The notes below the pieces were generated by a model. That model had not been told where the DNA came from. It did not search any database and worked only from the letters and a program-made list of their open reading frames with translations. Both the position numbers and the translations under genes were made by a program. Positions 1 through 64,000 of a stretch of 64,000 bases of DNA are shown here, piece after piece; the stretch's first letter is position 1, and each line of letters starts with the position of its first letter. Location of the stretch: the NCBI GenBank assembly GCA_008690995.1, contig VRMN01000011.1, positions 1 to 64,000 of the forward strand. The letters run 5' to 3'. Origin of the DNA: Porphyridium purpureum (taxonomy: Eukaryota).

Positions 1-756
1 CCTCCTCACCTTCCTGCCTACCCCACGTCGTTCTCATAACTCATCTCCTGCCGCCGCAATGGGCTCCGGCCCGCCATTCATACAAACCAGGCCGCCGTCG
101 TATTCACACCCACCCACACTGTACCTCCACCTCTCTATCAAACCACTCCCAAATCATCACACCTTCCGGTTTCCCACCCTTCGATTCGCGCGACCTGTAC
201 TTCACCGCACAACCCTCGATCTAACTGGTGCTTTGCAGCTCGCGCCGCCAACCCTCATCCTAACCCTGTGTAGCGGTGGCCGCACTGTACTTCTGTCGTG
301 CGGAGGGTGTACAGTAAGTGTACCTGCGGCTGTTGGCGGTGGAGCGATGTCCAGCAACGCACGCTTTCCCGCCCACGCACTGACACACGGAGCTCGCGCG
401 CGGTGTTTCCGATCGCACGGGCGCAATTGCCCGACGCGAGTGGAATCTGAACGAGTTGCGGTGGGAGGAAAAAGACAGAACGGAAAGGGCACGCAGGAGG
501 GAGAAAGAATTGCGCAACTTCCGGTGGAACGTGGTAGCGGGAGAACAAGCGCGAGGACCGCATTAGTCGCCGTCCCACCAAGAGGAAATATCTGTACGGA
601 TTGTGCGGAGGCAGCTAGCGGAGGAGTGGAGAGATTGGTTTGGACGAGGAGCCCGCACGTCGAAGCGGCAAGAGGCGGCGTCGCTCGAGTTAGGTTGGCG
701 CGGGAAAGGGCCGGGGGTGATTGGGCTGGCTTGGGTCGGTGGGTGACCGAGCAAGC

Positions 757-2280
757 ATGGCATTGGAGCGGCGTGGGAAGGCCAGCGTGGCGTTCTTGAG
801 TGGCGGAGGGTTTCGAGGGGGGAATGTAGCGCATGGTGGAGACGGAGGCGATTTCTCGCGCGCGAATGTGGCACGGCTGACCCGGCGTGGGTTGAGGCGG
901 TACAAGACAAATGGAAAGGCTTCGGGAGTGCAGCAGAGAGATGACGACGGAATACATATGGTTCCGGTCGCCAGGCCAGATCAGAGATGCGCCGGCGTGC
1001 GAACGCTGTTCGGACAAAGTCGACCGGCTGACGTGCCATCGTCACGGACAAGATTGATCCCGCTGCCTGCGACCCGGCTTCGTATGTCGGCGACAGATCA
1101 GGCCGAACCTGCGGCGCCCACTAGTGTGTCTGCGAACCCGATGAAAATTGCCGTGCTGGGAGCGACAGGAGGAGTTGGCTTCTTCATTCTCTCGGCGTTG
1201 CTGAGAGAGTCCACGCGCAGGCAGATGCAGCTGGTCGCTTTGGTTCGTGACGTTCAAAAAGCGCGCGGCATTTTCCAGCAGTTGGATCAGAGCAGCCAGA
1301 TCGACTACCGCGCCGTGGACACGACCAGCATGCCGATGCAGCAGCTGCAGAGCAGTCTGGCGGATATCGACGTGCTCGTCATGGCGACCGGTACCACTGC
1401 CTTCCCCAGCAAAGCGTGGAAAGGGGGCAACTCGCCTGTCCGAGTAGATGCAGAAGGCGTGGAGCGCGTGGTTGCTGCTTTGCCGAAGGATGCTGTGAAG
1501 CGCGTCGTACTGCTTTCATCCGTCGGTGTACTGCGCAAGTCTAGTTTTCCATTTTCAATTCTGAATCTGTTCGGCGTGCTGGATGCCAAGCGACGCGGCG
1601 AACAAGCACTCGCCGCGGCCGCACGCCAGAACGGATTCGAGTATACGGTTGTTCGCCTCGGCCGCCTGGTGGGAGCTCCGTTCACAAACGTGGGTGCTAT
1701 CCGCAAAGACCCCGATGAGGCCAAAAGTGCCGTCTCACTGAAGCTGGGCGACTCGCTCGCTGGCGACCTTGCGCGAAGCCGAGCAGGCGAGGTCGTGGCG
1801 AGGAGTATCTTCGAGCCTAGCGCAGCAGACAAGGAGTTTTGCGCGGTAGACACAGAAGGCGCATATCCGTCCAGCGATGAAGAGTGGCATGAATTGTTCG
1901 AGGGTCTTGAGCGCCCGAATGAGGTTCTGCGGATCGAATATAACAGTTTGAACGTAGCCAAAATGCGAACCTGGCTCGCACAGTGGAGTGGCGCGGTGCT
2001 CACGTCGGGCGCCCTTTTCCCGCCGCTACCTGAGCCTGTGCGCTTTGATCCCACCGAAAGCGGATGCATGCTCACCTTTCTGGACGTGACGAATGGTGCA
2101 GTGAGGCCGCGTGGGGCGCTCAACATCACATTGCAGGAGCCTACTCCTTCACGAAAGGCAGCCATGGTAGTATTTCGTGAGCCTCTGCTGATGGATTCAC
2201 CATTTCGAGGGGAAAGGCAGATCTTGGAACAGCTCAAGCAGGACCTTGCAAACGTTTCTCGGTATACTCCGGAGGCATGA
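757..2280 (+). CDS. Plastid-targeted NAD(P)-binding Rossmann protein (atypical SDR, Tic62/NmrA-like) with an extra C-terminal domain
   Basis: KIAVLGATGGVG dinucleotide-binding motif, VLLSSVGV, YTVVRLGRL; Arg/Ser/Ala-rich N-terminus with AF motif (transit peptide); first in-frame ATG at 757. Confidence 0.8.
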   Translation: MALERRGKASVAFLSGGGFRGGNVAHGGDGGDFSRANVARLTRRGLRRYKTNGKASGVQQRDDDGIHMVPVARPDQRCAGVRTLFGQSRPADVPSSRTRLIPLPATRLRMSATDQAEPAAPTSVSANPMKIAVLGATGGVGFFILSALLRESTRRQMQLVALVRDVQKARGIFQQLDQSSQIDYRAVDTTSMPMQQLQSSLADIDVLVMATGTTAFPSKAWKGGNSPVRVDAEGVERVVAALPKDAVKRVVLLSSVGVLRKSSFPFSILNLFGVLDAKRRGEQALAAAARQNGFEYTVVRLGRLVGAPFTNVGAIRKDPDEAKSAVSLKLGDSLAGDLARSRAGEVVARSIFEPSAADKEFCAVDTEGAYPSSDEEWHELFEGLERPNEVLRIEYNSLNVAKMRTWLAQWSGAVLTSGALFPPLPEPVRFDPTESGCMLTFLDVTNGAVRPRGALNITLQEPTPSRKAAMVVFREPLLMDSPFRGERQILEQLKQDLANVSRYTPEA

Positions 2281-2515
2281 GAACCTTTCTTTGTCTCTAT
2301 CTCAAGAGTAGGTGAACTGCCTAAGGCCGACTGGGTTGGGGCAGCAGATGCATCTGCCGAGGACGTCGTTTGGCGCAATCGACTGAATTTGCACGAGGCG
2401 AGACGGTTGGATTTCTATTCTCCTCCAGGCAGTAGAGCGCTGAAACGACGGCAAAAAGTACAAAGTCTGTAATTGCAAAACTTATCTTAGTGTAAAGACT
2501 CGCCTATGCTAGCTC

Positions 2516-4420
2516 TCACGCGCTAGTGTGTTTCCGAGCCATCTTATCATATATTAAGCCGAAAGCTTCGGTTGCATGGTACTTCTCGCGCATCTTGAAG
2601 TAATGCTCGTGGTTGAACATCTGAAGAAACTCCTCACGCGATTGGTACGTGTCTGCGTACATCATTTGGAAGCCGTGATTCCTCAGAAGATAGTTTTCGA
2701 CCTCACGCATCACCGATTTCATGTTAAAGTCCTTCTTCTTCTCAAGAGCGCCGCGCGCAAAGCCATAGAGCCCAATATCCACATACATTTCGTACTGCCC
2801 GATTTCGTCCTCCGCGTTACAATCGACCGGGTCGCGCAAGAAGGCCGTGCCACCACTGTTGTAGTGTTTATGTGGGCACAGCCAGATCGGATAGATGCCC
2901 ATTTTGTCGTCGAGAAACTCGAGCTGCGCCTGCAGCCCTTTCAGCGGAAGAAGAAAGTCCTGCGCGACGTGCATACTCTCGTAAGTAGACTGCATGCCTT
3001 CCGTCTGCGTTAGCTTCAAAAACGAGACCTTGGGTGGCACCAGCCAGCCAAACAAATACCGAAAGAAAGGATGGTTGCCACCGGGAATGATGTGCTCAAG
3101 TTCCCAAAAGATTGACTTGGTGTGTCGATGATAATAGTCCCGGATCGGAACGAACTCCTCTGCGAAATCAGCACCGGACTCGAGGATTTCCTCGACGTGT
3201 TTGTAGAACCACGGCATGTAAAAGCGTCCAATCTCGTTGCGCGCGCCAGGAACCACTTGGTCTTCGTCTACCATATCGCCCTCCATCACAACCATCGTGT
3301 CTCTGGAGAACGCTAGCGACTCGACAAAGTCTGGCTTCTCCGCGCCATCGCACAGCGCACGAAACTTGCTCACACCTTTCTCGAGCGAGCGCGCTGGATG
3401 ATACCGAAGCCGGACCCACGGCTTGCACGGCACAACAATAAGCTTGACTGACACAAGGAAGCCAAGCGTGCCGTACGACCACGGCAGAGCGTGGAAAAGG
3501 TCCGCATACTCGTTGTCCCGTCGCACAAATATGCGCTCGCTGTTGCCCAGAACGACCTCATACTCCTCGACCATTTCACTGAACAGGCCGTACTTGTGGC
3601 ATGATGTTTCAATGCCAACACCCATAAGCAAGCCACCGACAGTGAGGTCGTCCATCTCCGGCAAAATCGGTAGCGTCCAACCCCGCGGGTTCAGGAAATG
3701 GCTTATTTGGCCCATACTCACCATGGGCTCCACCCAGATGGAGCCGCGCGTTGCGCTCGCAGTCTCTTGTCCGCCACTGCCCGATCCCGGGCCAGTGATG
3801 GGCTGCACCTCGCCCAGGATGTCATACATGGAGATCGAGATTTGGGCGGAACTCTGCTTGTATGTGCGGTAGTCCATGCTGATTGATAGCCAGCCCGGTC
3901 GCGCCGTGCATAGCCGTTTCGGGCCCTTGCCGGCTTTTGCATTTGCAACGGCCAAGGCCACTTGGCGCTGGACGTCCAGAACGCGCTCTTCGTGAAGCTC
4001 TGGTGCCGAGTAGAGCTTGAAAATGATGTACGACCGAATTTGCATCGCGCAGTCGAACATCAGGGAAAGCGGGAGCACAAAGATCACCACAAAGGGCGCG
4101 CGATATCTTGTGATGACGTCGGTCAGAACCTCCCACACGCCCATCACCCTGAGCAGATCGATCACGGCCGAGCCCAGCGGAATCATGATCTGCGTCATCA
4201 CCTGCAGCACCACGGTCACCCACTGCAACGCGACATACAACACACTACTTGTTGCACCGCCATGTCGCGTCGTCGTCGTCGTCGTTGTCGTCGTCGTCGT
4301 CGCGTGCCCGCGGGCTCCTCCATTCATCCTAGCTTTCCCACTCATCCCCGTACCCCACCCCCGTACCCCACCCTTCCCACCTCGCACCCCGATCGCGACC
4401 CTACTACCGCTGCTTCCCAC
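2516..4420 (-). CDS. DHCR24: Delta(24)-sterol reductase (DHCR24/DWF1 family FAD oxidoreductase); 5' end uncertain
   Basis: LCTARPGWLSIS, VEPMVSMGQ, LPEMDDLTVGGLLMGVGIETS, PWSYGTLGFLV, YYHRHTKSIFWE, GFQMMYAD motifs. The ORF start is GTG; the true start may be an ATG at 4427 followed by an intron (4424-4223), or a downstream ATG. Confidence 0.93.
   Translation of the reverse strand: MGSSGSRVAIGVRGGKGGVRGWGTGMSGKARMNGGARGHATTTTTTTTTTTRHGGATSSVLYVALQWVTVVLQVMTQIMIPLGSAVIDLLRVMGVWEVLTDVITRYRAPFVVIFVLPLSLMFDCAMQIRSYIIFKLYSAPELHEERVLDVQRQVALAVANAKAGKGPKRLCTARPGWLSISMDYRTYKQSSAQISISMYDILGEVQPITGPGSGSGGQETASATRGSIWVEPMVSMGQISHFLNPRGWTLPILPEMDDLTVGGLLMGVGIETSCHKYGLFSEMVEEYEVVLGNSERIFVRRDNEYADLFHALPWSYGTLGFLVSVKLIVVPCKPWVRLRYHPARSLEKGVSKFRALCDGAEKPDFVESLAFSRDTMVVMEGDMVDEDQVVPGARNEIGRFYMPWFYKHVEEILESGADFAEEFVPIRDYYHRHTKSIFWELEHIIPGGNHPFFRYLFGWLVPPKVSFLKLTQTEGMQSTYESMHVAQDFLLPLKGLQAQLEFLDDKMGIYPIWLCPHKHYNSGGTAFLRDPVDCNAEDEIGQYEMYVDIGLYGFARGALEKKKDFNMKSVMREVENYLLRNHGFQMMYADTYQSREEFLQMFNHEHYFKMREKYHATEAFGLIYDKMARKHTSA
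4268..4302. repeat. (CGT/ACG)n microsatellite
   Basis: About 11 trinucleotide units with one interruption. Confidence 0.9.
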
Positions 4421-4781
4421 TCACCATATGGCACGTCCACCAGCACCATCCACAAGCGCACTTCCCTCCTCCTGCACTCCCCGCTCTTCCCCTTCCTCCT
4501 CTCTCTCTCTCCGTCCCTCTCTCTTCCGTGTCGTTCCCCACAGCCCAACATCCACACACCTTACGCCCGTCACCGCCTGTTCATAGCAAAAGACCGCTTC
4601 CCACATACAAACGTCCGGTCTTCATCCATCCATCCATCGATCCTGATCCGCAACTCCTTCACGCGCTTCAGAAACCAAAACCCACTGTACACTCACTGTA
4701 CATTTCCCGCAATCCACCACTGAAGAAGAAGAGGGGGGGCTCGGTTCCGGGAATTCGTATTAATTAAGTTTGCGTTAAATA

Positions 4782-7133
4782 ATGGCGCGAGTGGATAGAG
4801 ACATGTGCAGCGCGGGTGTACTGTTACGTGTACAGTTTGAGGTTGACGAAACGCCGGGTCGAGTTTTTTTCGGTTGGTGCGCCCCGCGGGAAGAAGAAGG
4901 GGGAGGAGGAATGGGGGTGGACATGGATGGAGTGGATGAGGAGATAGAAGCAATGGTCAGAGGAAGAGCGGGCGCTTGGGTTGTTCCGAGTGCCGCGCAA
5001 GTGGCTGTCAAGTCGAGGGTCGCGACTGCGCGAGCGGGCTGGAGGAATGCTGCGCCAGATGCGGTGCGCGCAGCGCTGTGCGGACGGTCCGACAGGCGAC
5101 AATCGAAACGCGGCGTCCGAATGTGCGTTTCAGAATTGGGGAAGCACGCTCGGCTCATAGGGACGCAGGAGAAGACAAGCCATCGACAGGTGTACAGAAA
5201 GACCAAGACAAAACGCGCTTTTCATGAAAGGGTCCGACAAATGGAGACGTTCGTGAAAAGCGCACCGGACAAATATCAGCGCATGCAGCGATTCTGCGCG
5301 TTGCTGCAGCTCGTACAGTCGGATACAACACATTTCTTATCCGGATCAGTGGACGAACGTGAGTCATCGACAGAGCTCGCGCTTGGTTCAGATGATCCTG
5401 ACAGAGATGGCACAGAAGTGAAACAGCAAGGTCGCTCCCTGAGCGAGCTCATCGTTCTCTTGCGCGCGGTGTGTCACGTGTTGGCTTCCACGCGCGCTAA
5501 ATCTCAGCACGAGGAGATGCGCAGAATACTCCGTGAGTCTGGGTTCCTCGAGCATTGGAGTACGGGCGCACTCTGTTGCCTAGACAATTCCCGCGCGCAG
5601 GTGCATCCCGTGCAACTGTGTTCCTTGCTCAATGCGTTTGGAAAGCTGGAAGTAGCTCCCCCACCAAAGCTTTTGGACGCCCTGCAATCTGCCTGCATGC
5701 CCTTTCGCCGATTTGACGCGCGTGGGCTCGCCAACGTCATTTGGAGTTTTGCGCGATTCGGAATTCGGCCGCGGGCAGAAGTTTTGGACGATTGGTGCAG
5801 TGCATGTGAGGCTCACATGACCGCCATGAATAGCTTGGAGCTAGCTCAGATTATTTGGGCATGTGCAAAGCTCGAGCTGAATCTCCCAGGCACTCTTCGC
5901 CAGTCCTGGACCTGTCACTTTCAAGAAGTGGCCCATCAACTTCAGGCTCAGCACTTATCGATGACCATGTGGGCATTCGCAGTCATGTACATGGAGTCAT
6001 CGCAAAAGTTGGATGCTTTCACGAAAGACTCGGTACGTGTATGCCTCGAGCAGTTTCCACGCCTTTCTGTAGATCTGAAGGCCCAGGAATGCTCAACCAT
6101 CCTGTGGGCCTGCGCGCGGTTGCGCTTGAACGTGACCGACGATTTCCAAAATTGCTGGTACGCCATGTTTGTACGCCTGGCGTCTGAAATGAGTCTTCAG
6201 TCGCTGAGTAACTCTATTTGGGCGTTTGCGAGGCTGGATTGGAAGCCTACGGGCCGCCCCGCGAACGAATTACTCGCTGCGCTTTCCCGTACCGAAGTCT
6301 TGCTCAGCGCATCTCCACCGGCTCTTGCCACCATCATGTGGTCGTTTGGAAAGATGAAATGGCAGATGCCGCGTGAGCTTGTGCAGAAATGGCATGAATT
6401 AGCCAAACGACAGGTCAAGCAGTTTAACAGTCAAGCCGCGGTGTCATCAATATGGGGCATGAGTGCACTGAACATATCTCGCACGAATGAGAATGTCTTC
6501 TCGTTTTGGATGGCGACTGCCCTGCGTCAAATTCCTCACATGAATGGAAAGGAGCTCACTTGTCTTCTTACCTCGATCGCAAGGACGCAATACGTGCTGC
6601 CGCGCCTTTCTCTACTTCGGATCCAGCATGCTTTTTTGAGGTTGGAGCGTTCGGAAACCGCGTCCTCGCAAACGCTGGCAAGCTTCATGTGGGCCTTTGC
6701 GCGACTCAAAGTGCGACCAGAGCCTGCGGTGCTCCGTGAATGGAGCGATCGCGTGTCCTTGTGTGTTCCCTCATTCTCACTGCAAGCGGTAGTCATTTCG
6801 CTTTGGTCCATGGCTCGGCTGAATGTTTCGGTTGCTCCGTCATTGACCGAGAAGCTGATGGCCCGCTTCGAGCAGCTCGCACACCACACGAACTTCCAAG
6901 ACGTCACGTTGATCATGTGGGCGCTTGCGAAACTGGATGTGAATGTGACTGAATCATTTTACGCAAGATGGAACGAAGCATTCAAGCGGGAGCTTGTGGC
7001 GGCAACAAATTTGGGCCAGACCCAGTCACTTGACATGATCAAGTGGGCCATGGAAAAGTTGAGCGAGAAGCTTTTTGTTAGAGATATCCTACTGGGCGTG
7101 CGTGTCGCGAAAATGGACGAGATGCAAATGTAA
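4782..7133 (+). CDS. Octotricopeptide-repeat (OPR, Tbc2-like) helical-repeat organellar RNA-binding protein; start uncertain
   Basis: More than 10 repeats of about 38 aa: LANVIWSFARFG, LAQIIWACAKL, LSNSIWAFARL, LATIMWSFGKM, LASFMWAFARL, VTLIMWALAKL. Confidence 0.8.
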   Translation: MARVDRDMCSAGVLLRVQFEVDETPGRVFFGWCAPREEEGGGGMGVDMDGVDEEIEAMVRGRAGAWVVPSAAQVAVKSRVATARAGWRNAAPDAVRAALCGRSDRRQSKRGVRMCVSELGKHARLIGTQEKTSHRQVYRKTKTKRAFHERVRQMETFVKSAPDKYQRMQRFCALLQLVQSDTTHFLSGSVDERESSTELALGSDDPDRDGTEVKQQGRSLSELIVLLRAVCHVLASTRAKSQHEEMRRILRESGFLEHWSTGALCCLDNSRAQVHPVQLCSLLNAFGKLEVAPPPKLLDALQSACMPFRRFDARGLANVIWSFARFGIRPRAEVLDDWCSACEAHMTAMNSLELAQIIWACAKLELNLPGTLRQSWTCHFQEVAHQLQAQHLSMTMWAFAVMYMESSQKLDAFTKDSVRVCLEQFPRLSVDLKAQECSTILWACARLRLNVTDDFQNCWYAMFVRLASEMSLQSLSNSIWAFARLDWKPTGRPANELLAALSRTEVLLSASPPALATIMWSFGKMKWQMPRELVQKWHELAKRQVKQFNSQAAVSSIWGMSALNISRTNENVFSFWMATALRQIPHMNGKELTCLLTSIARTQYVLPRLSLLRIQHAFLRLERSETASSQTLASFMWAFARLKVRPEPAVLREWSDRVSLCVPSFSLQAVVISLWSMARLNVSVAPSLTEKLMARFEQLAHHTNFQDVTLIMWALAKLDVNVTESFYARWNEAFKRELVAATNLGQTQSLDMIKWAMEKLSEKLFVRDILLGVRVAKMDEMQM

Positions 7134-7239
7134 GAGGGGAAAGAAAGAAAAAGCATCTGAGAATTCGCTGCTACATACTTTTCACGAAACTAATGCCATC
7201 ACATTGGGCCCACCTAAAGGCTCCGAAGAAAGTCCTAAG

Positions 7240-8049
7240 TCACTGAGTGTGTTTGCTAATGATGGCATTCAACCTCTGCACATGCGCATTGTCGATGAGA
7301 TCCTTTTCCTGCCAGTAGCGGCGGAACTCATCTTGAAGGGCACGAGCAACGTGCGACGCGCGACCATTCGCAGAAGGAGTCTGAGCGGCAGGTGGTCTTT
7401 GGTTGAGGTCATCCATGTACGCGTTGGCAGCCTGGTTTGAGGATTGGAATCTCAGAGCGCGAGCAGCCGCCTCCACTTGCTCAATTTTTTGCTCAAGCTG
7501 CTCGCGGCGGTCTTCTGGGATTTCTGCACTTTGACTCGACTCCGAATGCGCAGTGAACGGAATTCCACGGGGGATTTCAGCTGCGGCCGGCGGCGGACGA
7601 GAAACCGCGGCGGGCGCTGAAGTCGAGTTTGGCTCCGGTTTGTCACCACTCGGTGGTGGTGGTGGTCGAGGTCGCGGCGGCGGTGGCGAAGACGGCTTCG
7701 CCGCCTCGGACTTTGGCATCGACGTCGCCGCTGGCCGTGCCAATGTATCGTGATAGTCGCTCGTGTGCTTAATTTTCGTCTTCATGTGACGCCGAGTACG
7801 CTTCGCAATCTCTTGAACGATGGCCATCATCTCCGCGCGCGTAGGCGCGGCAAGCAAACGCCGCATTTCCTCCTTCGTTGCCTCTGGGATCATCATACCC
7901 AGCTCCTCTTCACCTAACCCTGACATCCTCACGGCACGCACGCCATGCCGGACATAGACATCCTTCCTCGTGGCGCACGCGCGCCTCTGCACTTGCGCAC
8001 TTCTTCCCAGCAGCCCTGCCGCTCCAGACACGAAAAAGGGCGACGCCAT
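7240..8049 (-). CDS. Hypothetical plastid-targeted protein with a Pro-rich linker
   Basis: ATG 8049 MASPFFVSG...RAVRM transit-peptide-like N-terminus; helical N- and C-terminal blocks. Confidence 0.6.
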   Translation of the reverse strand: MASPFFVSGAAGLLGRSAQVQRRACATRKDVYVRHGVRAVRMSGLGEEELGMMIPEATKEEMRRLLAAPTRAEMMAIVQEIAKRTRRHMKTKIKHTSDYHDTLARPAATSMPKSEAAKPSSPPPPRPRPPPPPSGDKPEPNSTSAPAAVSRPPPAAAEIPRGIPFTAHSESSQSAEIPEDRREQLEQKIEQVEAAARALRFQSSNQAANAYMDDLNQRPPAAQTPSANGRASHVARALQDEFRRYWQEKDLIDNAHVQRLNAIISKHTQ

Positions 8050-8373
8050 CACGCAGCTCGTCACACGCCGTCAGTCCCCTTGCTCTCGTGCGACCATCCC
8101 GCGATTTCCACGTCAAAATCGGCTAATTCAATGCACGGAACTTTTTTTACGAGCTCGTCCGGTACATGTTCGGCGTCAAGAGCCATTCAGATCGCGCGGC
8201 GATCTCATCTTCTTGTCCATGCCTCGGTCTATCTGCAGCGGAACACTTATGCGCGTTAACAAGGAACATAGGCTTTCGGCAAAGCAGCTTACCTAGCATT
8301 CGTCTGGCTTCTCTTCACATCCGTCTCTACGAATGTTTTGCTCACAGCCGGCAAGACCTACAGACTCTCGATT

Positions 8374-9177
8374 TTATTGCCTCAGGTACTTGACGCACAG
8401 ATGGACAGAACCAACCGCAACACACACGAGCGGAATCCACGCATAGCTTATCATGATCATTGCGTTTGTCGCAAACTCGATGTCTGACGCCTCATTTATG
8501 CAGGGAAAGGGTTCCTCAGGAAAACATTTCTCCAGAAACGGGCACAGCGGTGCCCAGCCCTCCTTCACATTGAAAACCAGCAACTGCTCTGATGGGACTG
8601 TCGCACACACCTGGGCATTGTGCGCTTCATATTGGGTTTCTAACCAACCTTCTGGTTTAGCTTTCCAGCCGCGGATCAGCTCACCGGGCGGTAGACCAAG
8701 ATGAGTGCCCATGAGTGAGCGCATCGTCTTCCAATGGCGCATGAATGGAATCCACTGGATAAATGTCGGGTAGCTCAACGAGAAGGATCTCTCCTGCACA
8801 TCAATAAACCGCGCAAGCGTCTTCCACGAAGCCGCCCACTGTTCTGGACTATCGCGCACCGTCAGCACAACTTTGGCTCCGGGAAATTTCCGCAATTGCT
8901 CCGCATACAGGTCCGCGGTGGGCTGGTCACAGGTGGCCGAGTACCCTGAATCTGCAATCAAGCCCAGGACGTCATCACTACTTGTCTTGCCGTCAGCATA
9001 CGCAGCCCAGAGCGCGGCATGTTCGGGAAGCACAAAGTGATACGTGCGGTAACCCAACATCTCCAGCGCGGCCTTCAACGACATTGTGCCTGTGCGTCCA
9101 AGCCCAGCTCCTATCACGCGAATCGCGTTTGCTTCGGACAATGTCGAGTCATCCATCTTTTTTACCTTGCCGTTCAT
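8374..9177 (-). CDS. Sulfotransferase family protein (Sulfotransfer_4-like) with a C-terminal TM helix
   Basis: RVIGAGLGRTGTMSLKAALEMLGY, AKVVLTVRD, LLVFNVKEGWAPLCPFL, PFPCIN. Confidence 0.88.
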   Translation of the reverse strand: MNGKVKKMDDSTLSEANAIRVIGAGLGRTGTMSLKAALEMLGYRTYHFVLPEHAALWAAYADGKTSSDDVLGLIADSGYSATCDQPTADLYAEQLRKFPGAKVVLTVRDSPEQWAASWKTLARFIDVQERSFSLSYPTFIQWIPFMRHWKTMRSLMGTHLGLPPGELIRGWKAKPEGWLETQYEAHNAQVCATVPSEQLLVFNVKEGWAPLCPFLEKCFPEEPFPCINEASDIEFATNAMIMISYAWIPLVCVAVGSVHLCVKYLRQ

Positions 9178-10112
9178 GTCGCCGCTCGATGCCGGCCCTC
9201 ATCACTGCCCAGTTGCACGCAACGTCAAGCTCCTCTGCCCTTCATGCTAAACGTCTCGTGCCCTTCCGCGGCCCACATCAGTCAAGTCCTCTTGATCAAA
9301 CTGCTCCACTCGGCTAAACCAGTTTAACGCTTATAACCATTAACCCGTTAACCCAATAAACCATGAAACCATTAAGAAAATGAAACCACGCAGGTTTGTT
9401 TCGAGGCTCGGGGCGCATGTTCGCAGCGCTGCGAGCGTGGGGAGCCAATTGCAAAAGGCACGTCAAGAGAGAGGAGCGCGCCGAATGCCGGAGCAGCATC
9501 GGGTGTGGCGGCGGCTCGTTGCGGAGCTTCTTACACAAGTAACGCTGACAGCCTGGCTCGAGCCTATGGTTGAAATTCTGTAAAGCGCGAAAACAATTCT
9601 TTCGGTCCGAGCAGGTCCAACCTTGGAAGGACTCCGCGCCCGCATCGCACGCGAGGGAGCGCGCAATATTGGTGCACGCAGCGGGTTCTCGGCTAGACTC
9701 TTGGAGACAGAAGAGCGCGCGCGGGAGGTTTGATCGATCACCTAGCAGCGTCGACAGCAAGTATTTCGCGCAACACGGACACGGACACGCAAAATTGCTA
9801 CACAGCCACTGAGGGACGAGCAAACAGTGTCGAGCGTACGCGCGCGGGTGGGACAAAGAACAGTGAACGGCGGGGAGAGCGAGCTAGACGGCAATGCTGT
9901 GTTTGTTGTTGGTTCGCAGGAGGTGCGCGACGCTCGCTGCATCCACTGCACGACAAGCACTTGAACTGGTGAAGCAGAGGAGCGCGCGAAATGTGGAATC
10001 GATCGGCCCGAGATGGAGAGCGGCCCCCGGACGAGACGGGAGCGCGTTTGCGACAGGAGGATGCCGAGGACTGATCACAGTGTTGAGGAGTGAGCGGCAA
10101 CCAGGGAGATCG

Positions 10113-10457
10113 ATGGGTTTGCAGCAGTGCTTGATGACAAGCTTGACCGCGGCGACGCCGGTGCAGCGCGTGTTCGTGCGATCAGTCGGGATAGGGAGAA
10201 AGGGCAAGTGGAAGACGCACACGGGGTGCAAGGATCGCTTTGATGTGCTCCCGAGCATGCTAGTGCGCACGCGGGGGAGATCCTATACGGCGCATAAGAT
10301 GTCCAAAAAGTCACGGCGGAGGCGGCAGCGGCTCCGTCAGCCGCTCATTCTGAATCGGCTGCAGTCGAATAAGATCCTAGCTCTTCTTGGCAGGAAGTCC
10401 GCAAAACGATACAAGGTGAAGGATGGGCCCGGGACCACCAAGAAGGCCCGGACATAA
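10113..10457 (+). CDS. MRPL35: Organellar (probably mitochondrial) ribosomal protein bL35
   Basis: KWKTHTGCKDRF...AHKMSKKSRRRRQRLRQ...KILALL matches the L35 pattern K.KTH.g..KRF...H...KKS....RLR; short presequence; ATG 10113. Confidence 0.72.
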   Translation: MGLQQCLMTSLTAATPVQRVFVRSVGIGRKGKWKTHTGCKDRFDVLPSMLVRTRGRSYTAHKMSKKSRRRRQRLRQPLILNRLQSNKILALLGRKSAKRYKVKDGPGTTKKART

Positions 10458-10487
10458 GTAGAAATTTTGGATTACAGATCTTCCCTT

Positions 10488-13400
10488 TCAAAGCTGCTCG
10501 AATACAAATCGTCTGAACTCGGCGCTGCCGATAAAGCTGCTGCTGCGGTACATTCCCGCATTGAAAAGCGGTGAGCTGATGAGATGCCGGTGAATTGTTA
10601 TCAGTCGCTTTCGCATTTCATCACGCACGCTTCTGGGAGGCGGCGAATCCTCGCGAATCGCGGCATGCACAGAGGACGCCACGAGGTACGCCGCGCATTC
10701 CGCAATATCACGTACAACGCGAGCCTTTTCCCGCGAACACATGCTTGTCCGCTGGAGGTTTAACTCATGCACAGCATACAGCAATATGGCGACCAACAAG
10801 CCTATCGTTGGTGCACCAGACAAGCTCAATGAGTTTGTGTCAAAAAATGTGGATCCACCAGAGCGAGAAATCGCATTTCCCGCAGAGGTCATGGTGTCAC
10901 CAACACTGCCGACGCGTAGACGCCGCAGGGTAACCAGCGCGTTTCGCAGGCAACGAAGCGTACTCAGCGACAGGAATTCTCCGAATGATTGTTGCGGCTC
11001 GGAAAGCTCCTCATCGTCGTCAAGGCTGGCTTCCAGGTTGCCATCTCCGATACTCGATCCATTGTGACCAGTTGTGGGTGTTGACTTAGAGGCCAGCGAA
11101 GCCGGCGTCGGCGGCATGGCGGGTGACGGCGGAACAAGCGCACGTCTCAGCGCTGACTGTGGCGTCCTAAACTCGGAAGTTCTTTCCGACCGCACCAACA
11201 GCGTTTCACCAGCATTCCCCAAACGTGCATTTGCCGATACCCCAAACTTTGGCGCTACCACGGACGCCGGCAGCGGGCTTGCCTGCTGGGCAAAGCGGTT
11301 CGCGCTTGCGCCATCCCTGTATCCTGTACTCCTGGTCCCATCCGCAAAGTCTACATCCGACGCCGCCTCAAGCCCAGCTTCATCCTGCAATGCGCTTTGA
11401 ATTTCTAGAGCGGATACTGGGCGGACCCATCTTTCTAGCGGCTCCGCGCGCAGCAAGCGATACGTCTGGTACACCAAACCAACCATGCACGAGCCAATAC
11501 GATCAAAAACGCCTGCACTCTCCGTCAGATTGACATTGTTGGTCATGCGCCTTAACTTCGCGCCGGTCTCATTAGTACCAAAGCACGAAACAAGTGCCCA
11601 GCAAAACGCACTAGCGTGCTCCGCGTTTTGAATCTGAGCTAAGGTCAGCGCTCGCAGAGAGAACTGTGGCTGAAGAATAAACACGTCCGTGCAGTCGCAA
11701 AGCGTCGTACCCATACGAAAGCATGATTCTGCTACACCATGGGAGAGTCTATGTATGTTTCCTTCCCCCACACTCAACAAAGCATCTGTTGTAATGCGCA
11801 AGTACATCCACCAAATGTCCAGCCAAATACTTCGCTCCATAGTGTCGGCATCGTAAACACCGCCACCTTGTGCAAGCTTTGGAAACACTAGCACACAGTC
11901 GCCAGTTCTTGACAAAAAATCGAGTACCAGGTGCAGGCCTGCGCGTCGACCAACCGTGTTACTCTCAGCATCTCCAGCAAACAGACGTTCAAGACATCCG
12001 AGAGCGCTCAATAGCAATTTTCTGCTTTCATCTTCTTCATTACACGTAAACACCGTTTTGTCCGCCTTCGTCATGAGCCTGACAACGTGCAGCATCACAT
12101 CCGCAGTCAGCGCCACCGTCGCGGCCAAATTGCGCGTTCGGTCAGCTTCCTGCTTTTCTATTTCACTCTGAGCTTTCAAGTCAACCTCGCTACCGGAAAC
12201 GTGTCCAGAGTTGGTCCCAAGCAAAGAAAGAACAGATAAGATGTCTAATGCGCGCGCTCGAATAGCATCGTGCTGATCCATCTGGCCGCGATGTCCAACC
12301 ATTGAAACATTTTCGTCCATGTACCTGCCTTCAAGCTCATGTATGGTTGCAAATAAGGCAAGGGACACAGCGTGGCGTGCTTCAGTGTCAATAGCGCCAC
12401 GATTCACCAGGGCACCGATAAGCACGACCAGCTTCTCCAACGTAGATAATTCAGGCCGTCCCACGGCTGAGTCAATCGCGCCCACGCGGCGTCGCTCCGA
12501 CATCCAGCGACAAAGTTCGGTTGTCGTCCGGCTCGCTTGTCGGAGAGGCACCGAAAGCTGACTAGCAGACCGAGGAAAACGCGCATCAGCGCCGATGATG
12601 TTGTCATCAACATCACGACTACTCATCAAAAGTAAATGAGCTAGTTCAAGCCACTCATTGAGTGCATTAGAAGCGTGTACTATATGCTCGATACCGCCGG
12701 AAAACTCACTCACCAGATGGATGCAACGAAGTGCCATGATCCGTAGCCAAGCACTGGTTGGGGACGCACACTTTGTCGCGGCCGGGGCACCACTGTCCCC
12801 CAGCGAAAATGCAGGCACTTCTATGGCTAAACGGCTAGGAAGAGCCGGGCGAGGAGGGGAACAGTCAAGTCGAACCATTAAGCCTCGCTTCAAACCGCCT
12901 TCTTTCGGGTCAAAGCAGGCCATGGCCGTGACGAACACGCGGAACATCGTAGAGCATGAAGCGAAGGACTGCAAACGAATTCGAAAGAACATGGGACCGA
13001 GCATCAACGGAAGCGGCAAGCCATTCGTGCCCTCCCTCACTCCGCTGCCATGCTTCCTTTTCCCTTCCACAGTCATGAGACGGCGTATGTGAACAAGCGT
13101 GCGACGATCACAAAACAGAAATGGCCTACTTGCAAAGAAAGACTGCAGATCCGACTCGCCCGCTGCGAGATCAAGCGGAGCAGAGACTTCTGCACCAACA
13201 GTGTCGTTTCTGTCACTGCCCGAAAGAAAAATTTCGACAGTGCTTCGAAGCTGTGAGTCGGCTTCGAGGAGCCCTAGTACGCTACCGCCACGCTCAATGT
13301 CTTCGATCTCATCAACTAAGCCTCTCTGAAAGGCATCTTTCAGCTTGAGTTCCGAGGCCAGCGATTCGGCGAGGAAATCAAGTAAATGGCGCCAAGATCC

Positions 13401-16400
13401 CGCCGCGGAAGGTTCACTAGCTTCCAACCACTTGCAAATGCGGCGCCACGCACTCCTCGCGTCCGAAGCATTAGGCTCCTGAGTTGATGAAGTCAGAGCT
13501 TCTGAAGAATTCACATAGAAACTACCAGCAGCCACGCAATCGCAAAGCAAGAACATGACATCATGCGCAAGCTCGGCGACGAGAAGCGCAGGCTCGTTCA
13601 AGTCCAAGGAATCTGCGTGTAAAGTGGCAGGAGAAGATGAACCAGCAACGTGGCACGCGAACGAACTCAGTATCTCCAAGGCGCGTGCTAGCAAAGCACG
13701 CACACCGCATGCATCCCACAAGCCGGACAGCCAAATGGGACCGAGGCGGTCCCATACGCTGCGGACCAAGGTCATGATGCCTCCTAATTCCGCTAGCAAC
13801 CGAGCTACGCGCCTGTGGGCCCGCACTAGCTCTTCTTGATTCATCGTTTCAAAAGCACTCACGATGACGTTAGCCCGCACAAATACGGCCTTGAGAATCG
13901 AGCCGTCGTACATCTCTTCTACTTTTAAGCCGTGCTGGGGTTCCACATGCGTCCCCATCACCTGAAGAAGCTTGGGATGGATGAGCGCACGCATAATCGC
14001 ACTCTGATCTGTGGCCACAGACGCATCCAAGAACTCCAACAAGGGTGCCGACTCGCACCTCTCTGAATCATTTTCTAAGACCAATATAAGCCCTCTTGTC
14101 ATTTGTTCCATCATGAAGTCTTCCTGCGAATGCGGAGAGATCGAAATAAGCATCATCGAGTTCACGCTATCGCCAACACCATACGAACTTTGGCCAGGAC
14201 CGATCGCAATTTCACTCCCAAAGGCAAAAATTTTGCAAAGCAAGGTTAAGCATTCGGCACTCGCACTTCGCAGGAACTGCAAATCATCATGCTCAGCTCC
14301 CGCAGCATGCTGTGTTTTCACGGCCAGAAAGCCACGCCCGAGGCCTGCGCACATCTGAGCCAGCACGGGGCAGACCACAGAGCTTTGCTGCAAGTACGAC
14401 AGAGCGACATTCGCACGTTGCTGAGATATGGTGCCAAAGACAAGCCCCGTATAAATCCATCTCAAGGCGTTTCGCCAGAACCGTAGCAGGGCAAACAGGC
14501 AACCAACAAAGGACAACGATGGCAATGAAACCAGAATACCACCACCGGTGTGAAATGCGTGCAAAGTATGATGTAAGCACAATGCGAGCACGTGCGAGTG
14601 GTCTAAAACCGAACTGTAGCTTCGGAAGCCATCCAGTAGCTCGAATGCTACGTGCGGAACGTCCCATATATTCTGCGGTGGACTCTGCCCTGAAGAATGG
14701 AAACCAGTCGCAAAGGTGCCACGCAAGCCGTGCTGTTGCTGCTTAAAATGAAGATTGTCGAGCAATCGAAGCCACCATGGCAAAGCACTACCCAGAGTAA
14801 ATGTCAACGTACCTCGCACGATCGGATCCGCATGAGCACTTTCATTATCGGATTTGTTTGCAAAGGAATCGCGCACCATATCTTTGTACGAACGCACCAT
14901 GGATAGCAAGAGCGTGACTTGGTGTAGTGTGTTGTCTTTCCAACCTCGGGCGAGCAAGTCTGGCAATACGTGATCACGCCACGTTAAGTCGGAACCGAAA
15001 ATACGACGAAGAATACGCTCTTTCCGAAGGCGGCTGCCGAGGTCAAACAGTTTGTTCAACGCAGCAAACAGCTTTTCCAAGATGAGAGGTATACCCAGTG
15101 ATTCAGACTCGGATTCACGCACCGCCAGTGTACTAACGATTAGGCGAAGAATGAGCTCGTCGTCAACGTCACATACAAAGCCAGAAGTTGACTGTTGACT
15201 GGAGGCAATCTCGTGAGCCACACGCGCAACCAGGTCAAGCGACGCCACCACCCACGACGGATCAACGCTGGCATGGTTAAAGCCTGTCGCAATGAGTGAC
15301 GACACAACGTTATCCCACTCGTGAAGGATCGCGAGCACAATCATCCACCCATTCCACACACTATGCCAAATAATCAGGTCGACATCCCCAGCTGCGGCCG
15401 CCATACCCGCCGAGCCGCGCATGATCCACACGTCCTTCTCGTTTGCTGTTGCGCCCGGTACGATTCCGGTGCTAAAGACTCGATATGTTTGCTTTAACAG
15501 CACGCGCTGCTGAACTTCTGATTCACACAGCCCTCCCAACAAATTCACCGCCTCTCTGAAGTTAATGTCGGACTCCATGGCGCCTGCAAAGGCCGGCTCA
15601 TCCTCAGGCACGGCGGAATCAAGAAAGATATCTGGCGGACTTGGTGCCACTGTGGTGAGCGTCGTCAGACCGGTGCGAAGAAGTTCCTGCGCGACTTGAG
15701 CAGTCAAGGAATCCGCCGCAATGCCTGCAAGCAACTTGAGTAAAGGCAAAGCGTTGTGCGGAAATACAAGAATACCATACCGCAGAAGAGCATTGAGCCC
15801 ACGCATTCGCATGCTGAGACGCGTCTCCCTGCTCCACATCAGCTGACACGCCGCTGCGTCCACCTTCATGACCTGACCCACGACTGAGCAGAAAACGGGC
15901 AACCGAACGAGTCGTGCGCCTCGAAACAGGTCTAGCAGCGGGTGCGTGTCTGCAAACAAGCACACCAAACCTGCAAATGCCGCACACACCTCACGCGAAC
16001 AAGAAACCGCAAGGAAGAGCCCACCCAACTGCGACAGGTGATTTAGACTCCTATCCAGCCACTCGAAGACATTGCACTCGTCAATGGCGATTTCCAGATA
16101 TCTTTGCGCACGGCTGATGGTATCTTTTGTACCAGCAGGCAGCACTATGGCGCAAGCTCTCAGATAAGATGCCCACGCGAGCAAAAGTGAACCAAACAGG
16201 CCGCTTTTTTGCGGGCCGCTTTCTTGCTCGTGCTCATCCAGCAAAGAGTTGATTTGCGCAATGTGCTCTTCCTCAAAGACGCTGAGCCGTAACTGCTGCT
16301 GCATCTCCGGCGTCAGAAGAGTAGAGTCGCTTGAGATGGTGCTTTGATCTGGTTCCTCCGTCAGATCGGACCGTGATGCCAAATCCGCGGCGCTCACCAA

Positions 16401-17333
16401 TTGGTCGAGATTCATGGCGTTGATCAGACATGCGGCCACCACCAGATCAAAAACAAGACCAAATGCACTGCCATCTGGTTCTGCCGACGAGTGCATGGCA
16501 GTCTGGTCGTACGTAAGCGCTGCACGCATAAATGAGACCAGGTCATTTCCTGAACATTCGCTGCTGCGCAATAGCTCGACAGCAAATTCAAAGAGAAACT
16601 GAGCGACACCGGTACGGGAAAGTCCACCGGGTCCAGCTGAACGCACCTCTGCAGCGGATTTTGACCACGAAACTGAGCGCAGCGCCTCCGAAGCGTCGGT
16701 TGCGATACGTTCATTTTTGGACAGAAACTGGCGACACGCGACAACCGCGGCACTGTTCGTTGACTCTTCCCTGGCCGTTGTGCAGATGAGTGCCAAGCAC
16801 TTGAATCCGAAAATAGTGTCCAGCTCTTGCCACTCGGCCAGCTTAAACATGGGCGCCAGCGCCGCCAATTCGTTCGTGTCCAAATGGTCGACCGTCTGAC
16901 GAAGGTGTCGATGGACCTTCCCGCGCAGCAAATCGAGCTGCGGGGCGTACGCGAAAGCTAAGAAATCAAACAGCAAGGTGGTTGCTTCCTGATATTTCAA
17001 GTTGAACGCGTTCGTAATCTCAACGACGTAAGCATGGACGCCAGGCGCCAGCGACTTTTGCTGATTCTGCTCCGGTGAGCCTCTTGATTCTCGGAAGTAG
17101 ATTCGAGCGGGAGGAGACTCACGGGCATGCTGATCTACATGATTCGATAGTGCGAGCACACTTTTCGCGACTAGATTACGCAACGCCAGCGTGTGATCCG
17201 CGAACAACTCGTCTAGTCGCTTTCCGCGCTCCGCATCTTCATCTTGATCCGCGCAAGCCACGACCCATTGCTGGATTTGCGCGTACAGTTCCGTGAAGCA
17301 TAACGGCGCTGGCTGTGGACTTGATGCGACCAT
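10488..17333 (-). CDS. Large alpha-solenoid protein, probably nucleoporin Nup188 (Nup188/Nup205 family)
   Basis: About 2280 aa, intronless and helical; LLLAWASY, AIDECNVFEWL and VFPHNALPLLKLLAGI resemble the Nup188 N-terminal region; first ATG at 17333. Confidence 0.5.
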   Translation of the reverse strand: MVASSPQPAPLCFTELYAQIQQWVVACADQDEDAERGKRLDELFADHTLALRNLVAKSVLALSNHVDQHARESPPARIYFRESRGSPEQNQQKSLAPGVHAYVVEITNAFNLKYQEATTLLFDFLAFAYAPQLDLLRGKVHRHLRQTVDHLDTNELAALAPMFKLAEWQELDTIFGFKCLALICTTAREESTNSAAVVACRQFLSKNERIATDASEALRSVSWSKSAAEVRSAGPGGLSRTGVAQFLFEFAVELLRSSECSGNDLVSFMRAALTYDQTAMHSSAEPDGSAFGLVFDLVVAACLINAMNLDQLVSAADLASRSDLTEEPDQSTISSDSTLLTPEMQQQLRLSVFEEEHIAQINSLLDEHEQESGPQKSGLFGSLLLAWASYLRACAIVLPAGTKDTISRAQRYLEIAIDECNVFEWLDRSLNHLSQLGGLFLAVSCSREVCAAFAGLVCLFADTHPLLDLFRGARLVRLPVFCSVVGQVMKVDAAACQLMWSRETRLSMRMRGLNALLRYGILVFPHNALPLLKLLAGIAADSLTAQVAQELLRTGLTTLTTVAPSPPDIFLDSAVPEDEPAFAGAMESDINFREAVNLLGGLCESEVQQRVLLKQTYRVFSTGIVPGATANEKDVWIMRGSAGMAAAAGDVDLIIWHSVWNGWMIVLAILHEWDNVVSSLIATGFNHASVDPSWVVASLDLVARVAHEIASSQQSTSGFVCDVDDELILRLIVSTLAVRESESESLGIPLILEKLFAALNKLFDLGSRLRKERILRRIFGSDLTWRDHVLPDLLARGWKDNTLHQVTLLLSMVRSYKDMVRDSFANKSDNESAHADPIVRGTLTFTLGSALPWWLRLLDNLHFKQQQHGLRGTFATGFHSSGQSPPQNIWDVPHVAFELLDGFRSYSSVLDHSHVLALCLHHTLHAFHTGGGILVSLPSLSFVGCLFALLRFWRNALRWIYTGLVFGTISQQRANVALSYLQQSSVVCPVLAQMCAGLGRGFLAVKTQHAAGAEHDDLQFLRSASAECLTLLCKIFAFGSEIAIGPGQSSYGVGDSVNSMMLISISPHSQEDFMMEQMTRGLILVLENDSERCESAPLLEFLDASVATDQSAIMRALIHPKLLQVMGTHVEPQHGLKVEEMYDGSILKAVFVRANVIVSAFETMNQEELVRAHRRVARLLAELGGIMTLVRSVWDRLGPIWLSGLWDACGVRALLARALEILSSFACHVAGSSSPATLHADSLDLNEPALLVAELAHDVMFLLCDCVAAGSFYVNSSEALTSSTQEPNASDARSAWRRICKWLEASEPSAAGSWRHLLDFLAESLASELKLKDAFQRGLVDEIEDIERGGSVLGLLEADSQLRSTVEIFLSGSDRNDTVGAEVSAPLDLAAGESDLQSFFASRPFLFCDRRTLVHIRRLMTVEGKRKHGSGVREGTNGLPLPLMLGPMFFRIRLQSFASCSTMFRVFVTAMACFDPKEGGLKRGLMVRLDCSPPRPALPSRLAIEVPAFSLGDSGAPAATKCASPTSAWLRIMALRCIHLVSEFSGGIEHIVHASNALNEWLELAHLLLMSSRDVDDNIIGADARFPRSASQLSVPLRQASRTTTELCRWMSERRRVGAIDSAVGRPELSTLEKLVVLIGALVNRGAIDTEARHAVSLALFATIHELEGRYMDENVSMVGHRGQMDQHDAIRARALDILSVLSLLGTNSGHVSGSEVDLKAQSEIEKQEADRTRNLAATVALTADVMLHVVRLMTKADKTVFTCNEEDESRKLLLSALGCLERLFAGDAESNTVGRRAGLHLVLDFLSRTGDCVLVFPKLAQGGGVYDADTMERSIWLDIWWMYLRITTDALLSVGEGNIHRLSHGVAESCFRMGTTLCDCTDVFILQPQFSLRALTLAQIQNAEHASAFCWALVSCFGTNETGAKLRRMTNNVNLTESAGVFDRIGSCMVGLVYQTYRLLRAEPLERWVRPVSALEIQSALQDEAGLEAASDVDFADGTRSTGYRDGASANRFAQQASPLPASVVAPKFGVSANARLGNAGETLLVRSERTSEFRTPQSALRRALVPPSPAMPPTPASLASKSTPTTGHNGSSIGDGNLEASLDDDEELSEPQQSFGEFLSLSTLRCLRNALVTLRRLRVGSVGDTMTSAGNAISRSGGSTFFDTNSLSLSGAPTIGLLVAILLYAVHELNLQRTSMCSREKARVVRDIAECAAYLVASSVHAAIREDSPPPRSVRDEMRKRLITIHRHLISSPLFNAGMYRSSSFIGSAEFRRFVFEQL

Positions 17334-17502
17334 CTTACCCCGTTCATCAACCTTGTGCTCCGCCCCGGTCTTGTTCCTCTCCTCCTGCTCCCAATTGTGT
17401 CTCAACTCGAGAACCTGTGGCGCATTCACGGGGAGAGGCCAAGTCGAAGCTAGAGAAAGAGAGACGGGGAGAGAGGGAAAGAGAGTGCGCGAGGACGCAG
17501 GA

Positions 17503-18921
17503 ATGATGGCAGCGAAAGCGCCGCGTGATGGAGATGCACTGGTCGGATTTTACGCACGAAAGATGATGGAACAAGCTTTGCAGGGCATGAGCCTGACAGA
17601 GGAATTCGCAAAGGTGCATGCGCGCATGGACGCGCTGGAGAGATTGTGCGCTCAGCAGCTCGTTCTGTTGGAGCAGTTTGTGCATGGGCAGGGCCAGAAG
17701 GCAGAGACTAGAACAGGGCGCGCGCTGGATGTTCAGGAAAAATGGCGTCAGGTAGATGGTAAATGGCTCGCAAAGTGTGGAATGAACGATCGCGTCCACC
17801 AGGCAGGGAATATGACGAACGCGAACGAGACAGAGGCCTTATGTGCGGTGCCAGAGGCCAGTTTGGTGGCGTCCGCTCGGACTCCAACAGGGAATTCACT
17901 GCGAGCGAGCAAGGAAGCACGAAACGAAAACTTGGTAGAAGAGCCCAAATCATCCGTTCGACCTGCAGCTCATCCGGACCGCGCGGCTGCTCCAATGTCG
18001 TTTGCAAGAGGTGCCGTGCGGGTACCGATGGATGAATTGGATGGTCATCCGGTTCGGCAAAAGTTGGAGTTTGACGGGATTGCTCGCTTGAATACCGGAT
18101 GTCCTGGAGACGATGCGATGCGGAACCGCGTGGCGGGCTGCACAACGATCGCCGCGGATGAGACGGTCATGCATGTGGACGCTCCGGCAGAATCGCCGTT
18201 GAGACTGACACCGGCAGACAGGCGGCCAGCAGTCAATCGAGATGAGCTTTTGTATACACAAAATTCCGACTGCTCAACAGAAGAACCGCCACCGTCCCTG
18301 CATCCCGAAGAGCAGCATGTGACAGGTGCGCCGGCAGTGGCGGCGCCAGCTGGACCCTTGCCAAGTAGAGATAGCGGGACCGGAACACATGGGTCTGCAG
18401 ATAAGCAGGCGGTCTTGCAGAGACCCAAGACTCCCACACTGCGGGAGCGTATTCGGATGAATGCGGCACCGCCCAAGCCGAGCTCGCGGGGAGAGACACA
18501 AGACGTCGAAGGATTCGACGGCGCTCCCTCAGCGCTGACGGGAGAGGCCGGCCTATCCACTGCGGCACCTGGAGCGGAGCCCATCTTCACGGGCCCGCGT
18601 AAAGCGGGCTACCGAGCCTCTCGAAGCCCTAATGCACGTACAGCAGCTGCAGACGGCGTGCGGCGCCTTGTCGGTGTACGCAAGGTGAACGTGCCCAAGC
18701 GCGGCAAGGAGGCGCGCGCCCAGCAGATTGGGGCGACATGCGACGAATGCCGGTACACGTACATTGCGCTTGCGCACGGCGACGTCAACAAGGCCGAGCG
18801 GATGATGCAGTCCTGCTCGCGGCATCGACACGACTACCTTCCGCCTCTCACGCCGCCACACTGGGCCGAAAACTCATTCCCAGAAACGCTCACTCAGCCT
18901 CCGCCTGGCACTCAAGACTAA
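17503..18921 (+). CDS. CtIP: CtIP/Sae2/COM1 DNA end-resection factor
   Basis: C-terminal SAE2 domain: KRGKEARAQQIGATCDEC...CSRHRHDYLPPLTPPHWAENSFP (CxxC, RHR, TP); N-terminal helical segment; disordered middle. Confidence 0.85.
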   Translation: MMAAKAPRDGDALVGFYARKMMEQALQGMSLTEEFAKVHARMDALERLCAQQLVLLEQFVHGQGQKAETRTGRALDVQEKWRQVDGKWLAKCGMNDRVHQAGNMTNANETEALCAVPEASLVASARTPTGNSLRASKEARNENLVEEPKSSVRPAAHPDRAAAPMSFARGAVRVPMDELDGHPVRQKLEFDGIARLNTGCPGDDAMRNRVAGCTTIAADETVMHVDAPAESPLRLTPADRRPAVNRDELLYTQNSDCSTEEPPPSLHPEEQHVTGAPAVAAPAGPLPSRDSGTGTHGSADKQAVLQRPKTPTLRERIRMNAAPPKPSSRGETQDVEGFDGAPSALTGEAGLSTAAPGAEPIFTGPRKAGYRASRSPNARTAAADGVRRLVGVRKVNVPKRGKEARAQQIGATCDECRYTYIALAHGDVNKAERMMQSCSRHRHDYLPPLTPPHWAENSFPETLTQPPPGTQD

Positions 18922-19279
18922 TTATACGCACGACGGCGACCCACCGCCGTTCATTCCGTTCTGTTCTGGAACTGTCGCTCCACCGATGAGAACCCGCCAA
19001 GCTCGAAAGCCTGGGTGGCACACGCATGAATACTAAACACACAGGATTTTCCCACGAGGCACTCCTCCTTTACCAAAGATAGCCGCATTCAGCACGCTCT
19101 GCGCGGAGCTTCATGCGCCAGTTGGCACAGGTGCCGACGCACCATTTCGTCCGGGGCCATTGTTGTGACTGCTGCGTGAGTGTGCCCGTGCTCAACCCTT
19201 GCATCCCACATTCCCGCCCCACCATTTATCGGTTTCAACTGAACCGCACAGCCGTGAACCGTTTCGCCGCGGCGACGCA

Positions 19280-19586
19280 TGTTAAGATGTGTGGAGCATG
19301 GCGGTTAACGGTTAGTGGTTAGCTTTTAGTCGTTAAGCCGTTAAGCTGATCACTGATAAGGGACGTGACTTGAGAAGGGAAACTCTCGGCTGCGGTTGTT
19401 GGCCGGCGGTAGGTGCGTAGGAGAATGGGTCCGTTGGCTTATAAGTCGCGCGCGAAGCTCGGTGCTGAGCGCGAGCGCGGTGGGCTTCGGTAGGGAGTGC
19501 GAGTTGGAAAAGTTATACGTTTAGAACTTGATAAACTTGGTCGTTGGATTGGAGGTTGTCCATCAGCGGAGCGAGGTTTCCGAACA
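19280..19586 (+). repeat. 5' LTR
   Basis: Direct repeat of 24770-25076; one mismatch seen (T19414 vs A24904); TG...CA ends; TTATAA at 19439-19444. Confidence 0.97.
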
Positions 19587-19599
19587 TAAACGTATTACC

Positions 19600-20778
19600 A
19601 TGTCAACGAGAGGCGGTGCAGCGGGAGGAGCCAGGGGAGCGGCGGCGCGAGGAGGATCGCGTGGACGCGGAAAAGGGCACCACCTGACCACCGCTCGGGA
19701 GAAGGGGGCGATGGCGGAACTGCCGTTGTTAAAGTACACGGCGCGCGGATCCACCCCCGCCTACACTGTGGTCGCTTGGTTCAAAGAGTTAGGGAACTAC
19801 GTCAGGCTCCACTTTGGAGAAGTTGGACGTATCTTCGATCTGAGCGAGCATGGAATGGAATACCCAACAGCAAATCCTCCATCTGCAGAGGCATTCGCAG
19901 CGGCAGAATTGTCGGGCCTCCCTCAAGATGTCGCAGCTCTCGTCAAGGCCGAGAACGTGCGCATAGTCATGCAGAGCTACCATAAGAAAGTCCGGGAGCT
20001 CGAAGAGGCCAAACCGAAGGTGTTTGCCGTGATCGTGGGGCAGCTGAGTGAAGCGTCTGTAGACGCACTGAAGCGCATGGGCTCATTCGATGAGCTGGCA
20101 GCTTCTGCCAACGATCCCCTGGAGCTCGCCAAGCAGGTGCTTGCAGTGCACATGACGCTCGGATCTGACAGCGCTGTTCAGAATCAGCTGTATGCGGCGG
20201 AAATGTTCCACAAGCTGGCAATGGAACCGGGTGAGTCGCTCGTGCATTTTCGAGCCAGGTTCGACGCGACAGTGCGAGCCATGGATGCCGTTGGCGAGCA
20301 CACAGGAGACGCGAAGAGGCTGGCTGCCGACTTCGCGCGCAAGCTCGAGATTTCGGGAGCGCACAGAAACACCATAGTGCACCTGCAAAACACGGGCGCG
20401 GTACTGGACACAGTGAATGAGATTGTGCGAGCAGTTTCAAACTATAAAGTCGTTCCAGTTGGAGCGGTCCCACGGGTCGGTACAACTTTTGTGGCAGGAC
20501 GTGAAGACGACGAAAGCAACGATGAGGATGAACCTCATTCCGGCAGCAAACCCGTGAAGCGCAAGGTGGATGTGAGCCGGGTGCGCTGCTACAATTGCCA
20601 GAGGATGGGCCACTTCAAATCGGACTGCACTGAACCAAACGTGGTGGTCACTCTTCGCCAGGAAGTTGAAGAGATGAAGAAAGCCCTGAGGGCAAAGAAG
20701 AAAGAGCGCAGCACTACGATGGTGGCCGTAGACGACGATGAGGCGACAGGTGGAAGTGAGTCGGGGAGCGACATTTGA
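19600..20778 (+). CDS. gag: Gag (RGG-rich N-terminus, capsid region, CCHC zinc knuckle)
   Basis: ATG 13 nt after the LTR end; CYNCQRMGHFKSDC knuckle; ends in TGA. Confidence 0.92.
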   Translation: MSTRGGAAGGARGAAARGGSRGRGKGHHLTTAREKGAMAELPLLKYTARGSTPAYTVVAWFKELGNYVRLHFGEVGRIFDLSEHGMEYPTANPPSAEAFAAAELSGLPQDVAALVKAENVRIVMQSYHKKVRELEEAKPKVFAVIVGQLSEASVDALKRMGSFDELAASANDPLELAKQVLAVHMTLGSDSAVQNQLYAAEMFHKLAMEPGESLVHFRARFDATVRAMDAVGEHTGDAKRLAADFARKLEISGAHRNTIVHLQNTGAVLDTVNEIVRAVSNYKVVPVGAVPRVGTTFVAGREDDESNDEDEPHSGSKPVKRKVDVSRVRCYNCQRMGHFKSDCTEPNVVVTLRQEVEEMKKALRAKKKERSTTMVAVDDDEATGGSESGSDI

Positions 20779-23700
20779 CGGCGCGGCGCGTTGCTGCCAA
20801 AGCAGCACCGCGCGACTGTCTGCACAGGTGAGACGTTTGCAGTAGGAGAAATCGGGATTGACAGTTGCTCCAGCGACCACGTCTTTCGCGACCGTGACCT
20901 CGTGAAAAACACGAGGCGCGCAGCGAAAACGCTATTGTTGAACGGCATCAATTCGGCAAAGCCAGTGCGCATCGCATGTATTGGGGACAGTGAGTTTGGC
21001 ACTGTCTACCTTTCGCGCAAGGTCTGCGGAAACGTACTCAGCCTGGGACGGTTGCGTGCTGACGGGCATAAAGTGCTCTTTCATGATAGGTCTAATACAT
21101 TTAGACTCTATTACGATAAAAGCATCTTTACGTTCCGTCCGCGCGCAGACCACATCTACACTACCACACTCCCAATCACCATAGGCAAAACACTGCTGCT
21201 CGAAGGAACAGCTGCGGAACGAGAAAATGATTTTTCGCCGAGACAGGTGGCAAGCGCAAAAGCGGCGCGCGATTTGGCGCGCAGGATGGCATATCCGTCA
21301 CTCAAAAACTTGAGAGACGCACTGAGAAATGGCGGCATAATGAATTGCGAGGTGAGCGCGCGTGACGTAGATCGCGCGGAGACAATCTGGGGCCCCGCGG
21401 TACCGGTTCTAAAAGGACGAGCCACCGGCCACAAAAGCCCGATCGAGCAGGAGTCCTGTCAAGCACGGATGAGTCGCGAAATATCACTGCGCACAGACTT
21501 AATGTTTGTAGACGGCTATGTGTTCGTTGTGAGCGTGTGTAAGCCCATGCAATATATATTGCTGGATCGTGTCACGAGCAAGAGCGCTCATCATCTGCAA
21601 GAGGCGTTGCATAAGCAGTTCGCTAGCTTGAAAAGCTTCGGTGCAAAAGTTGTCGAGATCCGCAGCGACCCAGAGAGCGGAATTGTGGCCGCAGTTGACT
21701 GGATGAAAAGCAATGGTGTGATCCCAGACATACTGGCCGCAGGCGAGGCTGTCCAGCCCGCAGAAAGGGCCATCAGAATGGTGAAAGAGCGAATGCGGTG
21801 CGTCCTGAGCGGCTTACCATTCCGAATGCCGAAGAGCCTAACCGGGTTCCTGGCTGAGTATGTAGTGCAGCGCATAAACATGATGAAAAGCTCCGTTGCG
21901 CCAGAGTACGATGGGCGATCGCCATATGAGGATCTGACAGGGCGCCTGGTTGACGCGAAGAAGGAGCTAGCACTCGGATTTGGAGACTATTGCCAGTCGC
22001 ACAGCAAGAGCGTCGACAGCACAATGGCCGAACGAACGACAGGATGCATCGCGCTGCGTCCGACCTTAAACCTGGCCGGATCATGGCTGTTCTACAACCT
22101 CAATACAAAGAACATCATCACGCGACAGAAGTGGAACCAGTTACCGCATCCAGACTTCGTTATATCCAGGATGAACGAAATTGCTGAGCAACAGAGTGCG
22201 AGTGGTGTCGTCACAGATATTGAGGACCAGCCGCATGACGACGAAGAAGAGGACGTGGAGGGCTTGCTAATCGATGAGCAAGATCGGCCGGAGCTGAACG
22301 CAGCGGCACAGGAAGATGTCGACCTTGTTGTGGTGGAAGCGGATGAGGACGGCGACGCCTCGGTGGAAACGGCAGAAGAGAACGCGCGCCAAGCACAAGG
22401 CGATCCAGTCCTGGAAGAGCTGTGCACAGCAGAGGTAGCCAGTAATGCAGCGCAGGAGGCACTCGGAACTGAGACGCGCATTCCAACCGAACAAAGCCGC
22501 GCGGAGAGTTATAGTAATCCGCAACAAGACGTTAGAGCTCTGCGATCGCAGCTCACTGTTAGAATGCAAGCGCCGCTGGGTACCGCAAAGACGCGCTCGC
22601 CGACGAGCACGCAAGGACCTGGACAGCAACATTTTATTCCATCTGCCTCACAGATTGTGCCTCGCGCCACAGCACCCGAAGCAAGTCCAGCGATTCGGCA
22701 AGAATACCAAGGCAGCACGCTTGCACCGAGCGCTTTGAACGACCAGCGGCTTTCAGACATGAGCACGTCAGGTGGTCGGAACGGTTGCGAGCCAGAGGTC
22801 ATTGTTGATCCGCTGACAAGAACAAGCACAGCGACATACATCGACGAGCACATGGTGAAGCTGGCGGGAAAGAGGGCGCGAGCCAACGGTTCTGTGAGAG
22901 CAGAAGACATCGCCGAGAAAGTGGCCAAGCTGCAACGCAGGATTGACGAAATTGATCAGCGTGAAAAGGAAATAGTGGAAATACAGAAAAGGACAGAGAA
23001 GAATGATCGGAGCAAAACCGGAAAGCGGAAGCAGAGCAGTGAGGACTGGGCGGATGACGAAGAGTCTCACAAAGCGGACGTCAAAAAAGGACGAGCCTTT
23101 GTGCTGTCTGCGAATAAGAAGGGTCTTACAGCAAACATGAGTCTGATGTCGGCTTTCCGAAAGCATGGCTTGAAAGCGGTCCGTGCGGTCGTCAAGGAGG
23201 TTGCGCAACTGGATAGTAAGTATGGCTTTGGGGTTATCACTCCCGTGAGTGTGCAGAGCCTGTCAGAGGCTGAGAGGAAGCAGATCCTACCCACTCACAT
23301 ATTTCTCAGAGAGAAGCTTGACGCAGATGGATCGATCCAGAAAATCAAAGCCAGAGTTGTAGCGGGAGGCAATCACCAGGATCCAGCAGTGTACCCGAAG
23401 AAGTCGTCACCGACTGTTGCCACAGATAGTCTGTTATTGCTCGCAGCAATAGCAGCCAACGCAAAGTACGCTGTGGGTAAGGCTGACTTTCCCGGTGCGT
23501 TCTTGAATGCACTAATGCCTCCTGATGGTCCAAAGGTACACGTGAGGTTGGACAGGTACCTGACGAGGGTGTTATGTGGCCTAGACGACAAGTATCTTCG
23601 TTACGTGCGCTCCGATGGCGGCTTGGTGTGCGTTTTGAAAAAGGCGCTGTACGGAACAATCATGGCCGCGCGCCAGTGGTTCCTGACGGTAAAAAAGATG

Positions 23701-24798
23701 TTGCAAGAACTGCGCTTTTCGCAGAATCGATTCGACGAGTGCGTATTCAGACGCGGCAATGTATCGCTCGCAATACACGTTGACGACATAATCGTGTTCG
23801 CTCCGTCCGCGCGCGAGGTGAAAATTGTGTTGGATGAAATCGAGCGCAGGTACCCAGGACTGCAGAGAGAGCAGGGGGATACCGTCGAGTACCTGGGTAT
23901 GCGCTTTGCATTTGACAGAAGTACAGCCACTGTGCTGGTTAGCATGAATGGATACATCGGCACCATGCTGAGCGAGTTTGGTGCAAGTGGACGGGCGCGC
24001 ACGCCGGCAGGTACTGACCTGTACGAAGTGGGATCGACCGAAAGGCTCACAAGAGATAAGAAAGACGATTTCCACACGTGGACAGCGAAGCTGTTGTACG
24101 TAGCCAAACGCGTGAGGCCAGACATCCTTACGGCCGTCGGGTATCTGACGACGAGGGTGCACGAGCCGAACATTCGCGATTGGCAAAAGCTGGAGCGTGT
24201 CATGAAGTATTTGGCAGCCACCCAAGAAATGGGTCTGCGACTTGGAGCGAGCACGGAGAAAACAGTGGTCTGCGGTGCGGACGCGTCGTACGGTGCATGC
24301 GACGACTATAGGTCGGTCACGGGGACTTCGGTCACGTTGGGTACCGGGGCTGTGTACGCCAGGAGCAGCAAGCAGAAGCTTGTGACAAAAAGTTCGACAG
24401 AAGCCGAACTTGTCGCTGCCAGCGACAGTCTCGGGCAGGTGCTTTGGACGGCGCGGTTCCTTCGCGATCAAGGCTTCGAGCTCAAAGAGAGTGTGTTGCT
24501 TCAAGATAACAACTCTGCCATAGCGCTGATGAAACACGGCAAGCCAACCTCCATGAGGACAAAGCACATCGGAATCCGGTATTTCGTCGTGCACGACGCA
24601 GCGGATAGAGGCGACATACGCGTCGTGTATTGCCCAACCGAAGATCTGACCGCAGATCTGTTAACGAAACCTCTCCAGGGCAAGGTCTTTGAAAAGCACC
24701 GTGCGAACTTGCTCGGCTCCGCGAGCACGAAACACGTTGCTTATGACAACACGCGCCAAGGAGGGAGTGTGTTAAGATGTGTGGAGCATGGCGGTTAA
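20779..24798 (+). CDS. pol: Pol (protease, integrase, reverse transcriptase, RNase H), in frame with gag after a single UGA
   Basis: PR IGIDSCSSDHV; IN RTDLMF / RSDPESG / AERAIR; RT KARVVAGG, ADFPGAFLNA, LKKALYG, HVDD; RNase H DASY, SSTEAELVA, QDNNSAI, RTKHIGIRY; stop codon lies inside the 3' LTR. Confidence 0.95.
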   Translation, partial: RRGALLPKQHRATVCTGETFAVGEIGIDSCSSDHVFRDRDLVKNTRRAAKTLLLNGINSAKPVRIACIGDSEFGTVYLSRKVCGNVLSLGRLRADGHKVLFHDRSNTFRLYYDKSIFTFRPRADHIYTTTLPITIGKTLLLEGTAAERENDFSPRQVASAKAARDLARRMAYPSLKNLRDALRNGGIMNCEVSARDVDRAETIWGPAVPVLKGRATGHKSPIEQESCQARMSREISLRTDLMFVDGYVFVVSVCKPMQYILLDRVTSKSAHHLQEALHKQFASLKSFGAKVVEIRSDPESGIVAAVDWMKSNGVIPDILAAGEAVQPAERAIRMVKERMRCVLSGLPFRMPKSLTGFLAEYVVQRINMMKSSVAPEYDGRSPYEDLTGRLVDAKKELALGFGDYCQSHSKSVDSTMAERTTGCIALRPTLNLAGSWLFYNLNTKNIITRQKWNQLPHPDFVISRMNEIAEQQSASGVVTDIEDQPHDDEEEDVEGLLIDEQDRPELNAAAQEDVDLVVVEADEDGDASVETAEENARQAQGDPVLEELCTAEVASNAAQEALGTETRIPTEQSRAESYSNPQQDVRALRSQLTVRMQAPLGTAKTRSPTSTQGPGQQHFIPSASQIVPRATAPEASPAIRQEYQGSTLAPSALNDQRLSDMSTSGGRNGCEPEVIVDPLTRTSTATYIDEHMVKLAGKRARANGSVRAEDIAEKVAKLQRRIDEIDQREKEIVEIQKRTEKNDRSKTGKRKQSSEDWADDEESHKADVKKGRAFVLSANKKGLTANMSLMSAFRKHGLKAVRAVVKEVAQLDSKYGFGVITPVSVQSLSEAERKQILPTHIFLREKLDADGSIQKIKARVVAGGNHQDPAVYPKKSSPTVATDSLLLLAAIAANAKYAVGKADFPGAFLNALMPPDGPKVHVRLDRYLTRVLCGLDDKYLRYVRSDGGLVCVLKKALYGTIMAARQWFLTVKKMLQELRFSQNRFDECVFRRGNVSLAIHVDDIIVFAPSAREVKIVLDEIERRYPGLQREQGDTVEYLGMRFAFDRSTATVLVSMNGYIGTMLSEFGASGRARTPAGTDLYEVGSTERLTRDKKDDFHTWTAKLLYVAKRVRPDILTAVGYLTTRVHEPNIRDWQKLERVMKYLAATQEMGLRLGASTEKTVVCGADASYGACDDYRSVTGTSVTLGTGAVYARSSKQKLVTKSSTEAELVAASDSLGQVLWTARFLRDQGFELKESVLLQDNNSAIALMKHGKPTSMRTKHIGIRYFVVHDAADRGDIRVVYCPTEDLTADLLTKPLQGKVFEKHRANLLGSASTKHVAYDNTRQGGSVLRCVEHGG

Positions 24799-25076
24799 CG
24801 GTTAGTGGTTAGCTTTTAGTCGTTAAGCCGTTAAGCTGATCACTGATAAGGGACGTGACTTGAGAAGGGAAACTCTCGGCTGCGGTTGTTGGCCGGCGGT
24901 AGGAGCGTAGGAGAATGGGTCCGTTGGCTTATAAGTCGCGCGCGAAGCTCGGTGCTGAGCGCGAGCGCGGTGGGCTTCGGTAGGGAGTGCGAGTTGGAAA
25001 AGTTATACGTTTAGAACTTGATAAACTTGGTCGTTGGATTGGAGGTTGTCCATCAGCGGAGCGAGGTTTCCGAACA
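24770..25076 (+). repeat. 3' LTR
   Basis: Copy of 19280-19586, followed by the TSD ACGCA. Confidence 0.97.
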
Positions 25077-25251
25077 ACGCATCGGCTCCAAGCACGTGTA
25101 CCCACGTCGTGATCAACTGTACTTTATTCCTGCACTCAAACACTGTACACGGGCACAGTACTTCTGCGGCGCACGCAGTTGAGGCATCACGAAAAAGGGT
25201 GACCGCAAAATGGCCAAAAGAGTCACAGTTTGATATGAAAACGGTGACCAC

Positions 25252-25276
25252 ACCCTAGTAACCCTAGGAACCCTAG
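25252..25276 (+). promoter_or_regulatory. Three ACCCTAG units (telo-box-like) upstream of Tudor-SN
   Basis: ACCCTAGTA-ACCCTAGGA-ACCCTAG with 9-bp period, about 250 bp before ATG 25525. Confidence 0.4.
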
Positions 25277-25524
25277 AGACCGCACCACGTCAACTCATGA
25301 AAGAGAAAAATCTGAGTGTGCGTGGTCGCGGTACGTGGCAAGGGTTTGTACGAGGGGGGGAGAGAGGCAGAGGGAAGGAGGGGGAAAGGGTGTGTAGGTG
25401 GGGTGCGTGTGTGTGTGTGTGCTGTGTGGGTAGTGTGGGTAGTGGTGTGAGAGGTGTGGGAGGAGGGTAGGGTGTTCGTGTGTGTGTGTGTGTGTCGAGA
25501 GACAGAGCGACAGGAAGAGCAGAG

Positions 25525-28500
25525 ATGGCTGCGCCGCTCCCTCCGTTTCATACGCGGCTGCACGCGCAGGTGAAGCACGTGTTGTCTGGCGACACCGTGG
25601 TGCTGGTCAAGCCGCCTGCGCCGGGCGCGCCCGTGGCCGCGCCGCCCCCGGAGATCCGGCTCACGCTCGCGTCGCTCCAGGCGCCGCCACTCTTTCCCGA
25701 CGAGAAGCCCTGCGCGTACGACAGCCGCGAATTTCTGCGCTCGCGCCTCGTTGGCCGCGCAGTGCAATTCGTGATCGAGTACAAGGTCGAGCACGCGGGC
25801 GATAGATTGTTCGGATCGATTTTCGTCTGCGAACCTGTCGCGCCCGCGCCGGCCGATGGATCCAGTGGTGACACGGCGTCCTCGGACGCGCACCCAAAGC
25901 CGGCGCAGATTTGGACCTCGGTGTCCAAGGCGGTCGTCCGCGCGGGCATGGCCAAGGTGCGCGCACCGCTCAACGACCGCGAGGCGTGCGCAAAGGACAT
26001 AGACGAGCTGCGTGCGCTCGAGGAGACCGCACAGACCGAGCAGATCGGGATATATAGCCCAGATGCCCCCATCCGGCTTCGCCAGCTCGCGCCAGCCATG
26101 TCGTCGAATGAACTGTTAGCCCTCATGAAGGGACACGCGTTTCGCGCGACAGTGGAGTTTGTCATCACGGGATCTGTCTTCCGAGTGCTTGTTTCGTTAC
26201 CGGACGGCACATACCGAGCCATGAGCGTGCAGCTTGCCGGACTACAGTGCCCGGGCTTTCGGCGCGAGGCCGGCAGCGAAAAGCCGCTCCCTCTGCCGTT
26301 CGCTCTGAACGCCAAGTTTTTCAGCGAAATGCGAGTGCTTGGACGCGAGATCCACTTTGTCGTCGAGCATGGAGAAAGAAATGCGGCGAGCATGACGGGA
26401 GACTGGCCACTGTATGTGCGTATACTGTCGGTCACCGCTCCGGCGGGAAGCGGCGCAGAAAAGGAAAGTGCCACTCTGGACTTGGGGGAGGAATTGCTTC
26501 GGGCAGGATTTGCCAAGACCTTGAGCTGGTCGCTGGGCGAGTCTGGAGTCGACTCGATGCGCATGCGGCTTGCCGAGAAGGCCGCTCGCGACGCCCGCCG
26601 CGGCGTATGGGTGTCATTCGAGCCGCCGGCCGGCGCGCAGCTTGGCGCAGCCTTGTCGGCACCATTCGAGGCGACCGTTCAGGAAGTTTTCTCAGGAGAC
26701 ACATTAGTTGTGGTTCCGGAGTCTGGTCCGCACGCTCTCTCACCCGTGCGCATTAGCTTGGCTTCAGTGCGAGCGCCACGCCCAGCACGCGGTATGCAAA
26801 AGGAGGAGTACATGGGCGCCGATGCTCGCGAGTTTTTGCGTAGGAAATGCATCGGCAAACGCGTATCCGTACATGTGCAGTATCAGCGTGTCCCACAGGC
26901 TGCACAGCAGAGCCAGGCGTCTTCTTCAGGAACCGCTCCGATGCTTTTTGCTGACGTTTTTCAGGACCGTCCGGCGGCGGCCGCTTCAAATGCTTCGGAA
27001 AAGCTAAATGGTTCCGAGTCCTCGGGTAGCCCAAGAATGTGCCTGAGCACTGAGCTTGTTCGCGCAGGCTATGCTACCGTGATCAAGCACCGATCAGGAG
27101 AGGATACGTCAAGCGTCTATGAAGATCTGCTGCAAGAGGAATCTCAGGCCGTTGAAAAAAAGCGCGGCCTTCACAAGCCAAGCCCGGCCGGCAGTGGTGC
27201 ACCGCGGCGCGTGAATGATCTAGGAGCTCCAGATGCCAAGAAGCGCGCTCGGGACATGCTTCCCTTTTTGGAGAAAGCTGGCGCCATGCGAGGAGTAGTT
27301 GAGCACGCCTCGACGGGCTCACGGTTCCGCGTTTACATACCCAAGGATCACATGATCATTCCTGTTGCTTTGCGCGCCGCGCGCGCCCCGGCTCCTGCAC
27401 GCCGGAACGCCACTGGCGCGACCGGTACTGCCGCAGCAGAGCGTGGTGATCCCATGGGTGACGAGGCTTTATTTTTTGCGCGCAGCATGTTTCTGCAGCG
27501 CGATGTGGATGTAACAGTTTGCGGCATCGACCGCAATGGCACATATCTTGTGGATCTGCGTCTGGCAGACGGCTCAAGTCATTCTTCAACCGCAAGTCAA
27601 AAGGCGCGCGATTGTGCCACGCTTCTGCTTGAGCACGGCTTTGCCGAGCTGTCCGTAGGGCCCAGTGGAGCCGCGGCAAGCAAACAGTACGAGAGTGCAG
27701 AGGCGAGTGCCAAAGCTGCGCGTTGCGGAATCTGGCAGATTAAGGATCCGAACGCGAGCAATGCCAAGGTTGCTGTTGAACCGGAAGAAAGTGCGACAGC
27801 GCCGGTGGATCGAACTCCTGTCGCTGTGCGGGTGGTGGAGGTCGGTGTTGGCGGGCGCATTTTCTATCGCAAGCTAGACGTGACTGGCGACGACGGCATG
27901 GGCGCGATTTCGGCGGCGCTGGCGGCCGTAGCGGTGGACGACACGACCTGCGCAGACGCGCGCGAGTTTAAGGTGGGCGAAATGGTGCTCCTCAGGTACC
28001 CGAATGGAGTGTTCCGTGCGCGGGTACTGAGCAAGAACAATACGGCTAACGAGCTGCGCGTGCGGTACTCGGACTTTGGTCTGGAGGACGTAGTGTCCGC
28101 AGCCGACGTGGAGCGGCTACTGGACGTGTCGCGCCTGTCCAGCATGGATGCGCTTGCGCGTGAGCTTACGCTGGACGGCGTCGTCGTAGCGGGTGGTGGC
28201 TATCAGGAAGCGTCTCTGGAGGACAATGCCTTTTCGGACGCACAGTACGCAGATGATGCCCTCGCGTGGCTGCGCGAGCAGATCATGAACCAGACCATGG
28301 ATATGGTGCCTGTGCGTGTTGACAAGACGCGAAACGTGACACACGCCGAGCTTTACTTTGCCGGCGACGCCCCGCGACAATCCTCACGGTCCGGTATGGA
28401 AGCGCCAAACGGCGAGGCTGCGGCTCACAACAAGCTCTCGGTGAATCAGCTCGCGCTGCGCCAGGGCTTTGCCCGCGTGCTGCGCTCCAAGTCGACTGCC

Positions 28501-28617
28501 GGGCGCGGCGCGCAGAGCAAGTACGGCGCGGACGAGCTCATCGCTCGCTCCGCACGCTTGCGTCTGTTCGAGTATGGCGACCCGTACGCATCCGACCAGG
28601 ACGACGAATCCCGCTAG
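25525..28617 (+). CDS. SND1: Tudor staphylococcal nuclease (Tudor-SN/SND1)
   Basis: Four SNase domains (VKHVLSGDTV...SREFLRSRLVGR; VQEVFSGDTL...AREFLRRKCIGK; VVEHASTGSRF...QRDV), Tudor domain (FRARV...VRYSDFG), C-terminal LFEYGD. Confidence 0.95.
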   Translation: MAAPLPPFHTRLHAQVKHVLSGDTVVLVKPPAPGAPVAAPPPEIRLTLASLQAPPLFPDEKPCAYDSREFLRSRLVGRAVQFVIEYKVEHAGDRLFGSIFVCEPVAPAPADGSSGDTASSDAHPKPAQIWTSVSKAVVRAGMAKVRAPLNDREACAKDIDELRALEETAQTEQIGIYSPDAPIRLRQLAPAMSSNELLALMKGHAFRATVEFVITGSVFRVLVSLPDGTYRAMSVQLAGLQCPGFRREAGSEKPLPLPFALNAKFFSEMRVLGREIHFVVEHGERNAASMTGDWPLYVRILSVTAPAGSGAEKESATLDLGEELLRAGFAKTLSWSLGESGVDSMRMRLAEKAARDARRGVWVSFEPPAGAQLGAALSAPFEATVQEVFSGDTLVVVPESGPHALSPVRISLASVRAPRPARGMQKEEYMGADAREFLRRKCIGKRVSVHVQYQRVPQAAQQSQASSSGTAPMLFADVFQDRPAAAASNASEKLNGSESSGSPRMCLSTELVRAGYATVIKHRSGEDTSSVYEDLLQEESQAVEKKRGLHKPSPAGSGAPRRVNDLGAPDAKKRARDMLPFLEKAGAMRGVVEHASTGSRFRVYIPKDHMIIPVALRAARAPAPARRNATGATGTAAAERGDPMGDEALFFARSMFLQRDVDVTVCGIDRNGTYLVDLRLADGSSHSSTASQKARDCATLLLEHGFAELSVGPSGAAASKQYESAEASAKAARCGIWQIKDPNASNAKVAVEPEESATAPVDRTPVAVRVVEVGVGGRIFYRKLDVTGDDGMGAISAALAAVAVDDTTCADAREFKVGEMVLLRYPNGVFRARVLSKNNTANELRVRYSDFGLEDVVSAADVERLLDVSRLSSMDALARELTLDGVVVAGGGYQEASLEDNAFSDAQYADDALAWLREQIMNQTMDMVPVRVDKTRNVTHAELYFAGDAPRQSSRSGMEAPNGEAAAHNKLSVNQLALRQGFARVLRSKSTAGRGAQSKYGADELIARSARLRLFEYGDPYASDQDDESR

Positions 28618-29233
28618 CCATCAGCATCATCACCGCCAGCACGACCTGCAGCACGAAAAGCGGCAGCGAAGATGGGGCCAACGTTTTCACGCGATGCAGC
28701 CACGTTTCCGCATCGCGCCGCTGCTGTGCGCCACACGCTGCGGATCCCTCCCGTCACACCGGATGCCAGCCATGCCGCGCGACTGCCTGCCAACGATGCC
28801 AACGATGCAAATTCAACAAATATCTGCGTGAGTTGGCAAAAACGGTTTCGAGTTTTCGACCTTAGAAAAAGAAAAACCCGAAAACCAGCCCAAACAGCGC
28901 CAATTTGCCGGGGTTTGCGCAGAAACGCACTTACAGGCTCCAATGGCGGGTTGTCGCAACTGCGCACGCACAGGATCGCGCGCGCGCGCCACAACGCAGT
29001 CAGCCCAGCCTGTGGTCTGGTGACGCGGCGCGGCACAGACACACAGCGGTATATAGCGTGCCGCAGTGGTTAGCGGGCACCCCGCGGCGCTCGATCACCG
29101 GAGGTACTCGACGCAGGCCTGTGGATGTCGTAGCCCACCGCGACCCCGTGGCACCGAAGCTGCAGCGTGGCGCGCGGGCAACTCAGGCGCGAGCAGCTGG
29201 CCGCTTGGGCTCGGTGGATGTACGGCAGGAAAC

Positions 29234-30193
29234 ATGGCGTTGATCGACGCGCTGCCAGATGAGCTCGTGGAAAAGGTGTTCGAGCACTGCGCGTCAATGT
29301 ACGTCGAGCCGTTTGCGGGGCACGGGCAGCGCGCTGCGCTGACGTCAGACCTCGTCGACATGATGCAGCTGGCTCGCACCTCGCGTCGAATGATGCTTGT
29401 CTTCGAGCGCCGCGTGCGCGTCGCGCTTTACGTGGACCTGCACAAGTCAAACCCGCGGTATCGGCAGGAGCGGCAGCTGAACGTGCTGCTCGCCTTCAAG
29501 AACTCGCGATTGGTGCAGACCGTCATCAATTTTGTGTTCGCGCGCATGGAGCCGCAGGCAAGCTGGCTGGCCACCCTCATCGGCGCGTATGGTACGCAAG
29601 TCGTGCAGCATGACCCGGTGCTTGCGCAGCGCGTACCCATGGAGCTCGCGTCCGCCAGCCGTGCAGGCGCAGATAGGTTGCAGTGCCCGCCCATGCACGC
29701 GCTGCGCTACGCGCTGCTCCATGTCGACGGCTTCTACCTACGCAACGGTGACGACGATAACATCGAGGACTACTTGATCCCTCTGGTTTGGGTCCGCAAT
29801 GGGCTGAGCGGTGCATCCAAACCCATTCGCCGCCTGTGGCTCAATTGTCATCTTGGTTCCGGTATGGAGCCTTTCAACTTGCCGCACGCCCTGCTGCGCC
29901 AGCTCGCACGCGTGCCTGGTTTGACCGAGTTGTTCGTGTCCGGCAGGAACTTAGGCCAAAACGAAAATGACGAAAATCATGACCGGCACATCGAGTGGCA
30001 TGGCGCCGATAAAATCCAGATTTGTGGCCGCTGGCTGTGCAAAGTGTCCGAGCTTCGCAACGTCGTGCTTGAAAATTTCTGCATGTGCTGCTCGGACGAC
30101 TGGATGCAGCACACTCACGAGTTCAAAATCAAGTTTGATCATCGCAACATGTATTTTGCCGACCGAACTCGCCACTGGGGAGACTGTCCATAA
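29234..30193 (+). CDS. F-box-like protein
   Basis: N-terminal IDALPDELVEKVFEH...LARTSRRM F-box pattern; C-terminus not recognised. Confidence 0.65.
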   Translation: MALIDALPDELVEKVFEHCASMYVEPFAGHGQRAALTSDLVDMMQLARTSRRMMLVFERRVRVALYVDLHKSNPRYRQERQLNVLLAFKNSRLVQTVINFVFARMEPQASWLATLIGAYGTQVVQHDPVLAQRVPMELASASRAGADRLQCPPMHALRYALLHVDGFYLRNGDDDNIEDYLIPLVWVRNGLSGASKPIRRLWLNCHLGSGMEPFNLPHALLRQLARVPGLTELFVSGRNLGQNENDENHDRHIEWHGADKIQICGRWLCKVSELRNVVLENFCMCCSDDWMQHTHEFKIKFDHRNMYFADRTRHWGDCP

Positions 30194-30729
30194 TAGGTGT
30201 CTTGGTGAGATGGATTAAACTGAGTATGACCAGTAGACGAGCGAGCGCCCACAGCCTCACGCGTGTTTTTTTGTTTGCGGTATCCTTCGGTCATCGTGAC
30301 GGTCAAGCATAAAAGGACCGGCGGCTTGCTCGTGTTGGTCAAGGTAGCCTGGGGGTGCGCAGAAGTCTCCTGTACAGCCCGATACATTTGCTCTTGAGCT
30401 TGTGAACTCTTCTTCACGGAAAGAGACGGGGTGAAGAACTCTACAGAGTGGAGTGCAGAGGGCTGGCTTATAGAGGCCGAGCTGGCAGAAGACTACGCAC
30501 TCAGGACGTGGTGGAAAGCGCGCTGTGAGCCGCAGTGCCGCGCTGGCGCACTGCAAGAACGGGTCACTATCTATGGCTAGTACTATTAAGTGTGCTAAAT
30601 CTGGAAGTGATCTATATGCCATCGCTGCTCATAATTTCCATTGTAACCTTCTCCTCGGTCTCCAAAGAGTCGGTGTTTTGTGTGTCCACCGGATCTCCTT
30701 GATCCAACGAAAGTGAGCTTGGCGTTGAC

Positions 30730-31518
30730 ATGACCTTCGCGTTTTCTGTTCTGTCAGTCGCATTTCAACGCCACCCATTGCCCATTCCAGACACGTTGTG
30801 CCTGCCGCTGCCGCTTCGCGCGAGACGCGCGGTTGCGCCTGGCGTGAGCCAGCTCAAAATCGCGCACAAGGTATTTCGCGAGCATGGAAGACATGACAGT
30901 GCCGATGTGACATGGATGCGCTCGGTGATTCGCAAGGAATGGCTCGAGAGCAGTGAGCTCGGGTGCCCGCTCACTGACACAGAGCGCCGATTATTTCCGT
31001 CCGATACGCAAGCGCCCGAACGGTTCCGCATGAACGATTCCGCCTCGCGCGTGCGTACGCTTATGTGTGAGCTTTTTGACGCATTGTCTGCATCGAGTGG
31101 CTCGAAGTGCGTCAGTCACGAGCTCGTCAAGTATCGCGGCGGAGCACAAGTGGATGTAAGCCCACATGATTTATTCCACGCGCACGTGTTTGCATGCGAA
31201 CATGGCCTGGGTGTGCTGTTTCACATCGCAGAGTATCCGCGCTTCTCGAACGCTTCCTTTCCGTGGAACCTTGGCTTTTGCCAGAAAGGAAGCACACTGA
31301 TTCCGACGCCGACTATGATGCACGTGCGCAACGTGATGTGGCACGATACAAGGCCATGCAATCTGGTCGTGCCACTTATTCGTCCGGGCGCCAAGTGGGA
31401 AGCGCTCGCCTCGCCAGGCAGCCTGGCTACCGTATACGAAGGTGATTTGGGCGTGCCATTGTTCGAGGTGTTCCGCTTTCCACAGCGACCAGAGCTGCTA
31501 GCATACTCTTACAGATGA
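30730..31518 (+). CDS. Conserved hypothetical protein (plant/algal uncharacterised family)
   Basis: HDLFHAHVF, GVLFHIAEYP, FPWNLGFCQKGS, RNVMW, TVYEGDLG blocks recall an uncharacterised plant family; MTFAF start. Confidence 0.65.
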   Translation: MTFAFSVLSVAFQRHPLPIPDTLCLPLPLRARRAVAPGVSQLKIAHKVFREHGRHDSADVTWMRSVIRKEWLESSELGCPLTDTERRLFPSDTQAPERFRMNDSASRVRTLMCELFDALSASSGSKCVSHELVKYRGGAQVDVSPHDLFHAHVFACEHGLGVLFHIAEYPRFSNASFPWNLGFCQKGSTLIPTPTMMHVRNVMWHDTRPCNLVVPLIRPGAKWEALASPGSLATVYEGDLGVPLFEVFRFPQRPELLAYSYR

Positions 31519-31747
31519 AACATGTCATGCTGCCACATCTTGGCACGCATCAGACTGCACGGAGAACACCGAGCACACTTGCGTGGAGGGGAGAACGGAA
31601 AGAAAGTAAAAAAAAAAAACAGTAACAAGCTGTCGAACAGCGACTGTGTTGCGTGGCTTGTCCTCAGATATGGGGCACGAGGCACGTGAAGCTCGCGCTG
31701 GAAGTTGGCTTGCCGTAGAGGAGTGATTCTGTCACATTGAAAAGGTG

Positions 31748-33571
31748 ATGGGGCGCTTTGCGCCCAGAGGCGTTGCACCAGCTATACATCTGTTGTCATG
31801 GCGCCACAGAGGTGCTCGATTCGTCGTCGGTGAACAGCAAGCGCGATGGATCTCGTCGTCGCGTGATCCGGGAGCTACTGCCGGGAATGGCCAAGGACAG
31901 ACAGCAGCCATGTCCCTGCCGTTCACGGTACCAGAGTCGTGCGCAATCAATGCGGCTTTGAGTGTGGTTCGCGGCCAGCACTTGCATGGTGGGAGCGTCA
32001 TGTATGATTCGTCGCTGAAGCTAGAGAAGATGTACGTGCCGTTTTGGTTGTTTACGAGTATTACAGCGCGCACGGCGCACTTTTATTCCACTCGAGGTCG
32101 CACGATCAGCATCTTTGAACAGGATGTCATCCGCCGCGGGCATCTACCCGGGAGAGCGATGGCAGGCATTGAGTTTGGCGAGTCAGTCAGGACGTACGAC
32201 GTGAATGTCGACCGCTTTCTGTTTCGCCATGTTGCCGTCTGTGCGGCAGGTGTCGAGCACGGGTCGTCAGCCCTGGATCATGACGCTGTCCTGAAAGCGT
32301 GCTTTGCGGAGACCTGCGCAAGCAGCGTGGCAAAAGTACAGCTGGGGCCCACACTCCTGTCGCACGCAGATGTGTCGCCGCGTTTTCACGCGAGCGATCG
32401 AGTTTGGCGTGTCGGTGTCTCCGAGGCTACTGCGTCCAGAGATGCGCTTCATGAAGTATATGACTCAGAAAAGGAACGAATAGCCAACACAAAGACGCGA
32501 GACACGAACGCTCAATGTTATTTTCTCGGAGCCAGACTTGAGATTATAGATGCAAAGCCGGCTGCGCAGCTTCTCTTCTTGCCGGTATATGTTGCGCGCA
32601 TGGAAGCCGTAACGATCACGAAAAGTTGTGTTCTTGTGGTGTCTGGATTTGAAGACGCACCGCATGTGTCTGATCCAAGCGTGTCCTACTGCTTGACGGC
32701 TCGGCCAGCTGTGCGCTTTACGGTCATTTCTGTACCCACCGTGGCCGGTATTGGAATGATCGAGCTAGTCGTGTGGGATGGCACAGTTTCGCCTGAACTC
32801 GTGCTGGGCAGCCTTTTTGCGGCGTGCTTTGCCGGTTTGGCAGGGACGTACTTCGAAGCTCTGATTGAGTCGGTGCAGAAACTAGGGCATATTCAGTGGT
32901 GGAAGCTGCCGCGGCGACCAATATCACGGCCGCGTCGTTGGAAATCTCCCAACGAAACCGGTGATGCTTCGTACGGTCGACGCAAGAGAACGCCGCGTCC
33001 GCACACGGCACAGTTCCGGGAATACCAACGTCAGAACCAAGGCGATGCGAAACAAAGCTCAAGTCAAGAGGAGCGATGGGAGCAGCAGAGGCAAGAGAGT
33101 GAGCGAATGCGTGAGAAATATGAAGCATTTTGGGGTTCCTTTCAGGAGGAACCGTTTGGAACGGGGTCACACAGCGGTGGCAGTCGTACGTATCGGAACG
33201 AATACACAGGCGACAGCTACCGGCACTCGCGAGCGAGTGAGCATACCTATCGAGATGAATATCAGCAGCACCAGTGGCATCAGCAGCACGAACACCGGCA
33301 ACAAGATCAACAGCGGCATCAGCATCGTGCAAGGGCTGATGCGGGCGAGTGGTCTGTCGAAAGAGCATGTATCGTGCTGCAGTGCGACTCTGACGCGCCG
33401 TTCAAAGACATCAAGAAGGCGTATCTGCGTCAGGCCATGAAGTACCATCCCGATCGGCTAGGCTCTCAAAACGGCGTGGACGAGCATGTTCGCAAGTCTC
33501 ACGAAAAAAGGTTCAAGGAAATATCATCTGCATATGGCGTGCTCAAGCGACGGCACGGCCGTGGAGCCTGA
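31748..33571 (+). CDS. Membrane protein with a C-terminal DnaJ (J) domain, probably mitochondrial
   Basis: IKKAYLRQAMKYHPDR...FKEISSAYGVL; two hydrophobic helices; Arg-rich presequence ending ARWISS. Confidence 0.8.
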   Translation: MGRFAPRGVAPAIHLLSWRHRGARFVVGEQQARWISSSRDPGATAGNGQGQTAAMSLPFTVPESCAINAALSVVRGQHLHGGSVMYDSSLKLEKMYVPFWLFTSITARTAHFYSTRGRTISIFEQDVIRRGHLPGRAMAGIEFGESVRTYDVNVDRFLFRHVAVCAAGVEHGSSALDHDAVLKACFAETCASSVAKVQLGPTLLSHADVSPRFHASDRVWRVGVSEATASRDALHEVYDSEKERIANTKTRDTNAQCYFLGARLEIIDAKPAAQLLFLPVYVARMEAVTITKSCVLVVSGFEDAPHVSDPSVSYCLTARPAVRFTVISVPTVAGIGMIELVVWDGTVSPELVLGSLFAACFAGLAGTYFEALIESVQKLGHIQWWKLPRRPISRPRRWKSPNETGDASYGRRKRTPRPHTAQFREYQRQNQGDAKQSSSQEERWEQQRQESERMREKYEAFWGSFQEEPFGTGSHSGGSRTYRNEYTGDSYRHSRASEHTYRDEYQQHQWHQQHEHRQQDQQRHQHRARADAGEWSVERACIVLQCDSDAPFKDIKKAYLRQAMKYHPDRLGSQNGVDEHVRKSHEKRFKEISSAYGVLKRRHGRGA

Positions 33572-33825
33572 GGTAGGCGCGTGTAAAATCATGGAAAGTC
33601 GCATTCGCCGTGGCATGGTTGAGCGAGCTCTGTGTGATGCACATGGTACTCGGCTTTTGTGAAGTCCGTTCCATATATATACTGAAATGGCAAAGCGAGC
33701 GATCAAAATGAATAAATAGGGCATGATGTCCTCTTTCGCAACATCAGAACAGATCGAGACACGTCGCTGCATCCTTCTTGCCAGATATTCAGGTTTGCAC
33801 AAAGGAGAGCGCCAAATACGTGGTG

Positions 33826-34665
33826 CTAAGATGAGCGTGTTCTCTCCAGGCGCCCAGAACCATCGCCGGTATCATGTGAGATACGTCTACTCGTTGCCTC
33901 ACGCTCCAGACTGATACGAGTTGCCTCGCTTTTTGACCACATGTGCTCGCCCTTGAATGGATCCGATTTCCGGTCGACGATGAGTCTGCCAAAGTACAGA
34001 CGTACGGACGGCTCGCTGTCGCTTTTCTCCGTGCACCAGCACAGGCCTGAGAAGCTTGTGTACTCGGAATGGAAAACAATCTGTGCGCCCGCCGGTCTGA
34101 GCGAGTCTTTGAGCAGGTTGAGATTGTTCTCCACTTTCCACGAGACGGCGTGGTCGTTCGCGCGCCGGACCACCTTGCTGACTTCCGTTCCGTTCAGAAA
34201 CACCTGATTCCCGAGCAGCACGAGCACGGCGCCGTACTTTCCATCCACGCCGCGATTCCACGTCATCTGCGTCACAAACACGCGCGGCACGTCAATCATA
34301 CGCCCGACTTTCATGATGAGGTCCTCGGACAGCAAAGAAAACACCTGCTTCAAAGTCTGCTCCTGCGCGGCGCTGGTATCACCCGAGTGCGCTCCGACAT
34401 CCACGTCCAGGCCTCCTTGGTGATAATGCGCATAATTCGAGTTCCAGCTCGCCTGCGAGCGCGGCTCGAGCAGCGCCATATCATCGGAGCCGTGATGCGT
34501 CTGGAGCGTCGAAGAGGCAGCCGGTGGCTTCGCGCCACTGCCGCTGCCACCATCGCCTTCCGCCGCGTTGGACTGGTGCCATTCGACGTCCGCCTGGTGC
34601 CAGCAGTGCAGAAGCACCACGCGGTAGTTCGTAACCTTGCTAAACTTTTGCCAATCCTTCTCCAT
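33826..34665 (-). CDS. Hypothetical protein
   Basis: 279-aa ATG-started ORF with globular composition; no family recognised. Confidence 0.6.
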   Translation of the reverse strand: MEKDWQKFSKVTNYRVVLLHCWHQADVEWHQSNAAEGDGGSGSGAKPPAASSTLQTHHGSDDMALLEPRSQASWNSNYAHYHQGGLDVDVGAHSGDTSAAQEQTLKQVFSLLSEDLIMKVGRMIDVPRVFVTQMTWNRGVDGKYGAVLVLLGNQVFLNGTEVSKVVRRANDHAVSWKVENNLNLLKDSLRPAGAQIVFHSEYTSFSGLCWCTEKSDSEPSVRLYFGRLIVDRKSDPFKGEHMWSKSEATRISLEREATSRRISHDTGDGSGRLERTRSS

Positions 34666-34885
34666 CTGCTCCTTCCCTGACTCGTATCTTCCCTCTTCAT
34701 CTAGTCGACCTCCTGCTCAAAGCCAAAGAAATTGAGTCCCGTGCGACTGTCGGTTTCCCGGTTTCTCCTTGTCAGCAATACAGAATTGAACCGTTTAACC
34801 GAATGTGAAGCAGTTCGATCAGAAATGGTGCAAAAGCAGACCAGCCTATGGACAACAGGCGTAGGCGACATGGATGTTGGCGAGT

Positions 34886-35788
34886 TCAGCTATTGGGGTG
34901 GATGTGGCGTAGTCGCTTGGACTCTGGTGAGTAGTTCGGCGGCGGATCAGTATCCGGCAGTAATAGATTCAGGCCACTTTTCCGGGGCGTGCTCATATCG
35001 CTTTCGCGCGGGGTGGCCGTTCGTGAACGTACGATGTCTGTCATGGGTCTGATCTCCTTGCCTGACGGAGGCTTCAATGGAGAGACAGATGACTTTGCAG
35101 ATACGGAGTTGCCTGCCTGCGGGAGAGCATTCCAAGGAGGAGGCGGGAGTGCGGCCTGGAGCGAGGTCTTCAGCTGCTCTGCAAGCGCCTGCATTTCCTG
35201 GTGACGTTCGCCAAGGAACTGGTCCACGGAGCTCACCAAGGTCTGCATCTCAAGCTGCCGCTCTGCAAGAAATTGGTCCACTTTTTGCACCTGGCTTGCA
35301 AGGTCACGAGCGGCTTGCGCCGCTTCTCGCTCAGGTATGCCAGGAAACCGGCGCCGGATGAAACATGGAAAGCGTTCAACCACAAAGTCAATCAAAGCGG
35401 GCCAGGCAAGCACACGAGCGGGAGCGAGAATCCAGTGAATTGGTCGCACCAGAACCAACAATGGCCGGAAGAAAATCAAAATTGGACGCAGCTGTATGAC
35501 GCAGAGCACCTGCACGGCGCGAAATGCAACCAACGACCATTGTCTCCGTGACTTGGACGCCGCACCCACATCTGCGGAAGCCACTGAAGCGGCCGTGACG
35601 CGCATCCGTATTCTACTAAACGCCAGCCACGCTCCGACTAGCGCAAACGCTCGGACGGAAAACAGCTCAATGTCGTTCGCCAGCGCTGTGTGACAATCAT
35701 CCGGCAACATCAGGTTGTGCAAGCGCCTCTGACCTATACGCCGCAGGTCTGCTGCTGAAATCGACAAGGGCACGCTCTCGTCACCCAT
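34886..35788 (-). CDS. Hypothetical membrane/coiled-coil protein
   Basis: ATG 35788; hydrophobic segments; internal repeat VDQFLAERQLEMQTL / VDQFLGERHQEMQAL; SP/TP-rich tail. Confidence 0.6.
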   Translation of the reverse strand: MGDESVPLSISAADLRRIGQRRLHNLMLPDDCHTALANDIELFSVRAFALVGAWLAFSRIRMRVTAASVASADVGAASKSRRQWSLVAFRAVQVLCVIQLRPILIFFRPLLVLVRPIHWILAPARVLAWPALIDFVVERFPCFIRRRFPGIPEREAAQAARDLASQVQKVDQFLAERQLEMQTLVSSVDQFLGERHQEMQALAEQLKTSLQAALPPPPWNALPQAGNSVSAKSSVSPLKPPSGKEIRPMTDIVRSRTATPRESDMSTPRKSGLNLLLPDTDPPPNYSPESKRLRHIHPNS

Positions 35789-35941
35789 CGTATACGACAC
35801 TGACCAACCTCCCCCCCCTCAATTCCAAACCCGATAAGTGGAACGTGAGTCAAGCTTGTTGATCGAACAACGGGACACAAAGACAGCGAGAGCTTGCGAA
35901 AGATTGCGGGAGCGTGTGGGTTTGAACGAAGAGGAGGAGAA

Positions 35942-36322
35942 ATGGCGGACGCGATGGAGGTAGATTCTGGTGCGGGAGCGAGCGGGAGTGGAGGGGCAGT
36001 TGGGAGTGGAGGGGCAGTTGGGAGTGAGGTGGCAGGGAGTAGCTGCCGGACAGCACGCTTCGAGATCAAAAAGTATAATGCTGTCGCGCTGTGGTCCTGG
36101 GATATTGTAGTGGACAACTGCGCGATTTGCCGCAACCATATTATGGATCTCTGCATCGAATGCCAGGCGAACGCGTCATCTGCCACGTGCGAGGAGTGCA
36201 CCGTCGCGTGGGGCGTGTGCAACCACGCGTTCCACTTTCACTGCATTTCACGCTGGTTGAAAACCCGCCAGGTTTGCCCGCTGGATAACTCAGACTGGGA
36301 GTTCAGCAGGCTTGGAAAGTAG
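35942..36322 (+). CDS. RBX1: RING-box protein 1 (SCF E3 ligase subunit)
   Basis: [39 protein letters not shown]...[29 protein letters not shown]. Confidence 0.98.
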
Positions 36323-36606
36323 ATACTCGCTGCTCAACCGTATCTTGGCCATGCTTATCGGAGTCCGCTTTCCGGATCGGTATCAAGAAGTATGTACCGC
36401 AGTCGTTGACACGTGCTCGCCTATACTAAAGGATGAAAAGGATGGCAGTCGTTTTCGTTTCTTTAGTTAGACAGCCATCAGTTGACTGTGTGCAAAGGAT
36501 ATGAAGGCCAAACATCACATGTCGAAACCTGCTTGTATCGTGAGCTAAATGTAAAGCCCCTCGCGCAGGCATCTGAACAACGAATAGTCTCATATTATGT
36601 GCGATG

Positions 36607-36637
36607 CAAAAACAAAAACAAAAACAAAAACAAAAAA
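36607..36637. repeat. (CAAAAA)5 simple repeat between convergent genes
   Basis: Seen directly. Confidence 0.9.
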
Positions 36638-36716
36638 GGTGAGCGTAAGGTTGGGCCTTCCGCCACTTGAAACGCTACTGATTCATTTTTGCGGCGCGCG
36701 AATTGCTTTCCCGACA

Positions 36717-39128
36717 CTACTCATTATTTTCATGAATCAGGGCCTGCCGAACGTAGAGCTCCTTAATCTGCTCGGCATCTGATGCCTGCTCTGGGCCCTT
36801 GTCATCACGCTCGCGAATAAACCTTGGAAAGCGCAACGCAATACCCTTGCCCTCTTCCACCATTCCCTCAGCAGCGGCGTATACTGGTGAAAGCGACAAG
36901 TCCGCACACAGAACTTCCCACACAGCGCAAGGCTCAAACCAGACGTCCGGCATGTCCTTGGGTGGCAACGCGCGCACACCCTTGTAGTACGGCTTGGGCC
37001 CTGATGCGACGCGACCAGGCTCACCAAAATACACACTGAGCTTTTCGAGCATTTCGTCCGAGAAGCCCGTGCCAATTTTGCAGCAAGTCTGGTACTCTTC
37101 AGAATCCTGGTCGTAGCACGCGAGCAAGTAAGCACCAAACCATCCCGTGCGCTTGCCACGCCCACGGTATCCTGCTATTGGGACCAGGTCCAGTGTGTCT
37201 CCCATGCCGTCCAAGTAGTCCTTTTTGACTTTGAGCCAGTTGGTCGAGCGGTTTGACGGTTCGTACGTGCTCTGCTCGCCCACCAAACGCTTCACCATCA
37301 GCCCTTCGCAGCCGGCGCGGATACTTTCCTGTAAGTGCTGCTCAATCTGCTCCACGTCCGAGCCGTCCATCGCGGACGCAAACATGAATGTCCCAGGAAT
37401 TTCGTTGAATATGCGGTGCATCGCCTCGCGGCGCGCCAGTAGCGTCTCTTGCAGCATGCTCTTGCCGTCGTAGTACAATAAGTCGAATGCATACAAACAC
37501 ACCGGTACCTTCACGTCCTCGAGCAGCACGTCCTTGCGCGCCCGCTTCTGCAGCGCCTGGAATGGCAGCAGCTTGTGATTCTCCGCATCGTAAGCAACGA
37601 CCTCGGAGTCTAGAATGAAGTCAACGCCGGCATACTCGGGCTTGAGAGCCTTGTCGATGCCCTGCAGATCCGGATATTTGCCCGTATGATTCTCGGCGTT
37701 GCGCGAGTAGATCCGAACGTCGCCGTCGCCCTTCTTTTGATCCTTCTTCGACAAGCGGTGAACTTGCGCACGCTCACCGTCATACTTGAACTCACTTGTG
37801 AAGCGTACGTTGTCGAACTTTTCGATCACTTCATGAATACCCTTTGTGGGTTTGGCAAGCATTGGCCCAATCGGCAAACCGGGTGTCAGCTTGCAGCGTT
37901 CAAGCAAGCGCGAGTCGACGGCTCGAAGCTCGAGCAAGGCCGGAATCACAAGATCCCAGCTCGGTAGCTGGCTGTATACGCTCGATAAGATCCCTGCACC
38001 CTCCTTCAGAGCTGCGACGAGCTCTTCTTCCGCCTCCCCTCTCGACCCGCTGCTTTTCTTTGCATTGTTGCTCTTCTTCGCGGATTTGGCCGCCCCAGCG
38101 TCTGAGCTGACGTAAGACTCGAGCACAAACGCGTGCGCCAAGGCCACAATGACAGACTTCTCGGCCATGTGAATGCGCAACTTGCCCAAGAGGGCACGGC
38201 ATATGAATTTAGCCTCCTCCTTGGCCGCGCACGCAAACAGCTTTGAGATGCGCTGGAAGCGCTCCTGGTTTGATAATTTGCCTGTTGCTCGTGCGATTTT
38301 CTGAAACTCAGAAAAGACTTCTCTGAGCGTGAGCGGCTTTGCTTTGAAGAGAGTCTTTTGTGCAGTACGTGCCTTCATGGCAACGTCACCTAGATCGCCG
38401 ACTTTGTCTGCAAGCATCTTAAGGTCCTTGGCACTGCGCCCAGAACTCGTCGCCAGCGCTTTCATCACAATGCCCTCGCCGACGCCCAACTCCAACCCTT
38501 CGTGCGCCGGCGCCAGCTTATTCGTGCACATGTACACCATACGTGTCAAGTCTTCGGGCGTGCTGCGGATCACCACGCGGAACGCGGCGGTCAGGATATC
38601 GTCAATTTTTAGCCGTGACATCTCTGCCTCCACACGCGCGAATAAAGTGGCGACAAACGCATATGGGACGGCGGCTCCATTGGCCCAAGTCTGCTCCATG
38701 CCTTGTCTTTCCTCCTCACTCAGATCACTTGCTTTCGGTCCGCCCGCAGTCGTTTCCGCAGAAGATCCTGGCAAGGCTTCGGTAGGCGCAGAAGGTTGTT
38801 CATTGACGCGCGCTGCTTCATTACTCTCCTCAACTGCGGCGTGGCGGCGCATTTCCTCGTTTTCGTCCCATTTTCGCTTTCTCTGCACCTTTTCATCCTC
38901 GCTCCGCGTGACGTCTTCTGAGGCAGCAGGCACCGCGGCTCCTTCGTCTTCTGCAGCGTGCTCCTTGGGCCGCTTCTTATTTTTCCCCGAAAAAGCATCT
39001 TGTAACGAAACTTGAGCGTTCCGCGTCGAACTTCCAGACGGCACCTTGTTGGAGCCAAGCGAGCGAGGAGCCATGACTCTCTTGGATGCCGCAGGCGCTG
39101 AAGCCGAGAATGATGACACGCCGCTCAT
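36717..39128 (-). CDS. LIG1: DNA ligase I
   Basis: PMLAKPT, EFKYDGERAQ active site, FDLLY, CEGLMVK, WLKVKKDY, LRFPRFIRERDDK; PIP-like QVSLQDAF near the N-terminus; ATG 39128. Confidence 0.97.
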   Translation of the reverse strand: MSGVSSFSASAPAASKRVMAPRSLGSNKVPSGSSTRNAQVSLQDAFSGKNKKRPKEHAAEDEGAAVPAASEDVTRSEDEKVQRKRKWDENEEMRRHAAVEESNEAARVNEQPSAPTEALPGSSAETTAGGPKASDLSEEERQGMEQTWANGAAVPYAFVATLFARVEAEMSRLKIDDILTAAFRVVIRSTPEDLTRMVYMCTNKLAPAHEGLELGVGEGIVMKALATSSGRSAKDLKMLADKVGDLGDVAMKARTAQKTLFKAKPLTLREVFSEFQKIARATGKLSNQERFQRISKLFACAAKEEAKFICRALLGKLRIHMAEKSVIVALAHAFVLESYVSSDAGAAKSAKKSNNAKKSSGSRGEAEEELVAALKEGAGILSSVYSQLPSWDLVIPALLELRAVDSRLLERCKLTPGLPIGPMLAKPTKGIHEVIEKFDNVRFTSEFKYDGERAQVHRLSKKDQKKGDGDVRIYSRNAENHTGKYPDLQGIDKALKPEYAGVDFILDSEVVAYDAENHKLLPFQALQKRARKDVLLEDVKVPVCLYAFDLLYYDGKSMLQETLLARREAMHRIFNEIPGTFMFASAMDGSDVEQIEQHLQESIRAGCEGLMVKRLVGEQSTYEPSNRSTNWLKVKKDYLDGMGDTLDLVPIAGYRGRGKRTGWFGAYLLACYDQDSEEYQTCCKIGTGFSDEMLEKLSVYFGEPGRVASGPKPYYKGVRALPPKDMPDVWFEPCAVWEVLCADLSLSPVYAAAEGMVEEGKGIALRFPRFIRERDDKGPEQASDAEQIKELYVRQALIHENNE

Positions 39129-39959
39129 CGCTTGCCACTCGCAACCAGACGAGCGCACCACTTGGCTCGCGCGCCGCTTTCCTTTCGTTGTGCGTGCGCT
39201 CCCGCACTTTGGCGCGAAAACGGGCGACTTTCCCAATTTTATGAAATATTGCCCTGAGAGTTGTTGTGAAGGCTTGAAGCACTACTTGTCACGTTGACCG
39301 TGGTGTGTTTCGTGGGCAGCGTGGAGCACCGGAAGATCACGCGGACCGCTGACTAGCTGCTTATCCCACCAGCTAGCTATCTGACTCACTGGCTCGTTTG
39401 TTTGGTCCTCCCTCTTTGTACGTGTTTTCTCTGAGCTCATGTGCATGCTCGTGACGGCACACGTCTGGGGCGACAAGCAAAGTGGAACTTGTGAACGTGC
39501 TCTTTCACGAGCCCGCGCCCCAGCTTAGCAAGTGACCTGGAGACTTTTTAGTCCAGTGATGTCGCTGACGAATCATCCACACACAGAGTGTGTCCATCCT
39601 GGTACGAATGTCGATGCTGTTGCTCATCTTGACACGTCTAAAACCCACGGCGAACGTCTTTCATGTGATGCACTGCAGCACGCGCATTCTCTAGTGTCTC
39701 CGAACCTTCACCCGTGATGGCACATGCTGCTTTGCGTTGGAAGCGGACCGCCAAGACCGTAGGCATGCAGAGGTCCGGCATGACGTAGCCCGCTACCAGC
39801 CACCCTGCGTTGACGCCGATCACGGAAAGTGATCACGCGCGGTCGTTTCATATAGAAAACCTGTGGAGGATAGAGAAAGGTTTGACGGCTCAGAGGGGAA
39901 GAGCGTGGGGCAAACCAAAGGAGTGCGCGAACAGGTGTGGATCGGAGCAATAGAATACA

Positions 39960-40433
39960 ATGGGGCTGACTTTCATTGCGATCAAGCCGGACGGCGTGCA
40001 CCGTGGATTGGTGGGCGAGATCATCGCGCGTTTCGAGAAGCGTGGGCTCAAGCTCTGCGCGCTCAAGGTAGTAGTGCCAGAAAAGGCCATTGCCGAGAAG
40101 CACTACGAGGAGCACGCCGGCAAGCCCTTCTACCCGGGACTTGTGGATTACCTGTGCAGCGGCCCGATCGTGGCCATGGTGTGGTCTGGAAAGGACGTCG
40201 TGGCCGTCACGCGCAAGATGATCGGCGCAACCAAGCCGGCGCAGTCAGAGCCCGGCACGATCCGCGGCGACCTTGCGCTTGATATGGGCCGCAACGTCAT
40301 CCATGGAAGCGATAGCGACGATTCGGCGCAGCGCGAGATCAAGCTCTGGTTCAAGGAGGAGGAGGTCTGCTCGAAGTACGTCAAGGCTGACCGCATGTGG
40401 GTCTACGAAGTCACAGATGAGCACACACACTGA
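39960..40433 (+). CDS. NDK1: Nucleoside diphosphate kinase
   Basis: [39 protein letters not shown]. Confidence 0.98.
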
Positions 40434-41106
40434 ACACGGCGGCGACGCTTAGGTCGCTGATTTCAAAGCATTGAGTAGAAGCAGCAAAGATGCTGGGTCA
40501 CTTCCATGTCAGCTCAGGGGGCAGATGTTCATCGACACTGACGCACGGTGTGGATGCAAGGTAGGCACCTCACACCTCGCCGTTCTTCAGCTCGTGGCAC
40601 AGTCCATCTCAGTATAGCCAAAAAAATTAAAAATGAAGAATTTCAACGTTTCCAACTGTGACATGCCCTGTATCGGTCGTACAATAGCGACCGGAGAGTC
40701 TTATCAGACGCCCAGAATCACTCCTTCGTTTTACTGAGGCACCGAGAGCGTCCGCCAATTGCGACGAAGTGGTGAAGCTGTCGTCGTGCCGAAACTTCAA
40801 TACCCTACAACAGTATCGAGCGCTAAAGCACCGCACAGGAAGCCACCGAGAGGAACTTGCACACCCAGTAGGGTCCCATGTCAATCTGAGAGAAAATGCC
40901 TATCCCAGTTTCTCAAAGAGTGAGGCCCAGGAAGCCAAAGTAAAATATAGGCAAAGACGCAAAATCGCGTGATCAGCACCCGCAACCATATGCATGCACA
41001 CAAATCGTGGACCGAGACTTGCCGGATGCCGTCGACCTCGTGCTCTACAAGTCAAGAGGGATGCCTTCATTTCGCCCGATCCGACAAAGATAAACGCTCT
41101 GCCGTA

Positions 41107-43605
41107 CTATGCGTGAATTCCTTGCACTGTACTTTGGAACTGATCATACACTTTTGTCGTGAAGTTGTTGGCCGACTTGTCGATCAGCCGATTGAAGACG
41201 CGCTTCCTCTCCGCGGTCGACATCCCAGGTGATAACCGTTGCGACAGGCGACGCATAACATAATCTCGGCCACGCACAAAGCAGGGCATGGCTTCGTTTC
41301 CTTGCATGACCAAATCCACCAAGAGCATCAACGTGGTGCGGTACTTGCACACTGCCGCATATGCCTTGCAGCTCAATTTGCGAAATAGACGAAAGTATCC
41401 ACTTTTCTTACCACCCATTAAGTCGACCATTTCCAGCGTGAGCTTGAAAGGCGCGCGCTCAAACTCACGGTTGCCACCCGGCGAGTTGGAAAGCAGAAAG
41501 CCAAAGTCAATGTGCATAATGTGGCCCCGCGAATCCATCATAATATTGCCATTGTGTCGATCCTTGATTGCAAGCACGTAGCAGATCACAGAGTACGCCG
41601 CCATGGATTCCACAAAGTTCTTCACGGCGCGCTTGTATGCGGCCGAGTTCTTTCCGTATTTTCGTTTGAAGTAGTCTCGCAGCGTCGTGAAGTTGGGCGT
41701 GCTCTTCTTGATCGAATCGATCGACTTGGAATCCACCAGGCCCTCAATGAAGCCGGAATCGGATGAGGTCGCCATAATATCGTACGCGTTCATCCACACC
41801 GGGACTTTTTGTTGCTGGAAGATGCGCTGAAAGAACCGCAGCAGACGCGCCGCAAACATCTCCTGACGTAATTGATCGCGCGCCTTCACAATCACGCTGA
41901 TTAGGCGCCAATTTGGGTCATCCTTAAACGGCGAGCTCCTGCGTATCCTCTCCACCTTGTCGCTCCATGCCTCGCCAAAGCTTTCAATCACACTTTCTTC
42001 ACCCTCCGCCGCCGCAACGGGGTCCACATTATCCGCAGGTGCATCTGAGGTCGCAGTGTCTGTGCCCACGGCTGCACTTGTAGGACGTGCAGACGAGTCG
42101 ATCTCCGCACTTGGCTGTGCCGAATTGTGTTGAAGAAGCAGCGATGTTTTGTGGTCAAACGCGTCTTCGGACTGATTTGGCCGGAGCACCATGACGCTCG
42201 AATTCCCCTCTACCAAACCGCCACCGACATTCGCGGCGGAAACCGACTTGCCTAACTTGCTTTTGGTGCGGCGATGCGTCTTTCGCGACGCTGGCTCCGG
42301 GGCATCTTTCTCTGTCGTGGACGTTGGCAGCTGTTCGGAAATCTCCAACACCAGCATGAAAGGAACCCGCTCTTTTGTTGAAAACGTGAAGCACTCTTCC
42401 GGCACACATCTCAGCACACGGTGGGGGGCGTGGTGCGTCGGCATGAATGCAGAAACCGGAATATGTTTGTTCAGCTCCGTGAGCTCCGCGCGCAACGCTT
42501 GATTTCGCTGAGCCTTCTCCAGATTGAAAAGTTCAAACGAAATATCCGTCAAGCACTTTACAAAGTCGATCTCCGCGTGAAAGACAGTCCTGCGCTCGCG
42601 ACGCTGGTCAATCCACTGGATGATGCCTTCTTCTTGATCCTTGTCCAACCGGCCCAGATCGAGCTTGACATTCGTGAGCCCGTCACCCACGGTATCCAAG
42701 TTGAGCACGTCTCTGTGTTTGACTATCTTTCCATCTGTTGTCTCCGCAATTTCAAGCTCCGCTATACCCACAATATCGGACGGTGCGTTGTGCCGAGCAG
42801 AGTGTCGCTTCGACAAGTTTCCGCCGCCCGCCGCCACAGAATCAGGGGCGGCCGCTACTGTGCCTCGCTCATTACCAGGCGCGGAAGCCACCACGGTCGC
42901 CTTTCCGAACAGGGCGCCGGCTTCTTTGTTATTCATAACCACCGCTTCGACACCCAGAAGCAACTTCATCGTATGATGATGGGACGTGGCCGGCCCGAGA
43001 ACCAGTGACGATGATAGGTACCAAGATGCCCACAGCGCGAATTGAACCGAGCGAAAGCACTCAGAGTAGAGCCAGTTTTCGAGCTTCTCGACGAGTTGGG
43101 ACCGTTTTGCGTAGTTTTGTGTTGCATTAACGCCAGAATTCGCGGTATCGCCGAGGTTTTGCGACGTACTTGAGCTCTGTTTCATACCGTTTGCACTCGC
43201 GCTGTCGGAGAAACCGTACAGAAGGGTATTTACAACAAAAGGTAGCACAAAGCGCCTGATGGCGGGCTCTCTGGCCACGGCCTCCTCGACCCACGGCACG
43301 ACATCTGTATCTGCGAGCAGTCTGCCCAAAGTATGCGCGATCAGATCAGCCAGGCTCACCTGATCGGGCTGCATTTTTTCCGCCGGGGTATCTTCCAGCA
43401 CCTTTCGAATGCGAGCCTTAGTTTCCGGCAAGCCAAGCGCCGCGCCTTGTGTCATGGGGTAAAACTCGGCACCCTTGGAGCCCGCGTCTCCGGAAAAGTC
43501 GCGCGCTCCGTCATTTTCCTCGTCTGAACTCTGCACATCCAACGTAATCCCTTCCTCCTCCTGCGTCCGATCTTTCGGAAAGCATGCTTGAAACGGCGGA
43601 ATCAT
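41107..43605 (-). CDS. PI4KB: Phosphatidylinositol 4-kinase (type III beta / Pik1-like)
   Basis: FSTKERVPFML, SVIVKARDQLRQE, IKDRHNGNIM, HIDFGF, FERAPFKL, YDQFQ; 5' end not certain. Confidence 0.92.
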   Translation of the reverse strand: MIPPFQACFPKDRTQEEEGITLDVQSSDEENDGARDFSGDAGSKGAEFYPMTQGAALGLPETKARIRKVLEDTPAEKMQPDQVSLADLIAHTLGRLLADTDVVPWVEEAVAREPAIRRFVLPFVVNTLLYGFSDSASANGMKQSSSTSQNLGDTANSGVNATQNYAKRSQLVEKLENWLYSECFRSVQFALWASWYLSSSLVLGPATSHHHTMKLLLGVEAVVMNNKEAGALFGKATVVASAPGNERGTVAAAPDSVAAGGGNLSKRHSARHNAPSDIVGIAELEIAETTDGKIVKHRDVLNLDTVGDGLTNVKLDLGRLDKDQEEGIIQWIDQRRERRTVFHAEIDFVKCLTDISFELFNLEKAQRNQALRAELTELNKHIPVSAFMPTHHAPHRVLRCVPEECFTFSTKERVPFMLVLEISEQLPTSTTEKDAPEPASRKTHRRTKSKLGKSVSAANVGGGLVEGNSSVMVLRPNQSEDAFDHKTSLLLQHNSAQPSAEIDSSARPTSAAVGTDTATSDAPADNVDPVAAAEGEESVIESFGEAWSDKVERIRRSSPFKDDPNWRLISVIVKARDQLRQEMFAARLLRFFQRIFQQQKVPVWMNAYDIMATSSDSGFIEGLVDSKSIDSIKKSTPNFTTLRDYFKRKYGKNSAAYKRAVKNFVESMAAYSVICYVLAIKDRHNGNIMMDSRGHIMHIDFGFLLSNSPGGNREFERAPFKLTLEMVDLMGGKKSGYFRLFRKLSCKAYAAVCKYRTTLMLLVDLVMQGNEAMPCFVRGRDYVMRRLSQRLSPGMSTAERKRVFNRLIDKSANNFTTKVYDQFQSTVQGIHA

Positions 43606-44251
43606 CGCACGAGTCTGCGCTCGCTCGCGGCGTCACCTTGCTCAAACTCGATCACGCGCTCCACGTCCCGGACCGCACGTGCCTCGCCCTGCATACCACC
43701 CACTTGTCCCACTCCACCACCCAACCCCGAATCTCTGCACGTGGTCGCACCGCAACCCCGTCGTCTCGCCTCTATTCCCCTCTTCTTCTTCCTCTACCTC
43801 GTGTCTCCACTGCTATCCCACGCCCACATCACTGCATGCCCAACTCATACCAACTGTTCTATTCACACCCTCTTTATGCACCAAATACCCCACTTCACCT
43901 CTTCACCACCTTTTTCGGTCCTTTTCCTTTTTCTGTTTCTCCCGCTTCAAACGTTGACACCAAAACACACACACACACACACCCAGCCCACTGACGTTCG
44001 TCTAACAAATCCGTGCGCGTTTATAGCAGCCGCCGTTTGTGTGGCTGAACCGAACTCTACCTCATCACTGTTCAGCGAGTACAGTTATGAGTACGGTTGG
44101 AAAGGAAGTTGGGGAGAGCAAACCCTGCGCGAAGCGTCAATGGGTGTGAGAGTGTGGCGTATGGGGGACGGAAGAGAAGCAGGGAGACCTGGTGGGCAGG
44201 GCTGTGGGTATGGATAGAGCTGGGGTGATACGGAAGCGCGTCGTGGGGCGG

Positions 44252-45001
44252 ATGAAAGAGCAGGAGGCGGCAGCGGCAGCGGCAGACGTGAGTGTGTTTG
44301 GAACGGCCTCGAGCGCGGCGAGAAAAGGGGACGTGCGTCGGAAGCAGGCGAGTAAGGGCGGCGCGACAGTCAGTCTTTTGGCAGAGTCGGGCTCGGCGAA
44401 GAGAGCAGATGAGGATGATGAGTTCGAGGGCTTGTCGGTAGGCACGCATGGGCTGTATGATGTGCATGAAGTCAAGGCAGTGATGGATGAGCGCGCCAAG
44501 CAGATCGTCGCGGAGGTGTTTGGGTACAAGGAGGAGGTCGCGCCCATTTACGCAAAGATGGCCGTGTCTGTGTTCTCGGTTGTGGCAGCCGCTTACGCGC
44601 AGCTCGTGGCGAACCCGTATGATGAGCGCAAGGCGGAAAACCTGGCTTGCATCGTTCTCTTCATTCTCTGTGCCGTGGTATGGTTTTTCATCGACCACTT
44701 TGTGCAATTCAAAGGCGCGTTCGTCGCGATCCCAGACCACAAGAAACTCGTGGTGCACAAACTGCCCAAACTTGCCATGAATTCGGTGCTGGAACAACCC
44801 GCCCCCATGTACGTTCTCACGGCAGATGTCGTGGCCAAAGGGCGCGTCGCCATGACCCAGCGCTTTGAAGTGGAGTACAACACTGTATTCTTCGAAAATG
44901 GTGATCTGTATGTCTCTGAGTTTGACTCAAAGTTCAAGGCATTCTTCGAATCGATGCAAAGCAAATGGGTCGAGCAAAGCAAGAGCGCAAGAATCAAATA
45001 G
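44252..45001 (+). CDS. SPCS2: Signal peptidase complex subunit 2 (SPC25)
   Basis: LYDVHEVKAVMDE...GYKE, two TM helices, VFFENGDL; start uncertain (44210 or 44252). Confidence 0.75.
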   Translation: MKEQEAAAAAADVSVFGTASSAARKGDVRRKQASKGGATVSLLAESGSAKRADEDDEFEGLSVGTHGLYDVHEVKAVMDERAKQIVAEVFGYKEEVAPIYAKMAVSVFSVVAAAYAQLVANPYDERKAENLACIVLFILCAVVWFFIDHFVQFKGAFVAIPDHKKLVVHKLPKLAMNSVLEQPAPMYVLTADVVAKGRVAMTQRFEVEYNTVFFENGDLYVSEFDSKFKAFFESMQSKWVEQSKSARIK

Positions 45002-45040
45002 CTAGGTTCACTTGTTCCTCCAAGTTTCTCGGAAGGAGAA

Positions 45041-45704
45041 CTAGTACAGTATACACTCTTCCACCATTTGGCGCAAGCGCGGGTTCTCGAGTGCCGCGGC
45101 CACCCGCTCCTTGTCATTGAGCTGCTTTGTGATGTCCCGATCTGTGGCGTGCGTGCCTTCGACCACCTTGATGTCCAGCTTGTAGTTGGGCGGTAGCACG
45201 TCGAGCTGCATAATCTTTGTGCGGATGCACAGCCCAATCAGCGATGCCAGCGAACAATGCGGCACCGTCGGTGTAAAGTAAACTTCCACCACACCATACG
45301 TGCGTTTCTGCGCCGCGTCGCTCTCGGTCACCTGGACGCTCTCCTCATCTACCACTGACAGCTCTTCCAGGGTGTGCGGATGTTCCGGGTCGCGGATGTC
45401 CCGAATCGTTTCTGCGAATCAAACACAACAAAAGACATCAAACCACTTGCGCAGGAAAATTTGGCGGGTCAGCTTCCATCTCGGCATAATACAGTAGGCA
45501 CCCCATCCGCGGCAGGCTGTGCAAGCCACCGGCACCTCTCCAGCTCCGTGTCAACGTACCATATATGTTCTCGGCCAGCGTCAGCGGCCGGCCTGGACTG
45601 TCCGTGTGGGAATTGACGTCCTGCCGCTCCACGCGGTCGCGCCTCTTGACGCTGGGATTTGGATTGTCAAGCACGGCAGTCGCGGGCATTGTTGCTGCGT
45701 CCAT
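45041..45704 (-). CDS. CIA2: Cytosolic Fe-S assembly component CIA2/MIP18 (FAM96), two exons (45704-45560 and 45411-45041)
   Basis: GTACGT...GCAG intron at 45559-45412 with a CTGAC branch-like site joins LDNPNP...[59 protein letters not shown]. Confidence 0.93.
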
Positions 45705-46065
45705 GGCGCAGTTGTCCAAGCAGGTCGCGTTCCTAGTCAAACTCGAAGCGTTGCGCGAGTCGCTTGCGCTGGACAACGACCACGCGCGGCAGTTGGAATC
45801 ACGCTTCGAGGCGAACAACAGGGTCTTGAGCGGAGCTGCGCGCCAGCAAAACAACGCCGGAGCGACGTGGTTTTCCCTCGGCGGTGGCTCGTTTGTGTTC
45901 GCGGACCAGCGCGCACTCGGCGATCACCTACAGCGCGAACAAGACCAACTACGGCGCGAAATCACTACGCTCGAGCGAGCGATTTTAGCCAAGGAGCGCG
46001 AGCTGGCGCGGCTCGAGTTTGATTACCGTGCCGAAATTGCGGCGCTACGTGCGTCGTCCGAGTGA
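45703..46065 (+). CDS. PDRG1: Prefoldin-like protein, PDRG1 family
   Basis: Coiled coil, beta hairpin (TWFSLGGGSFV), coiled coil (LQREQDQLRREITTLERAILAKERELARLE); the only in-frame ATG is at 45703. Confidence 0.7.
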   Translation: MAQLSKQVAFLVKLEALRESLALDNDHARQLESRFEANNRVLSGAARQQNNAGATWFSLGGGSFVFADQRALGDHLQREQDQLRREITTLERAILAKERELARLEFDYRAEIAALRASSE

Positions 46066-46090
46066 GGAGAAAAATATTGCGAGAGCGGTG

Positions 46091-47002
46091 ATGGCAACAG
46101 TAGCAGCCATGAGCCGGTCTGTGCTCACTGCGCTAGCAGTCCTTCTTCTATTGGCGCGGTGCGTGCCCGCAAGCATACCAAGCCTGCCAGGTGTTCTGAC
46201 GGACGTGGCTCCCAATGTGGAACAGGCAGGCACTGCAATTAACGAGGCCTCCTTGAGTGCGTTTGAGCAGGCCAAACTGTTCCTGCACGTGCATGCGCGC
46301 GGAATGATTGGCGCGTGCATTCCTCTCGGCTTGGTCGTCATGTGTTATGGGTATTTTGTGCTGTACGCGGCCATCTTTCTGGTGGGATTCAGCGCTGGCG
46401 CATTTATAGTATACTTCGCTGTGCTGAGCCTAGTTGGAAGCGGCGCGGCAGCCGATGCGACCGGCTCAATCACGTGGGTGCCCTTCGTGGCTGCAATTCT
46501 GGGAGGCATTTGTAGCGGCCTGCTGGCTCTCTACCTCATCAAGTTCGGAGTCTTTCTGATTGGCGCGGCGTTGGGGGTCGTCGTGGCATTGGCCGCAGAC
46601 TCCATTTACGTGCTCATTCAGCCGAGTCGGCACGTGTACTTGCTCTACTTGGGCATGATCGTTTTGGCACTGCTGTTTGGCCTGTTGGCGCTCCGCGCGC
46701 AGGTGCAAATGATGATTCTGTTCACGGCATTCTTCGGCGCCTTTCTTGCCTTGTACGGCACAGGCTACTTTCTGGGCCACTTTCCGGCCTGGACGACCAT
46801 GAATGACTCGACGGTGCTGCGAGATCCCATCGCCGTGCTCTACTTGGTGCTGTATGTCGCGCTCGGCTCATTGGGCTGTGCGGTCCAGCTCCGCATTCTG
46901 AGTCGGAAAACGAATCGCTCGCGCGATGGCGGCGGCGATTTCATGCATGACGGTTCTGGTTATGGTAAGCTGCGGGTCATAATTGACGACGACGATGACT
47001 AG
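46091..47002 (+). CDS. Multi-pass membrane protein, TMEM198/DUF4203-like
   Basis: Signal peptide and about 7 Gly-rich TM helices (GLVVMCYGY, FLVGFSAG, GVFLIGAALG, TAFFGAF, GCAVQ). Confidence 0.75.
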   Translation: MATVAAMSRSVLTALAVLLLLARCVPASIPSLPGVLTDVAPNVEQAGTAINEASLSAFEQAKLFLHVHARGMIGACIPLGLVVMCYGYFVLYAAIFLVGFSAGAFIVYFAVLSLVGSGAAADATGSITWVPFVAAILGGICSGLLALYLIKFGVFLIGAALGVVVALAADSIYVLIQPSRHVYLLYLGMIVLALLFGLLALRAQVQMMILFTAFFGAFLALYGTGYFLGHFPAWTTMNDSTVLRDPIAVLYLVLYVALGSLGCAVQLRILSRKTNRSRDGGGDFMHDGSGYGKLRVIIDDDDD

Positions 47003-47197
47003 GTCGTCCACAAATGCTGACGGACTGCCGACCCGGCCGCGAGCCCACGCAGAAGATTCGTGTCCATCCGGGAGGGCCCTGAGGCTGAGTTCGTTTGAGC
47101 ATCTCGTACACGAGTGGATTTTCTGTGATTTTCGGTTTTATTTCTTAAAAAAACAGATGGTTCCGACTCGAGCAAATAGGAAGGGCCGTGAGTAGCA

Positions 47198-47716
47198 TCA
47201 GATCTGCTTCAGCTCGAAAACCTGCTCGCAGAGTGGGCAGCACGCTTGCTTTCCAGCCTCCACCAGGATCCACAGAATATCGTGATCGTGCGGCGCCTCG
47301 TCGCCCGTGCAGCCCACGATACGTGAGTCAAACGCGCTCTCCACGTACGTTGGTTCCTCTGTTGTGCCAAACGGGCCGACGATCATGTCATTGTGAGCAA
47401 ACATCTTTGGGTTCTCGATCTCCGCCTTCTCGAGACCCGCGGCTTGAGTCATGGAATCTGGCACTTGGCCCGGCGGCGTGGGCTTGATGTCATACAGCTT
47501 ATCGAGCTCGCTGCGATACGCGGCAGCATTTGTGTCGTGCGCGTCGCCGCCAAATGCGCGACGCGCCATCGTGGCCTCCCCGCCGCTTCCGGCCAACCGA
47601 CACACGTTCACGGACGCCCCCGAGGCCATCGCCGCCGCGAGCGCCGCATGCTGATGCTGCTGGTGGCTCAGCGCGACCTGCGCCCGCCGCGCAAAGCGCG
47701 CGTATCTCATCGCCAT
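47198..47716 (-). CDS. COX5B: Cytochrome c oxidase subunit 5b
   Basis: QAAGLEKAE, GPFGTTEEP..VES.FDSRIVGC, HDILW, CPLCEQVFEL; mitochondrial presequence. Confidence 0.92.
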   Translation of the reverse strand: MAMRYARFARRAQVALSHQQHQHAALAAAMASGASVNVCRLAGSGGEATMARRAFGGDAHDTNAAAYRSELDKLYDIKPTPPGQVPDSMTQAAGLEKAEIENPKMFAHNDMIVGPFGTTEEPTYVESAFDSRIVGCTGDEAPHDHDILWILVEAGKQACCPLCEQVFELKQI

Positions 47717-48468
47717 TCTCACACGCGGGAAGCGCTCAGGGGAAACCGCTCGGGCACGGCCTGTACGAAGCACCACGCGGCTGCGAACACACGCCCACAC
47801 AACCCACGAGACGCCCTACCTTCCGCGCGGAGCCAAACCACCTGCGTCTTTCGGACCCGCCCCCTCTCCCCGCCACCCGCCTGCTTCCAATTCTTCCTCG
47901 TCCCGCTCACTGCGTCTATTCCCCCGTTCAATCCAACCACCCATGCCCGAACGCCCGCCTTTGCCCCATCACTTGCACACCCATTTTACCCGGCCTGCGG
48001 GGTGGGGGGGGTGCGGCAAGTTCCGCGTGTGGTTCAGTGCGGCACGCGCTCTATGTAAAACGACGCGCGGCGCTATAAACACACCCTGCCGCACCGCGCT
48101 GTGATTGCCCGGATCATCAAGCAGCACAGTACCCCGAACCCACCAACCAGCACGGAGCCGTCGCTGTACCCACAACCCATCACCCGAAGCAGGTGCGAGG
48201 ATGTACAGCTTCGCAGTACATCTGTGATGGCATAAACATGCGCCATTGCTCGATCTGATTCGTGGGGGGAGCGGAGCTGAGCGCGCGCAAAAGTGGGGCG
48301 AGAATCAGCCCCTGCGGCGGCTTGCAAAATCATAAAATGAATGCGTTTTGTCGGCTTGCACGCGGTTTGATAAGGAAACGAGTGTGTTTTTCGAGGCGGG
48401 TGGTGACGTTGGTGCTTTTTTTTCTTTTTCCATGTGTGGATAAGTGTGGGTTTTCTAGTAGTAGGCTT

Positions 48469-48490
48469 CGTAGTAGTAGTAGTAGTAGTA
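48469..48490. repeat. (GTA)n microsatellite
   Basis: Seen directly. Confidence 0.85.
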
Positions 48491-48783
48491 CGAAGTTTGG
48501 GTGGACCGATAGACAGATAGAAGAACGAGGCGCGCGTGTATAAGAAGAAGCAAGTGCGGAACTAAGAAAAAGGAAAGACAAGGGCAAACTACACGACTAG
48601 CGTAAAGAGAAGAAGACGAAGACTGGAACGCGCAGAAAAGGAAAAGGAAAGGTTGGTTTGCTAGTAACGAACGTGTGGGAAAGTATCTGAGTGGACCTAG
48701 TAGTGCAGCACCGCTTGCGTGTGAGTCAGGTTGGCGGGAGGCGTGGAGAAGGAGGAGGGGTAAACCGGTAAGAAGCAGAAAGC

Positions 48784-49351
48784 ATGGTGAAGGGAAAGAA
48801 GGTTCGGGCAGATTCGGAGAAGCCCAAGAAACTGAGTCCGGTACGTTGAGAAGAGGCTGTTCGCCGGCGAGGTTGGTGGTGGTGGGCGTGACGACGGAGG
48901 TTGGGATGGCGCATGCGCGTGGCGGCGGCGGCGGCGGCGGTTGAACGGCGCCGGCAGGGGCGGCGTGGCGGTGATCTTTCCTCCGGAGTAGTCCGTGGAC
49001 GTGCGTGCCCGTGGGTTGTGTGGAGGGTTGATCATCGTGGCGCGCTAGTGCTTCGTTCGTCACTCGGCGCGCATTCCCACCGAGCATCCCACCCCATTGA
49101 GCGTGGTTTTGTGTTGTTGTGTAGAGAAGACGAGCAAGATGACTAACTTTGAGTTCGCCCGTGTTTACCTGTTGTTTCCTACGATCATTGAACGGCGTCT
49201 CGCTCCACAGTATAACCAGTTTATGAAGAACAATGTCTCCAAGGTGAAGGCCGATAACCCGGGCATCACCCACAAAGAGGCATTCAAGCAGGTTGCGCTG
49301 ATGTGGGCGACAGCCAAGGAGAACCCAAAGGTCAATAAGGAGGTTGCTTAA
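48784..49351 (+). CDS. 65-aa YABBY/HMG-box-like microprotein, two exons (48784-48840 and 49211-49351)
   Basis: GTACGT donor at 48841, GACTAAC branch site near 49141, CAG acceptor at 49210; spliced product MVKGKKVRADSEKPKKLSPYNQFMKNNVSKVKADNPGITHKEAFKQVALMWATAKENPK... Confidence 0.85.
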
Positions 49352-49904
49352 AGCACACGTCGCACTGCCGTCGAAGAGCCGACATTGGCAAAGTTGGTTG
49401 GCGTGCGGTCCCGGCTGGAACGCTGGGACGAAGATTTATGTGTGCGTGTGGAGAATCATTGAAAGCTTGTTACACCGTCTTGTGCTTTGTGACGCCAACA
49501 AGCCGGTCAAGGTGTTGTGATGACTGCAGTTGGCGCACGAACGAGAGACTAATAAAACTGCAGACTTGTCTTGTGTTTTGTTGATGGTCAGCGGCCACGG
49601 CGCACGATACCTTTCTACATCTGCATCACGGCAGTATTGCTTCATTTTTCACCACCCGCAGAATCGCGCTCTGCTTGAGTTTCTTGCAGCCCGCGCCGGG
49701 CAGGTAATGCTTGTGTCTTATTTTTCCATCCTTTTCCTACAATTCTCCGAGGTCGCTCCTGCGGGAATAGCAAGGGAACGAGCCCCATTTACGCTCCTTG
49801 ATGTTGAGTTCGCAAACAAGCGCGAGGGAAAAAGGGTGGGGTAGCCAAGCGAACGAGAGAGAGAGAGAGAGACAAAGACACAGAGAGAAAAGGGACAACG
49901 CCCC

Positions 49905-50906
49905 ATGCTTGCGTTTGGTTTATCCTTTGCGCCCGCATTAAACCATGGGCAGCGGCTCGCGGCGCCGCACCCAGTGGTGTCGCGCGGAGGGCCTTATTGC
50001 GTGGAGGCACGCAGAAGTGCGGTGCGGATGATGAGCAGCAGCGCGGCAGCAGCGCCGTCGCCATCCAGCGGCAACGGCAAGCCGCATGGAGGCGCGCCGG
50101 AAAAGCACAAGAAGGACAAGTCGATTAAGCTCATTGGGCTCCTCTTTGCGATCGTGACATTTGCGTGGTCGATCCCGCTGTTCTGCATCATGCTGGTGGC
50201 GCACCCGTTCGTTAAACTGTTTGACGCCAAGCAGCGCAAGTTCCAGGACTTTATCTCAAACCTCTGGTGCAGGCTGTCGATGCTGACCGTCGGCATCAAG
50301 CCGCGCATGATTGGTGCCGAAAACTTACCAAAAAAGGACGAGGTGGTGATCTACGTGGCAAACCACACCAGCTTCACAGACATCTACACGATGGCGTGGC
50401 TCGACCGCAGGGCCAAGTGGGTGGCCAAGGTGGAGGTGCTACGCATCCCCATTGTTGGCTGGGCGATGCAGATGACCAAGCACGTGTGTTTGCAGCGTGG
50501 CGACCGCCGCGCGCAGCTCGAGGCGTATCGTGCGATGCTTCAGACGCTCAAGGACGGGAACTCGCTTGTCGTGTACCCCGAAGGCACGCGCAGCTCGGAT
50601 GGCCGCCTGCGCAGATTCCAGAGCGGCGCATTCAAGGCCGCAAAGTCCGTGAACGTACCCGTGATTCCGCTCACGCTCCTGGGCACCCGGGACTTTATGC
50701 CGGCTAGCGCGTACCTGCCTGTGCAATACCCGAAGAACGGAGTGCAGATTGTGGTGCATCCCCGCATCATGCCAGACCATCACACAGACGCTGAAATGCT
50801 TTCGCTTGCGTTTGAGGCCATCGACTCTGCTTTACCGCGCGAGTTGCAGGCTGGATCCGCACGTGTTCCTGCGGAAGGCGAGACGTCGGCGGGCTCGACT
50901 GTGTGA
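49905..50906 (+). CDS. plsC: Plastid 1-acyl-sn-glycerol-3-phosphate acyltransferase (LPAAT)
   Basis: VANHTSFTD (NHx4D), IPIVGWAM, YPEGTRS, VPVIP; MLAF transit peptide. Confidence 0.93.
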   Translation: MLAFGLSFAPALNHGQRLAAPHPVVSRGGPYCVEARRSAVRMMSSSAAAAPSPSSGNGKPHGGAPEKHKKDKSIKLIGLLFAIVTFAWSIPLFCIMLVAHPFVKLFDAKQRKFQDFISNLWCRLSMLTVGIKPRMIGAENLPKKDEVVIYVANHTSFTDIYTMAWLDRRAKWVAKVEVLRIPIVGWAMQMTKHVCLQRGDRRAQLEAYRAMLQTLKDGNSLVVYPEGTRSSDGRLRRFQSGAFKAAKSVNVPVIPLTLLGTRDFMPASAYLPVQYPKNGVQIVVHPRIMPDHHTDAEMLSLAFEAIDSALPRELQAGSARVPAEGETSAGSTV

Positions 50907-52029
50907 TGCCCGTCGTCGTCGGGCCTCGCCACGCCCGCCTGATCTGATGGGACGCCGCGTCAGAACTCCTGTCACGTTTTGCACGCGCGGAAGCATATGT
51001 CCGCACATGCTGTTGTTCTGCAAAGCACCATTCCTCGTGTTAGCGCCTGGTCTCGTGTCTGCCGCACGGTCGGAAGCGCCGAGGCCAGCGCGCCTTGTGC
51101 CATCATCAACTGAAGCCCGACCACAGAACACTTAGACAGCAGTCGAAGGAAAATAAAGCCCCTTCCAACCAGCTCGAAGCGTAGCCCACCACGCATCAGC
51201 CTTTCCTCAAGCCGAGCAGCTGCTCCTCCGGACCCAATACCCACCCACCAGCATCCGGATGACCCTCAACGCCACGGAGTGCCCCATGCTGACCTCACTG
51301 AACCGCACTGAACTTCCAGCACGCTGTACGAGCTGTACCCTACACCCGCACACACCCGTGTGCGTTTTGTGGTGAAGCGCGTGTGTCAGCGCGCGCGCTG
51401 CAGGGTTGCGTGGAATACCGCGTTGCGCGCGCCGATTCCGCACGCGGAATTACTGGGCGTGCGAGCGTGCGTCCCGAACGCGCAGCGCGGCGGCTGTACA
51501 CTATGCATCGTGGCGGTGTTCAGCTCGGACGCGCGACAAACGCGCGCGCGCGCACGCGGTGTGGGTGAGAGCGAGAGAAAGGACGCACGGAAAAGACTTT
51601 GGAAAATAAGGCGCGTGAAATCGAGCGGGGTTGGGAAGAGGGGTGGGAGGGGGGATAGCGGTGCATGGCACAGGGGAGGAGAAGGGAGGGGAAGGGGGGG
51701 AAGGGGAAGGGCGGACGTGCACGAGAGATCGAGCGGGGCCGGGGGAGGTGGGCGGTGTTGGTAGGGCGGGTCTGAGGTGGGGGGAATAAGTGTGCGTGGG
51801 GGGTGTTCGTTGAGTGTGCTGACGGTGGGGCGAGCGCGAGGGGCGAGGGCGCCGTCGTGTTGATCTGCGACAGGGTAGGCGGGAAGGGGGGGTGGGCCGG
51901 GGCAGACGGCGCGGCGTGGCGGAGGGTTGGATGAGTCGGCAGCTTGGTGCCCGCGCGGGCAATGAGGTGGACGGAAAGATGCATGCGGGTGAGGGGCAAG
52001 AGGTGGCTGCGTTTGGGCAGACGTCCCCC

Positions 52030-54228
52030 ATGGCTGACATCAATGTGATCCTGCTCAAGTGGCGCGGGCTCATGGAAACCATGTACGGCGAACTAGAAGC
52101 TCTGTCCAAGGATGTGCAGGCACAGGGCCCGCGGAGAGATGACAACGTGCGCTCCATCGAGACCCAGTACACAAATTTGACCGTGCTCGAGCGCGTGCTC
52201 GCCGAACTCGTGCAAAACCATCAGCAGATGAAGCAAATCTACATTCGCGAAATCAACGTGCTCAAGCGCATGCTCATGCTGAATCGCGGGCCCTTGCCCG
52301 GTATTCCGCTCGCGTTCCAACAAAAAGTGCGTCAGAAGCAGCAGGTGCTGGCCGAGCAGCTTCGCCAGCAGCCTCTACGCTCCTACGCTCCGGCCTCAAT
52401 GTTGCCTGGTGGTATGCCGCAGCTACCAATATCCGATGCATCGGCTGCGGGCGGCAATGCGGCCATGCTCCAGGGAGGCATGCCGGGCGCCGGTCCCTCA
52501 GACGGCGTTGGTATCAGTGGCACGCGTGGGAACTTGAACGATTCAATACGAGGAGGACCCGGTTTCTTAGGGCCATCGGCTTTTGGGCCCAATGCTGCAT
52601 CACAGCTGCGCCCGTTAGGTGCCGCGGGAGGTATGGAGGGCCCGCACGGATTTCAAATGGGCGCGAACGAGAACCAAATGCAGCAGCCGGGCATGAAGAT
52701 GCCTTTGCAAGGTGTTGCGGGCACGTCTGGCCTGCTTTCATCGCAGCAACCACAGCAACAGGCACCGCCGCAACAGTCGCAGCAACAGCAACAACCACAA
52801 CAGCATCAACAGCAGGCACAATCGCAACCACACTCTCGTGGTACGTATGAAGATTCGTTTGACGGAAGTCGTTTTGGTGATTACAAGCGACCTCGCTATT
52901 CGAAACTTAGTCCCGATGTGAATATGTACACAACCACAACGGTGACTCCAGGGTTGGCAGGTGGGGCTGGGGGCGCTGGCGGTGTTGGTCAGCAGCAAGG
53001 CATGAACAACTTTCGAGCTGGCGCCGAGACAGAACCTGGCCTCGGTGGCCAAGTGAATACAAAAGGCAGCGGAGCCGGCGGAAGCGGTGGGCGTGGCGCG
53101 ATGGTTGAGGAACAGACGATCGCTGGGACGGGAGGGCAAGGACGCAGTGGCGGTCGGAAATCGATGGATCCGCAAGAGATCGACGCACAGCAGCAGCAAC
53201 TCCGCAACGACTACTCGGTTGTGTATGAAAATGGCGTAAACTCGTCGATGATCAGTGCCGACGCGCAGTTCAAACTGAGGCACAACAATGTGATTTGCTG
53301 CGTGCGATACAGCTGGGATGGCGCATACATCGCGACTGGGTCCAACTGGAATGCGCACCTGTTTGACGCAGCAGAGGGAAAGCTCGTGTGCACTTTCTCA
53401 GAGCGCGGCGACGCAAATACAAACAGCAACATCAATGCCGGGGACGTTGGTGGATCCGCCGGTGCGAACAAGCCAGACGCGTACGTGCGCACCATTTGCT
53501 TTACACCCGATACGAGGCATCTGGTGAGCGGTGGTAAGGATGGCATGATCAATGTATGGAACCTGGCCACGCAGCAGAGAAAAATGCAGCTGGTTGGTCA
53601 TGAAAGTGACATTTTTTCAGTTGACTGTAGCTCGGATGGCCGTATGATCGCGAGCGGGTCTGGGGATAAGCTTGTAAAGCTGTGGGACGCTAACAACGGC
53701 AAGTTGCTGCGCACACTTGGCGGGAATATGGACGGCTCTGCGGCAGGCGTAACCGGCGTGGTGATCAGCCCCGATGGCTCCAAAATTGCCGTGGGCTCAA
53801 TGGATATGAGCGTGCGGCTGTGGGATGTAGAGTCGGGTCGACTAATCCGACAAATGCAAGCACACAAGGACTGCGTCTATTCGGTGGCGTTCTCGCCGGA
53901 CGGCAAGTATCTGCTCTCTGGCTCGCTAGACCAGACGCTGAATCTGTGGGACATGTCCGGGGCAGGAATCGCACCACCGATGACGCTCTCTGGACACCGC
54001 GACTACGTACTTTCTGTCGGCTTTTCCAATAACGGTCGCTGGATTGTGTCCGGTTCAAAAGATATGACGGTGCAGTTTTGGGACATTCGAAGCGCGCGCG
54101 CGTGCATGGCGCTGCAGGGACATAACAACAGCGTCATCAGCATTAGTCACTCACCCACAACGAATCATCTTGCCACGGGAGGCGGTGACTTTATAACGCG
54201 CACGTGGCGCATCAACTATGGTATGTAG
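52030..54228 (+). CDS. TUP1: Tup1-like WD40 transcriptional corepressor; start uncertain
   Basis: N-terminal coiled coil (HQQMKQIYIREI), Q/G-rich linker, HNNVICCVRYSWDGAYIATGSN, YVRTICFTPD, 7 WD repeats, LQGHNNSVIS. Confidence 0.85.
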   Translation: MADINVILLKWRGLMETMYGELEALSKDVQAQGPRRDDNVRSIETQYTNLTVLERVLAELVQNHQQMKQIYIREINVLKRMLMLNRGPLPGIPLAFQQKVRQKQQVLAEQLRQQPLRSYAPASMLPGGMPQLPISDASAAGGNAAMLQGGMPGAGPSDGVGISGTRGNLNDSIRGGPGFLGPSAFGPNAASQLRPLGAAGGMEGPHGFQMGANENQMQQPGMKMPLQGVAGTSGLLSSQQPQQQAPPQQSQQQQQPQQHQQQAQSQPHSRGTYEDSFDGSRFGDYKRPRYSKLSPDVNMYTTTTVTPGLAGGAGGAGGVGQQQGMNNFRAGAETEPGLGGQVNTKGSGAGGSGGRGAMVEEQTIAGTGGQGRSGGRKSMDPQEIDAQQQQLRNDYSVVYENGVNSSMISADAQFKLRHNNVICCVRYSWDGAYIATGSNWNAHLFDAAEGKLVCTFSERGDANTNSNINAGDVGGSAGANKPDAYVRTICFTPDTRHLVSGGKDGMINVWNLATQQRKMQLVGHESDIFSVDCSSDGRMIASGSGDKLVKLWDANNGKLLRTLGGNMDGSAAGVTGVVISPDGSKIAVGSMDMSVRLWDVESGRLIRQMQAHKDCVYSVAFSPDGKYLLSGSLDQTLNLWDMSGAGIAPPMTLSGHRDYVLSVGFSNNGRWIVSGSKDMTVQFWDIRSARACMALQGHNNSVISISHSPTTNHLATGGGDFITRTWRINYGM

Positions 54229-54348
54229 TAGATTGAGATGTTGCTGGAACAAAAAGAAACGGAAAGGCTGAAAAATCGGAGAAGAAAGAAAGAAACGAAA
54301 CAGGAAGGGAAGATCGCTGTCGCGTCTGTTTGCACTCCGTCTTCTGTG

Positions 54349-55359
54349 TCATTGCGCGACAATGGCAGAAAGAGCCTCGGCAAGGTGGCGCGCTCGTCTC
54401 TGCTCAGCCATGTCGCGCGGCGTACGACCCAGGCAGTCGCGCACATTAAGCATCCACATCAGAACAAAGTCTGCGTCATCGTACTCGCGCAAGAGATCTA
54501 AAACACTTTGGACGAGCTCCAATGGACCTGTGATGACAGCATGGTGCAAAAGCGACTGTCCCGCATCGTCCACACCCTGCAACAGGCTCAAGCGCTGATG
54601 CTTTGATGCACACAGCTCGAGGAGCGACCGCGCTGTATTTGGATGGCCGCCGGCTATGGCGTCAATCAGAACAGTGTTCCCCCCTTTGTCACGAACCATG
54701 ATATCCAAAAGCTCCCCTTCACCGCATGCTACGAAGAGTTGTTTCACCACTTCGTCACGCCCGCAGAACGCCGCCCGGCCCAGCGCAGTCTTGCCTTGAT
54801 TTGATGGCGCATTCACTAGTTCTGCCCTGGACGCAACCGAAAGTCCGTAAAAGAGAGCATCCAGCGCGCCAACTTGCCCTTCCCGGGCGGCCAAGGCCAC
54901 TGCATTCGATCCTTCACGGTTCACGAGGTGAATATTTGCGCCTTGCGGCTTGTGATCCAACAGGAGGCGCACCACCTGCACGTGCCCATGGCAGGCCGCG
55001 ATCATCAGACTGGTCCAATCGCCTCGCTTCCTCGCGTCCACACGACTTCCATGCTCAAGCAGCCAGCTGCATACGAGCATGTGCCCCGCTGCAGCCGCGA
55101 GGTACAACGGGGTGCGCAGATGCTCATCACGACAATCTAAGTCCAGGTCTGTATCGAAACGGACAGCGGTACTGCGCCGCCCACCTCCCGCACAGTATTG
55201 GACCACCGAGAGATGCCCGTGCGCTGCTGCTTCGTGCAACATCTCGCGGCGAAGCGGGACTGGAAGTGAAACGGCGCCTGTAGCTTCTGAAGCCAGCCGT
55301 TCCAGATCACCCTCACGAGCCGCCTTGAGCAGCGCGCGCCGTTGAGCGGTGTTGAGCAT
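54349..55359 (-). CDS. Ankyrin-repeat protein (ANKRD16-like)
   Basis: LHEAAAHGH, RTPLYLAAAAGH, RGDWTSLMIAACHGH, NREGSNAVALAAREG, GRTPRDMA; ATG 55359. Confidence 0.85.
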   Translation of the reverse strand: MLNTAQRRALLKAAREGDLERLASEATGAVSLPVPLRREMLHEAAAHGHLSVVQYCAGGGRRSTAVRFDTDLDLDCRDEHLRTPLYLAAAAGHMLVCSWLLEHGSRVDARKRGDWTSLMIAACHGHVQVVRLLLDHKPQGANIHLVNREGSNAVALAAREGQVGALDALFYGLSVASRAELVNAPSNQGKTALGRAAFCGRDEVVKQLFVACGEGELLDIMVRDKGGNTVLIDAIAGGHPNTARSLLELCASKHQRLSLLQGVDDAGQSLLHHAVITGPLELVQSVLDLLREYDDADFVLMWMLNVRDCLGRTPRDMAEQRRARHLAEALSAIVAQ

Positions 55360-56323
55360 GTCGCCGCAAGCGTGCTTCGTAGGCGCTCGGAGCTTCTCTC
55401 CCCGAGCGCGAGACGTCCAGCGCCACCAACATGTGGCACCTTTGAATGTGCAGGTGGGTCGGCGAGCCGGGAAGAGGAAAGTGTGCGTGGCAAGTGAGTA
55501 TGAAATGGAGTGGATGCGCGTGCTAGCCCAAGGATGGATGACGCCGTCTCGCTTTCCCAGAGAGCCAGACATGGCACAATTTGTCAGAACGGGTCGCCTC
55601 GGTGATAAGGGTCTTGGCACATTGTGCGGTGTGCCTCCTGTGTTGTGCTTGTCGGACGATGACTCGCGAATGGATAATCGATCTCTGGCGAGAGATCGAG
55701 CGCTGCTTTTATACGCACCACAGGACCATGACAAGGAAATACCCTTGGCACTGCTCCTTGCGCCAAGCGCTTACCCTGACGACAGGAGAAAGCACCTGCT
55801 CCAGGCATTTGGCAATCTTGATCTTCCGGGGGTTGCTTATGCGCAGTATGTGAGGGACAGGCAAATCGCATGGCTAGTAGGTGGTGAGTTTGTCCCGCTT
55901 GCTCACATGTGTGAGGACATAGAGACGGACCCAAGTGCAGGACACGATATCATTCAGACGCGTGAGCAACTGCGCAACGTGCTGGTTCAGAATGAAGCAG
56001 ATTCGATAGCTGTCCTCGAAACAAATGCATTGCTGGACGATGATTCGGATTTTCTGCTGGGATCCAGGATCCATATGCTAAGGCAAAATGGATTCCAGGC
56101 GCCGCTGGCGGTCGTGCTGATTCCAAAAGCGGCCACCTCGGCCAGTGCGCCTCATTGGAGGGACCGCCTGAGACATGCGCAGCAGCATCAATGGAGCTCG
56201 ATTTCCCCAGTTCCTCATATCGTACTGCTTCCTGGCCCCGCGCGATACGCACTTGACTTTGTGTCGCTGTTGCCGGACTCGCCCTCGAACTGCATTGCAC
56301 GTGCGATAAAGCTGAAACCTTGA
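55358..56323 (+). CDS. Hypothetical protein, possibly plastid-targeted
   Basis: 321-aa ORF; MSPQACFVG...RKVCVAS resembles a transit peptide; no family recognised. Confidence 0.55.
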   Translation: MSPQACFVGARSFSPRARDVQRHQHVAPLNVQVGRRAGKRKVCVASEYEMEWMRVLAQGWMTPSRFPREPDMAQFVRTGRLGDKGLGTLCGVPPVLCLSDDDSRMDNRSLARDRALLLYAPQDHDKEIPLALLLAPSAYPDDRRKHLLQAFGNLDLPGVAYAQYVRDRQIAWLVGGEFVPLAHMCEDIETDPSAGHDIIQTREQLRNVLVQNEADSIAVLETNALLDDDSDFLLGSRIHMLRQNGFQAPLAVVLIPKAATSASAPHWRDRLRHAQQHQWSSISPVPHIVLLPGPARYALDFVSLLPDSPSNCIARAIKLKP

Positions 56324-56365
56324 AAATCATGCGCACGCATGCGCATGGGTTCGATGCTTGTGCGT

Positions 56366-57421
56366 CTACTTCTCGTCAGGCACACAGCCACGAGCTGTTA
56401 GCCAATTGAGCGCCAGCGTACAATCTTTTTGCTTCTCCTTCTTCTCCGCATACATGGTAGAGTAAAAGATACGCAACGGGTCGTCCTCGTCGGGCGTCTG
56501 GTACCTTTGTCCTTCGACCTCAAATTTCCGCACTTTACCCGATTTTTTCCTGTCCTGCGAATCCTGAGTGCCATTCCCGCTCTCCCACGTCGACACCAGC
56601 CGCGATTCGGCCTTGGCTTCCTTTTTCACTTTGGGTGGCAAGCGAGGTTCCGGATTGATTGAGACATCCCATCGTTCTTTTGCCACCACCGAGTTCTTCT
56701 CCACAGCCTTGCCAGGCTTCTGTGTCTTTCGAACCGTTTTCTGTAACCGGCTCAACGGAACATCTGAATCCGAATCCGACTTGAGCTTCGCACGCGCAAT
56801 GGTGTCGGTCCTTTGCATCTTTTTCTCAGGCCTCTTCTTCCGACTCAGCGGCACATCCGAATCAAAATCTGAGTCCGATTCGGCGACTGCGTCGACTCTT
56901 GCGTCCTTCGCCAGCGAGTCTGAGGCGCTGGTAGCCAGTTTTGCCAGCGCAACATTCGTCGTCGAAGCGGCCGTTGTTTTGCCGTTTTTCAACTTCTGTG
57001 CTCTGGCCGGAGCACCATTTTCGCCCTGACCACGAACAAGCGATGGTTTTGGCAGACGTGCCTTGAGAGGCTTATCGTCATCTGAGGAATCTGAAGCGCC
57101 GGTGAGGAGACCATGCGCAGCCTGTACCACTGCGCCCGATGCCTGCGCGCGCGACATTCGACGCGAATCAGTATTTTCCATCGCTCCATCTCTTGCACGA
57201 TGCGAACTTTGATCTTCTGACGAACTTGACGCATCGTTCGGTGGCACTGGCACGCCTTGCACTTCTGCACCCTCCGTTCTCCTCGCCGACGTCTCATCTC
57301 GACCGTTCTTCACGCCGTTCGGACTCGATGCCGCATTTGCAACCCGGCCAGAACCACCATCCACCGCCCGCTTTTTCGCAGCGCGGCGGTTCATCAATAT
57401 CTCATCATCGCTGGAATCCAT
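56366..57421 (-). CDS. Low-complexity protein with SDSD.PL repeats and a conserved C-terminal domain
   Basis: SDDDKPL, DSDVPLS repeats; GQRYQTPDEDDPLRIFYSTM...WL..RG recalls an uncharacterised eukaryotic family. Confidence 0.7.
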   Translation of the reverse strand: MDSSDDEILMNRRAAKKRAVDGGSGRVANAASSPNGVKNGRDETSARRTEGAEVQGVPVPPNDASSSSEDQSSHRARDGAMENTDSRRMSRAQASGAVVQAAHGLLTGASDSSDDDKPLKARLPKPSLVRGQGENGAPARAQKLKNGKTTAASTTNVALAKLATSASDSLAKDARVDAVAESDSDFDSDVPLSRKKRPEKKMQRTDTIARAKLKSDSDSDVPLSRLQKTVRKTQKPGKAVEKNSVVAKERWDVSINPEPRLPPKVKKEAKAESRLVSTWESGNGTQDSQDRKKSGKVRKFEVEGQRYQTPDEDDPLRIFYSTMYAEKKEKQKDCTLALNWLTARGCVPDEK

Positions 57422-57894
57422 CGTCTCAGCAGCTATCGCTATACAGCTCAAGATCTACCTCCTTCCGTCTCTCACACTCTCTCTCTCTCTCTGCCTCTCT
57501 CTCCCTCTCATGGGCTTCGTCGAACGCAGCCAAAAAACATTCACGCGCGGCAGTTAAAGAAGAGATTAAATAACTCGGTTTTTTTTATTCACCAGTCGGG
57601 TTCAGTCACGGCTGATGGAAGTACAGTGAGATCGAACTAAGGTTCTGTGGTTTTCTAGACTGTGTACTGTACCTCCTTGAGATGCGTTGCGAGCTGCTGC
57701 CGCTGCGTGCCGGCCCGCGCGGGACAAAACACGGTTTTACTAGTAGACTGATAGTGTTTTAATAGGAATTGTGGAAAATGGTTGGCTGGAGAAGACCAAA
57801 CGTGCGAAGGTGGTCGTGGGTTAAGGGAAGGGGGAGAGAAGGAGAGAGCGTGCGGGGGTGCGTTGGACTCGGGCTAAAGCTTGGCGTGTTCATC

Positions 57895-58320
57895 ATGGCG
57901 TTTCTTTGTGGTTTCGCGCCGGCCGTGAACGGAAGAAAGGTATCGGCGTCGTCGTGCCGCGCGTTGGCCATGGCGAATGGGAACAATGTTCTGGCGAGGC
58001 AAGGTCGTGGCGCGCCGCTCATGCCAGGCTCGGAGAAGAAGATCCAGGACCAGAAGGCGGGAGGCGTGAAGGGCGGGATCGAGACGCAGGCCGCGCCAAG
58101 TTACATGGCAAAGGTTCCGTCGAAGCCGGCCACGGGTGACTTGAGGTTTGAATATCAGGAAAGCCCAGGCCCTAACTTTCTGAGCTCGCAGGGAAACCTG
58201 AACGATATTCTCAGCAAGGTGCCGAAGAAACCATACGGCGCGGCTGCGTACCAGAAGCACGCGTATAGGCCACAGCCATCCAGGCAGGCAGGCTTTGATA
58301 ATTCAGCGTACAGTGGATAA
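57895..58320 (+). CDS. Small plastid-targeted protein of unknown function
   Basis: MAFLCGFAP...CRALAM classic red-algal-type transit peptide; 141 aa; internal repeat KVPSKP / KVPKKP. Confidence 0.7.
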   Translation: MAFLCGFAPAVNGRKVSASSCRALAMANGNNVLARQGRGAPLMPGSEKKIQDQKAGGVKGGIETQAAPSYMAKVPSKPATGDLRFEYQESPGPNFLSSQGNLNDILSKVPKKPYGAAAYQKHAYRPQPSRQAGFDNSAYSG

Positions 58321-58945
58321 AAAAGAAAATTCCTTGTGTGTGCGCGCGTGTTCGGAGTCCATTGGTTTGAAAAACAGCGGCAAGCGCCGCCGACTCGCCG
58401 CATAAGTCTGCTCCGGCATCCATAGTGTTCGTGCGAGAGTGACTTGTCTTTAGTGTAAATGCGACGGTTTTTGACTGGAAAATTCAGTTTATCGAGTTGG
58501 CAAGTAACGATGAGCCTTTTTTTCCCTCATCTCGTGACTTTGCCAAACGTTTCCCTGCGCGCTGTGAGGAAGCTTCCACAGTTTACGCTGCCTGTCTTTT
58601 TATCTCCACTTGTGATCATTATCGGGAACGGCCGACGCTCGAGATCGGGACCGGCAGCATTCGTACACGCCTAGCAAACTGAGCTCCGTGAAAACGTTGC
58701 CGTCTTCCAGTCCGTGTTTCATAGATTTCGTCGAGTTGGAATATTCAACGCACGCCAAATGATGCATATGAGCCGACGCCCATTCGACCCGCTCGGATTT
58801 TCAGGCACGCGACCTGCGCCTTCGAAAGGCTCCTGGATTCACAAATCGAACACTGGTTCCCGATAAGGGCACAATAAGCTGACGTCGACTGCTTGAACAA
58901 CACGCGCTGCATGATCTTGACATGCTTTATCAGTGCAATTCCATC

Positions 58946-60277
58946 CTACCTTCGAAAAACACTTCCGGGTGTGGCGTCGCGACTTTGGACGTACTGCATG
59001 GGGGAGCGATTGGAGTGCAAAAACCCAGACTTACTGGGCATGGGCGACTGCAAGGCGGAGGGCCTCGTCGGGCTCATCAGCCCAGATGGGCCCTGCGGCG
59101 ATGGAGATCCCAAACCACGCATCAAAGTCGGGCCCGATCCATAGTTGGGCGTGCCGTTGTACTGATGGGCCATGGGCTGCGGTGGTCGGAAGAAAAGCGC
59201 ACCCGCAAGCGCCATCATGACGGCACCGCAGATGAACGTGAAAAATATCGTCCAGCCTGTACTCCACGAGCTCGAGACACCCGATCCAGACGCCCCGCCA
59301 CTGCCACTGGACGAAGGGAATGCGGGCGCGATGATGTGGCTCTCTGCGCCTTGGGCAGCGTTGAACGAATCGTACACCTGCCTCACCTCACGCATCGCAG
59401 CGTCGCGCTCAACCAGGGCCTCATGAAGGCGTGCCTCAAGCGCCGCGGCGTGCTTCTGTACCGCACTCTGGTCCAGGCTCGAAAGCTTCAGGCCAGAGAT
59501 CTTTGACTTGAACTCGGCATCGACATCCTTGACAAAGGTCTCGAGCGAGGAAAAGGCCCCTACCAGCTCGTCATGCTCGCCGCTCAATTGTCCAATCATT
59601 GTGCGGAGCTTGGTCAGTAGCTCAAATCGGCTGTGGACAAGCGTCGCGACCTCATCGAACTGCGGATGCAGTTTCTGGTATATGCTCGATGCATTGAAGA
59701 GGGCGTGCGCGACCACCACCTTTTCGCGCTCCAGCTGGATCTCTCGCATGAGCTTGTCGCGCTCATCTGCCCATGCATCTTCCTTTTCCTCCAGCTCCTT
59801 CCGTACCTTGGCCGCGGCGCCTTTCTCTTTTTCCAGCTTGGCAATCACACGTTCGCGATCCTCCACCATTTCACGGCTTTCGATGAGCGCTGACTCAATT
59901 TCGCGCTGCTTGATTCGGACGGTCTCGACGGCGTCGCCACACTTGTCGCGACTGAGCATATCGACCATGCTCCAGGCCTCGTGCAGCATCTCATGGATCT
60001 CTGTCTTGGCGCGGCTCGCATCAACAGACACGACCTCCAAGTTTGACACGAGCTCCCTCACGCGGCCTTCGGCGTGCTCCAACTTTGTCCGCAGCTGCAT
60101 CGCCTCCTTCTCATTCGACACGACCTTGCTTCCTGTGGAGGAGCGCGTCGTGGTCGCGGTATACTCATACTCCGCCTGCCTTGCCGCAGACACCGCCACT
60201 GACACCACAAGCATCCATCCAAGAACACATCCAGCGCGCCATGACGGCCGCGCGCCAGCTGCAGTCCTCACCATCAT
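58946..60277 (-). CDS. Type I membrane protein with a long luminal coiled coil
   Basis: Signal peptide, about 280-aa heptad region, one TM helix (WTIFFTFICGAVMMALAGALFF), SP/TP-rich tail. Confidence 0.75.
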   Translation of the reverse strand: MMVRTAAGARPSWRAGCVLGWMLVVSVAVSAARQAEYEYTATTTRSSTGSKVVSNEKEAMQLRTKLEHAEGRVRELVSNLEVVSVDASRAKTEIHEMLHEAWSMVDMLSRDKCGDAVETVRIKQREIESALIESREMVEDRERVIAKLEKEKGAAAKVRKELEEKEDAWADERDKLMREIQLEREKVVVAHALFNASSIYQKLHPQFDEVATLVHSRFELLTKLRTMIGQLSGEHDELVGAFSSLETFVKDVDAEFKSKISGLKLSSLDQSAVQKHAAALEARLHEALVERDAAMREVRQVYDSFNAAQGAESHIIAPAFPSSSGSGGASGSGVSSSWSTGWTIFFTFICGAVMMALAGALFFRPPQPMAHQYNGTPNYGSGPTLMRGLGSPSPQGPSGLMSPTRPSALQSPMPSKSGFLHSNRSPMQYVQSRDATPGSVFRR

Positions 60278-60532
60278 GCCTTCCGTCCGATCTTTTCGCC
60301 CTCGCCGTGCTTCTTTCCCTCGTTTACCTTCCGCTTGGCGCTTCGCGTTTCTCATTCCTGAAATAATTTACGCGCGCGTGAAAACTTGAACTCGTGTCGG
60401 CGTCCCGGTTTTCATAGTAAAACATACTCAGTTTGTGATATTCCGCAGGGGAAAAGGTGGCGGCGGGCACAAGAGATCGAGAAGGTGAGGGGTTGTGTTA
60501 GGGGAGAGAGCAACGACTTGCGTTCTTGTCGG

Positions 60533-61903
60533 ATGGCGTCCGAGTCTGGAGGCACCGCCAGGCCAAGTGGGAGCCGCGCTCCCCAAGACTTGGCCTTCCG
60601 GTGCAACCATGTGTCGCAGTTCAAGGCTGAAAGTATTGGTTTGTCGGCCGGTTTCATGTTGACGAATTTCAGCAAGCTGAAAGGATGAGCCTGCAAACTG
60701 CCACAGGAGGAGCTGGACAACCTGCTGCGCGAAAATGAAGTGGGGCAGGTTGCTTCAGCAACGCATGGGCTGCTGATGGATTGCTCGGAGGTTGAGCTGT
60801 CCGTCGGGCAGCCCAGCGTGGGTGGGACCCCAAGTGCCGTCGAGACACCGGAGGAACGACAGCAAGAGGATATTGGAGCGATAACGAGCGCGGCATCGCG
60901 AAGCGGTACAGATACTTGGAAACTTGTCAGCACGCACGATTTCTTCTTCCCTCTGTTGGACGATCCGTACGTCATGGGCAAGATTGGGGCGGCGAACGTG
61001 CTGTCTGACTTGTATGCCCACGGCGCGACAGAGCCAGATACAGTGCTCATGACACTTGCGTTGAGCTCAGACATGAGCAAATCAGATCAACGAATTGTGG
61101 CCGCGGAGATGGTGCGCGGGTTTCGCGATACGGTGCGAGAAGGAGGTTGTGAAGTCACAGGCGGCCAGACGGTGGTGAACCCGTGGCCGATCATTGGCGG
61201 AACGGCCATCAGTGTAGTGCCCGCGAGCCGATTGCCACCACTTACGAGCGCGCAGCCGGGTGATGTGCTGGTGCTGACAAAACCGCTCGGAACGCAGGTC
61301 GCAGTGAATTTGTTTCAGTGGTATTCACTCACGCAGTCTTCCGCCAGCAAAAGCGTGGAGGAGTGGTCAGCGGCAGAAACGCAAGCTCATTTGACCTGGC
61401 AGAGTGTTGCGGTGGAACGATGCGGCCTGAGCGGGAATGACGCAGAGCGCGCCATGGACCATGCTGCTCGGTCGATGACTTTGATCAACCGCGAAGCATC
61501 TACGCTCATGCGCGTCCACGGTTCGCGCGCATCGACAGACGTGACTGGCTTTGGAATCCTTGGCCATGCTCAGAGACTCGCGCAAAATCAGAAGCAGAAT
61601 GTTGTTTTTGAAATCAACTGTTTGCCGGTATTGCGCCAGATGATGCTCGTGAACGACGCCATGAACGCGGGACGCACCTTCAAGCTACGTCACGGTCTTT
61701 CCGCCGAAACCAGCGGTGGTCTACTGATCTGCTTTCCGCGAGCTCTCGCGGATTCTTTTCTCACGGCATACCGCGCGGCCATTGGCCTGGACCTCGGCTG
61801 GATTGTCGGCACAGTGCGAGCGTGCGACGACGACGAACGTGCCGGCGCCCTGGTTCTGGACACCGCCACCACTCTCGAATGTGACGTGCTATGTTCTGAC
61901 TAG
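60533..61903 (+). CDS. SEPHS2: Selenophosphate synthetase, Sec-containing (SPS2 type); in-frame TGA at 60686-60688 is codon 52
   Basis: LTNFSKLKG-U-ACKLPQEEL, MDCS, STHDFFFPLLDDPY.MGKIGAANVLSDLYA, TGGQTVVNPW, LTKPLGTQ, TDVTGFGILGHA, AETSGGLL; ORFs 60386-60688 and 60740-61903 share one frame. Confidence 0.93.
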
Positions 61904-62041
61904 CATTCGTGCTCATATTGCACCTGTAACATCCACCCAACCTGAGACGAAGCGAGTGTGACGTCTAACCACCCAACCATTCCTGTGGCAGTTTGCTGCG
62001 GACAGACCTACCAGCACACCAAGACCAACTCTGACCTGCTT

Positions 62042-62101
62042 GCTGAACTCTATGACGAGCGCGATCTGCAAAATTCGGGCTGTGTTTCGGTATTGATCAG
62101 C
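62042..62101 (+). promoter_or_regulatory. Weak candidate SECIS element in the SPS 3' region
   Basis: ATGA (62052) - N14 - AAAA - ... - GA (62095), closed by GCTGA/TCAGC; helix II is imperfect and GU-rich. Confidence 0.3.
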
Positions 62102-62532
62102 GTCCACCCGGCCCACAAGGCAACCGAGCCATGTGAACTGGCTGCTTCGCTGACCTCATCGCCGCAACACACGCACCCCCACACCGAATGGACTCGCTCC
62201 GAACCCCCCCTCCGCAAGTCGCTCTGCAGTTGGCGTCCGAGTAAAGTACAGTCGATCACTGTACTCAATGCATCCGGTGGTTGAGGTACAGTGCCGACCC
62301 GATCAAGTATCCAAAACTGGCACGAGTTCATAAGAAAACGGCATCGGCGCGTGATTTTTGGCGCGCGCGCGAGCGGTTAAACCAAGAAAAGCGAAAACGC
62401 AGAAGAGAAAAGGTTAGAACTAGCGCTGAAAGATCAAGAGAAAGCTGCGGGGGTTTGAGGGGAGGGAGAAGAGGAAGAGTGGGTCGCGGTAGAGGAACGG
62501 GAGGGGGAGGAGAAGAACGGTGGAGGGAGACG

Positions 62533-63180
62533 ATGTCAGAGGCGCAGCAGAAGGCGACTAACGTGCATTGGCACGAGGGCGCGATCACGCGCGAGGACCG
62601 GCATGCGCTGCTCGGGCAGAAGGGATGCACCGTGTGGCTCACGGGGCTGAGCGGATCGGGCAAGTCGACCATCACCGTCGAGTTGGAGAAGGTGCTCGTC
62701 ATGAATAGCCGCGTGTGCTACCGTCTTGACGGCGACAATATCCGCATGGGCCTCAATAAGAATCTGGGCTTTTCTGCGGACGACCGCGTCGAAAACATCC
62801 GCAGGATCGGAGAGGTCGCAAAGCTGTTTGGCGATCTGGGCGTGATTACAACCACGGCGTTCATCTCTCCGTACGCCGCAGATCGAGAGATCTGCCGAAA
62901 GCTGCACGAGGACGCAAAGATTCCCTTCTTTGAGGTTCTCGTCGACTGCCCCCTCTCGGTGGCAGAAAGCCGCGATCCAAAGGGGCTGTACAAGAAGGCG
63001 CGCGCTGGTCTGATCAAGAACTTCACTGGGATCGACGACCCGTATGAGGCTCCGGCCGAGCCAGATGTTACAGTCGATACGTCCAAGCTGTCGGTGGAGG
63101 AGTGCGTGGGCGAGATCATCTCGTTCTTGCAGAGCCGGGACATTTTGCCAAAGGATATTGATCTCAAGAAGAAGCCCTAA
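62533..63180 (+). CDS. cysC: Adenylyl-sulfate (APS) kinase, no transit peptide
   Basis: TVWLTGLSGSGKST, LDGDNIRMGLNKNLGFS, ENIRRIGEVAKLF, RDPKGLYKKARAG, FTGIDDPYEAP. Confidence 0.97.
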   Translation: MSEAQQKATNVHWHEGAITREDRHALLGQKGCTVWLTGLSGSGKSTITVELEKVLVMNSRVCYRLDGDNIRMGLNKNLGFSADDRVENIRRIGEVAKLFGDLGVITTTAFISPYAADREICRKLHEDAKIPFFEVLVDCPLSVAESRDPKGLYKKARAGLIKNFTGIDDPYEAPAEPDVTVDTSKLSVEECVGEIISFLQSRDILPKDIDLKKKP

Positions 63181-63450
63181 GAGAAAAGGTTGTACCAGAC
63201 CCGAATTTTTGCATGTCGTCGAGCATGTGATGAATCCTTGAATTTGCTCCTTGCTTCTGTCGTAGGATTCGGTACAAGAAGAGCGCGCAGTGCGGGGCTC
63301 GCGCGCTATGCGGCTCGCGTTCGTTGGCTGTATAACGCCAGTGCTCATAGCACATGGAAAAACATTCTGATAGATTTTATTGATCTGTGGTCTTGGTTTC
63401 TCGTCCGCAGTGTATACGAAAAAGAAAATAGGAAAACCCCGCAGTTTTCG

Positions 63451-63999
63451 TCACCCTGTCTGTTTCTTGATCACGCTGCCTTCCTCGGTAGCAATGGGAT
63501 CTGACCATTCTGTCAGTCCCAGCAGCCGCCGTCCGAGGCAGCTCGGTGTGTATCGGTCGCCAAACCAGTCCTGATTGTGCAGCCGCGGGTCCTGTACAGA
63601 AAGGATGGGTTGGAACTCTCTGGGGTCGTCGACTGGGATCATTTTGATATAGAACACCATACGCCACTGATGGCCAGAGTTGGGAAAATTTCCATGTGGC
63701 AACTGGCTGTTCCACACCAACAGCGAGCCAGCTCGCATGGGCACGCGCATCACCCTGCTCCGCATGGGATCATCATCTGGCACTTCAACAAAATTGCGGT
63801 TGTGCACACCGTCTTGCTTCCCGTAAGAGTGCATGTGCTCCTCGCGCCACTTTTCAAATGGCGCACCATGAAAGCGTGGCACACAGTGAAACCCGCCGGA
63901 CTCTTCAGGACAGTCGGTCAGTGTAATGAGCCCTTGGACTCGAAGAGACCCGTACGCGGAGGCCAACTGCTCCTCCGAAAAGTTCTCCGCGCGTGCAAA
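63451..63999 (-). CDS. Phytanoyl-CoA dioxygenase (PhyH)-like Fe(II)/2OG protein, 3' part; continues beyond the window
   Basis: VQGLITLTD...GGFHCVP.FH, PMRAGSLLVWNSQLPHGNFPN, R...YIKM; frame open to the window edge. Confidence 0.8.
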   Translation of the reverse strand, partial: FARAENFSEEQLASAYGSLRVQGLITLTDCPEESGGFHCVPRFHGAPFEKWREEHMHSYGKQDGVHNRNFVEVPDDDPMRSRVMRVPMRAGSLLVWNSQLPHGNFPNSGHQWRMVFYIKMIPVDDPREFQPILSVQDPRLHNQDWFGDRYTPSCLGRRLLGLTEWSDPIATEEGSVIKKQTG

Positions 64000-64000
64000 G

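What the first reader, a model, noticed from the sequence alone, without database searches (positions are those of the whole stretch)
19512..19598. Candidate self-priming (tRNA-independent) Ty1/copia retrotransposon
Seen: the sequence right after the 5' LTR is TAAACGTATTAC (19587-19598), with no TGG complementary to a tRNA CCA end. Its reverse complement GTAATACGTTTA matches GTTATACGTTTA in the LTR (19512-19523) at 11 of 12 positions, with 9 contiguous pairs ending exactly at the LTR boundary. A 3' end at A19523 would therefore prime precisely at the terminal CA. The 63 nt between the two segments can fold back (TGGA/TCCA, TCGTTG/CAGCGG, AAAC/GTTT), bringing them together. Known: S. pombe Tf1 and relatives (Ty3/gypsy) prime with the first 11 nt of their own mRNA after cleavage, whereas copia elements normally use full or half tRNAs. 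Inference: self-priming in a copia lineage; I do not know of a described case but cannot search. Caveat: the only TATA-like motif is about 70 nt upstream of 19512.
Basis: partly seen in the sequence, partly recalled or inferred. Interest (0 to 1): 0.88.

Follow-up and report, generated by a model that had tools for sequence, protein, structure and literature searches.

The report
Self-priming copia retrotransposon in red alga
A young jumping gene of the red microalga Porphyridium has, where such elements normally bind a host tRNA, a short stretch that pairs with its own terminal repeat, and most of the distant relatives tested keep such a pairing with different letters, so it likely starts copying itself from a piece of its own RNA, a trick already predicted for one plant copia lineage.

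Summary
Confirmed. The stretch is the primer site of an intact, very young Ty1/copia element of Porphyridium purpureum (LTRs 19280-19586 and 24770-25076, one mismatch, TSD ACGCA). PBS 19587-98 pairs with LTR 19512-23 (11/12; 9 bp perfect; P about 0.001). There is no tRNA 3'-end or half-tRNA register. Among related metagenomic elements (RT-RH 33-45% identical), 32 of 44 tested have a perfect 9-21 bp LTR-PBS duplex starting right after the LTR's ACA; mismatched pairs reach 9 bp in 0.6% of cases, and alignable LTRs show compensatory changes. Self-priming is therefore very likely, though cleavage and priming are inferred.

It is not new for copia as such: Neumann 2019 predicts it for the plant TAR lineage (Houba, Osr-1). 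I found no paper on algal copia; this scan noted it repeatedly in diatom windows.

The primer may thus carry a leader. Tf1's extra 'pretzel' duplexes are not above chance. Side finding: a fixed in-frame UGA between gag and pol, probably read through.

The parts
19275..19279 (+). left target-site duplication ACGCA
   Evidence: the same 5-mer is at 25077-25081; run X1 holds the empty site (record 1 and loose end at 19280)
19280..19586 (+). 5' LTR (307 nt, TG...CA)
   Evidence: 306 of 307 identical to the 3' LTR
19440..19445 (+). TATA-like word TATAAG, probably not the positioning signal
   Evidence: differs in other LTR subfamilies seen in loose read ends; absent before the arm in 31 of 32 relatives
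19499..19515 (+). zone where sense RNA 5' ends cluster (likely transcription start zone)
   Evidence: 229 of 234 X24 reads and 95 of 120 X23 reads at 19567 come from a variant LTR copy with a non-element flank
19512..19523 (+). predicted self-primer arm (perfect core ATACGTTTA 19515-19523); predicted cut after A19523
   Evidence: the cleavage is inferred by analogy with Tf1
19528..19583 (+). predicted R-U5 fold-back that brings arm and PBS together
   Evidence: MFE fold; not tested for conservation
19587..19598 (+). primer-binding site TAAACGTATTAC, complementary to the LTR arm and not to a tRNA end
19600..20778 (+). gag ORF (392 aa, CCHC knuckle) ending in TGA 20776-20778
   Evidence: PF00098
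20776..20820 (+). in-frame UGA-CGG with a downstream stem-loop: likely readthrough signal between gag and pol
   Evidence: fold z -2.88; no change in the high-depth X1 contig 20530-21250 and no splice joint in RNA reads
20779..24798 (+). pol ORF without its own early AUG: protease-like DSC motif, integrase, RT (PF07727, aa 833-1070), RNase H ending ADLLTK
   Evidence: the protease, integrase and RNase H labels rest on recalled motifs and on database names of P0123
24758..24767 (+). polypurine tract AAGGAGGGAG, 2 nt before the 3' LTR
24770..25076 (+). 3' LTR (holds a second copy of the arm at 25002-25013)
25077..25081 (+). right target-site duplication ACGCA

Best explanation
This is an intact, recently inserted Ty1/copia element of Porphyridium purpureum whose primer-binding site is complementary to its own LTR, and it likely primes reverse transcription with a piece of its own RNA instead of a tRNA. 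Shown: the 9-bp (11 of 12) duplex starting exactly at the LTR end, the lack of a tRNA signature, and lineage-wide conservation of such a duplex with changing letters. Inferred: the genomic RNA starts in the LTR at or up to about 16 nt upstream of the arm; 19512/15-19523 folds back onto the PBS; the RNA is cut just 3' of A19523, by analogy with Tf1 probably by the element's RNase H; the freed 3'-OH is extended on the terminal CA to make minus-strand strong-stop DNA covering 19586 back to 19524. The primer would be 9-12 nt if the RNA starts at A19515/G19512, or about 21-25 nt with a 5' leader if it starts at 19499-19503 as RNA-seq suggests. That leader is predicted to pair with 19603-07 just behind the PBS.
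For: Chance is about 0.001 for this element. With a fixed rule (perfect stem starting right after an ACA near the gag ATG, partner within 300 nt upstream), 32 of 44 related loci give 9-21 bp and 33 of 44 have p<=0.05 against 200 shuffles. PBS tested against another locus's LTR reaches 9 bp in 0.58% of 1722 pairs. In L057 and L062 a second LTR fixes the LTR end independently, and the stems (14 and 15 bp) start there. Compensatory changes in alignable LTRs: L016/L018 two pairs, L003/L075 one pair, and 4 of 10 pairs in five sister-clade loci, with 50 of 50 cells paired and 0 of 500 shuffles reaching the covariation score. PBS positions 5-9 vary freely and mean pairwise identity is 0.49, which no fixed tRNA explains. 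TGG is absent in 33 of 33 stem-bearing loci including the window. In relatives the arm begins at an initiator-like TCA in 19 of 30 against a 4% background, as expected if the primer is the RNA's 5' end. The two nearest-type loci L001 and L002 also have 9-bp stems. Precedent: Tf1 shown (PMC7175516 passage), TAR predicted.
Against: No cleavage product, primer RNA or cDNA was observed. RNA-seq places about half (0.55 in X24, 0.51 in X23) of the coverage rise upstream of 19513, so the arm is probably not the first nucleotides of most LTR transcripts, unlike Tf1. The caveat is that these reads come mainly from another LTR copy and random-primed reads do not map starts exactly. This element has TTA rather than TCA at the arm start. 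The perfect core (9 bp) is at the short end of the lineage and below Neumann's 10-bp screen. Tf1's accessory duplexes are not above chance (window p 0.41 and 0.66; 3 of 33 and 2 of 33 loci at p<=0.05). Three tested loci (L014, L063, L065) show no stem even under relaxed rules. A few reads (3-4 in X23; 3 from one start in X24) show a subfamily with five PBS changes whose matching arm was not seen. Host tRNAs and other host RNAs could not be searched. The DNA of the closest P. purpureum families (P0004, P0005) was not available.
Confidence: 0.85

Rival explanations
1. Self-priming, but from the other copy of the arm or in trans. If transcription starts upstream of the arm, the arm lies in R and is also present at the RNA's 3' end (25002-25013) and in abundant LTR-only transcripts. 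A cut there, or a short LTR-derived RNA, could supply the primer.
For: RNA-seq puts many 5' ends upstream of the arm, and LTR-variant copies give abundant transcripts through the arm. Covariation cannot tell the two LTR copies apart.
Against: The 5' copy folds onto the PBS locally with pair probability 0.95-0.98. In relatives the arm starts at an initiator-like TCA (19 of 30), which points to the 5' end. Tf1 uses the 5' copy.
Confidence: 0.08
2. The duplex is a conserved structural element (packaging, dimerisation or translation control next to the gag AUG), and priming uses something else, as suggested for the conserved hairpin of fungal GalEa elements.
For: Fungal GalEa copia lack a PBS and carry a conserved hairpin of unknown role (PMC5445492 passages). 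The stem ends 4 nt before the gag AUG here.
Against: The GalEa hairpin lies downstream of the LTR, and those authors found no LTR complement. Here the duplex starts at the first base after the LTR in 32 of 44 relatives whatever its length or its distance to the AUG (13-63 nt). That is exactly the register a primer needs.
Confidence: 0.04
3. A host tRNA half, tRNA fragment or other small RNA primes, and the LTR match is secondary.
For: Half-tRNA priming is known in copia (Osser, Bryco, Bianca; FunCo1). PBS positions 2-3 are nearly always AA. Host tRNAs were not searched.
Against: None of 24 registers tested (offsets 0-5, ends 38-41) fits the recalled anticodon-loop rule Y32/U33/R37, and none ends in CCA. 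There are 30 different 9-mers among 32 relatives, with compensatory changes in the LTR.
Confidence: 0.02
4. Chance complementarity in an A+T-rich patch.
For: Only 9 perfect pairs; whole-region fold z is -1.9 to -2.8, and -1.1 when starting at 19515.
Against: P about 0.001 for this element, and the same geometry recurs across the lineage against shuffle and cross-pair controls.
Confidence: 0.01

Closest known systems
TAR lineage of plant Ty1/copia (Houba, Osr-1; Fourf in GyDB's Tork), predicted self-priming (PMC6317226)
   Same: Copia domain order, 5-bp TSD, and a PBS complementary to the element's own 5' LTR directly after the LTR.
   Different: Host is a red microalga. RT scores only 71 bits on PF07727, with no other copia Pfam domain apart from zf-CCHC. 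None of the best 120 RT-RH hits carries a land-plant name. gag and pol are split by an in-frame UGA, whereas TAR is mostly one ORF (79%). No tree against TAR could be built.
Tf1/Tf2/Tj1 and the Tf1/sushi group (Ty3/gypsy); self-priming shown for Tf1
   Same: PBS adjacent to the terminal CA pairs with an upstream LTR segment of similar length. Tj1, Tosmo1-3 and Tcry1 also have an in-frame TGA-C at the gag-pol junction.
   Different: Copia, not gypsy; no chromodomain hit. 9 perfect pairs instead of 11. The arm may not be the very 5' end of the RNA. No significant 'pretzel' accessory duplexes.
CoDi-like copia of diatoms (PMC2806351, PMC2774666)
   Same: Microalgal copia with at most one stop or frameshift between gag and pol. 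Unchecked notes of this scan report the same self-pairing in diatom copia.
   Different: Membership not tested, as no named CoDi sequence came up. The CoDi papers, in the passages and term counts I saw, say nothing about priming.
Fungal GalEa copia with a Conserved Hairpin Site (PMC5445492)
   Same: Copia without a tRNA PBS.
   Different: Their hairpin lies wholly downstream of the LTR and is conserved in sequence. Here one arm is inside the LTR and the letters covary.

Membership tests
Ty1/copia LTR retrotransposons | LTRs TG...CA, TSD, PPT | tested here: met
Ty1/copia LTR retrotransposons | gag then PR-INT-RT-RH with copia-type RT | tested here: met
   PF00098 in gag; PF07727 at aa 833-1070 of pol, behind the integrase region; database names 'Copia protein' for relatives
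tRNA-primed copia (complete tRNA) | TGG within 0-5 nt of the 5' LTR | tested here: not met
   0 of 33 stem-bearing loci
half-tRNA-primed copia (Osser, Bryco, Bianca, FunCo1) | PBS complementary to an anticodon arm ending in the anticodon stem | tested here: not met
   0 of 24 registers fit the recalled Y32/U33/R37 rule
half-tRNA-primed copia (Osser, Bryco, Bianca, FunCo1) | match to an actual host tRNA | not testable with these tools
   no genome held; no tRNA gene in the window
Tf1/sushi self-priming group | Ty3/gypsy chromovirus (RT-RH-INT order, chromodomain) | tested here: not met
   copia order, no chromodomain hit
Tf1/sushi self-priming group | PBS directly after CA complementary to an upstream LTR segment | tested here: met
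Tf1/sushi self-priming group | primer is the first nucleotides of the RNA | tested here: inconclusive
   relatives: initiator-like TCA at the arm start in 19 of 30; this family: about half of the coverage rise upstream of 19513, mostly from another LTR copy
Tf1/sushi self-priming group | three-duplex 'pretzel' structure | tested here: not met
   leader-U5 duplex p 0.41, U5-end hairpin p 0.66; 3 of 33 and 2 of 33 loci significant; energy-based proxies only
Tf1/sushi self-priming group | RNase H-dependent cleavage frees the primer | not testable with these tools
   needs an experiment
TAR lineage (plant copia) | LTR complement of at least 10 bp starting 0-5 bp after the 5' LTR | tested here: inconclusive
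   9 perfect, 11 of 12 with one mismatch; rule
TAR lineage (plant copia) | falls in the TAR clade of INT-RT-RH trees | not tested
   no TAR reference available (REXdb FASTA too large); indirect signs are against it
TAR lineage (plant copia) | single gag-pol ORF (prevailing form, 79%) | tested here: not met
   in-frame TGA at 20776-78; TAR figure
CoDi-like diatom copia | falls in a CoDi clade of pol trees | not tested
   no named diatom sequence among the hits or cluster members seen

The most novel reading that the evidence does not exclude
A large, mostly environmental lineage of microalgal copia elements, reaching into red algae, evolved self-primed reverse transcription independently of both Tf1/sushi and plant TAR. 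It does so with a bare 9-21 bp duplex and no pretzel. In this red-algal member the primer is cut from an RNA that starts 10-16 nt upstream of the paired arm, so a self-primer need not be the RNA's first nucleotides.
Probability: 0.35. Interest if true: 0.7.

Novelty: new variant of a known kind. Interest (0 to 1): 0.5.

Why it matters
Self-priming has been shown experimentally only for a gypsy-type element, and for copia it is a sequence-based prediction in one plant lineage. A second, very diverse copia lineage with covarying primer and PBS suggests that tRNA-free priming arose repeatedly, and that copia RT/RNase H can make its own primer without Tf1's elaborate structure. This copy has near-identical LTRs, open frames apart from one probably programmed stop, an empty allele in another run, and expressed LTR copies. 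It is therefore a good substrate for the first direct test in copia. PBS-based annotation tools will miss or mislabel such elements.

Tried and rejected
- No whole genome was held, so there was no host tRNA comparison and no look at the other P. purpureum families' PBSs.
- The viral-contig scan gave no relative.
- Rfam at E<=1 over 19200-21000 gave only a chance miRNA match far below its gathering score.
- A 10-of-12 pairing between 19541-52 and 19598-609 looked like Tf1's U5-leader duplex, but it is no better than shuffles and is not general in relatives: rejected.
- Tracing the lineage to named diatom CoDi or plant TAR proteins failed: the hits are unnamed.
- The RT-RH tree (quick search only, no outgroup, 76 rows) shows the P. 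purpureum families as one group (98) inside a group (96) with L001, L002, L003, L010, L043, L058, L074 and L016. It cannot show an independent origin.
- Run X16 (share 0.13) held only LTR variants followed by non-element flanks and gave no PBS.
- The NCBI gene models that splice out the TGA (P0123, P0124, P0128, P0131) are not supported: no joint in RNA reads at depth about 70 in X23.
- The primary Tf1 papers were not held.
- Of 77 loci, 44 entered the fixed-rule test. The other 33 lacked a located gag ATG or enough upstream sequence, and some were examined later under relaxed rules.

Full report
1. The element. The finding lies at the 5' LTR boundary of a complete LTR retrotransposon. The LTRs are 19280-19586 and 24770-25076 (307 nt, one mismatch), the target-site duplication is ACGCA, and a purine tract lies at 24758-24767. 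gag (19600, 392 aa, CCHC knuckle) ends in TGA at 20776-78, and pol continues in the same frame to 24798 with the RT behind the integrase region. The RT-RH region is 100% identical to a protein that NCBI names from Porphyridium purpureum; the next hits are other P. purpureum copia families (64-42%) and unnamed environmental proteins (45-37%). One DNA run (X1) holds the empty site, so the insertion is polymorphic.

2. The observation. The letters, coordinates, 11-of-12 pairing, 9 contiguous pairs and 63-nt gap are all as stated. In 20000 dinucleotide shuffles of the LTR, a match this good arose with P 0.0008 (9 perfect pairs anchored at the LTR end) and 0.00095 (11 of 12). The predicted fold forms the stem and the three inner helices, with stem pair probability 0.95-0.98 for five trial 5' ends. 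The reverse complement of the PBS does not end in CCA at offsets 0-5. None of 24 registers fits an anticodon arm under the Y32/U33/R37 rule, which I recall from general tRNA knowledge. Host tRNA genes could not be searched.

3. Relatives. A profile scan of metagenome contigs gave 77 loci; their RT-RH is 33-45% identical to this element. I located a gag ATG with enough upstream sequence in 44 of them. An open search for the longest stem upstream of gag, without any anchor, mostly found a stem starting at or just inside '...ACA'. I then fixed a rule: a perfect stem starting right after an ACA near the ATG, with its partner within 300 nt upstream. Under it, 32 of 44 have 9-21 bp and 33 of 44 have p<=0.05 against 200 shuffles each. 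Pairing one locus's PBS with another's LTR reaches 9 bp in 0.58% of 1722 pairs, and this element's PBS reaches 7 bp or more only with its own LTR. The rule was written, so it is not a blind test.

Of the 12 misses, seven (L007, L015, L019, L021, L025, L034, L074) show 10-13 bp stems once the ATG position or end motif is relaxed. L035 and L042 are RT-identical to stem-bearing loci and had no gag hit to anchor the ATG. L014, L063 and L065 show none. Eleven further loci outside the 44 gave 9-17 bp stems (L008, L009, L018, L028, L032, L037, L040, L054, L057, L062, L071); L044 gave 8 bp; L024, L045 and L076, with short upstream sequence, gave none. In L057 and L062 the LTR end is fixed by a second LTR, and the stem starts there.

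The letters covary. PBS positions 5-9 vary freely and mean pairwise identity is 0.49. Alignable LTR pairs show double changes. In five sister-clade loci, 4 of 10 pairs change on both sides with 50 of 50 cells paired (related sequences, so the shuffle count is not a probability). In 19 of 30 non-redundant relatives the arm begins at a TCA, against a 4% background; only 1 of 32 has a TATA-like word in the 60 nt before it. I read TCA as an initiator from recall. This fits the arm being the RNA's 5' end in most of the lineage.

4. Where the RNA starts in this family. Three RNA-seq runs of the same species label as a DNA holder were laid on the element (about a fifth to a quarter of each run read). 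Coverage on the strand that is sense in most stranded libraries climbs steeply across the arm. In X24 it goes 32 (19488-94), 49, 102 (19502-08), 158 (19509-15), 188, up to 237. Read ends pile up at 19499 (17 in X24, 11 in X22) and 19503 (16 in X23). About half of the rise (0.55, 0.51) is reached by 19513. Because random-primed reads begin at or inside a transcript's 5' end, many LTR transcripts start 10-16 nt upstream of the arm. The caveats are strong: 229 of 234 reads in X24 and 95 of 120 in X23 come from a variant LTR followed by non-element sequence, very few reads cross the PBS (depth 3-7), and a share of starts at A19515 is not excluded. An RNA starting at 19499-19503 is predicted to keep the stem and to add five pairs, 19503-07 with 19603-07. 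A handful of reads show a subfamily with five changes in the 12-nt PBS; its arm was not among the rows shown (14 rows were hidden), so this is unexplained.

5. Mechanism. Most likely (0.85) the RNA folds its LTR arm onto the PBS, is cut after A19523, and the freed end primes on the terminal CA. The geometry and its covariation are shown; the start site is uncertain; cleavage, the enzyme and priming are inferred from Tf1. In Tf1 the first 11 bases pair with the PBS and RNase H cuts between bases 11 and 12 (PMC7175516, passage). Tf1 also needs two accessory duplexes (10.1101/2022.12.06.519325, passages). Proxies for these are not above chance here or in relatives. The rivals are priming from the 3'-LTR copy or in trans (0.08), a purely structural hairpin (0.04), a host RNA (0.02) and chance (0.01).

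6. What is known. PMC6317226 (passages, section 10 and supplementary file 5; files 1 and 3 too large to read) predicts self-priming for 89% of 203 TAR copia elements and cites an earlier proposal for Houba and Osr-1; its survey covers green plants. So self-priming copia is not new. I found no paper describing it for red-algal or diatom copia. In PMC2806351 (passages, section 6) 'tRNA' does not occur and the one 'PBS' is a buffer. PMC2774666 (passages) has no 'PBS' or 'self-prim'. PMC5445492 and PMC3601003 (passages) and PMC4600332 (passages) discuss self-priming for Tf1-type elements or as a hypothesis. Repbase, GyDB and subscription journals were not searchable, and bioRxiv supplements were closed, so an earlier mention may exist. 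The element works like Tf1 and TAR, is not a member of Tf1/sushi, and is probably not TAR (weak PF07727 score, no other copia Pfam domain apart from zf-CCHC, no plant-named hit among 120, split ORF), but no tree with TAR or CoDi references could be built. This scan has noted the same feature in diatom windows many times (31 findings hold the search words). Those notes are unchecked and are not counted as support.

7. Side finding. The TGA between gag and pol looks programmed. It is unchanged in a collapsed contig about 4.6 times as deep as the flank, and is not spliced out in reads (23 rows of variants hidden). It is followed by CGG and a stem-loop (z -2.88). Sister-clade loci have an in-frame TGA at the same junction (L043 TGA-CTAG, L010) or overlapping frames (L001, L003, L058). 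TGA-C and TGA-CTAG are known readthrough contexts.

8. Verdict. A real feature, very probably self-priming, and a new variant of a known kind. Interest 0.5: the mechanism class is known and already predicted in copia, but the lineage-wide covariation, the red-algal host, the possible leader on the primer and a young testable copy give it value.

Noticed in passing
window 20776-20820 (+): In-frame UGA-CGG plus stem-loop between gag and pol, probably programmed readthrough. Public gene models of other copies skip it with an intron of about 24 codons that the RNA reads do not show.
   Followed up: partly
L043:1578-1584 and L010:4683-4685: Sister-clade elements also have an in-frame TGA at the gag-pol junction (TGA-CTAG in L043); L001, L003 and L058 have overlapping frames instead.
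   Followed up: partly
L056:2442-2459 and L028:775-792: Two diverged sister elements share an in-frame TGA followed by the same 15 letters (CGGGGCGGCTCCACA), between the protease region and the integrase: a conserved readthrough site at an unusual place.
   Followed up: partly
window 19275-19280 / 25077-25110: Run X1 carries the empty insertion site; the element sits about 440 nt upstream of a Tudor-SN-like gene and about 170-200 nt from telobox-like ACCCTAG repeats at about 25250-25277.
   Followed up: no
window 19460-19586 (variant copy elsewhere): An LTR copy with CG>AA at 19567-68 gives most LTR-derived RNA and reads on into non-element sequence: a likely LTR-driven chimeric transcript.
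   Followed up: no
window 19587-19632: A few RNA reads show a subfamily with five PBS changes and a changed gag start; the matching LTR arm was not seen.
   Followed up: partly
window 20530: Reads and a contig join a different upstream sequence to this element at 20530, inside the end of gag: a second gag type or a deletion derivative sharing the same pol, well expressed in X23.
   Followed up: no
   Followed up: no
window 10488-17549 (-): Intronless ORF of about 2280 aa from its first Met, with no Pfam hit at E<=0.001.
   Followed up: no
L019 and L021, upstream of gag: Stems start after ACG (L019) or TCA (L021) instead of ACA: possibly LTRs with a variant 3' end.
   Followed up: no
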